A DNA stretch of 64,000 bases, taken from Dicyema japonicum (lineage: Eukaryota > Animalia > Dicyemida). The stretch covers positions 1,082,796 through 1,146,795 of the forward strand of contig RDEW01000010.1 in NCBI GenBank assembly GCA_011109175.1, in the 5' to 3' direction. A program made the position numbers and the translations under genes. The notes beneath the pieces are model-generated. The model did not search any database. It saw nothing but the letters and a program-made list of their open reading frames with translations, and was not told the DNA's origin. This document shows, in pieces, positions 1 to 64,000 of this stretch. Each line of letters starts with the position of its first letter. The first letter of the stretch is position 1.

Positions 1-699
1 GTAGCGTGTATTGCTAATGGCGGTACTTTGAAGTTTTACAACAAATAAATTCGATAGAAAATCAATCATATCAAAAGCAAAACAATGAAAACTGCATGCA
101 TTCAAACACCAAAACAAATTTACAAGAACAAGCTAAGCGCTGTGGGGAATTACGTAAAACATGTAGAGAAATGGTATAATAGGGCGAAATATAAGGAATA
201 CCATAAATGCGTAAACTTAGTGGACGAGGGATACCTTGAAAGGAAAATGATTAATAAGCGGCGATATTAATATAAATGATTCAAATTAGAATAGGCAATT
301 AATTAAAGGACGGCGGCACATTATGAAATCTTCAAAGGCCCCGGCATTAAGTGCTTTCTTTGTACCGCCGATATAATCTCCATATAATACATTTTACCCT
401 TGCCTTTGTTAAACTTAGTCATCTCTCATTTCATCCCCGCCTCGAATGATATGACTAAAATAGTAATAAATCATCAAAGGAATTTTAAATAGAGGCTTAT
501 TAATAATTCCACTCGAAAATAATGAATTATGGAAATTTGGTTGCTATCACAGCAAATTGCACGTAAATTATTCTGCACGGAATCACAAACAAGTATTAAT
601 AAATTTATAGATTTTGTGTCAATTTAATGAAAAATCTTAAATATGAGATAAATTCTAAATTCGTCGACTAAGCCGACAGAGCCTACTGAACTGTAATTG

Positions 700-900
700 T
701 GTTATGCTCTTTGCCTTCTTTAATTCCCTAGAGGCATCTTGGGATCCACCTAAGTTAGGAGACCCTCATGGCCGTATCCAAAAACGGTCTCTCTTTTCCA
801 TATTCCAGTGGAGGCGTTCAGTAAGATGACGAACATAGATGGACCTGATGCTTTGAAAGGATGCGTCCGACTCCGACTGGGGGAGGTATTTCAGATATAT
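700..900 (+). repeat. Diverged copy A of SINE-like pseudoknot repeat family
   Basis: ggcatct(733-739)-t-gggatcc-acc-taagtta-gg-agaccct...ccaaaaa-cggtctc, then ccagtggagg; colinear with the copy at 3850-4177. Confidence 0.6.
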
Positions 901-1394
901 CAGGGGATATTAATTCCTTTGAAACGAAGCTTCAAATTAATTAGTTACAATTTATTTAATATTTTTGACAGTCTGTGATGTCAATATAATTGTCTTCAAT
1001 ATTTTGAGTCAACAAGAATTCATTATGCAACCTTCTAATTCAAGGACAGAATGCATTGATGTGGAATATTACAACGATTGACTTCTTCAAAGGCAATCCC
1101 ACCTAAAGTTGTACATTTCAATCAATTGTCAACAAATTCACGAGAAATATGACATTTGACTATTTTAACATTACATCATTAACAACTGAATGTACCCTCG
1201 GGATTAAATCGATTTGCGTTTCCCCCAATGGGAGAGTCGTTCGAATTTTGCTTGAGGCTTTTCTACGAGAATTTTATTTTCCATTTTTCGTGTTTTGAGA
1301 TCCATTCACCTCTCTTAGTGGCTAGGGACCTATACCTGTAACAATGCTCTTGGGTTCGATTTTCCTCTGTCGACTTATCGAAGGTTCACTTCCT

Positions 1395-1520
1395 ATGCTT
1401 CGTGCCTTTCTTCGTTCATTTAGCGTCAAGGGATCCACCTGTCTCAGGAGGTGCCCAGTGGCAGGATAGGATCAGAAAGGATCATTTGCTCTCTCTAACT
1501 CTACTGGATTATTTCATGGA
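1395..1520 (+). repeat. Diverged copy B of SINE-like family
   Basis: gggatccacctgtctcaggaggtgcccagtggc...cagaaaggatcatttgctctctctaactctactgga, matching the core of copy E. Confidence 0.65.
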
Positions 1521-1799
1521 GAGCTTTCGACAACCGAGGTTTTTGAAGGACTAGCCACACTCAGAAGCCATGAGGTCCGTGGAAACCCAATGCTTTATCC
1601 AGGTGGGAGGCAACATCACATCAAGTCGGCAGGGATTAATTGAACTTAATGATAATTTTTACTAAATTATCATTTTGTAAAAATAATGAGATTTTTGATT
1701 AAAAATAGTCGAATTGATTCTATTGGTATGCAGAAAATCGACTTGAGAATAACAGTGCCAATCTTTACCGTAGCGTGGACTATACGAAATGGTTACATG

Positions 1800-2010
1800 T
1801 TCTGCTCTTTGCCTTCTTCGATTCCTTAGAGGCGTCCTAAGATTCATCTAACTTAGGAGACACTAATTGCCTGGTCGGCATCCGAAAATGGTCTTTCTTT
1901 TCCTATTCCAGTGGAGGGGTACGGTAAGGAGATGGGTGGACTTGATGTCTGAAAGGATGCCCCTCTTTCCGACCAAGGGAAGTGGATAAAACCTGTTTCA
2001 GGTATATCCG
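1800..2010 (+). repeat. Diverged copy C of SINE-like family
   Basis: ggcgtcc-taa-gattc-atc-taactta-gg-agacact-aat-tgcc-tggtc-ggca-tccgaaaa-tggtct; pyrimidine-rich leader ctctttgccttctt shared with copy A. Confidence 0.6.
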
Positions 2011-2589
2011 AGGTTTCATGTTAAATCCGTCCGACATAAAAAATTAAAGTTGGGAGAAGGATCCCTTAAGTTCCACTTACAACATTTTTAAATAACCCAA
2101 GTCCCACCTCTCTCATTTGAGGTACTTATGGCATTGTTCGGCAATCGCACTTGAAGGTCCCCACCCTCCTAATGGTTAGTGAGGTGGGTCTAACTAGCCA
2201 ACTAATGTCTCTGAAAATTGTAATTGTTCACTTCAGTGAGGACCTTGTACCATTCACTTGACCTATAATTGATCAGATTGTACAAGTTTTATTTTCCGGT
2301 TAATTAATTGATTTTTTTAAATAAAAGGAATTTTTCAGTCATTGATTTCCTTTCTCAATATATTTGCTATATTAATCACAAGGCCCATTAATTCTTGGCA
2401 CGCTTCTGCATGCTTCTTCACGACCCCCCATTTTTTGATGGTGCCTGCGATAGACATCAGAGAGGACTCTGGAAAATATCAAGGCCACCATATTAAAGTA
2501 TCCAGAGGAATAGGGAGACCCAAATAGTTATTTCCTATCTCTAAGCGACATAGGGGGTCACCACAGAAAGCATTCAGTCCTTACAGTTC

Positions 2590-2685
2590 TAGGAACTCAT
2601 CCAATGAAGTGGGACAGATCAAATGATCCTTTTCCGTACCATTCTGATACTAGGCGTCACCTAAGATAGCAAAACTCTAAGGATG
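2590..2685 (-). repeat. Partial copy D of SINE-like family
   Basis: Reverse complement reads ttaggtgacgcctagtatcagaatggtacggaaaaggatcatttg. Confidence 0.6.
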
Positions 2686-3849
2686 TTTTTCATCTCCCTG
2701 ATGGATCTAACATTTGAGGACCTTTTCAGAAAGTGGATCGAATCCCGAGAGCCTTGAATCAGCCAATGACCGCCCTTTTCCTTTATGGTGATTCTTGACT
2801 CTATCGCAAAAATGTCTACTTAGCTTTGTGATCATTAAAAGTCTTGTCTTTTTTCAGTCGGTCTGGAATAGCTGGGGGACTCATGAGACTTGGAAAACCA
2901 AAGCTCTTAGCAAAGTGATTTTCGGATGCGCGTAGGATCGAATCTCGTCCCTTTAAGATATTGTAATCATCCCACGATTCTACAAGTTTCGGTATCGCAA
3001 AAAATTAAAGGGAAATTATTATCATAATTTTAATACAAATTTACTTTAATCTTCCACGATTAAGTGCGCGTGTTCCGACAAAGTAAATTATCATTAAGAA
3101 CATTCGAGAATAGATAATTCCCAAATTTTCCCCAACGAGATTTGCCCAAGTTCCCCCAAATTTGGCAGGCTTGATTCGAACACAGACATAAGTGACATTA
3201 TCCTTCTTTATTTCAAAATTTTGGATTTCCGACATATACTGAGGACATTAAGAAAAAGAACGGGAGGTTGTATCCACCTTGATGAGATAAAGTGATTCAT
3301 TGAAATGGTTGGACGCGAAAGGAAGTGAGAAGCGAGACATGAAGCTTTCAAAACTTGGTTTGTAGTATTGGGGGTAACTCTCAGCAATTCCTAATTATTA
3401 TTTGTTTCCTTCCTTATTTTGATTGTACTAAAATTATTAATTTGAAAAATTTAATAGTGTTAGTTAGGTGCATCACCAGATACTAAAATTTTCTTATTAT
3501 TGGCAACATCCAAGTTTTCTCAATTTTTGAGTTATGAGATTTGAACTCGGATCCCACGTGTAGCTTACGCTTCCTGTGATCACATGACGCCATTATAGTA
3601 AAACAAAAAAAATAATGAACAGAGGGAATGAAGAGAAACTTCCGATCAAGTAATTAGGGATGGAACCAAAATTAACTATGAACTCCTAACCACTAAACTA
3701 CCTGGTCACTAGAACCTTAAAGCTCTTTTCTGCAGAAGAAACTTTTCTAAATTCATCATTTAAAATATTATTCCAAAATATTTTAAATTCAACAAAAAAT
3801 TACCAATAAATTATAATTATTTCAAAAGTCAGCTACAACATGACCAAGT

Positions 3850-4177
3850 GATAAGGCCGCGTGGAGCCATGTGGTGCTGCGTGGTCAATTGATTTAAATT
3901 TTCTGCTTGCTTGTCTATTCCTCCTCTCTTCCTAATAGAGTGGCGTCATGTGATCCACCTGTCTAGGTGACGCCCAGTGCCAGGCCGGCATGAAAAAGGA
4001 TCATTTGCTCTTCCCAACTCCACTGGAGGGGTTTCCACAACTGCATGTAATGGACGTCTTACCTTTTATGCTGATTCCGGATGGACACTGTTTCTGTAGA
4101 AGTGGAAACTGGATACACTTAATTAGTTGTTTACTTTAACTTCTTTCTCGGTGTATCCTGGGTTAATAAATAATAAT
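3850..4177 (+). mobile_element. Full-length SINE-like retroposon (copy E)
   Basis: 13-bp TSD AACATGACCAAGT at 3837-3849 and 4178-4190; 3' taataaataataataa tail; 3' hairpin ggatacac/gtgtatcc; close match to copies at 25290 and 60954. Confidence 0.85.
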
Positions 4178-4559
4178 AACATGACCAAGTTTGTCGAAAG
4201 TATCGTCCAGTTTGCAAAAACATGTAAGAACGAAACTAATACGACTCTTTCATGCTTCTATGCTCTCACTGAGGGGTGGCTCTTAGCTACAACTCTCAAT
4301 CATATTTAAGTGCCTGCGACTTCTTAAATGAACTATTCAGTAGTTGCTATGCAAGGAAGAGAGGCTGGGTCTGCTAGCTACAAATGTATAAAGTTTTCCC
4401 TATGAGGATGTGATCAGATGTGAACACTAATCTACTTTGTCCAATATTTTACCTCTGAATTTTTTATAAATCAACAAAAAATTCGGAATATTTAATTTTT
4501 AATTTAATTTATTGAACCAAAACCACCGTCATATCCAAAATAAACAAAATTTCAGTGAT

Positions 4560-4850
4560 CCCAGCCAAACTCAACAATCTCCGCATCTTTTCTCAGTGTT
4601 CCGACTGCGTCTCTGCGCATTCTCCTGGCATGACGATTCTCCATCGAGTCTCGCGTGGAAGAGCCGTCCAGGGGAACTCATCTAGATGGTCGTTGACAAA
4701 TGGTTATTTTTGGAGTCACTTTGACTTGTATCTGACGCCACCATACAAGGCGAATCACATGACGCACGCTAATTAAGTGAATTAGGAACAGACGACAATC
4801 AGAATCTTCAATCAATTAGCCACGAAGCACCACATGGGGACACGCTGCCA
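4560..4850 (-). repeat. Related copy F (shared head and pseudoknot, different 3' body)
   Basis: Reverse complement: catgtggtgcttcgtgg head, then tgcgtca-t-gtgattc-gcc-ttgtat-gg-tggcgtc...agtc-aaagt-gact-ccaaaaa. Confidence 0.6.
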
Positions 4851-4923
4851 TAAAGTCGTCATTAGCTCAGCCATCGACCAATAAAAATCTTTATTAATAA
4901 AAAAATATTTAGAAAATCAAATA

Positions 4924-5342
4924 ATGCCATCATCTACGACGGTTAACTCTCTTCATTTTGTGGGCATCCTTCTGTTTCTTAGGAGCGTAACTGGAAGGAG
5001 AAGAAGCCCAAGGCTGGATGAAGTTACTCCAAACATAATAAAGGAACTTTCCAGCAATCTACCATGAATCCTAATAAAACCAAAAGAAGTAGAAAAAACG
5101 AGTATTTGGAAAAGAGGGCTAACACAAGAATCACATTACCCAGAATGAGCAGGTCCTTAAGGTTCCTAAAATTCATCAACAAATACTCGATCATTCCGCC
5201 AGATTCTGTGATATCAACGGCGTATGACAAAACCACGCCTGACTGGACTCTTTGGCGTGCCATTCTGTCAAGAAGAAACCAAGAGATAATTATTAAAGAG
5301 GAGGTAACAAACCCCCAAAACTTTAAATTATTAAAAAAATAA
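4924..5342 (+). CDS. Candidate orphan gene, 5' part only; needs one frameshift near 5064
   Basis: ATG at 4924 after an AT-rich stretch like those preceding the host genes; hydrophobic N-terminus; continues into ORF 5064-5342; intron-like GT..AG segments follow; no family recognised. Confidence 0.25.
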
Positions 5343-6592
5343 ACTTGATAAAATTTATTTTCTATGATAAATTTATAACTCCAAAATAGAAGCTGAAATA
5401 CATTTAAATTAGTACGTTTAAGATAATAGACACGATTTCATATTTTCTTAGATATTTACGGTTATCTTCCACTATGGCTTGCTGGGATTTCGAAGGTACT
5501 TTAACCTAATCAGGGTTAGATTTCAGAAACATAAATAAATTTGTAATTTTAAATAACAACCATTGAACACACTGAAAAGGTACAACGAAAATTTTATTTT
5601 ATTTAAGTTTAAATAAAAAATTTATTTTAATATTTAATAAATTTAAATTTAATATAAAGTAATAAAATATATGATATTTAATTTTCTATGTAATTTTGAT
5701 TGAGTATTTATTGTTATTACAATAACTAAATTCTCTTCCTATTTTGCTAGATGGGACTCTAACCAAAATATCTGTGCATCCGATGCTTCTTTATTTTAAA
5801 CTTTTTTCTCATATCTCTTGAGTTTATTAGGCGAGAAGTTATACTTATCTTATGAAAGTAAAGACATCTTATGTACTTATTCTATGCCATAGAAGACGTT
5901 ATTAGCTCAGCCATCGACCAATTAAGCAATAGATTATAGGGTTAGCGAATTAAAGATATCGGATATATGACGGGTTTGTCTGTCAATTTCATCCTAGCGT
6001 TTAATCCAAACATGTTGAAGTTGAGAAAAGTGCACATCGGAAGAGTTTTAACAAGGACTTTTGTGACTTTCAATCGCAAATTTATCTAACGGCTCAACTT
6101 ATTCAACTCAACCAGCCGTTTATTTGGAAAGCAATTTACTGTTTGTGACTCATTTGAGCCGAACAGCTCTACTATTCAAAACTTTGATTTTAATAACCCA
6201 AGTCCATTGTGTCGTTGTCTTGAAATCAGTTGAAACCCCTTAGCAGTTTTCGCCCGGATTGATTTGAAAGCTATTATGTCGCGAGCGCTACTTGCAACTA
6301 TTGCGCTACTTGCAATATCGATTTTTTGAATTTTTTGAATTTTTTTTGAATCTATGAAAATTATTCTTTTGGATTAAAATTCTAATTTTTAGTAATATAA
6401 AATATTAATTTTAATGTATAAAATTAATATTTAAACTATTAATTCTAATTGTAAAATTGTTACTGTCACGCTTCTCCCACGTTGTTGTGGTGCTTCGTTT
6501 TGTGCTAATGCTTATTCCATATTATTTTGATTGTCTTATATTTTCTCATTAATATATTAGTGGATTCATCAAATAGAGTTTAATAGGTTTGC

Positions 6593-6868
6593 ATTTAGAC
6601 ATGATAAAGACATGAATTTCTTGAGAAGAAAAAACAGAAGCACGTCACCACTTCAACCAAAAAGACCAAGAAACACACTTCCAACCTGCTTAAAAGATGA
6701 CTACGAACAAAATAGTCGTAAATTGGTGACAGCGGACGATCTGGATGATGTTCGAATGAGGGCCAGGAACAAGATAGCGTGGGCGAGGAGGATGGCTGCA
6801 AATCATGGCTCAAGCGAACCCCTTTTAGGGCCACGCGAAAGAGCTCTTAACTGACTTAAATTAACTAT
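6593..6868 (+). mobile_element. 5'-truncated RTE LINE 3' fragment nested in the TIR element
   Basis: KRPRNTLPTCLKDD...DDLDDVRMRARNKIAW resembles an RTE C-terminus; 10-bp TSD ATAGGTTTGC at 6583-6592 and 6869-6878. Confidence 0.75.
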
Positions 6869-7045
6869 ATAGGTTTGCGTAAAAAAGACCATGGAACAAA
6901 TCCCTCGCTAAAGTTAGGGAAATTTGAGTTTCCCTACAGTGAAAAAGTGAAAGTCGTAGATATATTGTCTAACAAGCGAATGACACTTCAATCAAATGAG
7001 GGACATAGCGAGATCTTCCACATGAGTCGCGTTAAAAAGCTTTAA
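6869..7045 (+). pseudogene. Remnant of a Gypsy/Ginger-type integrase C-terminal (GPY/F-like) module
   Basis: 58 codons IGLRKKDHGTNPSLKLGKFEFPYSEKVKVVDILSNKRMTLQSNEGHSEIFHMSRVKKL*, resembling the GPYKVVEVLS...VFHVSRLK pattern. Confidence 0.5.
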
Positions 7046-7323
7046 AAAGAAGTGACTTACCTTTTCTTATAAATAAAATTTTTTTTTTTTGAATTTTTTG
7101 TCTTAATTGAAACTTAAATGAATACAATCGTATAACCCGGAATTTTTAATAGTTTAAAATATTGAAAAATTAAGAGTTTTATTGTTGAAATTAATTTTTA
7201 AATTATTTAGATGCTTATCAGTATTATTAATAGTAAGATAATTTAAGAATTTAAAAAATAAATTCAATTTTATATTTTTTAAAGCATAACATAAATCTAC
7301 ATATAATTTTAGTTTCATGTTTT

Positions 7324-8733
7324 TTGAGTAAAACTGGTTTCTTTAAAAAATTTCGACAATTGTCCAAAATTCAAGAGATAGATCCGGCATCTTTTATTCC
7401 GATAGAAGTACAAGATACAAGAAGTAGTTATAAAGAAAAGTCGAAATTGAGTGGTCCCTTGTGTCATCCTATAACGCTGGAAGAAATAAATGCTGCAATT
7501 AAGGGTTGCAAAAATAAAGCACCAGGGTGGGATTTTATCCCAATGAGTATTTTCAAGAACGCAGGCCCAATTTTGATTGAGTGCCTAAAAATATTATATA
7601 ATTCTTCTTGGAGTTTTGGTCATGTTCCAGCTTATTGGAAACGAACAATTGTACGCATGGTTGTGAAAAAAGGAAAGCCAAGGTCAAAAGCAGATAGTTA
7701 TAGGCCAATTAGCCTAGTCTGCTCAATATCGAAAGTTATGGAAAAAATTGTTTTCAATCGTCTATCAAGGCATGTTGAGGATAATAATTTTCTCTCTGAT
7801 AATCAACTGGGATTTCGGCATAAAAAAGGGACTGGAGATTGCTTTAAAGAGCTAAGATCTGCAATCGAAATTTCACGAAATAAAAAGGAATTTCTTACAA
7901 TAGCATGTTTGGATATAACAAAAGCGTTTGACAGTGTTTGGCACTTTGGACTTGTTGATACGTTGTCAAAAGCAGAAATTGGGAAAACTGCGTTATTATG
8001 GATAGAAAACTTTCTTTCAAAAAGAAAGTCATATATACGTGTTGGAAATTTAATTTCAAAGAAAATTGAATTGCGAAGAGGAGTTCCACAGGGTTCAATT
8101 CTCAGTCCGCTACTCTTCAATTGCGTAATGAGAGATTTGCCGAAAACAGAAAGCGTAAATAGTCAAATGATTATTTATGCTGATGACATTCTTGTGCTTG
8201 ATTCAAGCATGAATAAACAAATTTCATGGAAAAGAGTGGAATCCCATATTACTAAGATTGGAAAGTGGTGCCAAAACAATGGGTTGACTCTATCGAGGGA
8301 AAAAACAACAGTCACTTGGATTGCAAGTAAAAGAAAAAATATTAATCAATGTGTGAATACTGGGGATATAAAAATCTCTGAAACATTGAAGTATCTCGGA
8401 TTGTTGATAGACCGAAGAGGATCTTTCAAGGAACATATTAAAACACGAAGAAAGAAAGCTACAGGAATGTTGAAATCTTTAATTCGATTTCATTTGGAGC
8501 CTGAAACTTTTCTTTTTGTGTATTCGGCGTGTGTTGAACCATTCTTGATATATGGTTATCAAGGATGGTTTAGAACAAAAGAAAGTGATGTCTTTGTCAA
8601 AAAATTGGAAAAGTCCAGAAGATTTGCGATTAAATTGGCATATGGACTGGACTTAAAATCTAATATCGAAGAGGATTACGACCTGAAAGTCAGAAAGATA
8701 GAAAAATTATTACATCACTTATGGAAAATGTGA
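7324..8733 (+). CDS. Non-LTR (Jockey/I-like) reverse transcriptase, RT and thumb only
   Basis: Uninterrupted 469-aa ORF with KAPGWD, YRPISL, QLGFR, LDITKAFDSVWH, GVPQGSILSPLLF, YADD, KYLG; no endonuclease. An ATG at 7317 would be in frame if the T-run were one base shorter. Confidence 0.9.
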   Translation: MSKTGFFKKFRQLSKIQEIDPASFIPIEVQDTRSSYKEKSKLSGPLCHPITLEEINAAIKGCKNKAPGWDFIPMSIFKNAGPILIECLKILYNSSWSFGHVPAYWKRTIVRMVVKKGKPRSKADSYRPISLVCSISKVMEKIVFNRLSRHVEDNNFLSDNQLGFRHKKGTGDCFKELRSAIEISRNKKEFLTIACLDITKAFDSVWHFGLVDTLSKAEIGKTALLWIENFLSKRKSYIRVGNLISKKIELRRGVPQGSILSPLLFNCVMRDLPKTESVNSQMIIYADDILVLDSSMNKQISWKRVESHITKIGKWCQNNGLTLSREKTTVTWIASKRKNINQCVNTGDIKISETLKYLGLLIDRRGSFKEHIKTRRKKATGMLKSLIRFHLEPETFLFVYSACVEPFLIYGYQGWFRTKESDVFVKKLEKSRRFAIKLAYGLDLKSNIEEDYDLKVRKIEKLLHHLWKM

Positions 8734-9912
8734 TGTAATTTTTGGGGTCCAAACGAAGTAGAGACATGTGGTGTCTCATAAAATGACCCTACACGATGAA
8801 TACAAACCCACTTAATTAGTTTTGGTTCAGGTTTTGGTTTCTTTACAGTAATTAGTTTTGGGGTTTGTTAGAAAATAAAATTTGTCTTGTCTTGTCTTTA
8901 AAATGGTTCGATTTGTGAGTGTCTTAATACTACTCGTTTAATTTCGAGCAAAAAAAATCGATATTGCAAGTAGCGCATAGTTGCAAGTAGCGCTCGCGAC
9001 ATATTATGCTTCGAAACCACTATTTCTACGATCATACAACAATACCCATGTTGGATATAAAGCCGCAGTTTGTTACATAGTGTTTTCGAAAGGAATCTAT
9101 GATTTTATTTAAAACCTGGTGATCACTAGAAAAAAAGACAAAATATGGACAAACAGCTAGGTGATCCCAGTACCAACGCCATATTATGTCTGGGACATTG
9201 GGGAAAAGAACTTCTGACCGATTGCCTGGGACATAGATATGCAAGTGGGCTTCTGCCTTTTTCACAATATCGGAAGGAACCAGCTCGCATCTACATCTCG
9301 TAGTTTCCGTGAGTAGTAGTTTCCGTCACATCCAAAACGGGACTATTAGCTCCAAGGGTGGATAAAAGCCACGTAACTTACCTGACTCGAGCGGTTTCAG
9401 TGTAACAACTATTACCACGGAGGTCAGTACTTGCTAATTTGAATCACCAGGACAATGTCAATAGATCCCTAAGTCATCAGTTGTTCCAAAGACAAATTTT
9501 GAAGGATTCTCATTGTGGGTGGCAATTTGTCACCGACCCTTTTAGTAGGTACTTTACAATAAGAAAAATCACCGGTAACGTAAAAAAACAGTAAGATTCC
9601 CCGATAAACCCAATTTGGACAATTTCCTATTAACAGTTGTCATTTAAACTGCTATCGCAATAATAAGATTTCTCATGAAATGAGTCTCTTCAAGATACCA
9701 AAGAGAGGTGATAATGGACCAAATTCTGGAAAGCTCTGATTTAAATAACTCGATTTTTCAAACTGATTCTTGTTGGTCCTGATCATCTGAGTTGATTGGA
9801 AAGACGACAAGACATCTCTTTCCTCGGAGACATTTTTGACCTGTAGAATCCATATTTTAAATTATTATTAATTAAAAAAAATAATTATCTCTGAAAAAAA
9901 TTTAAATTTAAT

Positions 9913-10863
9913 TCAGACGAGGTAGCTGAATTTTCTGTGGATTCTTCTAAAATAGACGAAAAACGTAAAAGAGGAGAAACACTAAAATATAATACTTGCA
10001 AACCGACAATATGGGCATTGCCAACGAAGAGGTCCTCAAATGTCTGTTTACACTATCGACATACTTTTTCAAGGCGTATTTGCAATTCTTAAATAAACCA
10101 TTCAGCTACTATTTGATACGAGCTACATTTTGTGCAATTTTCGAAGGGAAAACAAGATGCAGGAATCACCAGATAATCCGAGGGACCGGAATATCTAAAG
10201 CATTTCAGCCAACGCTGTATTTGGTGGACGTCAGTCTCGTAAATATTCCGATTTTGCAAGGCAATATAAAAATTATCTGTAATGTGAGAATATATCTAAG
10301 ATTAGAAAACAACGACTTTATCCTTGTGGGAATTATGAACCATAAATGATGAAAATAGGCATACTGAAGGCACTAGCATGGAGATTACAAACTTAAATAT
10401 CAAATGACAGCTACAATCAGCAGGACCTCCCGGGATTTCTCAATCAGCAGAATAATCGCCGATAATAATGCAATTAATACGGAAATTGAGGCATAAAATC
10501 TGATTCTACCAAGACTGACCACATAGTTGGTTGCAATAATTCTATTTTCTAGGTGATCTGAGAACATCTCCTCACTCGTGCTGGTAAGATACCCCAGAGT
10601 AATCTAAATTGTACTGTCCGTACTACTGATAGTACGAATACATTCATCCACAGTAAAACATCCCTGGAAATTAATTCTATGAACAGATTTTTATCAAATT
10701 TATCGCTTAAAATGTCGAAATAAGTGCTGTCAGAGTCAACGTCTGTTTTCCTCATTGATTTAAAAGTACTCTTCCGTCCTAATAAAGTCGCTAGTCGCGC
10801 TAAAATTGGTTTTATGGTGAATTTAAATTGTTTTACGGCCATTTCCGTCATAAAATTGGGCAT
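9913..10863 (-). CDS. Divergent tetraspanin-like membrane protein (5 introns of 21-23 nt)
   Basis: Spliced model gives four hydrophobic segments and an EC2-like loop DVHQIQRWLKCFRYSGPSDYLVIPASCFP..C..C....INCKYALKKYV; stop at 9913-9915. Confidence 0.65.
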
Positions 10864-11719
10864 AAATTCTGTTTTGAGTTCAATAAAGTCTTCTTAGTCG
10901 GTGATTGGATGATGACTAATTTACTCCGATGACCACAAGTGAAGACCGACTATGTGAACCTGGCATCTTTCATCAGACCCTTTAACTTGGCTCGGTGTTC
11001 CTCCCTTGACTATCCACAGGCACGTGATGGACTAAGAAGTGCTGGGTCTTTGATCGTTCACGTGCTTTCGCTATGGTCGCCATACCGCTTTACGCATTCC
11101 TTAAGAAACAATTAATTTTAGAAAAGTTATAAATTCGAAAATATTTTCTGTGATATAAATCTGATTGATGTAATAGGTTTTATTTTCCCACGCAAAAGAA
11201 AGATTTTTTGTAATATAAATCTGATTAAGGTATTTCACTTTTCATGTAAAGAAACGTAAATGATGAAAAATCAATCTATGCCCATGTTTCTCAACGAGGT
11301 GCAAAAAAGTGCAGCTGGAGCTCTAAGTCATCAGTCTCTAAGTCAAGTGAAGCTATTTGATGTGGCCTGTTAAAAAATAAGAGAATATAAGAGAACTATT
11401 TATCTTATGGTTTTATTCAAAACCCAAAGGATCCACTTAAGCCTTGTGTTTTCAACGTTGTGCGGATTTTTCTAACGAAGCGATGAAGCCAACTTGCTTA
11501 TATAAATAATCCTTAGTCGAGAATGTTATACTTCCGTATGTTGAAATATCTATAAATTATATTCCTTAAGGAATCTTCTTATTCCATTCAGTAACGATAC
11601 AATTCTAAGAATAATTGAAAATATGTCCTTAATTGTTACTTTTAAAATCATTAAAAATCTACACAAGATTTTTAACTTAAACAAATTTAAATCATATTTA
11701 AAAACTCATAATATATTCT

Positions 11720-11830
11720 ATGAGCGCTGCTGGTTATTTGAGCGAATCTCGCTCGCCATCCTGAGAGGCAATAGCCACATAGTCAGGACGGCCGGTATAT
11801 GCCCATTTGCTCACTTTTTTCTTTAATAAA
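11720..11830 (+). mobile_element. CRE-clade LINE 3' end
   Basis: ERCWLFERISLAILRGNS, matching the CRE endonuclease C-terminal QRLSxAIQRGN motif. Confidence 0.65.
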
Positions 11831-11859
11831 TTGATTTATTCTCTGCATGAAGTTAGATA

Positions 11860-12130
11860 CTTTTCTCAAAAGCCAACTACACGCACATTGACTGGAATCT
11901 TCTGGCTGAGAAAAATAAATACTCTATAAAATATAGACTAATTAGCATGGACGAGATTGCAATTATTTGGACATATTCTTAGGCTGGAACCGACTACGAC
12001 GTGTTACAGAATAATGTAAGAATATTTCTACTGCACCGGAAGTCACGGATTTCGAGGCAGACCAAAAAATACACTTCCAATTTGTTTAAAAGATAAATTT
12101 AAACAAATATCAAATGTGATCGTCTTTTCC
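11860..12130 (+). mobile_element. RTE LINE relic
   Basis: RLQLFGHILRLEP...GFRGRPKNTLPICLKD; same family as 6593-6868. Confidence 0.65.
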
Positions 12131-12474
12131 ATAAAAATGAATTGAACAGAGAAAATATAACCATCGGATGCGGAAGAAGAGTAATAATTTCAGTATCTTG
12201 AAAAGAGGAGACCTGCAAAAAGAATCTCAAATACAGAGCATCTGGTTGACCTTCACCGAAGTCAGGGTTTTTTTAATTAATGTCTATAGTTATTATAAAT
12301 TATTGACGGGGACGAAAATTTTCTCATAGAGCGAAGCGAATAAAAAGTTGATACACTGATCTAGGCAATCTAACACGGAGAAAAAATTGGAGATAGGCTG
12401 AGAATCTTTTTGGGTTCGAATCCCGACAATACCATTGGAAAAAAATGATAAGGACTCATGTCTTCTTCAAATCT

Positions 12475-12560
12475 TGTGAAATGTCTCAGGAGACACCAGT
12501 CCCTAACCGACATCCAAAAAGGATTTCTCTTCCCTAATCCACTAGAATATTTCCCACAAT
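12475..12560 (+). repeat. Partial copy G of SINE-like family
   Basis: tgtctcagg-agacacc-agtc-cctaacc-gac-atccaaaaa-ggattt-ctcttccctaatccact. Confidence 0.55.
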
Positions 12561-12715
12561 GACAGATAGATGAATGTGCTAATGATAAAAATTGCGTCTC
12601 ATTCCAACCGTAATAATTGGATGTAAATTTTAAAATCCAACTAAAAAGTAATCAAATAATTTTAAATTTTAAATAAAAATATTATTTATTAAATAAATAA
12701 AAGCCGGACTGCATA

Positions 12716-15700
12716 ATGAAACGCTCTGATGTGAGCCTATCTACGAATTTTGAAAAAGAGATCGAATCAAACATATTGAGTCTAAAAAAGATATTCGAGT
12801 TAATATTTCCACATATTATAGAATAAACAATTCGAGTAACTACGATTCTGGCATTTACGTGGATTTACTGCAAAGAAGCAAGTTCTGCCAGTTCACGAAC
12901 CACGTTTCTATTGGTAACCAATAATAGATCATCAAAAACTCTCTCAAAAAACTGTCCAAGCGAACCTCAAATTCTGCGGAATTTTTTAAAAAATACGAGG
13001 AGATTAAAAATAAAGAGTTTTCCTTCTTGTAAGATTAGCATCAAGTACATCGACTCTCTGATTCTTATTTTGTCGCGAATTATCGACGACCCTCAGGTGG
13101 TCACCTCGAAGATCGAAAACACTTGTTCATCAGAAAAAGAAGTCTTGACCCCCAAAAACCCAAAAATAGACTTCAACAAAGTTCCAGCCTTCAAAACCGG
13201 CCAAAAACTTATAATAACCCGGCCTTACCTTTCTCAAAATTTTGTCTTCTCGGCTCCTTGTCCTACCGCTGATTTGCTGGATCTGTCCTCCAATGAAAAG
13301 ACTCTGATGATTTGTAAAGATTTGGTCGGCTGTTTAATGGTAATAAATCCTCTCAACCTTAGGGTTGTAACGGGAGCTTTATTAAGCCACGAAAGAACAA
13401 TGACTCTATAATTTTCGAGTTTTCACCTCAAATAGGTTTTATATTTATTTAAATTTATTTTACTACTTTTAATTTTATTTTTTAATTTAAACCATTTTTA
13501 GATCCTCAGTCAAGAGATTTTTGTAAAAAGATTCTTGACGTGTCTTTGTGCTATTCTTACATAATCTCGTTTGTTGAGGAAAAGTCCACGTTTTTGTACG
13601 GAAAAGTCTATCACGCACTTACTGCTGCCATTGAAGATTTTATTAAGGTAGTTTTGTTTAATATCCCTTGGAATATTTATTTGTGATTGTCAAATTGGAA
13701 GAGAGAATTGTTTGCTTGTACATTTTATTGTAGAATAACCTTGATTTCCAAACCTTATGGTTCGAGCTGCAACCCTCGGCTTGGGTTCTGAAGACCCTTG
13801 TAGTACTGATTGAAAAAATCAACAAAGTATTGAATTCATTTTATTTATTTTTAAATTAATTTTTTAATTTTATTAAAAATTATATTTTATTATTACTTGA
13901 AACTCACTGTTTAGGCAAACCCCATGGTGGCTTATTACTTCAACTCTTGATTGACCACTCAAACAATCATACCTCGTATTTTAGTCTTATTTACATTTAG
14001 CATTAAAAAGGACAAGGAATTATATTTATATTTGATTAAAGCGGTTGTCAATTTTTTTAATTTACAGGCATTTGTCCCTTACATTACGATATTAATGACC
14101 TGGATTACCAAGGGAGTTATAAATGATCGCTTTAATGAGGTACTTTGAAGGTTATTCGTAGTTCTTTATTTCTGAAAAACATCAAAGTAAGACTTTATTA
14201 CTATTTTGAGCCAATGAGTCTTTCACATTGTTTGAGGATCGCTTCAAACTCTGCCTGAAATATTCCAAGTCAACTCAAGCAATATGGAGGGAAGATTTAC
14301 AACACCGGTAAATATTTGAATTATATTCGACGATGTGAACTTTATAGTACTCTTTTATCAGCATATCTTAGACACCACCAGCATTCAGACCAGCACAGTT
14401 GAGTACGATGAGAACTGTGGCAGTATTATTGAGACCGTCGAAACCGCCTTTGACTACGCTAGTAATAAGCTGGTCTCCATTATAAGGGACGAGAACAGCC
14501 TTATTGACTCCTTTAGGTATATTTGGACGTAAGACACTTTGGTAGGTCAATCTATGGCCTTTTCCTGTTCTATCAGGGCGATTTTATTTTGGAGTTTATG
14601 GACTTGGCTGAAGATGAGATGAGGATGCACTCGGAAGGTTGGATTTGATCCTCTACCTAGATATTGTCCCCGTCAAACTGAAAACCCACTTTGATCTGGC
14701 GATAAAGGCTTCCAGCCTGTCAAACAACAGATTCTGTAATTATATGAGGTAGTTTGGCGAGTCACGTGGTTAGTGTTAGATTGTCTCCCTATGACTTGGT
14801 TAATATGATAAGTCGTGACTATTCGGATCCCTTTAAAGGTATCGATATTACTTGATCTTGTAGATGCCCACAAACTGACTGGACTGGAGTCGATTGTGTT
14901 TGAGTACAATTTTGAATGGCCTTTGAATGTTGTCCTCGACCAACAGTCACTGCACTATTATCAAATTGTGACCCGACATGTTCTGTTCTGTAAATATGTT
15001 GAAAGACTGCTTAGTCGGTTGTTCATATTACTTATTTTACAGAATATCCACTTTGGGCTGTTCCGTCAAATCCATGCCGAGATCTGGTTGGCTGCTTCGT
15101 CGCATGATGCTTGGATTCATTCAGAGTCTGTTGCGCTATATGTTCAATGATGTGATTATCAATAATTGGAGTGCTTTAATTGAAGACTTAAACTCGGTTA
15201 GATTTGTTTGTTTTTTCTTATTTATCGAACTCTGTCAGGCCCTTATCTCCCACATTATTTGAACTAATATGCCTCCCTGTGTTTGGCTTGTGGTGTTGTC
15301 TTATTCCTATTATTTCTAATTATCTGTCTTTATTTTATTAAGGCTGAATCAGTGGATGATATGGTTGAGAAGCATATGAAGTTCTTTCGTACTCTGCTGA
15401 AACTGTTTATGATAAATGATGGAGCGGTCCTCGACTCAGTTTACTGTATAATGTCGATTTGTCTTCAGTTTTGTGATTATATTCAGGCAGTGTTGCTTTT
15501 ATTATAAAATAGGAGATTTACGATTCACCCAACTTATACAGAAATGACGTAATATTACTTTTTGATGACGTAGTTGCGCTCGGATTTTAGACTGGATTCT
15601 TTTGATGAGAAGATCAGTGACTTTTCGTTAACTTTTGAAACCCACGTGGTTAAGCTTTACAATCTGATTGTGGACCTGAGTCTGACTAATCAGGATAACC

Positions 15701-15784
15701 GAATATGCATTCTTTTGCACAGGTTTGTTGTTTTGATGCTATTTTAGCCTTGACTTCAACTCGTATTTTATGAAGCTTATGTGA
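12716..15784 (+). CDS. TUBGCP2: Gamma-tubulin complex component 2 (multi-exon; mostly 21-27-nt introns, three longer)
   Basis: Spliced peptides KDLVGCLMGCNGSFI, FVEEKSTFLYGKVYHAL, TGKYLNYIR, AFDYASNKL, YQGDFILEFMDLAEDE, TGLESIVFEYNFEWPL, LDFNSYF are colinear with GCP2; at least one apparent frameshift near 14260. Confidence 0.88.
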
Positions 15785-15862
15785 CTTGTAATTAAATAAA
15801 TTTTAGTTTTTATTGTTAAATTTCCTTCAAAATTAGCATTTATCCGAGAAGTTCAATGATTA

Positions 15863-18263
<2,401 letters not shown>

Positions 18264-19029
18264 AGAATTCTGAAAGAATAGGATAATCTAACAATAAATA
18301 TGCATAATTGTCGTAAGTGATAATAAATCGGTCTTAAATAACTTCGTGAATCGTCAATTTGCACTCTACGATTAGGTGGTAGAAATTTCTGCACAATTTA
18401 CTTTTCCGTTAATTTGAACATTAAACTATACACCGAATTTTCATTATTTTGGAAGAATTTTGAATAATTTATCAAAAGTTATATTCATGCTATCTCTTTA
18501 TTTTAATATTATATTTAAATTAATAAAATAAAAAATATATAATATTCAAATAAATAATAGATAAAATTTAATTTAGTAAAATGATCTTGTTGACGTATGA
18601 TTGAAATATTACGAAAGCTATGATTATATATCTATGACAACAATTATAACCTCAACAATTGAGAAAAAACTTACACATGTAATAATGCTCATGGATATAT
18701 TTATTTTTGTTGTGGATGTAAAGTTCTGTTAGTTTTGTAGCTAGAAATCATTTATTATTATTATTAAAAAGCATTTCCGGGAAAACATAAAATTAGTTAT
18801 TTTTTTTGCCGAATTCATCCTCTCCCCCAGCTTCGACCATGATCCTCTGTTGCGCGCTAATTCTTTTAAGTAGTCTAGGTCATCCACCATTTCCATTATA
18901 ATGTCAGATGCTGCCCACACTCTTGTAACACAGTAAATCAGGTCCTGATAGACTGCAAATCCGAGACCATAATGTCGGCAGGCCGATGAGAGAGTAAAAG
19001 GTGGTATCTGCCTAACAGTTCTTTACATT

Positions 19030-19440
19030 GTACGTTTGTTATTGTCTCTTGTAGACAGAAGACAGAGACGCCGTATTTTGTTAGATCGCATTCTGCTGGA
19101 ACTCGTCAGTGTCAAGGAATTAGTTAGTTTGGTTTTATCATGCGATCATTTGATGAGAAGTTCTCTGAGCGGGCTGTGGATGCTGCTGGATTCTCGGCCA
19201 TTCCGTCAAGGCGGAGAAGGCCAAACTCGAAAATAAGGCGACCTTCCCGATAATGTCCAATTTATTCCCCTTTCTATGGAGACTTCCGAATCCTACTCCC
19301 CTCTACACTAGAGTTTTTCGGACGTCTTGGAAACCGGATCACCTCATGTACTGGAGATCTCCGCGAACGCCGCTGGCTGTTTGAGCGAATTTCGCTCTCA
19401 AATCTGAAAGGGAACAGCAGTGAAGGCGGCATCTAAATAT
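19030..19440 (+). mobile_element. CRE LINE endonuclease/3' relic
   Basis: FFGRLGNRITSCTGDLRERRWLFERISL. Confidence 0.6.
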
Positions 19441-20654
19441 TTTGTCATTTTTTGCTTATAAATAAAACTACAAAATTTCTTGGAGAAATTGAAAAACAAA
19501 ATCTACCTCTCCATGGCTTGGGAGGGTTACTATCTTCGACTCCAAAAGTAAAGAAATAATAAAAATTCAAATTTCTGAAAATTTAAAGTCCATACACGTG
19601 AGCATCACCATGACTTCTTTCCCCTCATTATCCTACTTATGTTTCAACTTCCCTCTGATTATCCACATTCTTCATATTTATGGAATTCTTCTTGATGCTA
19701 AAACTAGTAGGAAAAAATTGAAGCTTATTTGAAGTAAGAGATCTAATTTATGTGGTTTTTTTTCTGAGACCATATTTTAAAAATTAAAACCGGCTGGTAG
19801 TATTTTTTGAGTAGAAAGTTTATGCTTTTGTGGATTTACAATATTATTTTTTGCAAGAAAGGAATGAGAGTTTACTATATTTCTCAATATAATACCACTC
19901 GTTATAAAATGCCGTCCTCTTAAAACTGGGGGATATATATTTTCCAAATATTATCAAAAATGTTGAGTATTTACAAACTGTAATTTTCGGTGATTCTACC
20001 AAAATTGATAGATTCGCTCAATAATTGAGCTTTCTTCACTTAAAAGTCCGATTCTTATACTTTACTCTTCTTTAAAAATAGTTTTCGACTGACTGATCAT
20101 TTCAATCCCAGCTTTTTTTGACGAACTCCTTTATTTTTTGCCTGTTTTACTTGAAACATAACAACTAATACGTATCATTTCAATCTCATCTTTTTTGAGG
20201 ACCTCCTTGATTTCTTTGTCTGTTTTACTTAACTTGATAACTAATCAGTTTTAAAGAGTAAAGCCTTAATGTCCCCAGAAAATCTTTATTAAATTATCGA
20301 CGCAAGTATATTTTGGCCTTTGCCTAATGACCTGAGGAATCCATTCATCAAAAGGCATTCATGTTGGTAATACACTCGACCCTCGCAAATTGGACACATT
20401 TTGAATAGTTTTTAAAAAATCCTATTCTCTTTATTAATTGGCCAATTTTTAAATTAGCCACAATTTTTACAATTTTTAAATTTTTAAAACTTCGTGAGAC
20501 GAGATGGCTCAAGGAGATGCTCTCGTTGGCTGTTGTCCGTGGGAATAGCTTGTGCATCTCCCAACAGCTGAATTAAAATTAAAATTAACTATTCTTTTTC
20601 CTTTTTCCTTATAATAATAATGAATTTTTAAAAAAATAAAAATTTAATTAACAC

Positions 20655-21230
20655 ATGTCTTCCAAATCCTCTCGTGGTCGCTATACTCGACTTACTTTTA
20701 ATGAAAAAACTCAATCCGAAAGACAATATCTAGAAAAACAATAAATAATCTTTTACTGAAGAAGGACACTATTTTGAAAGATTCAAAAAATTATCAACCG
20801 ACTTTTAAAACTGCACATAAACCAAAGTTTCTAAAATTTGAAGAGAAGTCGATTGAATGGATGGAGGTAATAGAGTCCATCGGGTTATACTATAAACTCA
20901 TTCCATCGAAAAGCATCTGCAGAAACCGATTTCAAGGTTACAAAAATTTTAAAGACCGTGTCTCAATTATGCTATGTTCAAACATGAGCGGAACGCATAA
21001 GTTGAAACCAGTGATGATTTCAAGACCAAAAATGCCTCGACGTTTTCGAAATTATGTTCACAAATTTTGACGTCTCCCACTATAGTTCACAAAGAGCTTG
21101 GATGACTGGATCCATATTTATGGATTGGTTGATTAATTTTGATATTCAGCTAAGTTCAAAGAACAGTTTTATTAAATTAACTATATTTTTAAGTCTTGCC
21201 ACAGTCCATATTTCCCCTTGGAATCGTTAT
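20655..21230 (+). mobile_element. Tigger/pogo (DDE_1) transposase relic
   Basis: KDRVSIMLCSNMSGTHKLKPVMI, AWMTGSIFMDWLINFD; frameshifted. Confidence 0.75.
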
Positions 21231-21520
21231 CTATTAATTTCGATCAATTCTTCCAATCTTCCATTTGCTCCGGATTCAAACAGAAATAAAGATCTTAAGT
21301 TCTCACAAGCTTCATTTGCAGACTTAGTGTAAAGTGGTCTGAAAAATGCGATCTATTAAAATTATTAAAAACTACCTACTATACATGTCAATGACTATTA
21401 AGATCAATTCGGAAAGGGACAACTCGCCTAGAAATAGCATGTAATAAATATAATTTTTCCACACTTGATATTGGGTTGAATACATGATTTTCGTTTACGT
21501 GGTTTAAATAATTTGTTATA
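21230..21520 (-). mobile_element. Integrase (rve) relic related to 53280-54450
   Basis: Nucleotide similarity: gatcttaagttctcaca... and cctactatacatgtcaatgac recur near 53770 and 53855. Confidence 0.55.
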
Positions 21521-21899
21521 AAATTTTGGATTTAAAATTCATATCTATTATTATCTGAATTTACTGGCTTACCTACAGTCCACTGTATTAAAGCGAACCC
21601 TAGAGAGCCTGCCACTGGAGTATAGGAGGCAGAGCCCGGAGATGACATATGGGCAGAGGGTTCAATCGGACAAAGCGACTCGGAGTTGTTTCACTGGAAA
21701 TTTTTATTGTGAAAAGAAGCAAAAAAGTGGTGATTTATATTTCCAATCTAAAATTAAAAGAACTTAAAATTTTTAAGGGATCGAAAATTTATAAACTTCA
21801 CAGTTTCGAACAATTTTTCTGTGATAATGTCATTCTTTACATTAAAATACCGCAATCTAAATTCAAATTCGATTTTGTTTATTCCTTCATGTGAACACT

Positions 21900-23100
21900 A
21901 GCGTAAGGCTTTTGACTCAAGGGATGTAACTAATTCAGATCTGAATCTGTACATCTGAGATAATAACGGAGTCTGATAGTGTTAGGCATTCAATAGTGCC
22001 CTCGTGAGGACAGTGCTAGCCGTTGTTAAGTTTTATGGAATTAGCTCAATTCGTTCACCAATACCCCCATGTACTCGAAATTATAGCAGTATCGCTTTAC
22101 CAATTGCTGTTTAAAGATCTTATTTTCGTGTCAAACTCTTTGCGAGTAAACAAACTGTTCTTAAGCCTTGGTAAAGTTTTAGTGCGAATGTTTTTATCCT
22201 TGCGATATCCTTCGTCGCATAAGAAAATTCCAACATTTTTTTATTTCATGTTAGTCCAAAAATCCATTTAGTGAGTTTTGTTATCGCCATTTTTCTTGCG
22301 TTAACCGTCAAGGACCATTTGGCCGCGTTTCTGATAGCGCTTACAATAAGGCTTCCCTGTTGTTGGTGACAAAGTCGACATCAGTATAAACAACAAGTTC
22401 ATCTTTCAGTTTTCTTATTGTTGCTTGAAGATATATAATGAACAGAGTGGGAGATAATGGATCTATTTGGGGAGTTCTTGCTGTCATCTTAAAAGGTTTC
22501 GAAGACATATTCTAAACCTCTAGAATCCGTTGATTTTAAGACCGGTCAAAAATCTGTGGATTTCAGCTACTTGGAATCGCCATTGTCACTGTCTCTTGGA
22601 AGCTGGTCCTCTTTGTATGCTAAAATGATATTTTATTCATAAGAGAGAGTTAATGAAATTCGAGTCGGCATTGATCGTCGATCATGTAAGAAATAACTAA
22701 ATAGTGACGGAGATAAAGGGGGATTCTTGTGGTACGCCGGTCGTATGCTCTATTGAGCTGGTCGTATGGTCTATTCGTCGGTATAGAATTTCAAGCTATT
22801 CTAAGGGAGATGAGAACTTGTAAGGGGTCGTCGTGGAAAAAATATACTTCGTAACAAAAGTAATAATTCCTCATCCGTGACCAGATGGTCGATCCTGATG
22901 GCATAGCCTGTAAATATCGGCATGAAAAAGGATAGTGTTATTTTCGTCTCGTGTAAGAGGTTGTGCTTTTCAATGTTGTGTTTTTTTGGAGATTTAGAGA
23001 TCAGTTACTTTTCCTTTCACTTTGTTGACATTTTGTAAAATAATGGATAGAGAGTTAAGTGGTCCCGGATTTGAGTGATGTCATCTGAAATGATCAGTAA
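21900..23100 (-). mobile_element. RTE LINE RT relic
   Basis: KMTARTPQIDPLSPTLFIIYL plus a degenerate xADDVDFV motif; many stops. Confidence 0.55.
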
Positions 23101-25289
23101 GGTTTCCATAAAAAATAAATTATTGTGAGTAATTGACGACAAATAATAAGTTATTAATTATTTAAAATTTATATTAAATATTTTTTTATTTAATTAAATT
23201 AATAAACTATTTATAAAATAAGGTATAATTCTTTTGTGGTGACTGTTATGTTTCAATTAACTACTTTTGATGTGTTCCAAGCAATTTGTTCTACAAATCC
23301 TAACACTAGCTAACTCAAATCCCTTATAACAAAGATTGGGGAAATGATAAAAGAACGCTTACTTTATCTTTCCCTTGTAAACCGTGGGGGAGGACTTTCT
23401 GGGTGTTACATTCCATAAAAAAATTGGAAATGATACTCGAAAATGTTGAGTCTGAGCATTTAAATTAAGTCAATTGCCGCCTGCTTATGCTTATGGTGTT
23501 CAGTCGGTCACTGACTAATGCTTACTTATCCTAATAATGTTGATGATACTGTGAGTTTGCTTGTATCTATTTTGAGTGCAAGGAATATGTTAATAATGTT
23601 GAGTCGAAGGGGGTTGGCTCAGATTTTTAAAATGTGCAGGATTTTGTACAGAAATGATTCAATTTCCTCGCATTATATGAGATCTCTTGGGTCTGTATTT
23701 AGAATTTAATTTATTTTAATAAAGTTGTATTTTTTGTTTTGATTTTTTGAGAATTTTATTAAATTAGCAATTTTTTAATTAAGTGTCTTTGTGGTTTCTT
23801 TTGCAATTTTGCCGTAACTGCGGTTTATCGATTATTATATGATGTACTTGGATTTAATTTATTTAAAGAAACAATAACCGAGGTTCATATAATAGCTTCC
23901 CTGACTGCGTGGTTATTCCGTCTCGGGAGCGCGAGCAAGATTCGTTCATATAGCCAACAGCGCTTACTGAGATCTCCTGTTCGCGTAGAAATCCTATTCC
24001 CTAGACGACCCAGGTAATCCAGTGTCGAAGGTGCAAGGGACCAGGACGTTTAAACCCGACTTTTTATCTTGTAGATTGTAGACAAATTTATTATCATAAC
24101 ATCTGGCTGTTGATACTGTCCGGGTGATAAATAAAATTTATCATTTGAATCACCAGAATTTTACCAATCCGGACAGCGCCGATTTCCTCAAAAATATTTC
24201 TAGCCAATAAGAAAAAAAAACTTTAAACTATAAGAGGCCGAGGGATCGATCGTTTCCTTATGGTTAAAGTTTGGTTAAGAGTAAGGTTGACTTCTCTCTA
24301 TTTTGTTCCTTGAAACAAAACTTAAAGATTGTTGATTCAAGTGATAAACTAGTCTTTTCTGAAGATTAGTAAGTATCGAAGCATTTCGGCGGATCACTTG
24401 TTTTATCTTAATTGCTGTTGAGACATCAGGAATCCTTGGCCCATAAAGTGAAGATCTAGTCGTCTGATCGACTCAATGATCCAAAGGGTCACCAAGGATC
24501 CATATGAGACCGGAGTATCTCGATAGCTATCATCAGAGGAAACAGCATGGCCATTCAAACTTCCTAACGGAAGAAAAAATCTTTTGAACTTGTGTGACAA
24601 GCGGATCAACTGACGCCTCTTAGAATTTGCTGAAGGGAGAACTAGAACGGAATCATACCTTCTCTACTAAAGTCAAAAAAATGTCTAAAGAGTATCATAA
24701 ATAATAAATGTTGTGAACAATCACCACTATCTTTTTAAAACAACCAACTCTTGAGTTTTTTACCTATCCACTACAAACAAGTTGAAACTAAACTCCCCCA
24801 GGAACATGATGATTCGCATAACCTGTAACCAAGATGAACTCCTTCCTCCTCACTTCTATGTCTTTGTAATCAAAAAAACAGAACCTACAACCTCTGACAT
24901 TTGAACGAACAAGCAAATCGATGTATTCAGCGATAGAAACTGCAGAGTCCTATATGAGGTCTTCTACATATCATATGGACGTTGATACAAGAAAGCTGAA
25001 TACACTATCAATATTTATGGCCACGTGGTCCACTTCAATAACTGTGAAAATTCAATGTATCCTGCAAAATATCACAAATATAAAAAATTGGTGGATGAAA
25101 AAAAATATATAAAAATTGGTAATCACAAATATAAAAAATATATAAAAATTGGTAAAAACCTGTGAGTTGCAAGCAACATGCCATATATGCATGAATGTCT
25201 TATGCATTGACTAATATAATCAAATTTGAAAAGCTCGATTAATTACATCAACAATCAGAGCATCATTGTAGGACATATTATGCCGCACT

Positions 25290-25535
25290 CCAGTTTCCAC
25301 TTCTACAGAAACAAAGTCCATCTGGAATCAACATAAAAGGTAAAAGACGTCCATAGTTGCAGTTGTGGAAACCCCTCCAGTGGAGTAGGGAGAGCAAATG
25401 ATCCTTTTTCGTGCCGGCCTGGCACTGGGCGACCAAGACAGATGGATCACATGACGTCACTCTAATAGGAACAGACGAACAAACAGAAACTTCAACCAAT
25501 TAACCACGAAGCACCACATGGCGCCACGCGGCTAA
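25290..25535 (-). mobile_element. SINE-like copy H (3' tail missing)
   Basis: High identity to 3850-4177 and 60954-61285; P4 gtgcc-aggcc-ggcac followed by gaaaaa-ggatca. Confidence 0.8.
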
Positions 25536-26459
25536 CATCACAGAATCACTCACTAACACAACCAGGTTTTAGGACATAATTATTTAACATTTTTAAACAA
25601 TTTTTATCACAAATAGCTACAATTTTTTAGTAGTGAGTATTTATTGTGACCGGCTCTAAATGAAGTTACGCGGAAAATAAGGCGCAAAATCGATTTAACC
25701 GTTGGTGCCGATTACGTATGACCGAATCGCCTGACCAAAACTTCTAATGAAGATTGCATTATGAAAACTATTCCGCTAAAGAATAAAGTGATGTCAGCGA
25801 CGGTAGGACGTGAGACAAAAATGGAAGAGGGTGGACCTACTTCTCCACCTCTTTTCGAAAGCGGAAGCCTGTAATGGAATATTAGAAGATGGATTTGGTC
25901 GGCACAAGCAGATGTTCTCCTATGGGTCCTTCCTTGGATAGTTAGTTATGACTGTTTGTGCTGGACTTACAATGGTAAGCCTGGGGTTAATAATAATAAC
26001 GTATCACCGAAAGTTAACGCTAACCGATTTAGACGGTTAATAACGCTAACCATTCGAGTAGTTTTTTTACTTTAATAACTTTTATTAGCAAGGAAATCAA
26101 AGAGGGAATCAGTTGGCTTCTCATCGCAAGCCTTGCAATCGCTTGGACTCTTTTTGCGCTCTCAGACCCCTCTTCTCGTTAATTATGCCTGCAACATAGA
26201 GTCAATCTCTTTTTAGGAAGTTTTCCATCCTTTTTTCAGCTGCATCTCTGATCGACATTACAAGCAAATTTCCATCTAGTTCTCGTCGAGCCATTTGCGC
26301 AGGGCAATCTTGATTCCTGCTCTCCTCGATTTTCAAGAAGCAAGATAAAATGCTCTTGATATGCAGTGTAATACCATCCTTCCAGTCCATAGTGGAGTGA
26401 TGAAATGATCGTACGTAAAAAATAAATAAAAATATATCCAATTCAAGTCTCAATTTTTT

Positions 26460-26950
26460 CATCGTCTTCGTATATCAGAGATCTCGTACTTGGTGTAGTC
26501 GGAGAAGGAAAACCAGCCATTAGAACATTAAACAATAGAGGGCTCAAAATGATCTTTGTGAGACTCCTCTCTTCAATATATCATATTTGAAAAATAGTAT
26601 CCGAATCAAACATAGGAGATTCTTCCTTCTAGGTACACTTTCATCCAATTCAGTGTAAATCCCTAAGCATTCCCAACTATGATCCAAATCTAAAGATACT
26701 TTACTAAATTTATGTACTGAAAACTACATTGTTTTTAAAACAACAAATGGAGCCGTCTCGTTAGGACGACCATGCCACAAAAATTCGTGTGCCTTTTACT
26801 GGAAAACGCAAAGTGGGATCAACAGTCTTATCAACGAGGATTTCCTTAGTATTTTGAACCCGCACAAACTTGCAAACAATCTAATGAAATATTATCACTG
26901 ATGACTCCATCACCGATGCCAGAAGGGCGAAACGGGGATGGTAGTTGAGA
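26460..26950 (-). mobile_element. LINE RT relic
   Basis: ILSPLLFNVLMAGFPSPTTPSTRSLIYEDD (degenerate YADD). Confidence 0.6.
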
Positions 26951-27570
26951 GAGTCCGTTTTGTTTCTTTAGTAGGCATATGTCCGCATCCTGTTTTTTCA
27001 AAAGGTTTGTGAGTTCAAGAACCTTTCTTTTTACCCCGTTTATGTTTATTTAAATAAGGGAGGAATGTTGTCATTTTCAGTCATAAAACTTATTCATCAA
27101 TTCTTATCGATTTTGAGTTTCATTTCGTTATTGCCAAAAACTCAATAATTTGTGAATTCCCATTTTATATATTTACTGAGCGGTAACTGTTGTCCTCCAT
27201 ATTTGTATAATTTTTTTAATATAGGTCATTATTAGTTGACCAGTGAAGGATGATTCAGACTTGTATTTTAAGTTAAAACAAAAAAAAATTAAACTAAAAA
27301 ATTATTGAGTTTATTTGTCAGTCTAAATCAATAAGTATATTATTAGATTACTACACAAAAGGGTTTACTGAATAAACAACATTATGACCAAATAGTAATA
27401 TTATCCAAATAGTGGAAGTTCACATGAATCACAATAATTGGGGTTTCTTTCTTTATATTTGGTTTTAAAGTAATGTTCACAACAAAATTCAGAAAGACTG
27501 ATTGAGACTTGTTTTGTCTTTATTAAGCCTAATAAGGTATTCTCATTTACTTCGAATTAATAATGTTATA

Positions 27571-27725
27571 GGGTTCCCGACCATTGACGTCACTTTCCCG
27601 ACCGATAGCGTCACTTCCTCGATTACAACGTAATTTTCCGGATCAATAGCGTAACTTCCTCGATTAATAACGTAATTTTCCGGATCATTAGCGTAACTTT
27701 TTCGACCAATAGCGTAAGTTTTGAT
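27571..27725. repeat. Short tandem array of 20-21-bp units with a 42-bp higher-order unit
   Basis: atagcgtaacttcctcgattaataacgtaattttccggatca twice, plus flanking variants. Confidence 0.8.
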
Positions 27726-27779
27726 CATTAAAATGAGAGAAGGGCAAATATATTTCGGATAAAAGAACATTGTAAAACT

Positions 27780-28130
27780 CATAAAGAGGTCGGATTTTCA
27801 GCATCCTAAAGACCAAGACGTAGAAGAGCTGTTTCAGGATCTTCTACCTATATTTGTCTCAGAACCAGAAATTGCATCAATGACTAATTTTTCTGGAATC
27901 CCTAAAAATCTTTGTTATGAAGAGGGAATTGAAGACCCATATTTATTTTTGATAATGCCTGTATTCATCATTATACGGACATTAAAGAATTTGAAATAGC
28001 AAACATCCATGCTCGATTACGTCATAATCTCCATTTATCACTCTAATTGAGAATTTATTAAGCATATAAACTATGTTTCTTGATACTTATCACCGGGGTT
28101 TTTCCGAAAACAAGCCCATGCCAAAAAAAT
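27780..28130 (+). mobile_element. Possible Tc1/IS630 DDE relic
   Basis: PIFIFDNACIHH motif; otherwise decayed. Confidence 0.4.
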
Positions 28131-28399
28131 AATCGAATACAAAAAACGTTTAAGAATTTTTTTCTTTGATAAGCCTATTGTCTTAGTTGGCCAACATGTG
28201 TTATTCGTCTACTTTTCAGGTGATGTCTTGTACAGAAATTGAAAATCCATTTATCAGAACAATTGAAATCAGCAATGATTAAATCTCCTTTCAATGAGCA
28301 TATGATTTTTCTTAAACGTCGGTAGTTCACAATTGTTTTGTGGTCTTTCAGATTTCACCCATTCAAACATTTTTTTTTAATTTCGTGAAAAAAACGCTT

Positions 28400-28625
28400 T
28401 TCTCCAAAAAGTTCCTAATTTACGTGAAACGGTTTGTTTTGATGACTTGACAAATTTGTATTATTATGCCAGCTTCGTAGACAATTAAGGTGTATACCAA
28501 GTTGTCTAGATGCTTCTGCCAAGTTTCCACTGCACTCTGATAATTTTTTAATGCGAAAAGTTTTTCTCTGATTGTGTAAGACTTCCTTCTTAGCCATTCA
28601 ACAGTTTGTAACTTAGAGGTTTGTT
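28400..28625 (-). mobile_element. Pogo-type transposase N-terminal (Brinker-like HTH) relic
   Basis: RRKSYTIREKL / SGNLAEASRQLGIHLNCLRSW across a frameshift. Confidence 0.55.
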
Positions 28626-29927
28626 CACTTGATATGTTCACGTCAAAGATAATAATTATTATTATTAGCAAAGTCCACGGAACCAGAAAAGCTAAGTAAA
28701 TTTGAGATTCCACTTTTGCCATGCATCTCTGGATATGCGATATGAGTCGTTTTCATCCTCCCCTGTTTCTCGCATTCGCCCTCAGATCATCCAGATCCTC
28801 TCCTGTTTTCAGTTTTCTTGCTATGCAAGTGAGTTTTTTGTTCACTGACGGCAACGTTGTTCACTGTCGACCTCGATACGTTGTTTTGTTTACAGTAATT
28901 TAGAGATTAAGTCATACAGTAAAGTCTCTCGAATCCGCCAATTTCGGGGATCGGCAAAATCTGGAGGATTCGAGAATCGGGAGACTTATTGATTTTTTCA
29001 TCCATTAATAATGTAAATCAAAAAATTATTTATAAGCAAAAAAATCAGTAAGTTTTGATTCGTTTTTTTTAGAGTTCAGATCATTGAAGATCCAAGCTTT
29101 TCAATAGACTCAATATTTCTGACATTAAAGAATTCTTCTTGATTGTAGAATTTTTAGTTTATTTAAGGCTAGAAAAGCCTCGCTAATATTTACACCTTTC
29201 TGACTTTTTTTCAAGGGGTTCTTTCCCCAATACCTTCATGACGACATTAAGTGCTCTTGCGCAGGCGAAAATCTTGCGAATCTCCCATCTGCAGAAAGAA
29301 GGGGGATGTTAAAAAACGTAGGCGAATAAAGGCAATGTCCACGAAATGATTGTGCAAGAAGTCTCGTAAATCGACACATTTTTGAAAAATCTGTTTATGT
29401 TCAACTGCACTATCTTCAACTTTCGCTTAACTCTGGTCCAGTGTTAGATCAACATCACCACACCTGATTAAAGAAGAATGGTAGCTTGGCGCTCTCCCCA
29501 TAACCACTACCAAACAAACTATTTTGTAGTCACTTGGTAAAAGAAATAAGTTGGGTCTGTTCGCTACAACTGTAGGCAGTGTTGTCCATGGCAGGACCCA
29601 CGTGAAAAAAATATGTTAGTTATCATATAGAACCCAGGGATTACCGAGAAAAAAGAAAAAAAAACGTCAAGTAGTTAAATGATCAAAGTCTCCGCAATCA
29701 ACTGAGCCACCCAATGGACAGGAACGAGAGATTCCATCTTCCTCACTGACGCGGAGCAATCAGGATCCGTGACTACGGGTCGTAGCTTCCCTGATTAGCG
29801 GAGTGAATTAACTTTTCTGCTAAATATATTATAAATAACAAAAAAAATCACATTTATTTAATTTTTTATTAAATTAATAATAATTTAATATTTATAAAAT
29901 AATTTACAAATAAATAATAACCTATAA

Positions 29928-30756
29928 ATGCCCATATCCTTATATGCATATGAATTATTAATTATCTTAGTAAGTCCTGTAGTTCTGAATCAAATGGTTT
30001 ATACTGATAATGGTTGTCATTTACTATTAATTGAACTTAGAAATCGCATGCTTCCAAAGATTTGAAAAAAAACATCATAATTCCTAATCTATATTCCATA
30101 CAGAACGAAAAGAATGAACTAATTGGAATGTTAAATGCAAATATAAAAGTCGACCACAACAAAAAGGTAAGCCGTATCCTTTAATATCAGAATATACGCT
30201 ATATACTCAATAATACGAATGTCCGATTAATTGAAAGTTCATTGAAAGATAAAATCGTTGTAATTTTTCATCAAAAGACGTTGATTTATATTTCACGTTT
30301 CCCTTGGTATCCGACAAACAATATTACCTGAAAAGATCGAATTATCCATTTGTAATTAACATCATTAATTCTTAGATAATTCTGATAAATTAACAATCAA
30401 ATTTGATCGGCAGTTTATTAAATATAATCAGCACTTTCTATGTCAATTTATCTTTAAAAAATTTTCCAATGGTGTATCTCTCAATATTTCCTGTTTAATG
30501 TTCCAACTATTCAAGAATGAAGACATTACTAGATATGTCGGTTATGGTTTACTTTGATTTTTATATTTTAGTGCAAAGCTGTTCCAATTCAAGTTATGTC
30601 TCAAACAAGTCAGTTTCCAATAATAACAAAATCATAATAATCGTGACTGCTATTTTATTGGCAGTGGTCATATTGACATTCATTGTTATTCATTATTTCA
30701 AAAACTGGACAACAAGACCCACCGAACTTTCTAGGTCAATATTACTCAAATTTTGA
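29928..30756 (+). CDS. Orphan single-pass membrane protein candidate (tiny introns)
   Basis: Signal-like N-terminus MPISLYAYELLIILVSPVVL; introns such as gtaagccgtatcctttaatatcag; C-terminal TM IIIIVTAILLAVVILTFIVI; needs 1-2 indel corrections. Confidence 0.45.
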
Positions 30757-31099
30757 TATTACCATTTTCTTTAACTTTTTAATTTTATATTGTCTACGAT
30801 AAAGCTCATCTTCGATAATATACTCTTTCACGGAAAGAACACGGGGGGGGGAGAACTTGTGGCGACCAAATAAATTCTACAATAGTCCATTACAAGCTTC
30901 CGCATCAAAAGAGAAATGGAAAAGTAGGTCCACCCTTTTCCATTATCATCACATGTCCTACCTTCGCGGATATCAACTCATTCATGGAATGAGATTTTTC
31001 ATAATGGCAATCTTCACCTGTGGATTTGGTCTAGGAGAAGGTAGGAAGATCCCTTTCAACAACTGTGCCGAGACAGCCAGAAGGACTCGTCGTAACTGA

Positions 31100-32990
31100 G
31101 GAAATGTATTTGGAAACAGGCAACTAACCTTGTTGAATCAAATTGGGTCGATTATTGTGAAGAAAAAAGAGATAAGTGATAGAGGAACTGACATTAGCGT
31201 TCATTTCTTTACAAATCGTGATGGGAATGCGTTTTCAATTCTAAGAGCGGCCATCCTTGTCCAATAAAACCTTTACTTGCTTTACCGCCTCTGAATAATT
31301 TATTTCTCCACCACCCATAATAACTATAGTAGTAATATAAGGGCTTCACCAGCTCTTTTGCCGTCTCAGCAGTGGTTTGTTCCGGAGGCATGTCGTCATC
31401 AACAGGGTTGTGAAGTGCTATCTTAAGACGGCTTGGTGACAAACATAAGTGTGGATCCAGTGTCACGCCCAGGATCTTCTGACATTTGCTGAAGGGGATT
31501 TCAACGTTGTCCAATTTTAAGGTGACAGTCTTTTTCCCCAACCTTTTGTCCGAAGTAAACATAGACGTGACCGACTTTCTGGAATTTAACGTGAGTCGGT
31601 TCTTCATCACTCAGGCGTTGAGTCGGTCCAGGTTAATTTGTAATCTTTTGTAGCATTTTGGATATCCGATCACGCGAGGCCAAAACAATGTCGTCCGCAT
31701 ATAAGAGTAGAACATCGTTATTGGATTCCGGTGTCGGGAGGTTGGCTAGGTATAAATTTAATAAAGCGGGGGATAAAGGAGATCCCTGAGAGAAGACGCA
31801 AAACTGATTTCAGTCTTTCGAGGCATACACGTCCCTCCGTCCACTTAAGAAATTTGTTATCCAAAGTTTTAGCTTCCCCGGGATCTCCGACTAGACAATT
31901 TTCTTTGATAATATTTTTCTCGAAATAGAATCAAAGACCTTGTTAATATCAATGGAACACAAGACTGTTTTCAAATGCCTTGGTTTGTTTGAAAATCCAT
32001 CTCTAATGAAGTTGGTTAATTTCTGTAGGTACGTTGATGTAAAACAATCGCTCTTGAATCCGTGTTGAAAATCTTTTTCTGGTAAGAAAGCCTTGATTCT
32101 CAAGCACAAGCCTCTTCAGGATTTTCGCTACTGAACATAACAATGAAACAGGTCTAAATGATGCCGGATCTTCCTTAGGTTTTCCAGATTTCAGTATAGG
32201 TCGGATGTTGGCTTGCTTCCATAACAACGGTATTACATTACAGTTAATTGAATAGTTATACACCGACGTTAGAAAACCGACTCCAATATCTCCAAGGTTC
32301 TTCAATAACACTACTGGAATATTATCGGGATCGGCAGAGTACGTTGTTCTTGTAAAACGCAGCGCATATTCACATCTTCATCCGCGTAGAAAACTGGGTT
32401 AGAATCTTTCTTCAGTTTTCTGCGTGAAGAGAGAAGCACTTCCGACTTTCTGTGTTCTTTGTACGAAATTTTTGTGTAGAATTTTATCAAATTGTTAGCG
32501 TCTCGTTGAGTATAGTCATTCTCGGGGAAGTTTCTTCGCCTTTTGCAACATTTCGAATGGCTTTCCACACTTCTCCGGTACTACGGTTGCGATTTGTCCT
32601 TGTAAGAATCCGATTCCACTTCAATTCTGGGCCTTGAACTCTCTGGCCTTTATTTCTTTTCTAATGTGATCCAATTAGATTTTTGAGGTGATTTCTTTCT
32701 TTAATTAATGCCGACTTCCCTCGACCATATAGGAATTTAGACGATGCTTTGGAATAGCCAATGATCTTACTTCTAGGATTGTGCAAGTAAAGTATTTGAT
32801 CGCTTTTCCACGATTTGAAGCTGTCCAAGCAACAATTCTTCAGTCTGTCATCCGAGATTGCGCGATACAATTCTTAATTAGCAGCTATGTAATTATAACT
32901 AGTATGTGTTCTCCTCACTTTGACTTCTCTCTTGATTTTCATCACAATCGGGTTATGATCGCTTTTTGTTTCGTAGAAGACTGACCAGGT
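31100..32990 (-). mobile_element. Decayed Ingi/I-like LINE ORF2 (APE end to RT)
   Basis: SDHNPIVMKI, FRPVSLLCSVAK, FQHGFK, IDINKVFDSI, LLYADD, KILGVTLD. Confidence 0.8.
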
Positions 32991-33099
32991 AATTTTCGAT
33001 GTTCCTCGTTCTCTTATAAAGAATGTTAAACGGTAATCTAGTGCTGTGGCTTCTGCTTGATAAGACGTTCACACATCATGTGGACACAATAATTTCAAG

Positions 33100-33420
33100 A
33101 GTTCAAAAAAGATGGGGATCCTCAAGACCTTTGCTAGATCTCCAATATCTTCACTTTCTCATCTCAAATTACCGATAATGGAACATGCATGTACGGCGTG
33201 GATTACACCCTTGTCAATATCCACGCAGAACAAATTAGAGGTCATACAAAACCAATGCCTCCGGATCCTTCTTAAATGTGACAGAATGACGCCTACGTCA
33301 GAAATGAGGAACACACTAGATCTCAAAAAAGTTAAGGAACATCTCAGTGACAAACAACAAAAATTTTTGAAAATGGTGCATCTTCCGGTAATCCCTTGAA
33401 GATGAGTTTCTTGCCTACCA
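33100..33420 (+). mobile_element. LINE RT thumb relic
   Basis: PIMEHACTAW...NKLEVIQNQCLRILL. Confidence 0.6.
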
Positions 33421-33689
33421 GAAGTATGCTCGCAAATTTGAGATCAAACCTTTCACCTTTTGGACGATCATAAAAAATTGCAAAGTCGAAACAAAGGAGG
33501 ACGCACTGACACCGGGATCACTTAATTAGACGATAATCTTTTCCTCTTTCCTTTGTTCCCGGGGTTATAATAATAAGTGGATTTGAGTTATAGGAAGTTC
33601 AGAGTATGAGGAAAATAAATAGTTCATTCGAGATCTGTGGGGACTAACAATATCCACTGTCTTTTTATTTACAACTTACTGGTGATGAC

Positions 33690-33890
33690 TAGGTAAAGAA
33701 GGACGCCAGCAAGGAGTACAGGCCCTTCGATGCAGGGTCATGTTATTTCAACAACTTTTCATTTAAACTTAATTAATTGAAAAGGGATCAACGAGAAGGG
33801 TTATGGCTAAGACAAAAGATTGGAATAGCCATACTCCGAGGGAACTCGTTCGCAATCCACGCAGCAGGCTTCCTCAACTGACATTTGTTT
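33690..33890 (+). mobile_element. CRE LINE 3' end
   Basis: DQREGLWLRQKIGIAILRGNS; aagggatcaacgagaagggttatggctaagacaaa is identical to the last 35 nt of the window. Confidence 0.7.
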
Positions 33891-34022
33891 AATTGTTAAA
33901 AAATTTTTCTTAAATAAAAAACAAAAAAACTTAATTAATTTTGTGTTAAAAATAATTTATTCATTAATTCGTTAATCGACTGATTCAAATTCATTCATTT
34001 ATTTTAACAGCGAGATTTTCTC

Positions 34023-34983
34023 ATGAGATGTTGTGATTTTATGCTTAGACACAAATTTAATAAATTAATTCTAAGCATGACCCTTGTACTTTAATATTTA
34101 ATGACTAGTCAATCCTTCTTATTTTTTTATTTCACACAAAAAACACCTTCAATGATTATTATCAGGTAAAATACAAGTTTCTGTTTGTCGTTATTTCAGG
34201 TTAAATAAACTTATTATTGATAGAACCGAACAACGTGCAGAAAAGGGATGCCATAAGGGAAACATGGGGAAACGTAAGGCTATTGGAAAAGATGAATTCT
34301 ACAATTGTTTTCTTCATCGGACAAAGTAGGACTAGGAAAATGTCGTTGATAGAGAACGAACAAAAATTGCATAATGACATTGTCATTAGTAAAAACTTTA
34401 TCGAAGATTACCATAATTTGACCCTAAAAGTGGAAAATGCATTCACTTGGGCATTGAATGAGTTTAGAGACTTTGATTACTTCATTAAAATCGACGATGA
34501 CGTCCTTTTGAATGTCGAAAATTTTTTCCTTTTCCTATACAAAAGCATGTCCAACAAATTTGACAGCCATACTCCATTCATATTTTGTTCAGCCACCTTA
34601 TATATATCCAGATAGAAATCCCAAAAGCAATTGGTACCCTTTATCTTTATTAAGGTTTATTAGCAAAGATCAATATCCTAATTCAACTTACCCAAAATTT
34701 TGTGGTGGATTCACGTATTTGATATCTAAGCAGGCTATTCCTCTAATATTGAATAACTGTGGAAACCTAATCAAGCTAAATTTGGTGGACGTTTATTCCA
34801 CTGGTAAAATTATTGGCTAATTTAATAGGATTATGCAGATTTGAAAATAATATCCAACTTCTTGTGCTCCCTAAATTTATTTTAAAATATTCCGATCTTT
34901 GCAATTTTAAGGATTATGCGACAAAACTAAATCATTCAGAAGAATTTTTAAGTGATTTATTTGAAAAAATAGAGAACTGTTGA
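34023..34983 (+). CDS. Beta-1,3-galactosyltransferase family (GT31), type II membrane, 4 introns of 21-25 nt
   Basis: KRDAIRETWG, FIEDYHNLTLK, IKIDDDV, YPKFCGGFTYLIS, DVYSTGLC; one apparent indel in a TA run near 34600. Confidence 0.85.
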
Positions 34984-35819
34984 TAATCACAAGTTCATAA
35001 TTAGAGACAGTTATTTTGGTTTTAACGAGAATTGCTTTGCTTGATTGTAATAATTATGAGGCGTGTCAAATATAGTGTTCCCGACAATAGCGTCAATTTT
35101 TTTTACAGTAAAAATAACCTTTTTTAAAATTTTCTCATTATAATCACCTCAGAAAAATATTCTAGTTAATTTTCCAATCTTAATAAAAAAAGCTTAAATA
35201 ATTTAATAGAATTAGTTTAAATTAGAAAAATAAGTTTGGCTTGAAGAGTGACCTTCACTGCGGCGAAACAGAATTGTCTGAAGAGCATTCTTTGGTTCTC
35301 CTTCTACGTTAGCTATAACAACTGTTCTTTACTTAAATAAAGTGTGTGTTCTGCTTAAGCAGAGCCATAGCTGATATGGCTTCGCGGAAAGTGCGATAGT
35401 GCATATTTCAGGGCAATATTGATTATATATTATTCATAAAATAGGTCAAAGTAGGAAATTTGAAAGGAAAAAAATATTATTTGTATCTCAGTGACCTGAA
35501 ATAGGTCAAAAAGTCTAGATATCTCTTGAAATCTTTTTATTAGAAATAAATTTGTTGATTGGCTAATTTGAAAAGGTTTATGTATTGAGAATGGAAATAA
35601 AGGAGAATTAGTAGGAAAAGTGTCAATTTCATGGACAGTTTACACTGTAAAGTAATTGAGTTCGAATCTTTATGAAAACCAACCAACGAAGATAAATTAC
35701 TTTCAAATAATTTTATCCTATAACTTTCCTCCTGTTCTTTAATGGGTTAAATCTCGCAAACAAGTTGATTTAATTCAGGCCAAGCTAAACTATTTATTAA
35801 GAGACTTCTCCACGTCAAA

Positions 35820-36165
35820 AATAGCCTCACTAACTTGTAGGAGGCAAGCAGATATTAAATAGGACGCAGCAGATGTTGGTCGCTCCCATAGATCGGTCAG
35901 TCCCGGTATTGTAGATCAACATTGTGCCAATTAATGATATTCAAAAGGTTTTTGTTTTCAACACGTGGAGGTTGCAAAAGGAACAGAGGATGTCGTATGT
36001 TGGTAGATATTGGTAATGCCCACATCGTAGGCGAGCAAAGTTCACTCGGACATTTCTCGGAAGAGAAGATTCTGATTGGTCTATTGAAGGAGGGAGTCGG
36101 TCCCATAGATCGGTCCATTGGATTTTTTTAAATAGAAAAGCTTTATTTTCTTCTAGCTGAATTAA
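35820..36165 (-). mobile_element. Ingi/I-like LINE 3' end
   Basis: SLPRNVRVNFARLRCGH...CSFC...LTDLWERPTSAASYL. Confidence 0.65.
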
Positions 36166-36434
36166 CAATTACATAAAAATCAATACGAAGAATCGTCATT
36201 AATTTCAAAGGTATTTCGAGAGCATTTTCTTAATGTAAATGTTGATTTTCTTCTAAATTTAGCAGTAAAGTATTTTGTAAAAAATAGCAGCCGCTTTAAT
36301 AAATTCTCTTAACACGGTCTTTAAAAAATTAAATAGTTAAGACACTTATTTCTTTGGAGTGAAAAAGTGGACAGAATCATGACGATATCAGGTATTTATA
36401 AGAAAATAATATTATTTTATTTATCATAGAAAGA

Positions 36435-36506
36435 CCCGAGGTAGCTCAGGGGTAGAGTGGGAGACTGTAGTTCTCTAGGTCCCCGGTTCGAATCCGGGTC
36501 TTGGGA
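36435..36506 (+). tRNA. tRNA-Tyr(GTA): tRNA-Tyr (anticodon GTA), intronless
   Basis: Cloverleaf: acceptor CCCGAGG/TCTTGGG, D arm GCTC/GAGT, anticodon stem GGAGA/TCTCT with loop CTGTAGT, T arm CCCGG-TTCGAAT-CCGGG, discriminator A. Confidence 0.92.
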
Positions 36507-36514
36507 TTTTTTTT
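36507..36514 (+). terminator. Pol III oligo-T terminator
   Basis: Run of 8 T immediately after the tRNA. Confidence 0.75.
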
Positions 36515-36879
36515 CCGATGTGAAAGGTCGTGATTTTTAGCCCACAAGCGAGCGATCTAAACCGTGGGATCGGCTTAATGATTCACAAAGTCACCAAGGA
36601 TGAACATAAAACTGAATGGCTTCGAGAGAGTGTTTCGATATCCATTGCTAGTGAACACGACTGTGTTTAATTGGTTATTGGATTATAAATTTGACATAAT
36701 TTCAAACTGATGATATTTCATTTTTTATGATTATTCTCGTTTGTGCACAAGATAAAAATCCAGTATCCGCCAACAGTCACGGACTTAATTCTGAGTCTAC
36801 GACTGTTGAAATATTTCTACGTGAAAATCATATTGACGGCTAATAAATATAAAATTCTGTAAATAAAGTAGTAAGGAAC

Positions 36880-37075
36880 CACTGGTTCACCTGCACCGAC
36901 ACGTTTGCCCTTTGCAACTACTACAGAGTGTCTCTGGAGCCTGTTCCGTTGCTAAGAGGAGTCAAAACGTGTAAAGTACACGGTCCTATCCAATGATTTT
37001 TTTGTTCGTTCCTCTCGCCGTGAGACGTCTGGTTTCTTTGCGCTTGCGACGCTGGAATTCTTGAGTCGTCTAGGG
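36880..37075 (+). mobile_element. CRE endonuclease relic
   Basis: FTCTDTFA...ETSGFFALATLEFLSRLG. Confidence 0.55.
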
Positions 37076-37084
37076 CCCGGGTCG

Positions 37085-37720
37085 GCAAAAATAAAAAAAT
37101 TGATAATACACGACATTTTCAATCTGAATGGACTGAATCTTTCGCAGTCACTTTTAACTCAAACCAACTACCAAAATGCCTCATTTGTCAGGAAACTCTG
37201 AACCAAAATAAAAAATCAACTTTGGAGAGGCATTTTAAAACAAAGCATGCGAATTTAGCAAATTGGACAGGTATTTTTTAATGCTATCCTTAGGTGTCTC
37301 TGTTTGTTCGTTATGTGTCTCGAGACTTCCTTAGACCACAACTTTTGGCATTATTTCCTCTAAAGGGTCAAACTCGTGGTGAAGATATTGTCGGCACAGT
37401 TGTTGAATCTCTGTAAACGAATTTTATTCCACTTAATAGAATCGTATCCATTTCAACTGACGGTCCTGCAAGCATCCTAGGATCGAGAAAGGAATTTGAC
37501 CATGAAGTAAAAAAATGACCATGAAGTGATTACTCTACATTGTATTATCCACCAAGAAGACTATCTGCACAAACTTTTCCAGAAAAAATATTAGAGCGAT
37601 GGAATTGGTGATGAGATTACTAACTCATTATTTCCAAAATAATACTTTATTTATTATCTATTTAAGGGAGTTACTGGTTGAGGTGGTGACGACACCTCTA
37701 TTGCACTATGTCTTAGTCGT
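37085..37720 (+). mobile_element. hAT (SPIN/GTF2IRD2-like) transposase relic
   Basis: RHFQSEWTESFAV...PKCLICQETLNQNKKSTLERHFKTKH; VSISTDGPASILG. Confidence 0.7.
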
Positions 37721-37779
37721 ATTCCTTACAGACTTCTCCGTTCACTCTGGGATCTTTCAATTGCAGAAGACATACAACC

Positions 37780-38030
37780 TTACAAGAAACACCAACTGGT
37801 ATGCGATCTAACCAAAGATGACGTCTCTGTATGCTGTCTACAAGAGACAAAAACGACCGTACAATGTGCAGAACTGTTTGGAAAATTCAACCTTTTTATC
37901 CTCCTGTCGGCCTGCCGACATTATGGTCTCGGATTTGCAGTCCATTAGGACCTGCTTCATTACGTTACAAGAGTGTGGACATCGTCTGACATTATAATGG
38001 AAATGGCGGACGACCTGGACTACCTAGAGA
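37780..38030 (+). mobile_element. RTE APE-endonuclease relic
   Basis: VSVCCLQETK...HYGLGFAV. Confidence 0.55.
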
Positions 38031-38329
38031 ACTAGTGCGCAACAGAAGATCATGGTCGAAGCTGACGGAGAGGATGATTCGGAATACGGCACAAGGGAAG
38101 CTTAACTAATTTTATGTTTTCTCGGGAGTTCTTTTCAATAATTAATAATAAGGGACTTACCTCGACTGTTTAAAGATTTGTTAAAAGAAACGAACACTGA
38201 GTATACTGATCTTCTCCAGTCACCAAGTTCGTCGAAGCACATAAAAGATGGCTCTTCAATTTTTCATAATTTCCAAAAATGTCATAAAGTGGCTCTTCTC
38301 CAAAAGTATTTGCCGACCCCTTGGTCTAG

Positions 38330-38600
38330 GGAATTGGATTTCTCAGGAGACCCCCGTGAGCGCTGCTTGTTATTTGAGCAAATCTCGCTCTACATCTCGA
38401 GAGTGAATAGCCGCGCAGTCAGAGCGACCGACCATTTGTCACTTTTTTTCTTGTAAACATGTGGTTTTGTTTTATTTTTGTGTAACTGTTTTTTTGTCTT
38501 GAACAACAAATTGTTTACTATTCGACCGAATTTCGCTGGCCATCCTGAGAGGGAATAGCCAGTCAAGGCGGCTACTGCATGACACTCGGCTAATTGTCTT
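38330..38600 (+). mobile_element. Two tandem CRE 3' ends
   Basis: DPRERCLLFEQISL and ISLAILRGNS about 150 bp apart, same orientation. Confidence 0.6.
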
Positions 38601-38879
38601 TTTATTTTAAACAAATTTTTAATTGTTGCTGTAAAATTTCTCAAATTTCACGGTTTCACAGATTTTTAAGAACGACAATTTACAAAATTTACTGCATTTG
38701 TAGAGTTATATGTTTATTCACTGGAACTGAAATGTTGAGTAATCAGTGACTAGCATCTATCATACATGAGAATCGAGCTAAACCTAACATTAGATATTTT
38801 TTCAGTTCTGGAAAATACGACAAAGTTAATCCAGGCTTATGATCCACTTCGATCCTACACATGCGCGGTCGGGTTTTCT

Positions 38880-39110
38880 CGTCTTATCGGTTTCCTCTGT
38901 TATTCATTTTGATTAGGATCTCCGAGGGTGTCGTCATCACTTTCTTTTGTCCGTATACTACTTTTCTGTCGCCGCAATAGCCCTTTTTGTGTAGCCGCGA
39001 TTTTCTGAGTTTTAGTCCAAGAGATCGGAGGCCCACACGAGGCACGTGCATAGAAAATGCATGATTCAATATTTTGGGGTAAATCGTTTTTAGCTTTTTC
39101 CAAAGCCGGC
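38880..39110 (-). mobile_element. RTE relic
   Basis: IESCIFY...TKTQKIAATQKGLLRR. Confidence 0.45.
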
Positions 39111-39774
39111 TTTCAGCTGGTTGATTTTTTCTAAAATTTTTAGCACATAATTAAATATTTAAAATTAACTAAAAATTATTTATTATTAAAAATTAAAAAA
39201 AAATTAAGTATTAGTTTAGTTGTCTGAATAGCCGAGCTGTTTCCACACATTGACTATCGGTATCCGCTCTCGTAGACACCTTGTCTCCCGTGAATCTCAG
39301 GTGTTTATTTCAGATCAGTCATCCAACTTTCTCTCAATGTCATCAGCCAGCCGACCAAGTAATTTACTAATATTAAACATATTGCGTAAATTCATTTAAT
39401 AAATCATACGCTGAGACTACAAACCAGGATGTCTAAAGTGCTCGATCGACTACAACAACAGTCCTGTCGCCGAGGAGTAGTAATGTTTCCATAAGCTAGA
39501 CCAGAGGTTTCCAAACTTTTTTACACGCCTCCCTTAGAAAATATACAATCTTGTGCCTTTCTTAATTTTCCATTATATAGTACAAATAGTATTTTTAACA
39601 TAAATATTTTTAACACAAAAAGGTTATTGAGATAATTTTTTAATTCTTCTTACATTTTGCAATTCTGCAAGAAACTTTGTACGAAGCTAGAAAGCATTTA
39701 ATGAGACAGAAATAAATTTTTAACGTTTTCGCTTGAAATCTTCACTATTCGTCAATTTTCTTTTACAAGTACCC

Positions 39775-39905
39775 CGACTTCACTAACTTGTAGTAGGCCA
39801 GCAGCTATTAAGTAGGAGAGCAAATGTTGGTCACTTCCATAGATCGGTCAGTCCCGGCATCGTAGACAAACGTTACGCTGATTCATGACATTCACATAGG
39901 TGATT
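39775..39905 (-). mobile_element. Second Ingi-like 3' end
   Basis: Clear nucleotide match to 35825-35945 (cactaacttgtag...catagatcggtcagtcccgg). Confidence 0.65.
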
Positions 39906-40043
39906 TGTTGTCACTAGTGTTTAAGCGACATAAAGTCCTATTTTAATAAAATCTGATTATTAAATAATTATTTAAAAAATTAAATTTAATTTAAAAATAA
40001 TAAATAATTATTCACATTTTATTCATTTTTCATTTGACATATA

Positions 40044-40962
40044 ATGAAAATAAAGTACAAAATTCTTTTGATTTTATTACTATTTCCGTTAATAATTTAT
40101 CAGACTATAACATTTAAGGTGGTCGAATCATAATATCTTAGGAAGTCATCGAAAGAGAGATATGGGGTGAAGAATTCATATTGGTAAGCGGCTACTACAA
40201 TATTGGAAAAATCATGAAATCTGGGGGAAGCCCGCGCCATCCTTTCATGTACTTCAAATGGATGTACAAATTCGAACTTATCAAAAACCACCTCGTCTTT
40301 TTTTCGGACGACCAGAAAATTCTGATCGCATGAAAAGAATCAGAAAAAATCTCCCCACTACATTATTGCACGTGAATAGATCAGAACTGTTTGGCTTCCG
40401 AAGAATTGAGGAAATAAAACATATATTCACGCTTCCTGGATTTGGCAAACATCCTCTTGAGACCGGCAATCCTGAGTATTCTGCTATTATGCATTCCAAG
40501 CACGACATGATTAAACGGACTATCAAACTCTTCTCTGATAAATTTTCATACGTTCTCTGGGTTGATGTTGGTATATTTCGCTCCGGGTATGCTGCAGCCA
40601 GGTTCTCATTAAGAACGTCAGATTATATGGACAAGACACGTGTGTTAGTAAGTCAAGTATTTAATTTCATTGATTATTCAATCGAGGAGATTGTCAAAGA
40701 TGCAAAAATCTGGTTATCTGCAGGCATTATGGGAGGTCATATTACTCCAATTTCCGAATTTTGTGTTGTCTATGAGAATTTCTTCAACAAGATGATCTCC
40801 ATGAATCTGATTGCCACTGATGAGCAAGTAATCTACTCCATGTACTCGAGTGAGGGACTTGAAATTATGAAGCACGACGTAAAGCTGAGTGTATTTCAAT
40901 GCAGTTATTTTGGACTTTACGTAATTTTCTCTAACATGACTTCTAGGCATTCCTGTCCGTAA
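40044..40962 (+). CDS. HtrL/YibB-like protein, copy 1 (N-terminal TM or signal)
   Basis: ILVSGYYNIG, NPEYSAIMHSKHDMI, VLWVDVGIFR, LSAGIMGG, TDEQVIYSMY; 23-nt intron after the TM; one frameshift near 40322; 3' end uncertain. Confidence 0.7.
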
Positions 40963-42269
40963 ATGATTTATTTATTATTAACACGAATAGGAACAAAATC
41001 CAAATTAAATGCCCACGTGTCCCCACACGAGACTATAACCGGTCGTTCACATGATAGCATTAGTGGATTGAATTCAAATAGTGGTAAGATTCTGGTCGTT
41101 GGGAATGATTCTGTAGTCACGTGTGACTCTTCTAGTCCACACTTGATTTCTTCTCTTGAGAGCATCCAATAGAGGCACTGTTAGTATTCAGGTCCTGGCA
41201 TGAGATGTCAAGACTGTGCAATTGAGCCGCGTCACTCAATCAACCAAAATGATTTATTTATGAAATTCGGTCGACGTAGCTAGAGGAGACGTCATTGGCT
41301 GTACGGAATCACATTCTCTCCCTTTGAGAAGGGTAAGCCGCTGATATTAGGTGCCACGTGCTTTAATTCCCCTTTTAATAAAAACGTGAAACAAAAGGCT
41401 GAGAGAAGTACGGGATAACAGGGAGTATGAGCAGGTCACTGCCTCTTCTCAAGAGACTATGGCTACGCTCAGAAGCTGTGATTTATGTGACTCCCCCAGT
41501 GATCTCCGTTGCTATAGTCAGAGAAGTTCATAAACTTACAAAATAGTAATCAGGGTTGAAGAGGCGTATTATAAATTCAGAAAAAGCTTCCCCCAAATAA
41601 CTAAACAGTTGCCGAAATAGAAAGTGACACGGTTCATTATTTTCTAAAAAATGATTTGAAATCAAAACTCTAGCATCCCCCACATGGAGACGTCCTACTG
41701 ATATAAGAAGTTCTCTTCAATTGCTCGAATGACATCAATGCCAAGGTACCGAGTCTTCTCGCTTGTTGATGCATGGTGACGACTCAGTCAGATCAGAGAG
41801 AATGCTATGTCTGACCAAGATCACAGTCTATCGAAGCCAATTGCTACTAATAGCTCTACCAGATATCTTTCACGTCCATTTCGAGTCTGGTGGTTCAGCT
41901 CAAACAGAGAGATCCTGAGCTTGTCTCCCAAAAATTATGATGTCCACAGTGTGGATTAATACGAAGGTACTCTAATGCTTCGTGTCTCTATCGGATATTT
42001 CGCTAAAAGACACGGCCGATGAGCATGTCAAGTAAGTAAATGGAAGTGGAGAATATGTTCGTGTGGGGGTGTACTACCATTCACCCCCTATTTAGGTAAT
42101 ATATACTGGGATTACTACAGACTCTCTTATCGACGAGATCCGGTTCCGATTTCAGATTTGGTCTCCGAAGTTTAATTTAAGCCACGTTTTGCAAAATGAA
42201 TTTTAGAACTCTTCTAATTCTCAGAACAATACCACGTGTTCCTGACAGAGTTCAGATGCTTCCCGGTTC

Positions 42270-42960
42270 GAGTCTCGCTAGTGTATATTTCATGTGAAGG
42301 TTGCATTCGTTTCAAGGACTCCTGGATTTATGAATGAAGCCTTCATCAGTGATACTCACTGTGGAACTGGATTGTCTACGGGAACTCACATGCAACCAAA
42401 TAGAAATGAGGTTGACTAAAATCTTGTTGCCTTGACCCCCTTCAGATGAGGGATGGATTCCGCAACTTTGTGTCCGTTCCTCTGGAAGCAAGAGCAGCTA
42501 CTCTACCTAACAGCCTCTCCTCTAATAAACCAACTACCTCAAAAACTACCCAAGATACAAGATAACCACTGGTCCTTTCTGGAGAACCATCTAGGATTCT
42601 CGTCCACGTCGAATAGGACATCCCCCATGTCGGTCTTGGGTCACTTTTAAGAACTTTCTTGTATTTTACCCGGTATTCCGTTTATTTCGATCTTTTAGAT
42701 CTCATTTTGATAGTTAACCCCCATATAATTCGGAAGACTGAGATGGTGACATACCCCCATTGCATGAAATATCTACCTAGTTTCATGGTGGGTAAAAACC
42801 TTGTCTCCCTTTTTCTAGTGAGCACCGACATGGTGACGGACTCAGGAGACATTGGAAACCCGAAGTTCTGAACAGTGGAAGTGTCGGGTATATGCAGGAT
42901 CTCATCCAACTCAAAATTGAAAGAACTTGGAAGATCATCTGTGTAAATTGCCACGTGTCG
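42270..42960 (-). mobile_element. LINE RT relic
   Basis: AIYTDD followed by thumb-like LPTMKLG...IIWGLTI. Confidence 0.45.
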
Positions 42961-43979
42961 TAAACCGGTTAATTGAAAGTTAAAATTTAAAATTAATTTA
43001 TTTAAAGTTAACACATTTTATTCTTTTTTCCCGCTTTTTGGAATGTCGTGGAAAACGTGCGAAATATTACCATGATTCGAATGATGATGACAACATCCAT
43101 GATTCTAAAATATGGAGGACCGTTTAACCAATTTATTCCCTAAACTGTCGATCATCAACCTCTGCATTGCCATTTGGTTCATCTGGGCGTTTTGGATCAT
43201 CATCATCTCATAGTAATCTAATATTAAGCCCTTCTATGACCTTCCTTCTTCGTACCTCCTCGGTTTACAGCCGGTTCAGGAATATCAGGCATAACTTGAG
43301 GGATCGAGCACGTGCAAGGACATTCCTGATCACCTTCCACGTGCTCCCACTGTTTAAATTGGTCCTCACAACAACCGTCTAATTTAAATTCTTTATGATT
43401 AACAGTTTCCGTGAGAATTGTCGCAGCTTGAACACTGGCACGTGCACTGTTTGTTCTAAAAATTAACTTAAATAAACGTCAAGATTTCTCAGAAGCCTAT
43501 TTTGGCTTAAAAGAGCTCGGTAAAGGCGGTAGTCGTAACTATGGTCCCTGCAGTCGTCTGAAGTAACCTTAAAGATCACCGCAATCTGGCGATTTTGGAT
43601 GCTTAAATCGTCGTTTGGCGTTTTCCAGTTTCTACGGTAGAAACCCTGAATGACCTTTTTGATCATCTTGGCTCGAATTCTGATTAGTCCCTCATTGATG
43701 TCTTGATCACTGCTTGTATACATCGACGTAATCTGAGAATTCTCTTTATAAAGAGATTGCCTGGATACGTCGACTTACCGAAACATCAATCGCTTGACGT
43801 AATAACAATTATTTGCTTTTAGAAATTTCTAAGTACATTTTACGCATTAAACTTGAATATTTGAACTTAAGCTTCGTACTGATGACTCAGACCAGAAAAC
43901 ATAGCGGTTAGTCCCGCTTTGGGTTCGGTCCCACGGTTCCTGATTGATCGAAGGATTTCCTTTATACTCTTTGCCTTCT

Positions 43980-44910
43980 TAATGAGTCAGCGAAATGATT
44001 CTTGTCCAAGTGAAACGCTGTTTAAGTTGCCTCTCGAGATCGCAACGTAGATCAACTGGAGAAGCCACCGAGTCTTGCATGTGTCGTTGCTTTTTAATGT
44101 AGCTAAACGTCTACGTTTCTTCAGAAAACGAAGCGATTTCCCGCTTAATCTTCCTGTTACTAAACTGAAATGTAGCAGAACGTAACTCGATCGTGCAACG
44201 CTTACTATTTTTTCTTTTGTTTTTTTTCCGCGCATACAGTATTTCTACCACGCCCTCGACAATGTTAGATGAGCAAAGGGGGTCGACCCACGTAGCGTCC
44301 CATATCAAAAGCTTTCCCTCCTCGAATGGAAAAATTGTGATTCCGTCCTGTCTTGTTCCGTCTCCCTTGTCCAGGCCAACAGGTTCAAGTATGGAGAGGT
44401 CCACCAGACTCCAGGACTCGCTTGACAATTCCATTGATTGCCTTATGTCTTGGGATTCGTCCTGTACATCTTCGACAAGAAAGGGCATGATATCCATAAC
44501 AGTCGAAAGGTACCACCACATCTGGCAAATCTTCAGTTCTAGTCTAGTGGAGATACCGATGAGGACAATATCGTCATCAAGGTGGGTCCCGACGCTACAA
44601 ACGAGGAGGGCATTGATCCAAGCGTCACTCTATTCGCATCATCCAGTGAAAAGACAGGCACATCGACGCTGGTATGATTGCCTTTTATCTTCGCAGATGG
44701 TCCTGTAACGGTCTTTCTGCTAAGGCATCTTCACTCTCAAATGCTCCATATCTGTGATCTCCGACACCTCTGTGTGTAGTTGGAGAATCATCTTGATCAG
44801 TAGTTGACTGAGTGCTAAATCCTTTGGTGAAGGGATTCCCAGTCCATCAAAGCTAACGGGTAAGGTTGCATGGTCCCATCGTCGGCAGTCAAATTTAACA
44901 TTTGCGAGAC
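43980..44910 (-). mobile_element. CRE-clade LINE C-terminal half (restriction-like endonuclease)
   Basis: ATLPVSFDGLGI, SDAWINAL, EPVGLDKGDGTRQDGITIFPFEEGKLLIWDATWVDPL. Confidence 0.8.
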
Positions 44911-45004
44911 GTTCGATAGTGGTCGGGAAGAGTATATTAAAATAGATTTTAAATTTAAAAAAATAAATAAATTTTAAAATTAAATATTGGTAATATATCG
45001 TTTA

Positions 45005-46729
45005 ATGGACGAGTCATTCATAAAATATAAAAAATGGCTAAAAGAAGCATTAAAAAAGGAAATTGACAGCAAAAAAGTAAGAATAATATTTAAAAGTTAA
45101 CTGTTTGTGATGCAGAATTGCGGGAATTATTAAAGTCGGCGTGCAATGAAATCAATACTTCAGTAGACATAGATTCATTTGAAGCGGTGGACAAGACATG
45201 TTGTGGGTGACATTCATATTGAAAAGCAACATTGAAGTGGTGGAGAAAATATTGTCAATCATTGAAACGTTGTCATGTATATTACTGTAGTGAGACCAAA
45301 ATGGAATATAATTTTATTTTCGTTCCGGAGGTCAGTGATATTTGCCGGGAGTCACTAAAACGCATGTGTAATGTGAAGATAGTAAATGTGCCAATATACC
45401 TGTACCCTGTGAGGCCCCACGTGCTCTCAATGGAGAGGGAGAATGCTTTCCGAGTATTATTGGTTATTAGCTGAGGACATATATTTATATAACGACAACT
45501 CAGTCTTGTTGGAAGTGAGTAAGGGGATAAATGAGCTTTGTAAAGTATATGGGGGAGTTGGGGAAATATTTGGGAAAGGAATACGTGCGGAGACACTAGC
45601 AAAGATGATAAAAGGGGGAGAGGGTGGCGATATTAGCTCACTCATAATATTTGAACGTCCGTGTGACTATGTGTCTTCGCTTATGAGTCAACTAACCTAT
45701 GCGGGGGTACTACAGGAGTGTATGGACAGGGGGATGATTGAGGGAAACAAATTATTGTGGAGTGATCCGATCTATCGGGAGATCGCTGGGAAGAGTTTCA
45801 ATGCTGTTGGACAGATTCTGAGTTCGAAATCACGACAACTAAGCAGCGACTATAAAAAGGGGATCGACAATATTTCGCAACTGAAGGAGTTCACCTCGAG
45901 GATCGAGTCTGTCCTTGACATCAAAACCAGTCTGTCAACACGTGGGTTGTATTATTACCATTGTAGACATATCAGTCGCCGAAATACTTAGTAGCTTTGT
46001 GAATGACCCCAAGTTCAGGGAATGCATATCACTGGAGCAGGGTTGCGTGTTATAGTGAACCAAGAGTTTGTGAGGTCACAAAATGTGGATCGAATGAGTA
46101 GTGTGTTGGAGGATGCCATAATACAAGAATATGATTTTGTCCAGATGATTCGTCTCATTTGTCTCCAATGTGTGTGTAATGGGGGGTTCGACCATAAACT
46201 GCTTTGTGATTATAAACGGGAACTGATCCACTCTTATGGATTCGGTAATTGCTTCCTCACACTCAACAATCTAAACAAAGTGGGGTTGCTGTTTCACAGT
46301 ACTAAGCACTCTATCATAAATACGTGTCCCCCACTTTATGAACCTGTCGATGAGGTCAACCCTACTGACCCCTCTTATGTCTTTGCCATCTATTCCCCTA
46401 TTATTGCCAGATTGGCCCACTCTATTTGTCGGAATCAAAGTACTGACCTTCTCAAGTCACTCCCTGGTCCCACTGTATCCCCCCCTATTAAGCAAAGTTG
46501 TGTATTGTTGATATTACAGATGATTCTATTTCTTCCTACAAAAATAAGATTGTTCTGATATTCTTCATTGGAGGAGTCACTGAGGCGGAGATCGCTGCAC
46601 TACGTTTCCTCTCCACAAGTCTGTATAATTTATAGTTTAGGTGGATATGACTTTGTTATTGCTACCACCAATATTATTTCTGGGCATAAACTCATTCATT
46701 CACTCACTGAGTCTACTCACTTTTATTAA
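45005..46729 (+). CDS. VPS33: Vacuolar protein sorting 33 (Sec1/Munc18 family), about 7 introns of 20-25 nt
   Basis: SMERENAFRDIYL, IFERPCDYVSSLMSQLTYAG, LEQEFV...IRLICLQCVCNGG, FIGGVTEAEIAALRFL, FVIATTNIISG. Confidence 0.88.
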
Positions 46730-47259
46730 TAAAACACTTTTTTGAGCAAAGCTGATATTTTTTGTATCAACTGGGGTCATTCGTTGCCTAAAAAGAGACG
46801 GTTTACTGGACAACCATCTCCCGCCAAGCAACCCCTGATGGAGATTCCAGAAGAATCCTATCGCAAATCCGCTTCGGATATTTTCACCTCTGGGATGGAT
46901 CAGAGTTTTGACGCCCCTAGTCTGACCAGTTTGGGGGTATTGTCAATCAAATCCTTTCCGGACAAGGACCATCAATGACACTAAGGGACATATGGGAGTT
47001 ACCAAGACTCTCAGCTGGGCTCTTGATGGCAGTCGGCCTCCTACATGTTAGTGAGGTTGGTCAACTAACTAATAGACATTTATTAAACACAGATCTGTAT
47101 AAATATGCATTTATTTGTGAGAAGTATGGCATCTCTAAAGGAAGTCCGATGAAGAGGGAAGAAATCTATGTTAAGGATTCATCTTTTTTACATATTATAT
47201 TAATTTTTATAAAAGTTATTTTTCTATATTTTATATTAAGCTTTTTATGAAGACACTCA

Positions 47260-48733
47260 TTTTTGGGGAAAACTTCACAATTGAAGAATTTTTGCCCCAT
47301 TTCAGGGTCGGACTGTATTTATAGTCAAGCTCTGGTGATTGAATGCGTTCCCTCTATCTGTTTGGGTGGAATTGGGTCCAACCAACCATCTCTCTTGTTG
47401 GCTGACCCACTCCTTTTACGTCAATGGTCTCCAAGAGGTTCATATTTGTAAAACACGGGGATGTCCGTAGTGAGAAAAGGTTTTTTATGGTAATGGAAAA
47501 GAAGATACTGTTATTAAAGTGATGAAAGTTGTTCGCGATTTCTTTCATGTTGCCGGCTTGGAGATGAATTCGGAAAAGTCACTTTCTAATGTAAAATCGT
47601 TATCATGTTGTGAGACTCTGGAAGGAGTCAGTGGATATCGACATTTGGGTGTTTTTGAAGACGAGGTAAGTAATGTTCTTAAATACAAAGTTATGGAGTC
47701 CATACTTACGTTACTCAAGTTGCATCTCAAACCTGCAAATAAAGAGAGGCTGTATTTGGACAGAAAGACTTTTGGAAGAGGACTTACCTCGATTTCGTTT
47801 AAGAGCGAATTAATACTCCTCCAGTTCCTTAAAAGTTTGGAAAAACAGTCGACTGTGTGTTTGCGAAGTTCGGGGATTCTGCGAGTAATAAAAACAAAAA
47901 ATGACACTTGGCTACAATCGCAGGATTTTTTAACGGCCCACGGAGCGAAGCATTGTACTGTCTTCTGCAAGATAGGAATTTGTTTTTCTCAAACACGGGA
48001 TCAATATGCAACCATTGTAAAAAAGCAGGAAAACTGTTGATCATTCGGCCACTCAGTGTGGTAAAATGCTAAACAGTGATTATCTCCGAAGACATAATGA
48101 AGTGGTAAAGTGTATTCATCTTTGTCGAGTATATGGAATCAAAAGAAGCAGGAAATTGAAAGGACATTCGGTTCAGTCAATATTGACGACTCGAAATGTC
48201 GAAATTAGAGTTGACACGTCGATTTTGACAGAAACAAAAGTCCAATTCAATAAACCTGATATTTTTGTTACGACAAAATAAAGACGGAAGTAACCTTAAT
48301 CGAAGTGGGCTTTACCTCACAAGACCGATTAAGGCAAGTTAAAGTTGAGAAACTTCACAAATATGACTTGCTTGCAAACGAACTTTCGCTACTCTATGAA
48401 TGCCAAGTGAAGATTATTCCAGTGGTTTTGACATGGGATGGAGTTGTCTCAAGATGCTTCAAGAATCATATGGATAAATTATCTATTGAAGAATCAACGA
48501 GGACTTACATCCAATCGGTTGGTCTGAAGAGAACGCTCGAATGTATGCTCATTAAACATAAGCATGGGATGAAGGCATACGATGAAGAGTACGACTCTGC
48601 ACCTCCCAACTTGTGGAACTGGCATTCCGTGAGGACAGTCCACTGGACTCAAACAGAGATATTTCGGCTGAATCTGATGTGGAGATGGGGAGTAACAGGG
48701 TGCTTATGGCACACTCTTCTAAGAAAAGATTAA
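47260..48733 (+). mobile_element. Decayed R4/NeSL-like LINE (RT, CCHC, restriction-like endonuclease)
   Basis: LEMNSEKS, RLYLDRKTFGRGL, DYLRRHNEVVKCIH, NKPDIFV, EVGFTSQD, KYDLLANEL, IIPVVLTWDG. Confidence 0.8.
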
Positions 48734-48739
48734 ATTTTT

Positions 48740-49984
48740 TGGATACGTAAAAGTGAGGACAAAAATTGGTTATTTAATGGGAAATATTTTTATTAAATCG
48801 GGGTTTTTGCAGAGAACCTTCGATAGTCTCGTCCATCTATTTGCATTTTCTGCCTTTATGTTATTGTCGATCTCTTTTCGTATTTTTCTATTCTCTCTGT
48901 TGGCGATTTTACCATCTTTAGATTATTTCGTTCTCTGATCAGACGTTTCGTCGTTGTGTTGAAACGCTTTGATGACGTAGGTTGTCTCCCCATAGGAATG
49001 TAATTCTTTTTCGCAGCGTTTATGGTGGAGTTGAACCATTTCACTAATTGTTCGACGGAGGGAGGAGTGGGGAAATTTAATAGTCCAATACAATTATCGA
49101 CGTATTCCTTGAATCCTCTCCAATTCGCAAGGCTGTAGTTAGTTATCATTGGGCATTGTCCTTTTATCCGTGACCTTGTTTTGACCTCCAAAAATTGGAT
49201 TGTGGTCACTCTGGTGTCATACTTCACTGACCAGTCAGTAAGAGGGGCCAAGGACGGTGGTGACAATGAGATGTCGATAGAAGAAGGTTTATTGTTACGT
49301 CGAGTAGGTGTTCTTGTATGAGATGCAGGATCGTTGAGTATACATAGGCTGTGTAGGTCCTCAATTATCATCTTCTCTCTTTTGTCGTAGGTTTGTCCTG
49401 TCAGCCACAGTGGGTGCTTCGCATTGAAGTCACCACAGATAATCACGTCCTTTAGTGATGCGAGAGGAGTGAGTCTGGGGGCACTGGACGAGAGGAACTC
49501 AACGGTGGGAGATATGCGTTGACAATTATTATTGATAGTCTTGGGAATCGTACTTTGGTAACCAAAAGTGCACGATTTCCATATCCTTTAAGCATAGTGT
49601 AAGCACTGTTAGTTAAGTCCTCAAACGGAATGCCGTTCCGGATCACTGTGAGAAGACCCCCACCAATTCTGTTCACTGTGAATTACTGTGAACCCGGAAA
49701 TACGGATGTTGAATTCTTTGGAGAAAGTTTAGACTCTTGAATTAGCAACAGATCGATGTGATTTTCTTTCACAAATGTCCGAAGTTCGAGCATCTTGTTC
49801 TTGATTCCATTTATGTGATTGGACTATTCTGGCTGGTCCAGGGTTTGCCTCAACGTCTCCGCAGCGGCGCAGGCCTTCCTTATTGGTCCACCCGTGAGGA
49901 TAGGGAAAATGTGGTTCTTTTTTCCAAATGCCACCACGTCGTCGGCGAGCCACATGACATTATCACCATCGATTTTTACTAGGG
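48740..49984 (-). mobile_element. Ingi-like LINE 5' part: 5' pseudoknot, 2A peptide, APE endonuclease
   Basis: Begins CCCTAG; GDVEANPGP; LLLIQESKL, GGGLLTVI, NAYLPP, CGDFNAKHPLW, SSIDIS; frameshifted. Confidence 0.8.
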
Positions 49985-49989
49985 AGTTT

Positions 49990-50280
49990 TTAAACTTTCA
50001 GAAAATATGAAAAGCAGGTATTCCAACCTCCAAATATTTGGTTTAAGTATAGAATCTGATTGGATTTCCAACAGTTCCATTTTTGAGCTTTCATCTGCAC
50101 TGGAGACATTAAAAGAGAATGGTGTGTGAATAATGGAAATTGTTGTTCAAAAGACGATAAATCATTAAATCTTTCTTGAAATTCCCTTAACAACGATTCT
50201 AGTCTTTCATAATGGGAAAATTCATTACAGTTTGTGCATCAACAACTCTGTGCACGTAGGAAAATGAACTAAATCTTCAT
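49990..50280 (-). mobile_element. hAT C-terminal relic
   Basis: REFQERFNDLSSFEQQFPLF. Confidence 0.55.
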
Positions 50281-51198
50281 GAGACTTCCATAATTTATTT
50301 TCGAAATAAAACACTTGATATCATCTGACTATCTCTCATCCTGAGAGGGTATAGCCACTCAGTCAGGGCGGCCGCTGTATGACCTTTTTGATTATCCTAC
50401 AAAAATAAACTTCTCAAAAAGTTAAATCTTTGTAACGTAACTTATTTATTTAGAACCTCGGATAACAAAAAGAAAGACAGAAAACATCAAATAGTTAGGT
50501 GATCCCAGTTTCAGTAATCAACTGCGCCATCCAACGTCTTTGATCTCCATCGTTCCATTACCGTACGAAAGAGTCTTCGCTCATTCCTGTAGAGGAATCC
50601 GATTAGAGAAGATAACTTTTCAACCAATAGGTTTTCTTTTGGATTGGGAAACTCCTTTTTTGTTCATATATATTTAACTAGATACCTGTGCAGCTCCACT
50701 TGAGGGCCTGTACGCGAGCTTCGATTATTGACAAACGACGCTGAGTCTCTTCTGGGAACAATTCCAATATTAATGAGCGTGCACAGATGTCTAGTTTTGA
50801 TTTTAAGTGCTTAAAAGATTTGAAATAATTATTTCATTATTGTATTTGTAAGAAGAGTGTTTAAATAAGCGGTTTAAAAAAGTTTTGATTTTTTACCATG
50901 TGGGGTTTCTCCCATTGTCCCCCATCTCCGGGATCTCTGGGATATTGTATTAGTGCCTAGAAATGATTAAAGTTGAAAGTTTTAAAATTAGCATTGAAGG
51001 TCACGCCACTTGACATGAGTGATATTGATCGAAATTTTCTCAGTCTTCATATCTGATTTACTCATTTTCGGCAATGTTTTCATTTATTCAAAACTTTTTT
51101 AAAATTAAAATCCGTCCATTTATCCGCGAGTTATCATGCCACTGAATGTAGAAGATTAAGTATGGCCGAAAAATTCTTCCATTGGATGGTGTTTCTTC

Positions 51199-52613
51199 GG
51201 TTGTAGGAAAAAAAGTCAAGTGGAAAAAAGGTCAAGCGAAAAAAAAGTCAAGTTGTCTTTTTTTAGTTTATATCGCATTTTTGTGATACTACTAGCATTT
51301 TTTAATTTTTAAAAATTTTTTCAATACTTGACTTTTTTTCCATCTTTGAAAATTTTTCCCTTATAAATTTTCGAAATTTAGCGCAAAACGGAAAAAAAGT
51401 CAAGTCCGTAATTTCGTTGACTTTTTTTCCGTTTATAAATTAAGATTTTTATTCATGATCGTTTCATTTTAAAGTAAGCGAGTATAGAATAACAAATTAT
51501 TTAAATAGTTAATTTTGGCTAATGTTAATGCTTTAGTTTGTAATTGCATTAAAATGTCCCGCCACAACTAAAACTACACGTGGTGAAAATAAATTCTAAA
51601 AATAAAACAGATTTTTTCTACTTTTAAAATTTTTTAAAATGTTATAAACATATGATTTTTATTTAACGTGAATCAAGGGATTATTTAATGTGAATCAAAA
51701 GAATATTTAATATTCCATGCAATTGCTTTTAGGGCTTCTACTATTTTTTCCGTCCTGGCGATCCAGACATATATTTAAAAGCCTTTTTTGTCTATCAATC
51801 GTTTTTTTATTTGTTCTTGTTGAAATTCTTTTTCCAATGGAATCCTGGTCAATAATAGTTTTCGTCATTTTTTCTTCTTTTTGAAATGACGATGTAATAT
51901 TCCACATCGATGGATGACGATATCCCGTCAAATTGTATAATTTATTGTTCCACCCCTCACAATAGTTATTTGTTCTTTGTTTATTATTGAGTGTAGCTTC
52001 ATATTCCATAAATTTGGAGGAAACAATGGAGCAATGTGCTGTATTCTAACAGTAAGGGGTTTTATTATCATTTAAGCAACGATGATAACCGCGAACATAT
52101 GTTCGATCAAAATAATCTAATATATATTTTGAATCTGGAACATTTCCTGGCATATTAGGAATTCTATTCCTTCTTCCATATCTTCAATGGGTAAAAAACG
52201 CAAGACGTCTATCATTGCGCATAATATTTAAGATACGCTTGATTATAACCTTGAAATCCGTATATTGATTAAGTCAAAAAGATTAAACCAAAGCGAAAAA
52301 AGTCAAGTCAATTTTATTATTACTTGAAATTCTTAAATTGATTTAGTCAAAGCGATTGTACCAAAGCGGAAAAAAAGTCAAGTCCGCTAACGAAATCACG
52401 GACTTGACTTTTTTTCCGTTTTGCGCTAAATTTAGAAAATTTATAAGGGAAAAATTTTCAAAAATGGAAAAAAAGTCAAGTATTGAAAAATTTTTAAAAA
52501 TTAAAAGATGCTAGTAGTATCACAAAAATGCGATATAAACTAAAAAAAGACGACTTGACTTTTTTCCGCTTGACTTTTTTCCCCTTACGGACTTGACTTT
52601 TTTTCCGCACTCC
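51199..52613 (-). mobile_element. Internally deleted Mutator-like element (MULE)
   Basis: About 230-bp TIRs built on GGAAAAAAAGTCAAG repeats; 8-bp TSD GTTTCTTC at 51191-51198 and 52614-52621; RTNNYCEGWNNKL...HPSMW transposase tail. Confidence 0.88.
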
Positions 52614-52639
52614 GTTTCTTCACCCGTCCGTAGAATATG

Positions 52640-52900
52640 TTCAAAAAGGCGCCAGTATGTTTAGACTTATTGGTCCATAATTAGTCAGTCTGTATAATTA
52701 TTGTTTGAGATTTTCTTTGGCCAAGAATATCCAAGGAGTTTTTTTAGTTGGCCACTGAAACGAATCGAGTTGCTCCATGTCTTTCTTTGATGTTCCCCAA
52801 GTACCTGCGTTGTGCATGAAAACTGGTACGACAAATCTATTATATAAGCGTGACCGCATCTTATTATGTCACATGGGCCAAGCGTTACCTATGGGCAGCC
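52640..52900 (-). mobile_element. RTE relic
   Basis: RLYNRFVVPVFMHNAGTWGTSKKDMEQLDSFQ. Confidence 0.65.
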
Positions 52901-53279
52901 TGTTACATTAACCTTGAACCAAGATTAACTTCAATTAATTATATAAATGATTTATTAACCACAAAAAATTAAATTTAAGTAACTTTTTAGTCTACTCATT
53001 AATACAGTCGATATTTCTCCTTTCGAATTTTTTATCTATCAAATTAAACTATTTAAAACTACCTCCACGCGATTATTCGATAAAATATTAATTATTTATG
53101 CAACTGGATAATACTGAGACTCAAACTTATCCAGTCGCAAGTCCTTTTTAGCCCGAACCTATTAATGTTTTTGATTCATACTTTATCTCCCATGTTAAAA
53201 GTATATTTACTATTATGAACATTCATTTTCCTGTTCATAGCTTTGTAATAATTAGAATTTTCTTCAATCGATTTAATTT

Positions 53280-54450
53280 CGAATTGAATCTCTTGCATTC
53301 GGACACAATTATCTGACTGGGAATTATCTATAAATTTTTAAATCAAACTACGTGAATTTTCAATAGATTCTGGAGTTGAACAATTAACCAAATCGTCAAT
53401 TTGTTCTGGAATCGCACACTCATCGCTTAAATTATCTAAGTCATAATGATAAGTATAACCATGAATTATTGAATTTATTCCCTTAATTCCTCAATATCTT
53501 TCGAAAGGACTTTCGTTAGAAAATGAATGGACCGATATGTTATAACTGCAGACAGCACTTTCTAATTTATCAAGCCACTTTTTTTCACTGTTATCCAGCA
53601 TTTTTGACAACTTCCTCGTGATCGTCTGATTAAATCTTTCGACAATTCCTTGTGCTCGTGGATTTGCTTAATGTTAAAATCTTCGCAAAGTTTTGTTATT
53701 TCTTGATTTTTAAATTCAGAACCATTGTCCGACTGAAGAAATTTACATGCCCCATTTAGGCGGAACAAAGATCTTAAGTTTTCACATACTTCTTACCAGA
53801 CTTATTATAGAGTGGTCGTACAAAAGCGAATCTATAAATTAAAAAAAAAACCAACCTACTATATATGTCAATGACCGTTAAAATCCATTTGAAATTTTCA
53901 TTTAATGTTGAAAATTTTTTCAGGTCTATTAGATCTACCTGAAAACACAATTATAAAAAATCACGAACTTTTAAAAGACGCGAAAATTTGCAGACTTAAC
54001 AATTTCGAATGACTTTTCTGATAATCTCATTCTTTACAGTGAAGTATCTTTGTCGACATTCATACTCAATTTTATTGACTCCTCCGTGTGGAAACTCGTG
54101 CAACAATTTCGCAACATGCTCCATTTCGGTTTCATTATCCAGAGATATGACTAACTTAGAATCAGTTGATTTAAGATACAGTCTAAAATTATTGAAAATT
54201 TACAATACCTGTCATTGATAATAGAAAAATTCTCTATCTTCTTTACAAGCCTATATTTTCGGTGCCTCGGAAGATTTTCGGGAAAATTTATCATGCAAAG
54301 CATCTTTTAAAGTTTGATATTCAACTCGCTTTCAGTATTATTTATAACTTTATTAGTTTTATTGATCCAAATAAGATTGAAATTATCTCCAATAACTCAA
54401 ATATAACCATACAGTTCGTGAATTACGAAAAAACACGAAAGTAATTTTTT
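53280..54450 (-). mobile_element. Ginger/KRBA2-like integrase relic (zinc-binding region and rve)
   Basis: IRKVIRNCxVC, QVDLIDLK...KWILTVIDIYSR, LQSDNGSEFKN. Confidence 0.7.
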
Positions 54451-54999
54451 ATCACTACTTATTGTTCTTCAATGGATACAAAAATACGCTGGACAGACTG
54501 TAAAGTTACGTCCCTTGTCAGACTCAGTGGTCCTCCCTCCCATTGACTTCTCTCAAGTTGGTAATGGAACTAGTTTTAATGTGACTTCGGCAACTTTTCA
54601 AAGTGAGAATTGTCCCATATAAAAAATCGTTAGATTGAGCTTATTTCTTTAGTGTGGCTGATAAGCTCGTTTCCTCGATTAATGCTATAGACGGGAGTAT
54701 GATTCGACATCCTGTACTCTTCAGACACCAGGAGGTTATACAACATGATTTATTTTTAATTTTTGTTGTTGACTATTTTAATGTTTTTTGTTCGTTTTAA
54801 TACAAGTTCTGTCTCTGAGAGTCTCTGAGAGATCTCATCCTCAGTATGGAACCAATTGTTGACAGCCATATCGTGGAATGGGTTCATCAGTTGTTGGACG
54901 GTCTGGTTTACATGGTTTTTTTAATTTTTTACTTCCATCATGATCTGAGAATCATACATGGTTTTATTTGCGGAGAGCAGTCTATGTGTCTTCTCTAAA

Positions 55000-55560
55000 A
55001 GTGAAGATCAAGATTTGCGATTTTTTCACAACAGCCAATCTCATTTCTGGAGAGAAAGTTGATGATCCAATATCTCTGTACATTTGAGTTTATATATAAT
55101 CATCTTAAGGTTCTTGCTAAAACCCGTAGTTAGAGTGACCATCTGCCTTCTAATGGGGTCTGTTCTCATTGTTGAAGTATTGTTCCACTACTATATTTGC
55201 AAGGGCATCAATGTTCATACGCAGTACGTGCTCAAAGAGTATCCACCTCCATTCAATGATTTCCATGCCCAATGGTACTCATTTGGTTTCGTCTTTCATT
55301 CGAAATTTTATTTGGCCAATCCATCTTTTGAAGCTCTGCCTCAATAGTCCCCATAAACTCGGTCTTGGTTGACGTCATAAAACTAGTTTTTTAACTTATT
55401 GGGGATTATGGCCGATAGCCGTTCCAATTCACAGCCATTTTCACAAAAATGTCGTCAGCATAAACTATTTCCATTGGCATATGTCCTTCGCATCTTTTCT
55501 TGAGAGATCTCAGAGCTGCCTCAAGGTATACAATAAAAAGGATAAGTGACATCGAGTAGT
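55000..55560 (-). mobile_element. RTE RT relic
   Basis: PMEIVYADD; RWILFEHVLRM. Confidence 0.6.
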
Positions 55561-55679
55561 GTTCAAATGGTTGTTCTTAAAGGAGTAAATGTTACCTTAC
55601 AAGTATATAACCAAAATTTTGTATTTCCTGATCAATGGATAAGGTTTCTGCTTGAAAGTATTCATCTGACCTTGACCTT

Positions 55680-55860
55680 TTCCAATTCCTGGATCCACCT
55701 AACTCAGGAAAAACCCAATGCCTGGCCTACATCCAAAAAGATCTCTATCTCCTTACTCTAATGGAGGGGTTCCAATGTTGGAAGATAATTGGAAAGGAAG
55801 CGATGCTTAGAAAGAATACGTCTCACTTCGACCAGGGGAACTGGGAGATGTAAACGATAT
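55680..55860 (+). repeat. Diverged copy I of SINE-like family
   Basis: ggatcc-acc-taactca-gg-aaaaccc-aatgcc-tggcc-tacat-ccaaaaa-gatct...tggagggg. Confidence 0.6.
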
Positions 55861-56120
55861 CATAATTGCTTACGCCGACGACAGCTTTGTGGGATCACTT
55901 ACATCAGTACTTGGATCGACTACAAGCTTGTTTAAGCGACAACAGACATCAATTAACCCAGAAAATCCACTATCTCCAATTTCACTTGCACGAAAGACTG
56001 AAGAGGGGAGTAGTCGATCTCAAGGAAAGCTATATCAGAATTAACATGGAAGGCTATTATGTTTGCCAGGAGAGCGTTTTTCGTGGGTGGCTAAGATTAA
56101 CCCTTCCAGTCTCCCAATTA
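55860..56120 (+). mobile_element. LINE RT relic
   Basis: IAYADD...LDRLQACLSDNR. Confidence 0.5.
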
Positions 56121-56471
56121 ACGATCTGAGACAATGAATTGATGGTTGAAAAACCGCGGACTACTCGGACTCCTTGAGCTTAGGAACCAAAAACAGAGGA
56201 ACGTTTTTGTGATTACACAGACAAATCTTAATAGCCTTTCTACTGAAGTAATTGAAAAGGATACACACAAATAGGGAAATTGGCTCCAAGGGTACCTGGA
56301 CCTCGCGAAACGTGCCATAACCTCGAACAACGATTTATGCCTAACCATTTTGTTCAATAAAGAGCAGCTATCGCTGAGGTGATCGTCAAGATAAGTACAA
56401 GAGGGTCAGTGAAGTTGTCAGGATACACCTGGTAGAGATGGTTTGGGTGGTGATGTTCCATCGATCTAAAT

Positions 56472-57931
56472 CAGGGGTTTCCAAACTTATACAGGTCATC
56501 GCCCCCTTTAACAAATTTTTAAAAAATATCGCCCACCAGGAAAACCTACATGGTAACGAGTTGGAAATATTAATGTGAACGAAAAATTTTGATTTGGGGA
56601 AAGCAATAAAAAACAATTTGATTTTTGGAAAAAGCACTAAAAAAACAATTTTGATTTTTTCCATAACATAGGATATTTTTCAGGAATATCATTTTTTAAC
56701 CAAAAATCTTGATATGACGGTTGTTTTTAGTGGGTTTAATTTCAAAATCGTTTTTTAACATAACTACTTCCTCTTGACAACAAGATTCAATGGCATCTAC
56801 ATTCTGAAAGGGGTCTATCACCCAATCTGGAACTAAGTTCACATAAATCTTCGAAACATCCCTTCATATCTTGTTCAAGAGTGATCAAATGTTCAAATTA
56901 AATTTCAAAATCATCTTCAGAAAGGAAGTCTTTAAGACCGTTGAGACGTGGAAATTGGATTAATTCTTTTCTACCAATATTCCTACAAAACAAGAGTAGT
57001 TTTGAAATAAAAGCAGAAATGAGTGACTTTGCCTAAATTAATTTAAAAAATAATTATGTTATCCAATTAAGTCGTGTCCGACCCTTGGAGATCTCATGAA
57101 CGAGTTTCCTCCACTCTCCCCGATCCGTTGCAATTTGGAGTAGCCTTGATATAGGCATTCCCGTGACGTCTTCCACGTGGATAGCCACCGAGTCCTCGGT
57201 CGACCTGGTCTTCTCTTTCCAGTAATATTGCTCAGCATAATGGTTCTTTCAGGGAGTCAGAGCGGACAACATGCCAAAAGAACGACCAATCTGTGTTTTA
57301 CGATTCTTCCTTTTAGCGAAATGTCCGTCTCCACCCGTTTGAGTACATCGGTGTTTGTTATTTTGGAAGTCCAAGGGATTCTTAGTAACCTCCTCCAGAA
57401 TAATACCTTGATTAAATTAATATAAGCAAATTGTAATTTCATATTAAGTTCATTAACCTAACAAAAATATCCGCTAAGTAAGCCACATCATGTTTAACGG
57501 ATTCTAGTTCCGGGCCAATTTGAGAAATTCTACAACAGTGCTGAAAAGAGAGAAAATCCCCGCCAAACAGTCGCCCTTTGATAACCACCGTACTTCAGTA
57601 TGTATTAATAGTCGTATAAAATCTTCATCATTTTCAATACATGTAAGACAGAGAAATTCATGGACTTTGTCGAACATTTTCCCCTTTGTATCAGTTTCAA
57701 GCTTTCGAGCAAAAAATAATTGTTGAATAATAAAAATACACAGCAAATCACGCTAGTGTCAATTTAAAATTTCAGGTTCACCATACTAAAATTCTAATAT
57801 ATTAATTAAATGTAATATAAATTTTACGAATAATTTATTATCGCCCCCTTGAAATTAAAAACGCCCCCGATAAACGATTTACTCATAAACGCCCCCTTTG
57901 AATTTCTAATCGTCCACTTTGGGAATCCCTG
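56472..57931 (-). mobile_element. Internally deleted hAT (Buster/Charlie-like) element
   Basis: TIRs caggggtttccaaac / ctttgggaatccctg; 8-bp TSD ATCTAAAT at 56464-56471 and 57932-57939; HTEVRWLSKG, VPDWVIDPF. Confidence 0.85.
57060..57420 (-). mobile_element. RTE 3' end nested in the hAT element
   Basis: RRLLRIPWTSKITNTDVLKRV; RTE-type 3' motif gtcggacacgactt. Confidence 0.75.
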
Positions 57932-58763
57932 ATCTAAATGAAGAAAAAACGAAGAAGCGACAAGTCGATAGCTCTTCTAGGGGGAACGTGGATTAGGTAG
58001 AATTTAGTCACGTTCTCTATGTAAATCAGTGAATAGGCTACGAGGGACCACAATTGAAGACTCTGAATCATAGATCTTCAGAAAGGAACAAATATTATTA
58101 GGGGACTACAATCATGAATTTGACTGAAGCTGTTGGCAGCAGAGTCAGATTGCTGAAATTCGATTAACACTAATTATTACTGCTGTCCATTCTGACTGAG
58201 GGCTCACGCATCTATGATCCTTATTGACTTGAGTAATGACGTCATCACTGATACATCGCTGCGGAACCGGATTGTCTACAAAGACTCACTCGTAGCCAAA
58301 AAATAAGTTTAAAACATGCCTTAATTTTCTAACGACGATTAATTATCATAACTGTTGTTTACCCTAAAATGTGTGTGCCATGCACACGTGGAGCTATATG
58401 ACTCTCGTGAAAGTACTGTTATGAGCTTTATTAAAGAACTTAAAACAAACTGACCGTTTTGCCTAGTAATTATTAGTCTGATGGTAGAGTTTGGCGAAGT
58501 AACTCTCAGTATGCTTAATGTCTTCATATCCTCGAGGTCCATTCCCTTCTTGTTACGGACTTCGACGACAACGAACACCCAAAGCATTGAAATATGAAGT
58601 ATCGGATGCATCAATGTCTAAGTTAGGTTACCTTCCACCTGAGTAAATTAAAAAAATTTAGACAAATAGATTTTTAATTTTTTAATAATTTATTATTTTT
58701 ATTAAAATTAAAAATAATATTTTGCATTTAAATTAAAAATAATATTAAATCCATGGAAATCCA

Positions 58764-59985
58764 ATGGACAAGTACAAAATCTTAGAATCAATCGGCGAAG
58801 GAGCATACGGAATAGTCGTGAAGGCAAAAAATAACATTGTTAATTTCCATATTTATAATCAGACTCAGAAGATCGTGGCACTGAAAAAGGTTCAACTACG
58901 AAACGTCGAGGACGTGGGGATCTCGAACAACGTGATTCGGTAGATTTACAAATTTTTATCATTTTAGCGAAATTAAGGCTCTGCAGTATATCAGCGACCA
59001 TTTGCACGTTTCATAGTTTAAATATTTTGCAGATTGTAAGCCTCTATGAAGTTCTCCCATACGGATTGGGGGTGGTTTTGGTGTTCGAGTACATGTCCTC
59101 CGATCTATCCGAGGTCATCAAGGACTACAACTTCCAGCTTTCGAACGCACAAATCAAAGCCTACCTGCTGATGCTCCTGAAGGGGTCAGCCACTTGCACA
59201 CAAATCGAATAATGCACAGGGTACGATCCGTTCTAATGACCGAGGACTTAAAACCGGCTAATTTGCTGATAAACTCCGACGGGGTCCTCAAAATTGCTGA
59301 TTTTGGATTAGCGAGGATATTCAACAAGGATGATAGTTGCCTTTACTCCCACCAAGTCGCCACGAGGTATTTGGAGTATTATTTAGGTGGTATCGAGCAC
59401 CTGAGTTGCTTTACGGCGCTAAGAGGTACGACGAAGGAGTTGACTTATGGTATTATGGGGGGTCACACTTCCAGGGCCGTTGGGTGCATATTTGGAGAGC
59501 TGTTGAACAACTCCCCGCTTTTTCCTGTACAAGTGTTGTATAACTTTAGGGGGAGAATGACATTGATCAGCTGTACTGTGTCTTCAAGTCGTTGGGGACT
59601 CCCACGGAAGAGCAGTGGCCGGTATTTATGGCTTATTACTCCGTTAAAGGAAATGGTAGACTTCCCGGACTATAAAAAGATCATATTTTGTCAAATGGAG
59701 CCTCTCCCGTTCGAGGAATTGGTCCCAGAGGCGGATGTGGTCACAATCAAGTTACTCCAGAAATTTCTGCACTTCAGGTCGAAGGAACGGATCACAGCAG
59801 ACGATGTAATTCACAGAATTAAATTCAGGCTCTTGTAGACGACTACTTTTTCACAAAACCCGTGTCTGCACAATACAGGAGATCTCCCTGTCCCCACAAG
59901 AACGAGAAAAATTTATCCACAGATGCCATTTGACTTTAAAATGTCCCTTCCCATAGAAAGCTATATGATTGACCCGACTTGTTAA
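58764..59985 (+). CDS. CDK20: Cyclin-dependent kinase 20 (CCRK)-like, 9 introns of 20-28 nt
   Basis: [87 protein letters not shown]; frameshifts near 59184 and probably 59850. Confidence 0.88.
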
Positions 59986-60059
59986 ACGTCGATCATTTTT
60001 GTTAAAAAACTAATAAATTTAAAATTTTAATTAATTCATTTATTAAATTTAAAATTTTT

Positions 60060-60360
60060 AAAATTGATTCACATATCTTGTTTTCAGGTGGAAATCACGT
60101 TGCATATGCAACAGAAACCAATAGAATCCCCAGTCTCCTTTCACTGGTCCATGCTAACGAATTCCGATCGACCTTATATAAGTGTATTCCGTTAGAATTT
60201 CTCCGCAGACACAAAAGAAGGCATTTCCGGAGGGCAGTTGCGTCGCTGAGGGAACATTCAAGGAGAATTCGAGAGACATTGGAAGCTGGGATCACCTAAT
60301 TGCTGAGTTACCCTTTCTTTCTTGGTGGTCTTGGGGTTTTAAAATAAATAACCGCTAGGT
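60060..60360 (-). mobile_element. Probable CRE RT-region relic
   Basis: SRILLECSLSDATALRKCL resembles the CRE HDALFLLRNC segment. Confidence 0.4.
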
Positions 60361-60953
60361 TAAGTAGTAAGTCTATCCACACTCAGTAGCAATGAATCAT
60401 TATTTATTAAAATATTTTTACAATAAAATTAAAAACATAAGTTGACTTTATTGACTTTTGGTTGCCCTAATTACACTTTTATTCAAATCCCATATCGAAA
60501 ATGCAAGGTCCGCGTTGGGTCACTAATTGTGTTTTATGTCGGAAACATCAAAACACGAGGAGGAAATAAATAAGCGAGAGAAGAGTTGGCTTACTAATCG
60601 TAGGGGAAATACGTTTTTGATAAGTCCACACTTAGTTTAAAGATTTAACGCCTCTAGGGAAATGAAGAAGTCAAGAGCCACACTTTAGTTCATAAGTGGT
60701 TAAGCATGCCAAGCTCCCGAAGTCCCAGGCGCAAAGAGAAGTCCTTCAAATGGCCAAGTCTGTCCACAACCATATTAGAGAAGAAAACATCCAGACCTAT
60801 CTGTTGTGGAAATTATTTATTGTCTTCACAGTCGCTTGGTTAAAGAGAAAAGAATATAAGTGAGACCGACAATGGGGAATTCGAAACTGGAGGGGAAGGG
60901 CATCTTGACCGCTTTCGAGGACGACAGTTGAAGGAATCACTACAAAGAACGAT

Positions 60954-61285
60954 TAATTTAATTTATTAACCCGGATACACGAGAAAAAAGTTAAGGTAAA
61001 CAACTAATTAAGTGTATCCAGTTTCCACTTCTACAGAAACAGAGTCCATCCGTAATCAACATAAAAGGTAAGACGTCCATTACATGCAGTTGTGGAGACC
61101 CCTCCAGTAGAGTGGGGAAGAGCAAATGATCCTTTTTTCGTGCCGCCCTGGGACTTGGCGTCACCTAGACAGGTGGATCACACGACGCCACTCTAATAGG
61201 AAGAGAGAGGAGGAACAGACAAGGAAGCAGAAAAACTTCAACCAATTAACCACGCAACACCACATGACGCCACGCGGCTATTTAT
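60954..61285 (-). mobile_element. Full-length SINE-like retroposon (copy J)
   Basis: 13-bp TSD TACAAAGAACGAT (60941-60953) / TACAAAAAACGAT (61286-61298), one mismatch; TAA-rich tail; same body as 3850-4177. Confidence 0.85.
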
Positions 61286-61361
61286 TACAAAAAACGATAA
61301 TAATAATAAATAATAATTATTTTTAAATTAAATAAAATTTATTTATAGACAATAAAATAGT

Positions 61362-62293
61362 ATGCAACGCCAATCAAATTTAATTTCAGTACTCATGGTA
61401 ATAAAGTTGACAGTCCTTACCATTTTATTACTGCTTCTGATAGTAAATTATCACTTTATACCATTCAATGTAAGACAATATACTATTTTAGGATGCCATG
61501 AAAAAGAAAATAAGGGTGAAGAATTTATCTTAGTGAGCGCCTACTACAGTATTGGAACATTCATAAAATCAACTGGACCCGAAGTCCTGAGTACATATTT
61601 CTTTGGATGTACAACTATGGGTATATTGAGAACCACCTCGTCTTTTTCTCGGACGATCAGAAAATCCTGATCACATGAAAGTATCAGAGGAAATCTCCCA
61701 CTACATTATTGCACGTGAATAGATCAGAACTGTTTGGCTTCGGAAGAATTAATGAAATAAAGCATATATTCACGCTTCCTGGTTTGGCAAAATCCACAAG
61801 AACCGACAATCGAGTATTCTGCTATTATGCATTCCAAGCACGACATGATTAGGCGGACTATCAATCTCTTCTCTGATAAATTTTCATACATCGCCTGGTT
61901 TGATGTTGGTATTTCGTTACTCCCTCCGACTACCAAGTTCTCATTGAAGCGTCAGATATATTGACAAGACACGTGTGTTACTGAGTCAAGCGTTTAATTT
62001 TCTATGAGTACCGATCGAAAAAATAGTCAAAGAAGCAAAGATTTGGATATCGGGAGGTATGCTGGTCGGTCATATTGACTCAATGTCCTCATTTTGCGAT
62101 CCTATGAGGATTTCTTCAACAAGATGATCTCTATGAATCTGATTGCATCTGATGAGCAAGTAATCTACTCCATGTACTCACGTGAGGGACTTGAAATTAT
62201 GAAAAACGGCGTAAAGCTGAGTGTATTTCAATGCGGTTATTTCGGACTTTACAGACTTTCTCTAACATGACTTCCAGGATTCCTGTCCGTAAA
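61362..62293 (+). pseudogene. HtrL/YibB-like copy 2 (multiple frameshifts: pseudogene or poor consensus)
   Basis: Long stretches nearly identical to 40044-40962; EFILVSAYYSIG, EYSAIMHSKHDMI, AWFDVG, SDEQVIYSMY; intron-like 22-mer at the matching position. Confidence 0.65.
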
Positions 62294-63199
62294 TGATTCG
62301 AAATTGTATTTTAACACTGTTAAACCATGTCTCTGTAAATTAGACGTTTTTTTGCAAAAATACGCGACTATGATAGAACTAAGGAGTTGGGTTAGTCAAC
62401 AAGTTTTGAAAATGCTTTCAACAGTGATAGCCTACATGTGTTGTCTCTCTTACTGTTACTCTGCCAAAGAAGAGACATGTGGTGTCTTATATTAGTTGAT
62501 CCGCTACACTGGTTTCCTCCTAACTTGAGTCACTATTGAGTTTGATTGCAGTAAAATTCTCTGTGTCTACTACCGAAATCATTATATTGGAATTTCAGTC
62601 TAAAACAATTGGAATCGATTTATTGCCGTAAATTAAATTGGTTTTAGGTAATTAAATAAGAATGCTCTTCGATGAGATCAAGTGTAGTCATCTTAGGAAT
62701 CTCCAGTGGATAACTACCGAGAGGAAATAAGGGTCCTTGAGGAAAGAACTATTCTGCCTTTTGAAAAACAGATATTTGTTTCTGCCTCTATGGGATCATT
62801 GTGTGATCATTGTAAGAAAACTAAAAGACTGTCGATCATTTGCTACTCAGTGAGGCTGATTACTGAATTGCGGTCACAACAAAATAGCATCTCTTCTGAA
62901 AATATGGAATCTGAAAAAGTTAAAGGACATTGTTTTGTCTACAACAGTGATTCTTAACTTTTTTAAGCCAGCGCCTTTTTTTGAAGCTTCAAAATTTCAG
63001 CGCCCACTTAAGATTTAATTTTATTTTTTTCAATTGCTGCGATTTTTTGTATGATGCTAATAGAACTTTTAAAGCATCTTGGAATTTTTTTTGTAAATAT
63101 TTGATTAATCATAAGACGATTTTCATAATTACATTTCAGATTAGAAAAATAATTTTTTTAAATGAAAGAAATTTTATTATAAAATGAATAAAAATTAAA

Positions 63200-63345
63200 T
63201 TAAGGCATCTGAATGGCCATGCTATTTCCGAGGAACGAAAGGAGGAAGTACCAGAGAATTTCGGAGGAGTATCTTTTTGTTCCATTCGCGTGGAAACGTC
63301 AGGAATCCTTGGCCCCAAACAGATGAGTTGGTTTCGTAAGATCGG
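63200..63345 (+). mobile_element. CRE endonuclease relic
   Basis: GHAISEER...VETSGILGP. Confidence 0.5.
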
Positions 63346-63769
63346 ACTGTAAAATTATATAAATTCAATTTCAAAGGGGAGAAGCCTATATTTTACGATG
63401 CACATGGAAAAATGCACATGTATGTTGTGCAATAAAATTATTTCATTACCTAAACGAAGAAATCTTCGTCGCATTTTAATTCATAACATCCCGATTTCAA
63501 CAATGATTTTCCTTTAAATTCCATTTTACGAAAAAAGAGAGTCGAACAATTAAAAAAAATTTTCCCAACATAAAACTTTGTAAAAATTATTAATTCGTCC
63601 AAATCTGCAACAATTGCATCGTTGCGTGTGACTCGCCTCCTCGCAAAACGCAAAAAAAACCTTTAATTGATGGTGATAATTTAAAATCATGTGTTTGGAA
63701 GCTGCTAATTCATTATTCTCCAATATTACCTATTTTCCAAATATTGAAGATGAATTCAAAACAACTTGT

Positions 63770-64000
63770 TAATAAAAATCATTTTCAAATCGGTTCAGAC
63801 ACCTGGAGCAGCTGCTTCGACTGCGGAGAACTTAAAAATCAAGAAATATTCTTGCCTCGGGGATCGCTATTGATTTACTCCTGTTGCGACCGAATCATCG
63901 GGAGCCGTTGGTCCAATGACGGCTGAGTTCTTGCGAGAACTCGGAGGATTGCTTGCCAGAAAGAAAAGGGATCAACGAGAAGGGTTATGGCTAAGACAAA
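63770..64000 (+). mobile_element. CRE LINE C-terminus running off the window
   Basis: SSGAVGPMTAEFLRELGGLLARKKRDQREGLWLRQ. Confidence 0.7.

Follow-up and report, generated by a model that had tools for sequence, protein, structure and literature searches.

A SINE family of Dicyema japonicum with an internal, LINE-derived RNA fold of HDV-type helix order, possibly kept as a mimic of LINE 5′ ends

Does a short retroposon in the genome of Dicyema, an octopus parasite, carry an RNA that cuts itself, or has a fold of the same topology been kept for another purpose? The element lies at positions 3850–4177 (+) of a 64,000-nucleotide stretch of the D. japonicum contig RDEW01000010.1, which we call the window; we refer to the element as copy E. 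An earlier note on this DNA had read the 63 nucleotides at 3942–4004 as a nested pseudoknot with the helices in the order of the hepatitis delta virus (HDV) ribozyme, and had proposed that copy E and its relatives form a ribozyme-bearing family. Here, we consider what the element is, whether the fold is real, where it came from, and whether the genomic record is that of an RNA that is cut.

The retroposon and its copies

Copy E is a LINE-mobilised, non-autonomous retroposon and one young copy of an abundant family (family A). Read directly from the window, a 13-bp TSD (aacatgaccaagt, at 3837–3849 and 4178–4190) brackets the element, and its (TAA)n tail is ttaataaataataataa, so that the 328-bp element with 13-bp TSD and TAA tail described in the earlier note stands as described. 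All features of a LINE-dependent retroposon are present: the element is short and non-coding (family A encodes only short ORFs, AUG-UGA), occurs in high copy number, is flanked by TSDs, and ends in an A/T-rich 3′ tail. Its parts and its relatives in the window are listed in Table 1.

Table 1. Parts of copy E and related sequences in the window
Feature	Positions	Strand	Basis or remark
TSD, 5′ copy aacatgaccaagt	3837–3849	+	same 13-mer at 4178–4190
Subfamily-specific 5′ extension gataag, before the conserved head	3850–3855	+	32-copy alignment
Head, with LINE 5′-terminal 16-mer CGTGGCGYCATGTGGT at 3860–3875	3856–3899	+	alignments, LINE comparison
T/C-rich linker	3900–3941	+	alignment; families B, C and D have similar T/C-rich linkers
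LINE-derived module, HDV-type helix order	3942–4004	+	pair counts, LINE 5′-end homology
Post-module stretch TTTGCTCTTCCCCA.TCCA...	4005–4038	+	LINE at L038:4955–5060 compared with SINE consensus
Family-specific body	4039–4150	+	32-copy alignment
3′ end ...GGTGTATCCKGGGTTAATAAA(TAA)n	4151–4177	+	direct reading, alignment
TSD, 3′ copy	4178–4190	+	direct reading
Second full-length family-A copy, C-type joiner	60961–61278	−	blastn; 91–93% identical
Third family-A copy, 3′-truncated	25289–25532	−	85% identical
Family-D SINE copy, same head and module at 4690–4772	4500–4850	−	alignments, covariance model
Old module copy, family C	727–801	+	covariance model, 49.7 bits
Old module copy, relative of family A	1416–1495	+	covariance model, 70.8 bits
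Old module copy, family C	1825–1905	+	covariance model, 68.6 bits
Partial old module copy, P4 GTATC/GGTAC	2613–2676	−	covariance model, 25.3 bits
Decayed, weak module copy	12462–12533	+	covariance model, 14.8 bits, E 0.27
Old module copy, family B	55676–55755	+	covariance model, 57.3 bits
Decayed LINE 5′ end, minimal module without P4	49901–49985	−	ATG inside, 2A DVEANPGP, endonuclease start

Alignment of 32 family-A copies with their flanks revealed a conserved start, GCCGCGTGGCGCCATGTGG, preceded by 5–6 subfamily-specific bases (ataagG, gattt(t)G or aaataG) that the TSDs abut; many separate TSDs occur among these copies. Copy E has an A at 3865, inside the head 16-mer, and a TTTT run in its linker. 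For the body at 4039–4150, no similarity to other SINE families or to LINEs was found in 360 kb of the genome.

Besides partial copies, blastn recovered both long repeats that had been reported in the window, at 60961–61278 (−) and 25289–25532 (−), the former with its own 12-bp TSD (tcgttttttgta / tcgttctttgta). Every one of the older copies listed with them was found again by a covariance model of the module, the copy near 12475 only weakly (E 0.27). A tRNA-like head was considered for the copy at 1416, where GGTTCGATT-like words occur upstream, and was rejected since neither ARAGORN nor Rfam finds a tRNA there.

Genome-wide, a whole-element query gave 1,981 first-look candidates, with 94–97% identity among the 40 that were scored, and exact copies of a 28-mer from the module start number 307, as against 0 for a control pattern. 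In a profile search of 360 kb of the genome, ~25 diverged copies of the 63-nt module were found in at least four other families. Genome-wide candidates number 863 for SINE family B, 33 for family C and 734 for family D, families that are each defined from 2–6 decayed copies. The D. japonicum assembly comprises 67.5 Mb in 377 scaffolds, with 36.7% GC and 49% repeats (PMC6736024), and the SINE families described here feed into this repeat fraction of ~49%. They are absent from the genome paper (PMC6736024), and a literature search found no other paper describing them.

Compensatory changes in the pseudoknot

The module has the strand order P1-P2-P3-P3′-P1′-P4-P4′-P2′, that of a nested double pseudoknot, and its helices pair as the earlier note had drawn them. 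In copy E, P1 joins 3942–3948 to 3968–3974, P2 joins 3950–3956 to 3998–4004, P3 joins 3957–3959 to 3966–3968 (ACC/GGT, or CCT/AGG), and P4 joins 3977–3981 to 3987–3991, followed by an A-rich joiner at 3992–3997. The variants that had been noticed among copies in the window are real: P4 is found as GTGCC/GGCAC, as GTATC/GGTAC in the copy at 2613 and as AGTC/GACT in the copy at 4690, and P1 pair 7 is T-A in the copy at 727. Among the aligned copies, P4 occurs as GUGCC/GGCAC, AUGCC/GGCAU, AUGUU/GACAU, GUAUC/GGUAC and GGUAC/GUAUC and P2 as GUGAUCC/GGAUCAU, GUGGUCC/GGACC and GUGGUUC/GAACCAU, with GTGATTC/(G>T)AACCAT in the family-D module at 4690–4772 (−).

The covariation check that the earlier note had called for was run as slid controls and shuffles on 23 and 51 copies, and it supports compensatory changes. 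In a MAFFT alignment of 23 diverse copies, standard pairs occupy 77.3% of cells, as against 34–43% when the 3′ partners are slid by 1–3 columns. A covariance model built on P1, P3 and P4, without P2, gave 51 matches in the 287 kb searched, and in these model-aligned copies pairing is found in 80.9% of cells, as against 35–49% in the slid controls. Changes on both sides of a pair number 32 cells in the 23 copies (14.7 ± 3.4 in shuffles, 0/500) and 69 cells in the 51 copies (23 ± 4 in shuffles, 0/500), values to be read with the knowledge that sequence relatedness inflates the shuffle statistics on both alignments and that most of the aligned diverged copies are single decayed insertions rather than family consensuses. 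P2 had no part in the model and yet pairs in 80.5% of cells, with changes on both sides in four of its seven pairs; across the four helices, 19 of the 22 pairs change on both sides. Since G·U cells outnumber A·C cells in the module copies (116 vs 64), it is sense-strand RNA that is indicated. It is very likely that the module is a selected, LINE-derived RNA fold, and in both LINE and SINE families compensatory changes appear to keep a double pseudoknot of HDV topology on the sense strand.

RNAalifold predicted no structure on the 23 decayed copies and, on eight representatives, only P4 and a competing 5′ hairpin. This hairpin, GUGGCGUC-AUGU-GAUCCAC, is pairable in 81% of cells and hardly covaries (8 cells vs 4.3 ± 1.8), for which reason we rejected it as the main structure and kept it as a possible competing conformer. 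For the nested part, thermodynamic stability is ordinary (z = −0.72).

LINE 5′ ends as the source of module and head

The 63-nt module has homologues at the 5′ ends of LINEs of this genome. At one of these (L038:268), the sequence reads GGCGTCATGTGGTCC...GGACC, with an ATG at the P1/P2 junction (J1/2), and the ORF that begins at this ATG encodes the 2A motif ...LLLAGDVEQNPGP and then LQLNINGIRGK, where an AP-endonuclease starts. Further LINE heads lie at L038:4955, L045:6456 (−), L014:2135 and window position 49985 (−); the latter two are insertions of a single LINE, with a common first base and a minimal module without P4. By tblastn, RT similarity is found ~1.5 kb downstream of the LINE heads. 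The identification as LINEs is based on the 2A motif, the endonuclease start and the tblastn matches to RT ORFs; Pfam gave no matches on the fragmentary ORFs of these decayed elements. Assignment to a clade (Ingi/Vingi) from the 2A leader was dropped, since such leaders are not specific to one clade and also occur in the CR1, L2, Rex1 and Crack clades (PMC3708506).

In the LINEs, the module lies within ~10 nt of the 5′ end of the element and encloses the start AUG of the ORF. The ~30 nt that follow it (TTTGCTCTTCCCCA.TCCA) are also common to a LINE 5′ coding leader and the SINE. Because the module and these ~30 downstream nucleotides are shared, the middle of the SINE is a captured LINE 5′ end, and the kinship with LINE 5′ ends that the earlier note had suspected, by analogy with L1Tc/ingi, holds in that the same module is found there. 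In the SINEs the ORF has been lost (it reads AUG-UGA in family A, and the AUG is gone in families B and C), and the G-to-A change that creates the family-A stop codon is matched by a change from GGACC to GGAUC in P2. Since the SINEs drop the ORF yet hold the helices, their conservation is not due to coding. The distance between SINE modules is similar to that between them and the LINE heads, and part of the covariation may therefore date from LINEs, with repeated capture, rather than from selection in SINEs.

The head of the SINE points to the same source. The family-A consensus head matches the LINE 5′-terminal 16-mer CGTGGCGYCATGTGGT at 15 of 16 positions, a match reached by 3 of 500 shuffles, and in older heads the 16-mer is exact. 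A pattern search for GGCGTCATGTGGT with 20 upstream bases returned 102 places genome-wide, with upstream contexts that fall into the classes ...AATTAAAACGT, ...TTATGAAACGT, ...ATGTTAGCGT, ...TTTTCTCGT and ...GCCGCGT; an AAACGT context precedes LINE heads, and the GCCGCGT class is the SINE head. The head forms a hairpin of ~13 bp with AUGU in its loop and has none of the 3′ pairing partners of the module. Against tRNA, 5S and 7SL, it gave no Rfam match at E ≤ 10. Judged from these comparisons, the element carries LINE 5′ signatures in tandem, the first reduced and at the very start, the second complete and lying 89 nt inside, and LINE 5′ material, rather than a small-RNA gene, is the source from which it was assembled. 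The ~92-nt leader inside the TSD, which the earlier note had entered among its caveats, is explained by its first 20 nt, which themselves represent a LINE 5′-end signature. The identification of the SINE head as a second such signature is new.

Between SINE families A, B and D, conservation is highest in the head (77–80% identity), ahead of the module (51–67%). This difference is no more than suggestive of module swapping between SINE heads and different LINEs.

Cleavage, mimicry and known parallels

If the fold belongs with HDV-like ribozymes, more than its helix order should be recognizable. At the gathering threshold, Rfam finds only a tRNA (36435–36506) in the whole window. The search with HDV-like models that the earlier note had recommended was made with those of Rfam (HDV_ribozyme, CPEB3, drz-Agam, HDV-F-prausnitzii and others), which gave no match at E ≤ 10 on the SINE or on five loci holding LINE heads and SINE families B and D. 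P1 opens with a G-C pair in 26 of the model-aligned copies, with G·U in 4 and with A-U in 4 (G3942-C3974 in copy E), and a G·U wobble at the base of P1 is thus not conserved among them. J1/4 is nearly always CA, for which families A and D offer a UG partner in L3, whereas L3 of families B and C and of the LINE heads cannot pair with it; P1.1 is without covariation. The joiner C sits 5–7 nt before P2′ in most families, whereas the canonical catalytic C lies 3 nt from P2′.

The joiner C itself is common, as had been claimed. In family A, the joiner carries C in ~70% and T in ~30% of pristine exact 32-mers, and C in 78–83% of k-mer depth, taken from contig-type runs with flat, DNA-like depth over the flanks. 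The C is absent from copy E (T3991), where the earlier note had also read a T, and from the minimal LINE head at 49901–49985. We considered the T-type joiner as the mark of a dominant young subfamily and rejected this idea on the same proportions of pristine 32-mers. As far as these sequence features can tell, membership of the module among HDV-like ribozymes is not supported.

A ribozyme at the 5′ edge of the module might also be expected to leave its mark on the ends of new copies. Among ~14 family-A copies in a random 264 kb, starts fall at consensus positions 1, 1, 1, 1, 2, 4, 11, 38, 48, 67, 71, 206, 240 and 288, and none falls at position 89, the G1 of the module. Of the module starts that match exactly across the genome, at least 307 in number, none marks a copy cut short at the predicted site: just three show a base other than T at −1, with A or T at −12, and in each of these the leader is retained. 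Since this non-T filter is estimated to catch about half of the copies truncated at G1, such copies should number fewer than ~5. A drop in depth over the leader was considered as a sign of head-less copies and rejected, because short contigs break at the linker indel. Upstream of G1, conserved bases (CGT and 3–11 further nt) are retained in LINE as well as SINE families, and since the LINE families do so, the LINE templates that were copied were not cut there either.

Another scaffold (L006) carries 10 nt of the 5′ flank of copy E, followed by gataag and the whole leader; since flank and leader are held together there, copy E was transcribed from upstream and reverse-transcribed without having been cut. 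Copy E, with T at the joiner, thus once served as a source gene, and SINE templates are not cut at the 5′ edge of the fold. Two of these points are new: genome-wide, no copy was found that starts at G1, and a copy lacking the joiner C was a source gene. The proposal of a ribozyme-bearing family is not supported by this comparison, given the lack of an Rfam HDV-like match, the absent or unconserved G·U and P1.1, and the lack of copies that start at the cut site.

What, then, might the module do? Our preferred reading, which we consider probable, is that of a LINE-derived, non-autonomous retroposon with a selected fold of HDV order that does not serve as a 5′ cutter. That mimicry or recognition is the role of the module in the SINE is a more tentative proposal, to which we give somewhat less than an even chance. 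The module would be kept as a structural mimic of the 5′ end of LINE RNA and would engage a LINE protein, or translation-coupled RNP assembly, rather than cut RNA. The head 16-mer would supply a start-site or promoter function, as does Pr77 in L1Tc, and the split between head and module would represent a division of labour that Pr77/L1TcRz of L1Tc unites in one sequence.

An alternative is that the module is a passenger without a role in the SINE, and that its apparent conservation comes from SINE masters having re-copied it from LINE 5′ ends, where selection would maintain the fold, as for translation start or processing. LINE 5′ fragments are common in the middle of SINEs (PMC5786205), the head is better conserved than the module, and the similarity of SINE modules to LINE heads matches that between SINE families, with family D the closest to the heads at 59–64%. 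However, four SINE families (~2,000, 860, 730 and 30 candidates) have been amplified with intact P1, P2 and P4, the changes between family-A subfamilies keep pairing (U-A to U·G in P1, G-C to G·U in P4), and recurrent capture of the same 63 nt would itself suggest usefulness; we therefore regard a passenger as rather unlikely. It could also be argued that the inverted repeats act as DNA sites, for a promoter or transcription factor (CATGTG/CACGTG, for example, are E-box-like words), and not as RNA. The 16-mer CGTGGCGYCATGTGGT is conserved in the head without 3′ pairing partners, and Pr77 of L1Tc is an internal promoter (PMC3383444). For the module, this view must contend with the compensatory changes in four helices, with the strand-specific excess of G·U over A·C (116 vs 64), and with a P4 whose sequence varies freely yet stays paired, unlike a protein-binding DNA site, and we judge it very improbable, although for the 16-mer DNA-level action is compatible with the RNA fold.

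A working, non-canonical HDV-like ribozyme in the SINE, which would cut between 3941 and 3942 and so part the head from the LINE-like RNA, or free SINE RNA from host co-transcripts, seems unlikely to us. It would account for the helix order, the 7-bp P1, the 3-bp P3 and the A-rich J4/2, all of which are present, for the joiner C in ~70–80% of family copies, and for the presence of the same fold in LINE 5′ ends, a position in which L1Tc has a ribozyme that is also non-canonical (PMC3185411). It fits poorly with the silence of the Rfam HDV-like models at E ≤ 10, with a first P1 pair that is G-C in 26 aligned copies and G·U in 4, with the unconserved P1.1 and a joiner C 5–7 nt from P2, with the T at the joiner of ~30% of pristine copies and of copy E, which still made a daughter, with the finding that 0 of at least 307 copies start at G1, and with the conserved bases upstream of G1 in all LINE and SINE families. 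The genomic copies would look no different if cleavage were slow or conditional and its products escaped reverse transcription. The module might be a novel, catalytically active form of the HDV fold that lacks P1.1, combines a short L3 with a long A-rich J4/2 and opens P1 with a G-C pair; cleavage would be slow or silenced by the competing AUGU hairpin. This we find decidedly doubtful; if true, LINEs and SINEs would carry a conditional self-cutting device that genomic copies cannot reveal.

Retention as a LINE 5′-end mimic can be set beside several known systems. One is L1Tc/NARTc of Trypanosoma cruzi, in which promoter, HDV-like ribozyme and 2A are combined at the 5′ end (PMC3185411, PMC3383444). 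As there, an ORF1-less LINE in Dicyema begins with a fold of HDV order, has a 2A at the N terminus of the long ORF, and shares the fold with short non-autonomous derivatives; the 5′ sequence apparently has two roles, its core is non-canonical, and there is a possible competing conformer. L1TcRz has a non-canonical core with a one-pair P1.1, and its cleavage at element +1 has been shown in vitro (PMC3185411), whereas the Dicyema elements keep 3–11 conserved bases upstream of the would-be site.

In SIDER2 of Leishmania and T. brucei, likewise a short, degenerate retroposon, the LINE 5′ signature (Pr77) stands twice in tandem (PMC4035085), one HDV-type signature being internal. Unlike in SIDER2, where both signatures are full length and signature I cleaves in several species (PMC4035085), the first signature in Dicyema is reduced to a 16-mer and hairpin, and the host is a metazoan; the Dicyema SINEs are an animal parallel to the tandem Pr77 signatures of the trypanosomatid SIDER2. 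More generally, like the bipartite RIME, NARTc and SIDER elements, they have a 5′ part (head 16-mer, module and ~30 nt downstream) from a LINE 5′ end.

Among SINEs, Kojima (2018) described elements with middles derived from Vingi or RTE 5′ ends, and remarked that a SINE would be truncated by a ribozyme in that position (PMC5786205). SINE2-1_AMi, SINE2-1_ACar and the RTE-derived SINEs share with the Dicyema elements a head followed by a LINE 5′-end stretch (Vingi-2_Gav 2–74 in SINE2-1_AMi; PMC5786205). Their heads, unlike those of the Dicyema elements, derive from tRNA or 5S, and the study dealt with neither RNA folds nor covariation (PMC5786205); in Dicyema the head is itself LINE-like and the captured piece is a covarying pseudoknot. 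The element also departs from a classical SINE in that its head has no small-RNA match and carries the LINE 5′ 16-mer instead. With the canonical HDV-like ribozymes (HDV, CPEB3, drz-Agam and R2), the module shares the helix order P1-P2-P3-P1′-P4-P2′, the 7-bp P1, the short P3 and an A-rich J4/2, usually with C. It differs from them in having no covariance-model match, G-C in place of the G·U first pair, no conserved P1.1 and a different L3; the C is also spaced differently, and the element copies start elsewhere than at G1.

Folds of HDV type had been described from LINE 5′ ends, and pieces of LINE 5′ ends from SINEs, but separately. The Dicyema SINEs bring the two together: the piece captured in their middle is a covarying double pseudoknot, which according to the genomic record does not serve to form the 5′ end of the element. 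They would also offer a case of an HDV-type fold kept for something other than 5′-end processing, for which candidate roles are recognition by a LINE protein, translation-coupled capture or a conformational switch.

At the other end of the element, the A/T-rich tail would be used by the LINE machinery for target-primed reverse transcription, to which the 13-bp TSD would also belong. Comparison of the SINE tail with the four decayed LINEs in 360 kb of the genome gave no significant match; the tail does share a 13-nt exact match with the 3′ UTR of the RT-bearing LINE in the window, a length reached by 5 of 1000 shuffles.

Head-sharing lineages and a possible common 3′ word

Since elements with GGCGTCATGTGGT split genome-wide into subfamilies, each with its own 8–11 conserved bases upstream (AATTAAAACGT, TTATGAAACGT, ATGTTAGCGT or TTTTCTCGT), several head-sharing lineages, whether LINE or SINE, coexist. 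The word CACTTAATTAG(TT) occurs in the tail region of SINE family A, in the linker of SINE family D and in the 3′ UTR of an RT-bearing LINE. The match is exact over 13 nt, and 5 of 1000 shuffles did as well; the recurrence could reflect a common 3′ recognition word or chance. The RT ORF of this LINE, which encodes 469 amino acids, lies within the interval that the earlier note described as a TIR-bounded element (6277–9001), and inverted repeats (gcgcgagcgctacttgcaac...) are seen at both ends of that interval.

Locations of the features discussed (window positions unless a locus is named)
Feature	Position	Strand	Detail
CACTTAATTAG(TT)	4114–4126		family-A tail region
CACTTAATTAG(TT)	near 4775–4790	-	family-D linker
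RT-bearing LINE, RT ORF	7324–8733		3′ UTR holds CACTTAATTAG(TT)
CACTTAATTAG(TT)	8809–8821		LINE 3′ UTR
tRNA gene, ordinary	36435–36506	+	Rfam tRNA, 59 bits
Daughter of copy E, 5′ junction	L006:1440–1520
Family-A copy with additional G residues	L019:1823 region
C/D-box snoRNA-like match	L036:8582–8637	-	Rfam sR1, 25 bits, E 0.022
Unique flank of copy E	3606–3846

5′ junctions and flank of family-A copies

The daughter of copy E (the family-A copy at 3850–4177), found on another scaffold, has an untidy 5′ junction, in which a short duplication of target sequence (attttagttttttaat twice) lies between the TSD (aatttctata) and the flank transduced from E. At another locus, one family-A copy has four additional G residues between the TSD and the 5′ extension (atgtcgacc/gggg/ataagG). 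If these residues were added without a template at a capped 5′ end, as is possible, they would hint at pol II transcripts.

The unique flank of E is present in identical form, at ~2× depth, in a 2015 sequencing run bearing a different organism label. The differently labelled sample, perhaps host tissue, thus contains same-species DNA.

Small-RNA matches

The tRNA gene is the window's sole Rfam match at the gathering threshold. At a different locus of the genome, a weak snoRNA-like match containing GATGATG and CTGA boxes lies directly 3′ of a family-D SINE copy.

Follow-up and report, generated by a model that had tools for sequence, protein, structure and literature searches.

Two mobile elements at one locus of Dicyema japonicum: a young truncated LINE very probably nested in a non-autonomous Ginger2/TDD-like transposon

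The window analysed here, 64,000 nucleotides of a Dicyema japonicum contig, contains at positions 6277-9001 an element that is bounded by terminal inverted repeats (TIRs) and encloses a reverse transcriptase (RT) frame. Its features are the following (window positions):

6272..6276, no strand: left TATTA, the 5-bp target site duplication (TSD) of the TIR element; an empty-site contig joins 6271 to 9002
6277..6327, + strand: left TIR, TGTCGCGA and two GCGCTACTTGCAA motifs; evidence: inverted-repeat pairs and the count of the terminus in the genome
6277..6473, + strand: left arm, homologous to nt 1-189 of the ~2-kb integrase-encoding member L040, 92% identity
6474..6855, no strand: internal filler in place of the integrase N-terminus and catalytic core (nt 190-1395 of the L040 element), no homology to that element
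6856..7357, + strand: Ginger-like 3' region, integrase last-exon remnant and then 3' UTR up to the LINE junction, 94% identity to nt 1396-1896 of the L040 element
7341..7357, + strand: left copy of the LINE target, CTTTAAAAAATTTCGAC; its last 5 nt, TCGAC, are also in the LINE (microhomology)
7353..8898, + strand: 5'-truncated LINE copy, nt 1501-3046 of the L004 reference stretch, 99.7% identity to L003-L005
8896..8912, + strand: right copy of the LINE target, CTTTAAAATGGTTCGAT; differs from the left copy at 4 positions and matches a different family allele
8899..9001, + strand: right Ginger-like end with the right TIR at 8952-9001, 100% identity to C13:920895-920996
9002..9006, no strand: right TATTA, TSD of the TIR element, seen in the empty-site contig

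The outer limits of the element agree with those given in the first-pass annotation, which was made from the sequence of the window alone. The TIRs, put there at about 50 bp, were found at 6277-6327 and 8952-9001; they are 51 and 50 nt long, with one 1-nt indel. Each contains the motif GCGCTACTTGCAA twice, as had been described, and the termini, described as TGT...ACA, read TGTCG...CGACA. The proposed 5-bp TSD is present as TATTA at 6272-6276 and 9002-9006, and matching 5-mers flank 10 other family copies. In these 11 copies, the window copy included, the duplicated 5-mer is TATTA in 6 copies and TAATA at 2 loci, and GTATA and TACTT also occur. A search of the genome with the TIR, which had been suggested, gave 86 occurrences of the 22-nt terminus versus 0 for the reversed control. 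This amounts to about 43 pairs of termini. The three largest TIR pairs in the genome span 5.4-7.4 kb; the anatomy of large elements, as well as that of the full-length LINE, is based on 70 loci. The Ginger2/TDD-like family comprises about 40 copies, with its 5-bp TSD at TATTA/TAATA-type sites.

An empty-site allele at TATTA, also suggested as a check, was present in run X1, which is probably the source sample. Its contig joins 6271 to 9002 through a single TATTA and skips exactly 2730 bp (2725 + 5). Thus, the 5-bp TSD is confirmed, and the composite in its entirety is a recent insertion whose presence or absence is still polymorphic in the sequenced population. The contigs compared with this locus are short, and rare alleles are beyond their reach; none of them had the TIR element here but no LINE. 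None of the runs recorded as RNA contained this stretch.

The integrase C-terminal remnant was correctly recognized from the sequence: 6856-7357 matches the 3' part of family members ~2 kb in length, which code for an H2C2 zinc finger and an rve integrase core. The last-exon remnant at about 6865-7045 corresponds to an SH3-like C-terminus, and its frame is disturbed by the loss of 1 nt in an A run. Pfam gave nothing significant for the small open reading frames 6612-6854 and 6875-7045. The integrase C-terminal exon of the family reads ...KLGKFEFPYSEKVKVVDI...IFHMSRVKK and has the look of a GPY/F module, but no Pfam model matched it. Part of the filler (about 6663-6859) is a fragment of an unrelated dispersed repeat, about 200 bp in length, which occurs at many loci outside the family with 92-97% identity. 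In longer family copies, Pfam detected the rve core (1.3e-11) and Integrase_H2C2 (8.5e-5); rve matches lie inside TIR pairs at C13:1300355-1302338 and on contigs C201, C345, C312 and C356. The integrase gene of the ~2-kb members contains GT..AG introns of 25-27 nt, and these members have no room for an RT. An ESM Atlas search with the integrase core returned generic rve clusters only. The earlier assignment of the TIR element to the Ginger/TDD type holds, given the TGTNR ends, the 5-bp AT-rich TSD and the H2C2 + rve members. Since the ~2-kb relatives encode H2C2 and rve, the host in the window is an internally deleted, non-autonomous cut-and-paste transposon of the Ginger2/TDD-like group. Judging by its family membership, this copy would be moved in trans by the H2C2 + DDE integrase of the ~2-kb members.

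The segment between these two parts of the transposon is a LINE copy without ORF1, the APE endonuclease domain and the ORF2 N-terminus, and in L003-L005 the sequence continues upstream. It consists of the remainder of ORF2 with the RT up to the stop at 8733, the 3' UTR (8734-8881) and a (TTGTC)3 tail (8882-8898). The segment recurs at no fewer than 40 places in the genome with 97-100% identity; the copies share a 3' end in (TTGTC)n and have at least 15 different 5' truncation points. About 20 of them extend upstream of the equivalent of window position 7353 with common LINE sequence, and their 3' flanks are unrelated. The ORF2 of L004 (898 aa) matches Exo_endo_phos (PF03372, 1.1e-6), Exo_endo_phos_2 (PF14529, 7.1e-11) and RVT_1 (PF00078, 6.7e-39). 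Longer copies carry an additional open reading frame upstream of ORF2 and overlapping it, which gives an ORF1 + APE-RT layout. The LINE reaches at least 0.7 kb further in the 5' direction, so that its total length is at least 3.76 kb. The RT resembles L1 ORF2p and R2 in the PDB, and its best non-self database relatives are 22-31% identical and without names. The TSDs of the family vary in length: AATAATAA (L024), CTAAAATAAAT (L026) and AAAAAATTTC (C42). At 5 loci, a sequence designated 'B' lies directly 3' of the LINE tail. We considered 'B' as the LINE's own 5' end in tandem arrays; it did not overlap the 1.5 kb that precede ORF2. A match in Octopus sinensis at 79% amino-acid identity raised the idea of horizontal transfer of the LINE to octopus. 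We set it aside because the octopus contig has two more dicyemid-type repeats (75-90%), and contamination by another dicyemid is simpler.

The first-pass annotation had described a clean RT frame of 469 codons as the only intact gene of the element. The frame is indeed there (7324-8733, RVT_1 match of 2.1e-39) and lacks an endonuclease domain, but 'intact gene' is an overstatement. It opens with TTG inside the DNA of the host transposon, its first ATG is codon 74, and it represents residues ~430-898 of the 898-aa ORF2. The frame is open only because the LINE copy is young, as its 99.7% identity to other copies shows. A clean RT frame of this kind is no evidence of selection within the TIR element. 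It lacks a proper start codon and plays no role in the movement of that element. The inner element is a dead-on-arrival 5'-truncated copy of a young multi-copy APE + RT LINE.

It had also been stated that the RT has no clear poly(A) tail and no TSD of its own. Both statements have to be corrected: the segment ends in the tail of its LINE family, and two copies of the target flank it, at 7341-7357 and 8896-8912. The duplication can be read as a perfect TTTAAAA (7 bp) or as about 16 bp with 4 mismatches. Target-primed reverse transcription most likely placed the LINE in a T/A-rich site some 105 bp in from the right terminus, with its 5' end joined at the 5-nt TCGAC microhomology. The resulting 5' junction between LINE and host occurs a single time in the genome. 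A simple young target-primed insertion would not lead one to expect what is seen in the two target copies, which differ at 4 of ~16 positions and each match a different family allele. Another idea was that loss of a window-like LINE had left the 'TTTAAAAAATTTCGAC' allele (L033 type) as a scar. This was rejected because the integrase-encoding L040 type carries the homologous ...CCGATTTCGAC.

We conclude, with a probability of about 93%, that 6277-9001 consists of two unrelated mobile elements, a young truncated LINE nested in a non-autonomous Ginger2/TDD-like transposon. The RT between the TIRs is then a nested insertion, since a Ginger/TDD-like transposon was struck by a 5'-truncated LINE. The first-pass annotation had proposed either a hybrid of integrase and RT or the capture and retention of an RT by a transposon, and had named RT-free TIR copies, together with the RT elsewhere as an ordinary LINE whose junctions lie inside the element, as the outcome that would refute this. 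That outcome is what we found. At least 16 other TIR copies have no RT and an uninterrupted site (C364:61235-62397, 1163 bp, is one of them). In other places, in at least 40 copies, the RT is part of an ordinary ORF1 + APE-RT LINE with variable 5' truncation, and both LINE junctions, the tail and the target duplication map inside the TIR element. An integrase-plus-RT element with TIRs, if true, would be a new class of mobile element; the evidence is that of a routine nested insertion, and therefore the claim of a new class should be dropped.

One observation, taken alone, could speak against nesting: the same LINE with the same 3' junction lies in other TIR pairs (C101, C42, C310/C328, C324, C312 and C57). 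Several TIR pairs thus enclose one RT in constant orientation, as would be expected of a true hybrid that employs both an integrase and a reverse transcriptase in its life cycle and has the RT as a constituent gene. We regard such a hybrid as virtually excluded. The enclosed LINE pieces begin at seven different LINE positions (266, 508, 844, 1213, 1501, 1946 and 2961), occupy different alleles of the family and have identities from 97.3 to 99.7%, and the C42 LINE has a perfect TSD of its own. The same LINE is autonomous (APE-RT) at unrelated loci, and the integrase-encoding copies, like those with an uninterrupted site, do without it. The case shows that one RT may seem to be shared by many TIR pairs when in fact a hot spot has been struck repeatedly. 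Unexpectedly, of 38 family copies, 22 have an insertion at this LINE landing site, some 105 bp in from the right end. The occupants represent at least seven independent LINE events with different truncation points, all at the same site within ~5 bp and in one orientation, and include the tails of other retroelement types (X type and Y type). Of the 40 LINE copies scored, only about 7 lie at the Ginger site, and the remaining ones are flanked by unrelated, mostly A-rich sequence. Beyond an A-rich TSD start, no strict target motif was found that the Ginger site has in common with LINE insertions elsewhere. A candidate LINE target sequence at the Ginger landing site is ACTGGTTTCTTTAAAATGGTTCGACTTGTGAG.

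A single ancestral insertion, followed by spread of the composite and differing internal deletions, would give such a pattern without a hot spot, and the constant orientation and the 3' junction placed within a few bp in all copies agree with it. We consider it very unlikely, because the right-hand flanks match different empty-site alleles (TAAAATGG, TAAAAAATT, TACTGAG and CCGATT), the junction offsets vary by 1-5 bp, and the LINE ages vary among the composites. Moreover, C42 contains two successive events, each with its own TSD, and the unrelated X-type and Y-type tails occupy the same site. Independent strikes at a hot spot remain our reading of the recurrent composites. For the window copy itself, it is conceivable, though on balance unlikely, that the composite arose elsewhere in the genome and that the family integrase then brought it here as a single unit, with the LINE fragment as a passive passenger. 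The empty allele without the entire 2725-bp composite, with one TATTA and no intermediate allele seen, is consistent with this. Y-type composites that share a junction at C90, C124 and C335 hint that composites can be copied, and the mismatched LINE flanks point to the involvement of more than one copy of the family in the past, for instance through gap repair following excision. Against this, the LINE 5' junction was found once in the genome, the short contigs compared with this locus are unable to show rare alleles, and the same data are explained if the Ginger element inserted recently and the LINE then struck the proven hot spot, also recently. If the composite did move as a unit, the transposon would have 'captured' the RT in a weak sense only.

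The literature searched contained no transposon-level description for dicyemids; an apparently active Ginger2/TDD-like family with 5-bp TSDs is described here for the first time from one of these animals. Ginger2/TDD transposons have TIRs of 50-180 bp and TGTNR...YNACA termini like those of Gypsy LTRs; their autonomous members encode an H2C2 zinc finger and a DDE (rve) integrase without RT or RNase H; the TSD is 4 bp in metazoan Ginger2 and 5 bp in Dictyostelium TDD-4 and TDD-5; the preferred target is AT-rich (RTATAY); and Ginger2 is said to lack a GPY/F-type module (Bao, Kapitonov and Jurka 2010, PMC2836005). The Dicyema family is similar in its TIRs of 51/50 nt, its TGTCG...CGACA ends and its H2C2 + rve gene without RT. 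Its TSDs are short and, at the few sites seen, AT-rich. With 5 bp they resemble those of TDD-4 and TDD-5 and differ from those of the metazoan Ginger2 elements in PMC2836005. The family may also differ from Ginger2 in that its integrase C-terminal exon looks like a GPY/F-type SH3 module, and the window copy, a deleted derivative, differs from the autonomous members in having no H2C2 and rve parts itself.

The inner element behaves like ordinary L1-like dead-on-arrival LINEs in its variable 5' truncation and its common 3' end with a family tail, and like ordinary nested LINEs in its short duplications at A-rich targets and its 5'-junction microhomology. In contrast to them, it ends in a (TTGTC)n repeat instead of poly(A), and the two target copies in the window differ. 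The hot spot offers a tractable case for studying how an APE-type LINE chooses its target beyond a short nick-site consensus. Its nearest parallel is in Xenopus laevis, where, according to the passage of PMC1950540 that cites Garrett et al. 1989, the highly site-specific Tx1L LINE lies in the DNA transposon Tx1D. Set against that passage, the two systems share an APE-type LINE found repeatedly at one site and in one orientation inside a TIR transposon family, with composites that look like RT-carrying transposons. As far as the same passage goes, Dicyema differs from Tx1L in that most scored LINE copies are at other, mostly A-rich sites and in that several different retroelement tails occupy the Ginger site. 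We tentatively suggest, at somewhat less than even odds, that the Ginger-like site may be an actively targeted pad for several non-LTR families in one orientation, a 'safe haven' of the Tx1L/Tx1D kind in a mesozoan, and that the composites may be shuffled and moved by integrase and gap repair, ferrying LINE fragments with them.

The ends of the composite at 6277-9001 are terminal inverted repeats (TIRs):

6277-6327, 51 nt: left TIR from the inverted-repeat comparison, TGTCG end, two GCGCTACTTGCAA motifs
8952-9001, 50 nt: right TIR, CGACA end, two GCGCTACTTGCAA motifs

TATTA is present on both flanks. In this genome, the 22-nt terminus occurs 86 times and its reversed control 0 times, which indicates a genuine repeat family of about 40 elements. 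Matching 5-mers (TATTA, TAATA, GTATA, TACTT) flank 10 other copies; the target site duplication (TSD) of the family is 5 bp. We aligned public contigs over 5900-9400. It turned out that one 1023-nt contig of run X1, probably from the same sample as the assembly, links 6271 straight to 9002. The absent 2730 bp equal the 2725-bp composite plus one TATTA, and this join confirms the element boundaries and the 5-bp TSD. Thus, the TIRs of about 50 bp with doubled GCGCTACTTGCAA, the TGT...ACA ends and the TATTA duplication described in the first-pass annotation are all borne out. The empty site, moreover, marks the insertion as recent. Three MITE-like derivatives of about 0.67 kb (C24:898160-898835, 902209-902880, 906252-906888; L046-L048) have identical flanks, TAATA TSDs and a spacing of about 4.05 kb; evidently, a single insertion was amplified within a larger tandem repeat.

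Family copies were sought in two separate searches, one using the left 1076 bp and one the right 103 bp, and with a pattern anchored beside the LINE site. Pfam rve matches lie within several TIR pairs, each about 2 kb long. The 1984-bp copy at locus L040 (L040:106-2089) has an integrase gene whose product combines an H2C2 zinc finger with an rve core (1.3e-11) and an SH3-like C-terminus; at least four GT..AG introns, each 25-27 nt long, split the gene. Introns of this length match the ultra-short intron style of the host. The window copy retains nt 1-189 and 1396-1984 of the L040 element, with about 380 bp of filler in place of the integrase N-terminus and core. This indicates that the integrase C-terminal remnant noticed earlier is real and that, judging from the sequence, the window element is non-autonomous. 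About 200 bp of the filler (6663-6859) has 92-97% matches at many loci outside the TIR family, and in public contigs other copies of this stretch run on upstream with ...CGGAAGTCGCGGATTTCGAGGC. It probably derives, as a fragment, from a distinct short retroposon.

In the 469-codon frame at 7324-8733, Pfam gave an RVT_1 match (2.1e-39) and no endonuclease domain. The description of a clean non-LTR reverse transcriptase (RT) without endonuclease holds for the frame and its domain content; the apparent start does not hold, since the TTG at 7324 belongs to the host transposon and an ATG comes first at codon 74. A search of the same genome with the whole element found 7353-8898 in at least 40 places at 97-100% identity (99.7% between the window copy and its relatives). 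The copies have a common 3' end and at least 15 distinct 5' start points. About 20 fetched copies extend upstream of the window's LINE start in common sequence, and their downstream flanks are unrelated. Longer copies have an 898-aa ORF2 with Exo_endo_phos, Exo_endo_phos_2 and RVT_1 (Pfam) and an overlapping ORF before it. Among solved structures, the RT is similar to L1 ORF2p and R2. Every copy terminates in (TTGTC)n, and truncated copies have their own TSDs (AATAATAA, CTAAAATAAAT, AAAAAATTTC). These features show that the window LINE is a 5'-truncated copy from which ORF1 and the APE domain are missing, and that the RT is part of a separate, ordinary LINE.

Other sequences accompany this LINE. 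Element X (L032:264-1500, contig C42; also L024, L044, L003, L009, L010, L014 and L020) measures about 1.24 kb. About 380 bp within this retroelement are tandemly duplicated, and its 3' end is similar to the LINE 3' UTR; the element is very frequently head-to-tail with LINE copies. Sequence 'B' (GGATTTGCTATAAAGTAACCTTATATCTCGG...) abuts the LINE tail in five loci (L004:3047-3650, L011, L021, L023, L025), and sequence 'D' follows it in two (L007, L016). Tandem pile-ups or template jumps may account for these arrangements. A near full-length relative with 86% nucleotide identity is present in a contig labelled Octopus sinensis (L071; GCA_006345805.1, VCDQ01001570.1:219581-249021), together with two more repeat families common to the Dicyema genome (75-90%). 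The octopus host's assembly was probably contaminated by another dicyemid species; transfer of transposons seems less likely.

The uninterrupted site of the TIR family reads ...AACTGGTTTCTTTAAAA(ATGG/AAAT)TTCGACTTGTGAG.... The left junction in the window is ...TTTAAAAAATT-TCGAC-AATTG, where TCGAC is common to host and LINE, and the right one is (TTGTC)3-TTTAAAATGGTTCGATTTGTGAG. Thus, the LINE, whose RT was described at first as having no clear poly(A) tail or TSD of its own, has both a (TTGTC)3 tail and a target duplication. The target copies (7341-7357 and 8896-8912) have four differences in about 16 positions; the left one is an L033-type host allele and the right one L043-type. This mismatch is not what a simple young insertion predicts. 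It may have arisen by ectopic conversion between LINE-bearing copies or by gap repair after excision, and the alleles suggest conversion or repair between LINE-bearing copies.

This site (7348/8899) lies about 105 bp inward from the right end. Of the 38 family copies genome-wide, 22 have it occupied: by LINE tails (6), X-type tails (5), Y-type tails (5) and other sequences (6). Recognisable tails, uniform in orientation, are found in at least 16 of the 22. There were at least seven independent LINE events, and at least two other retroelement tail types also occur. Because the family accounts for far less than 0.1% of the genome, chance is ruled out. This unusually strong retroelement landing site is an added point of interest. 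At least 16 copies have no interruption there, for example C364:61235-62397 (1163 bp), which aligns to 6277-7357 and 8895-9001.

The presence of the same RT within other TIR pairs could mislead a quick check. Further composites are located at C101:490387-494281, C42:40454-43971, C310:383635-385279 (and C328), C324:35916-39276, C312:617500-619469 and C57:128734-132419. The C310 and C328 composites duplicate each other at 98.6% identity over 3.5 kb, flanks included (C310:382135-386779, L002; C328:40673-45311, L018), which reflects either segmental duplication or uncollapsed haplotypes. The enclosed LINE pieces begin at seven positions of the reference copy L004 (266, 508, 844, 1213, 1501, 1946, 2961), have 97.3-99.7% identity and lie in different host alleles. 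In C42 the LINE has a perfect 10-bp TSD and adjoins an X element with its own short target repeat. The starts, the varied identity, the alleles and the C42 TSD mark these as independent hits.

The first-pass annotation had proposed an integrase-plus-RT hybrid or a transposon with a captured RT, to be abandoned if the RT were an ordinary APE-LINE elsewhere, TIR copies lacked it, and a junction with TSD lay inside the element. By that condition the proposal is refuted: the RT belongs to such a LINE, at least 16 TIR copies are without it, and the junction and target duplication are inside the element. The composite is an ordinary nested insertion of known element kinds. We estimate at about 0.6 the probability that the LINE hit the TIR element at the present locus; that the composite was made elsewhere and arrived ready-made is the less probable alternative. 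The 5' LINE junction of the window copy occurs once genome-wide, and the public contigs over 5900-9400 contained no allele with the TIR element and without the LINE. These two observations are compatible with both routes.

The Dicyema japonicum assembly (67.5 Mb, 377 scaffolds, 36.7% GC, 49% repeats) was reported with many LINE ORF2 copies and without transposon analysis (PMC6736024), and our literature search found no published description of these TIR and LINE families. The result adds a Ginger-like family in a mesozoan, apparently active, with an insertion still polymorphic. Its TIR length, TGTNR ends and H2C2 + DDE without RT resemble the Ginger2/TDD features of Bao et al. 2010 (PMC2836005), which also include an AT-rich target, and the TSDs seen here are AT-rich. 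On these sequence features it fits Ginger2/TDD, and the Ginger/TDD assignment made at first holds. The 5-bp TSD is as in TDD-4 and TDD-5, whereas metazoan families in that work have 4 bp. For a LINE at one transposon site, the nearest parallel is that of Tx1L in Tx1D, from Xenopus (PMC1950540). In contrast to exclusive use of one site, the Dicyema LINE is not confined to the Ginger-like site, and most of its scored copies are at other, A-rich sites.
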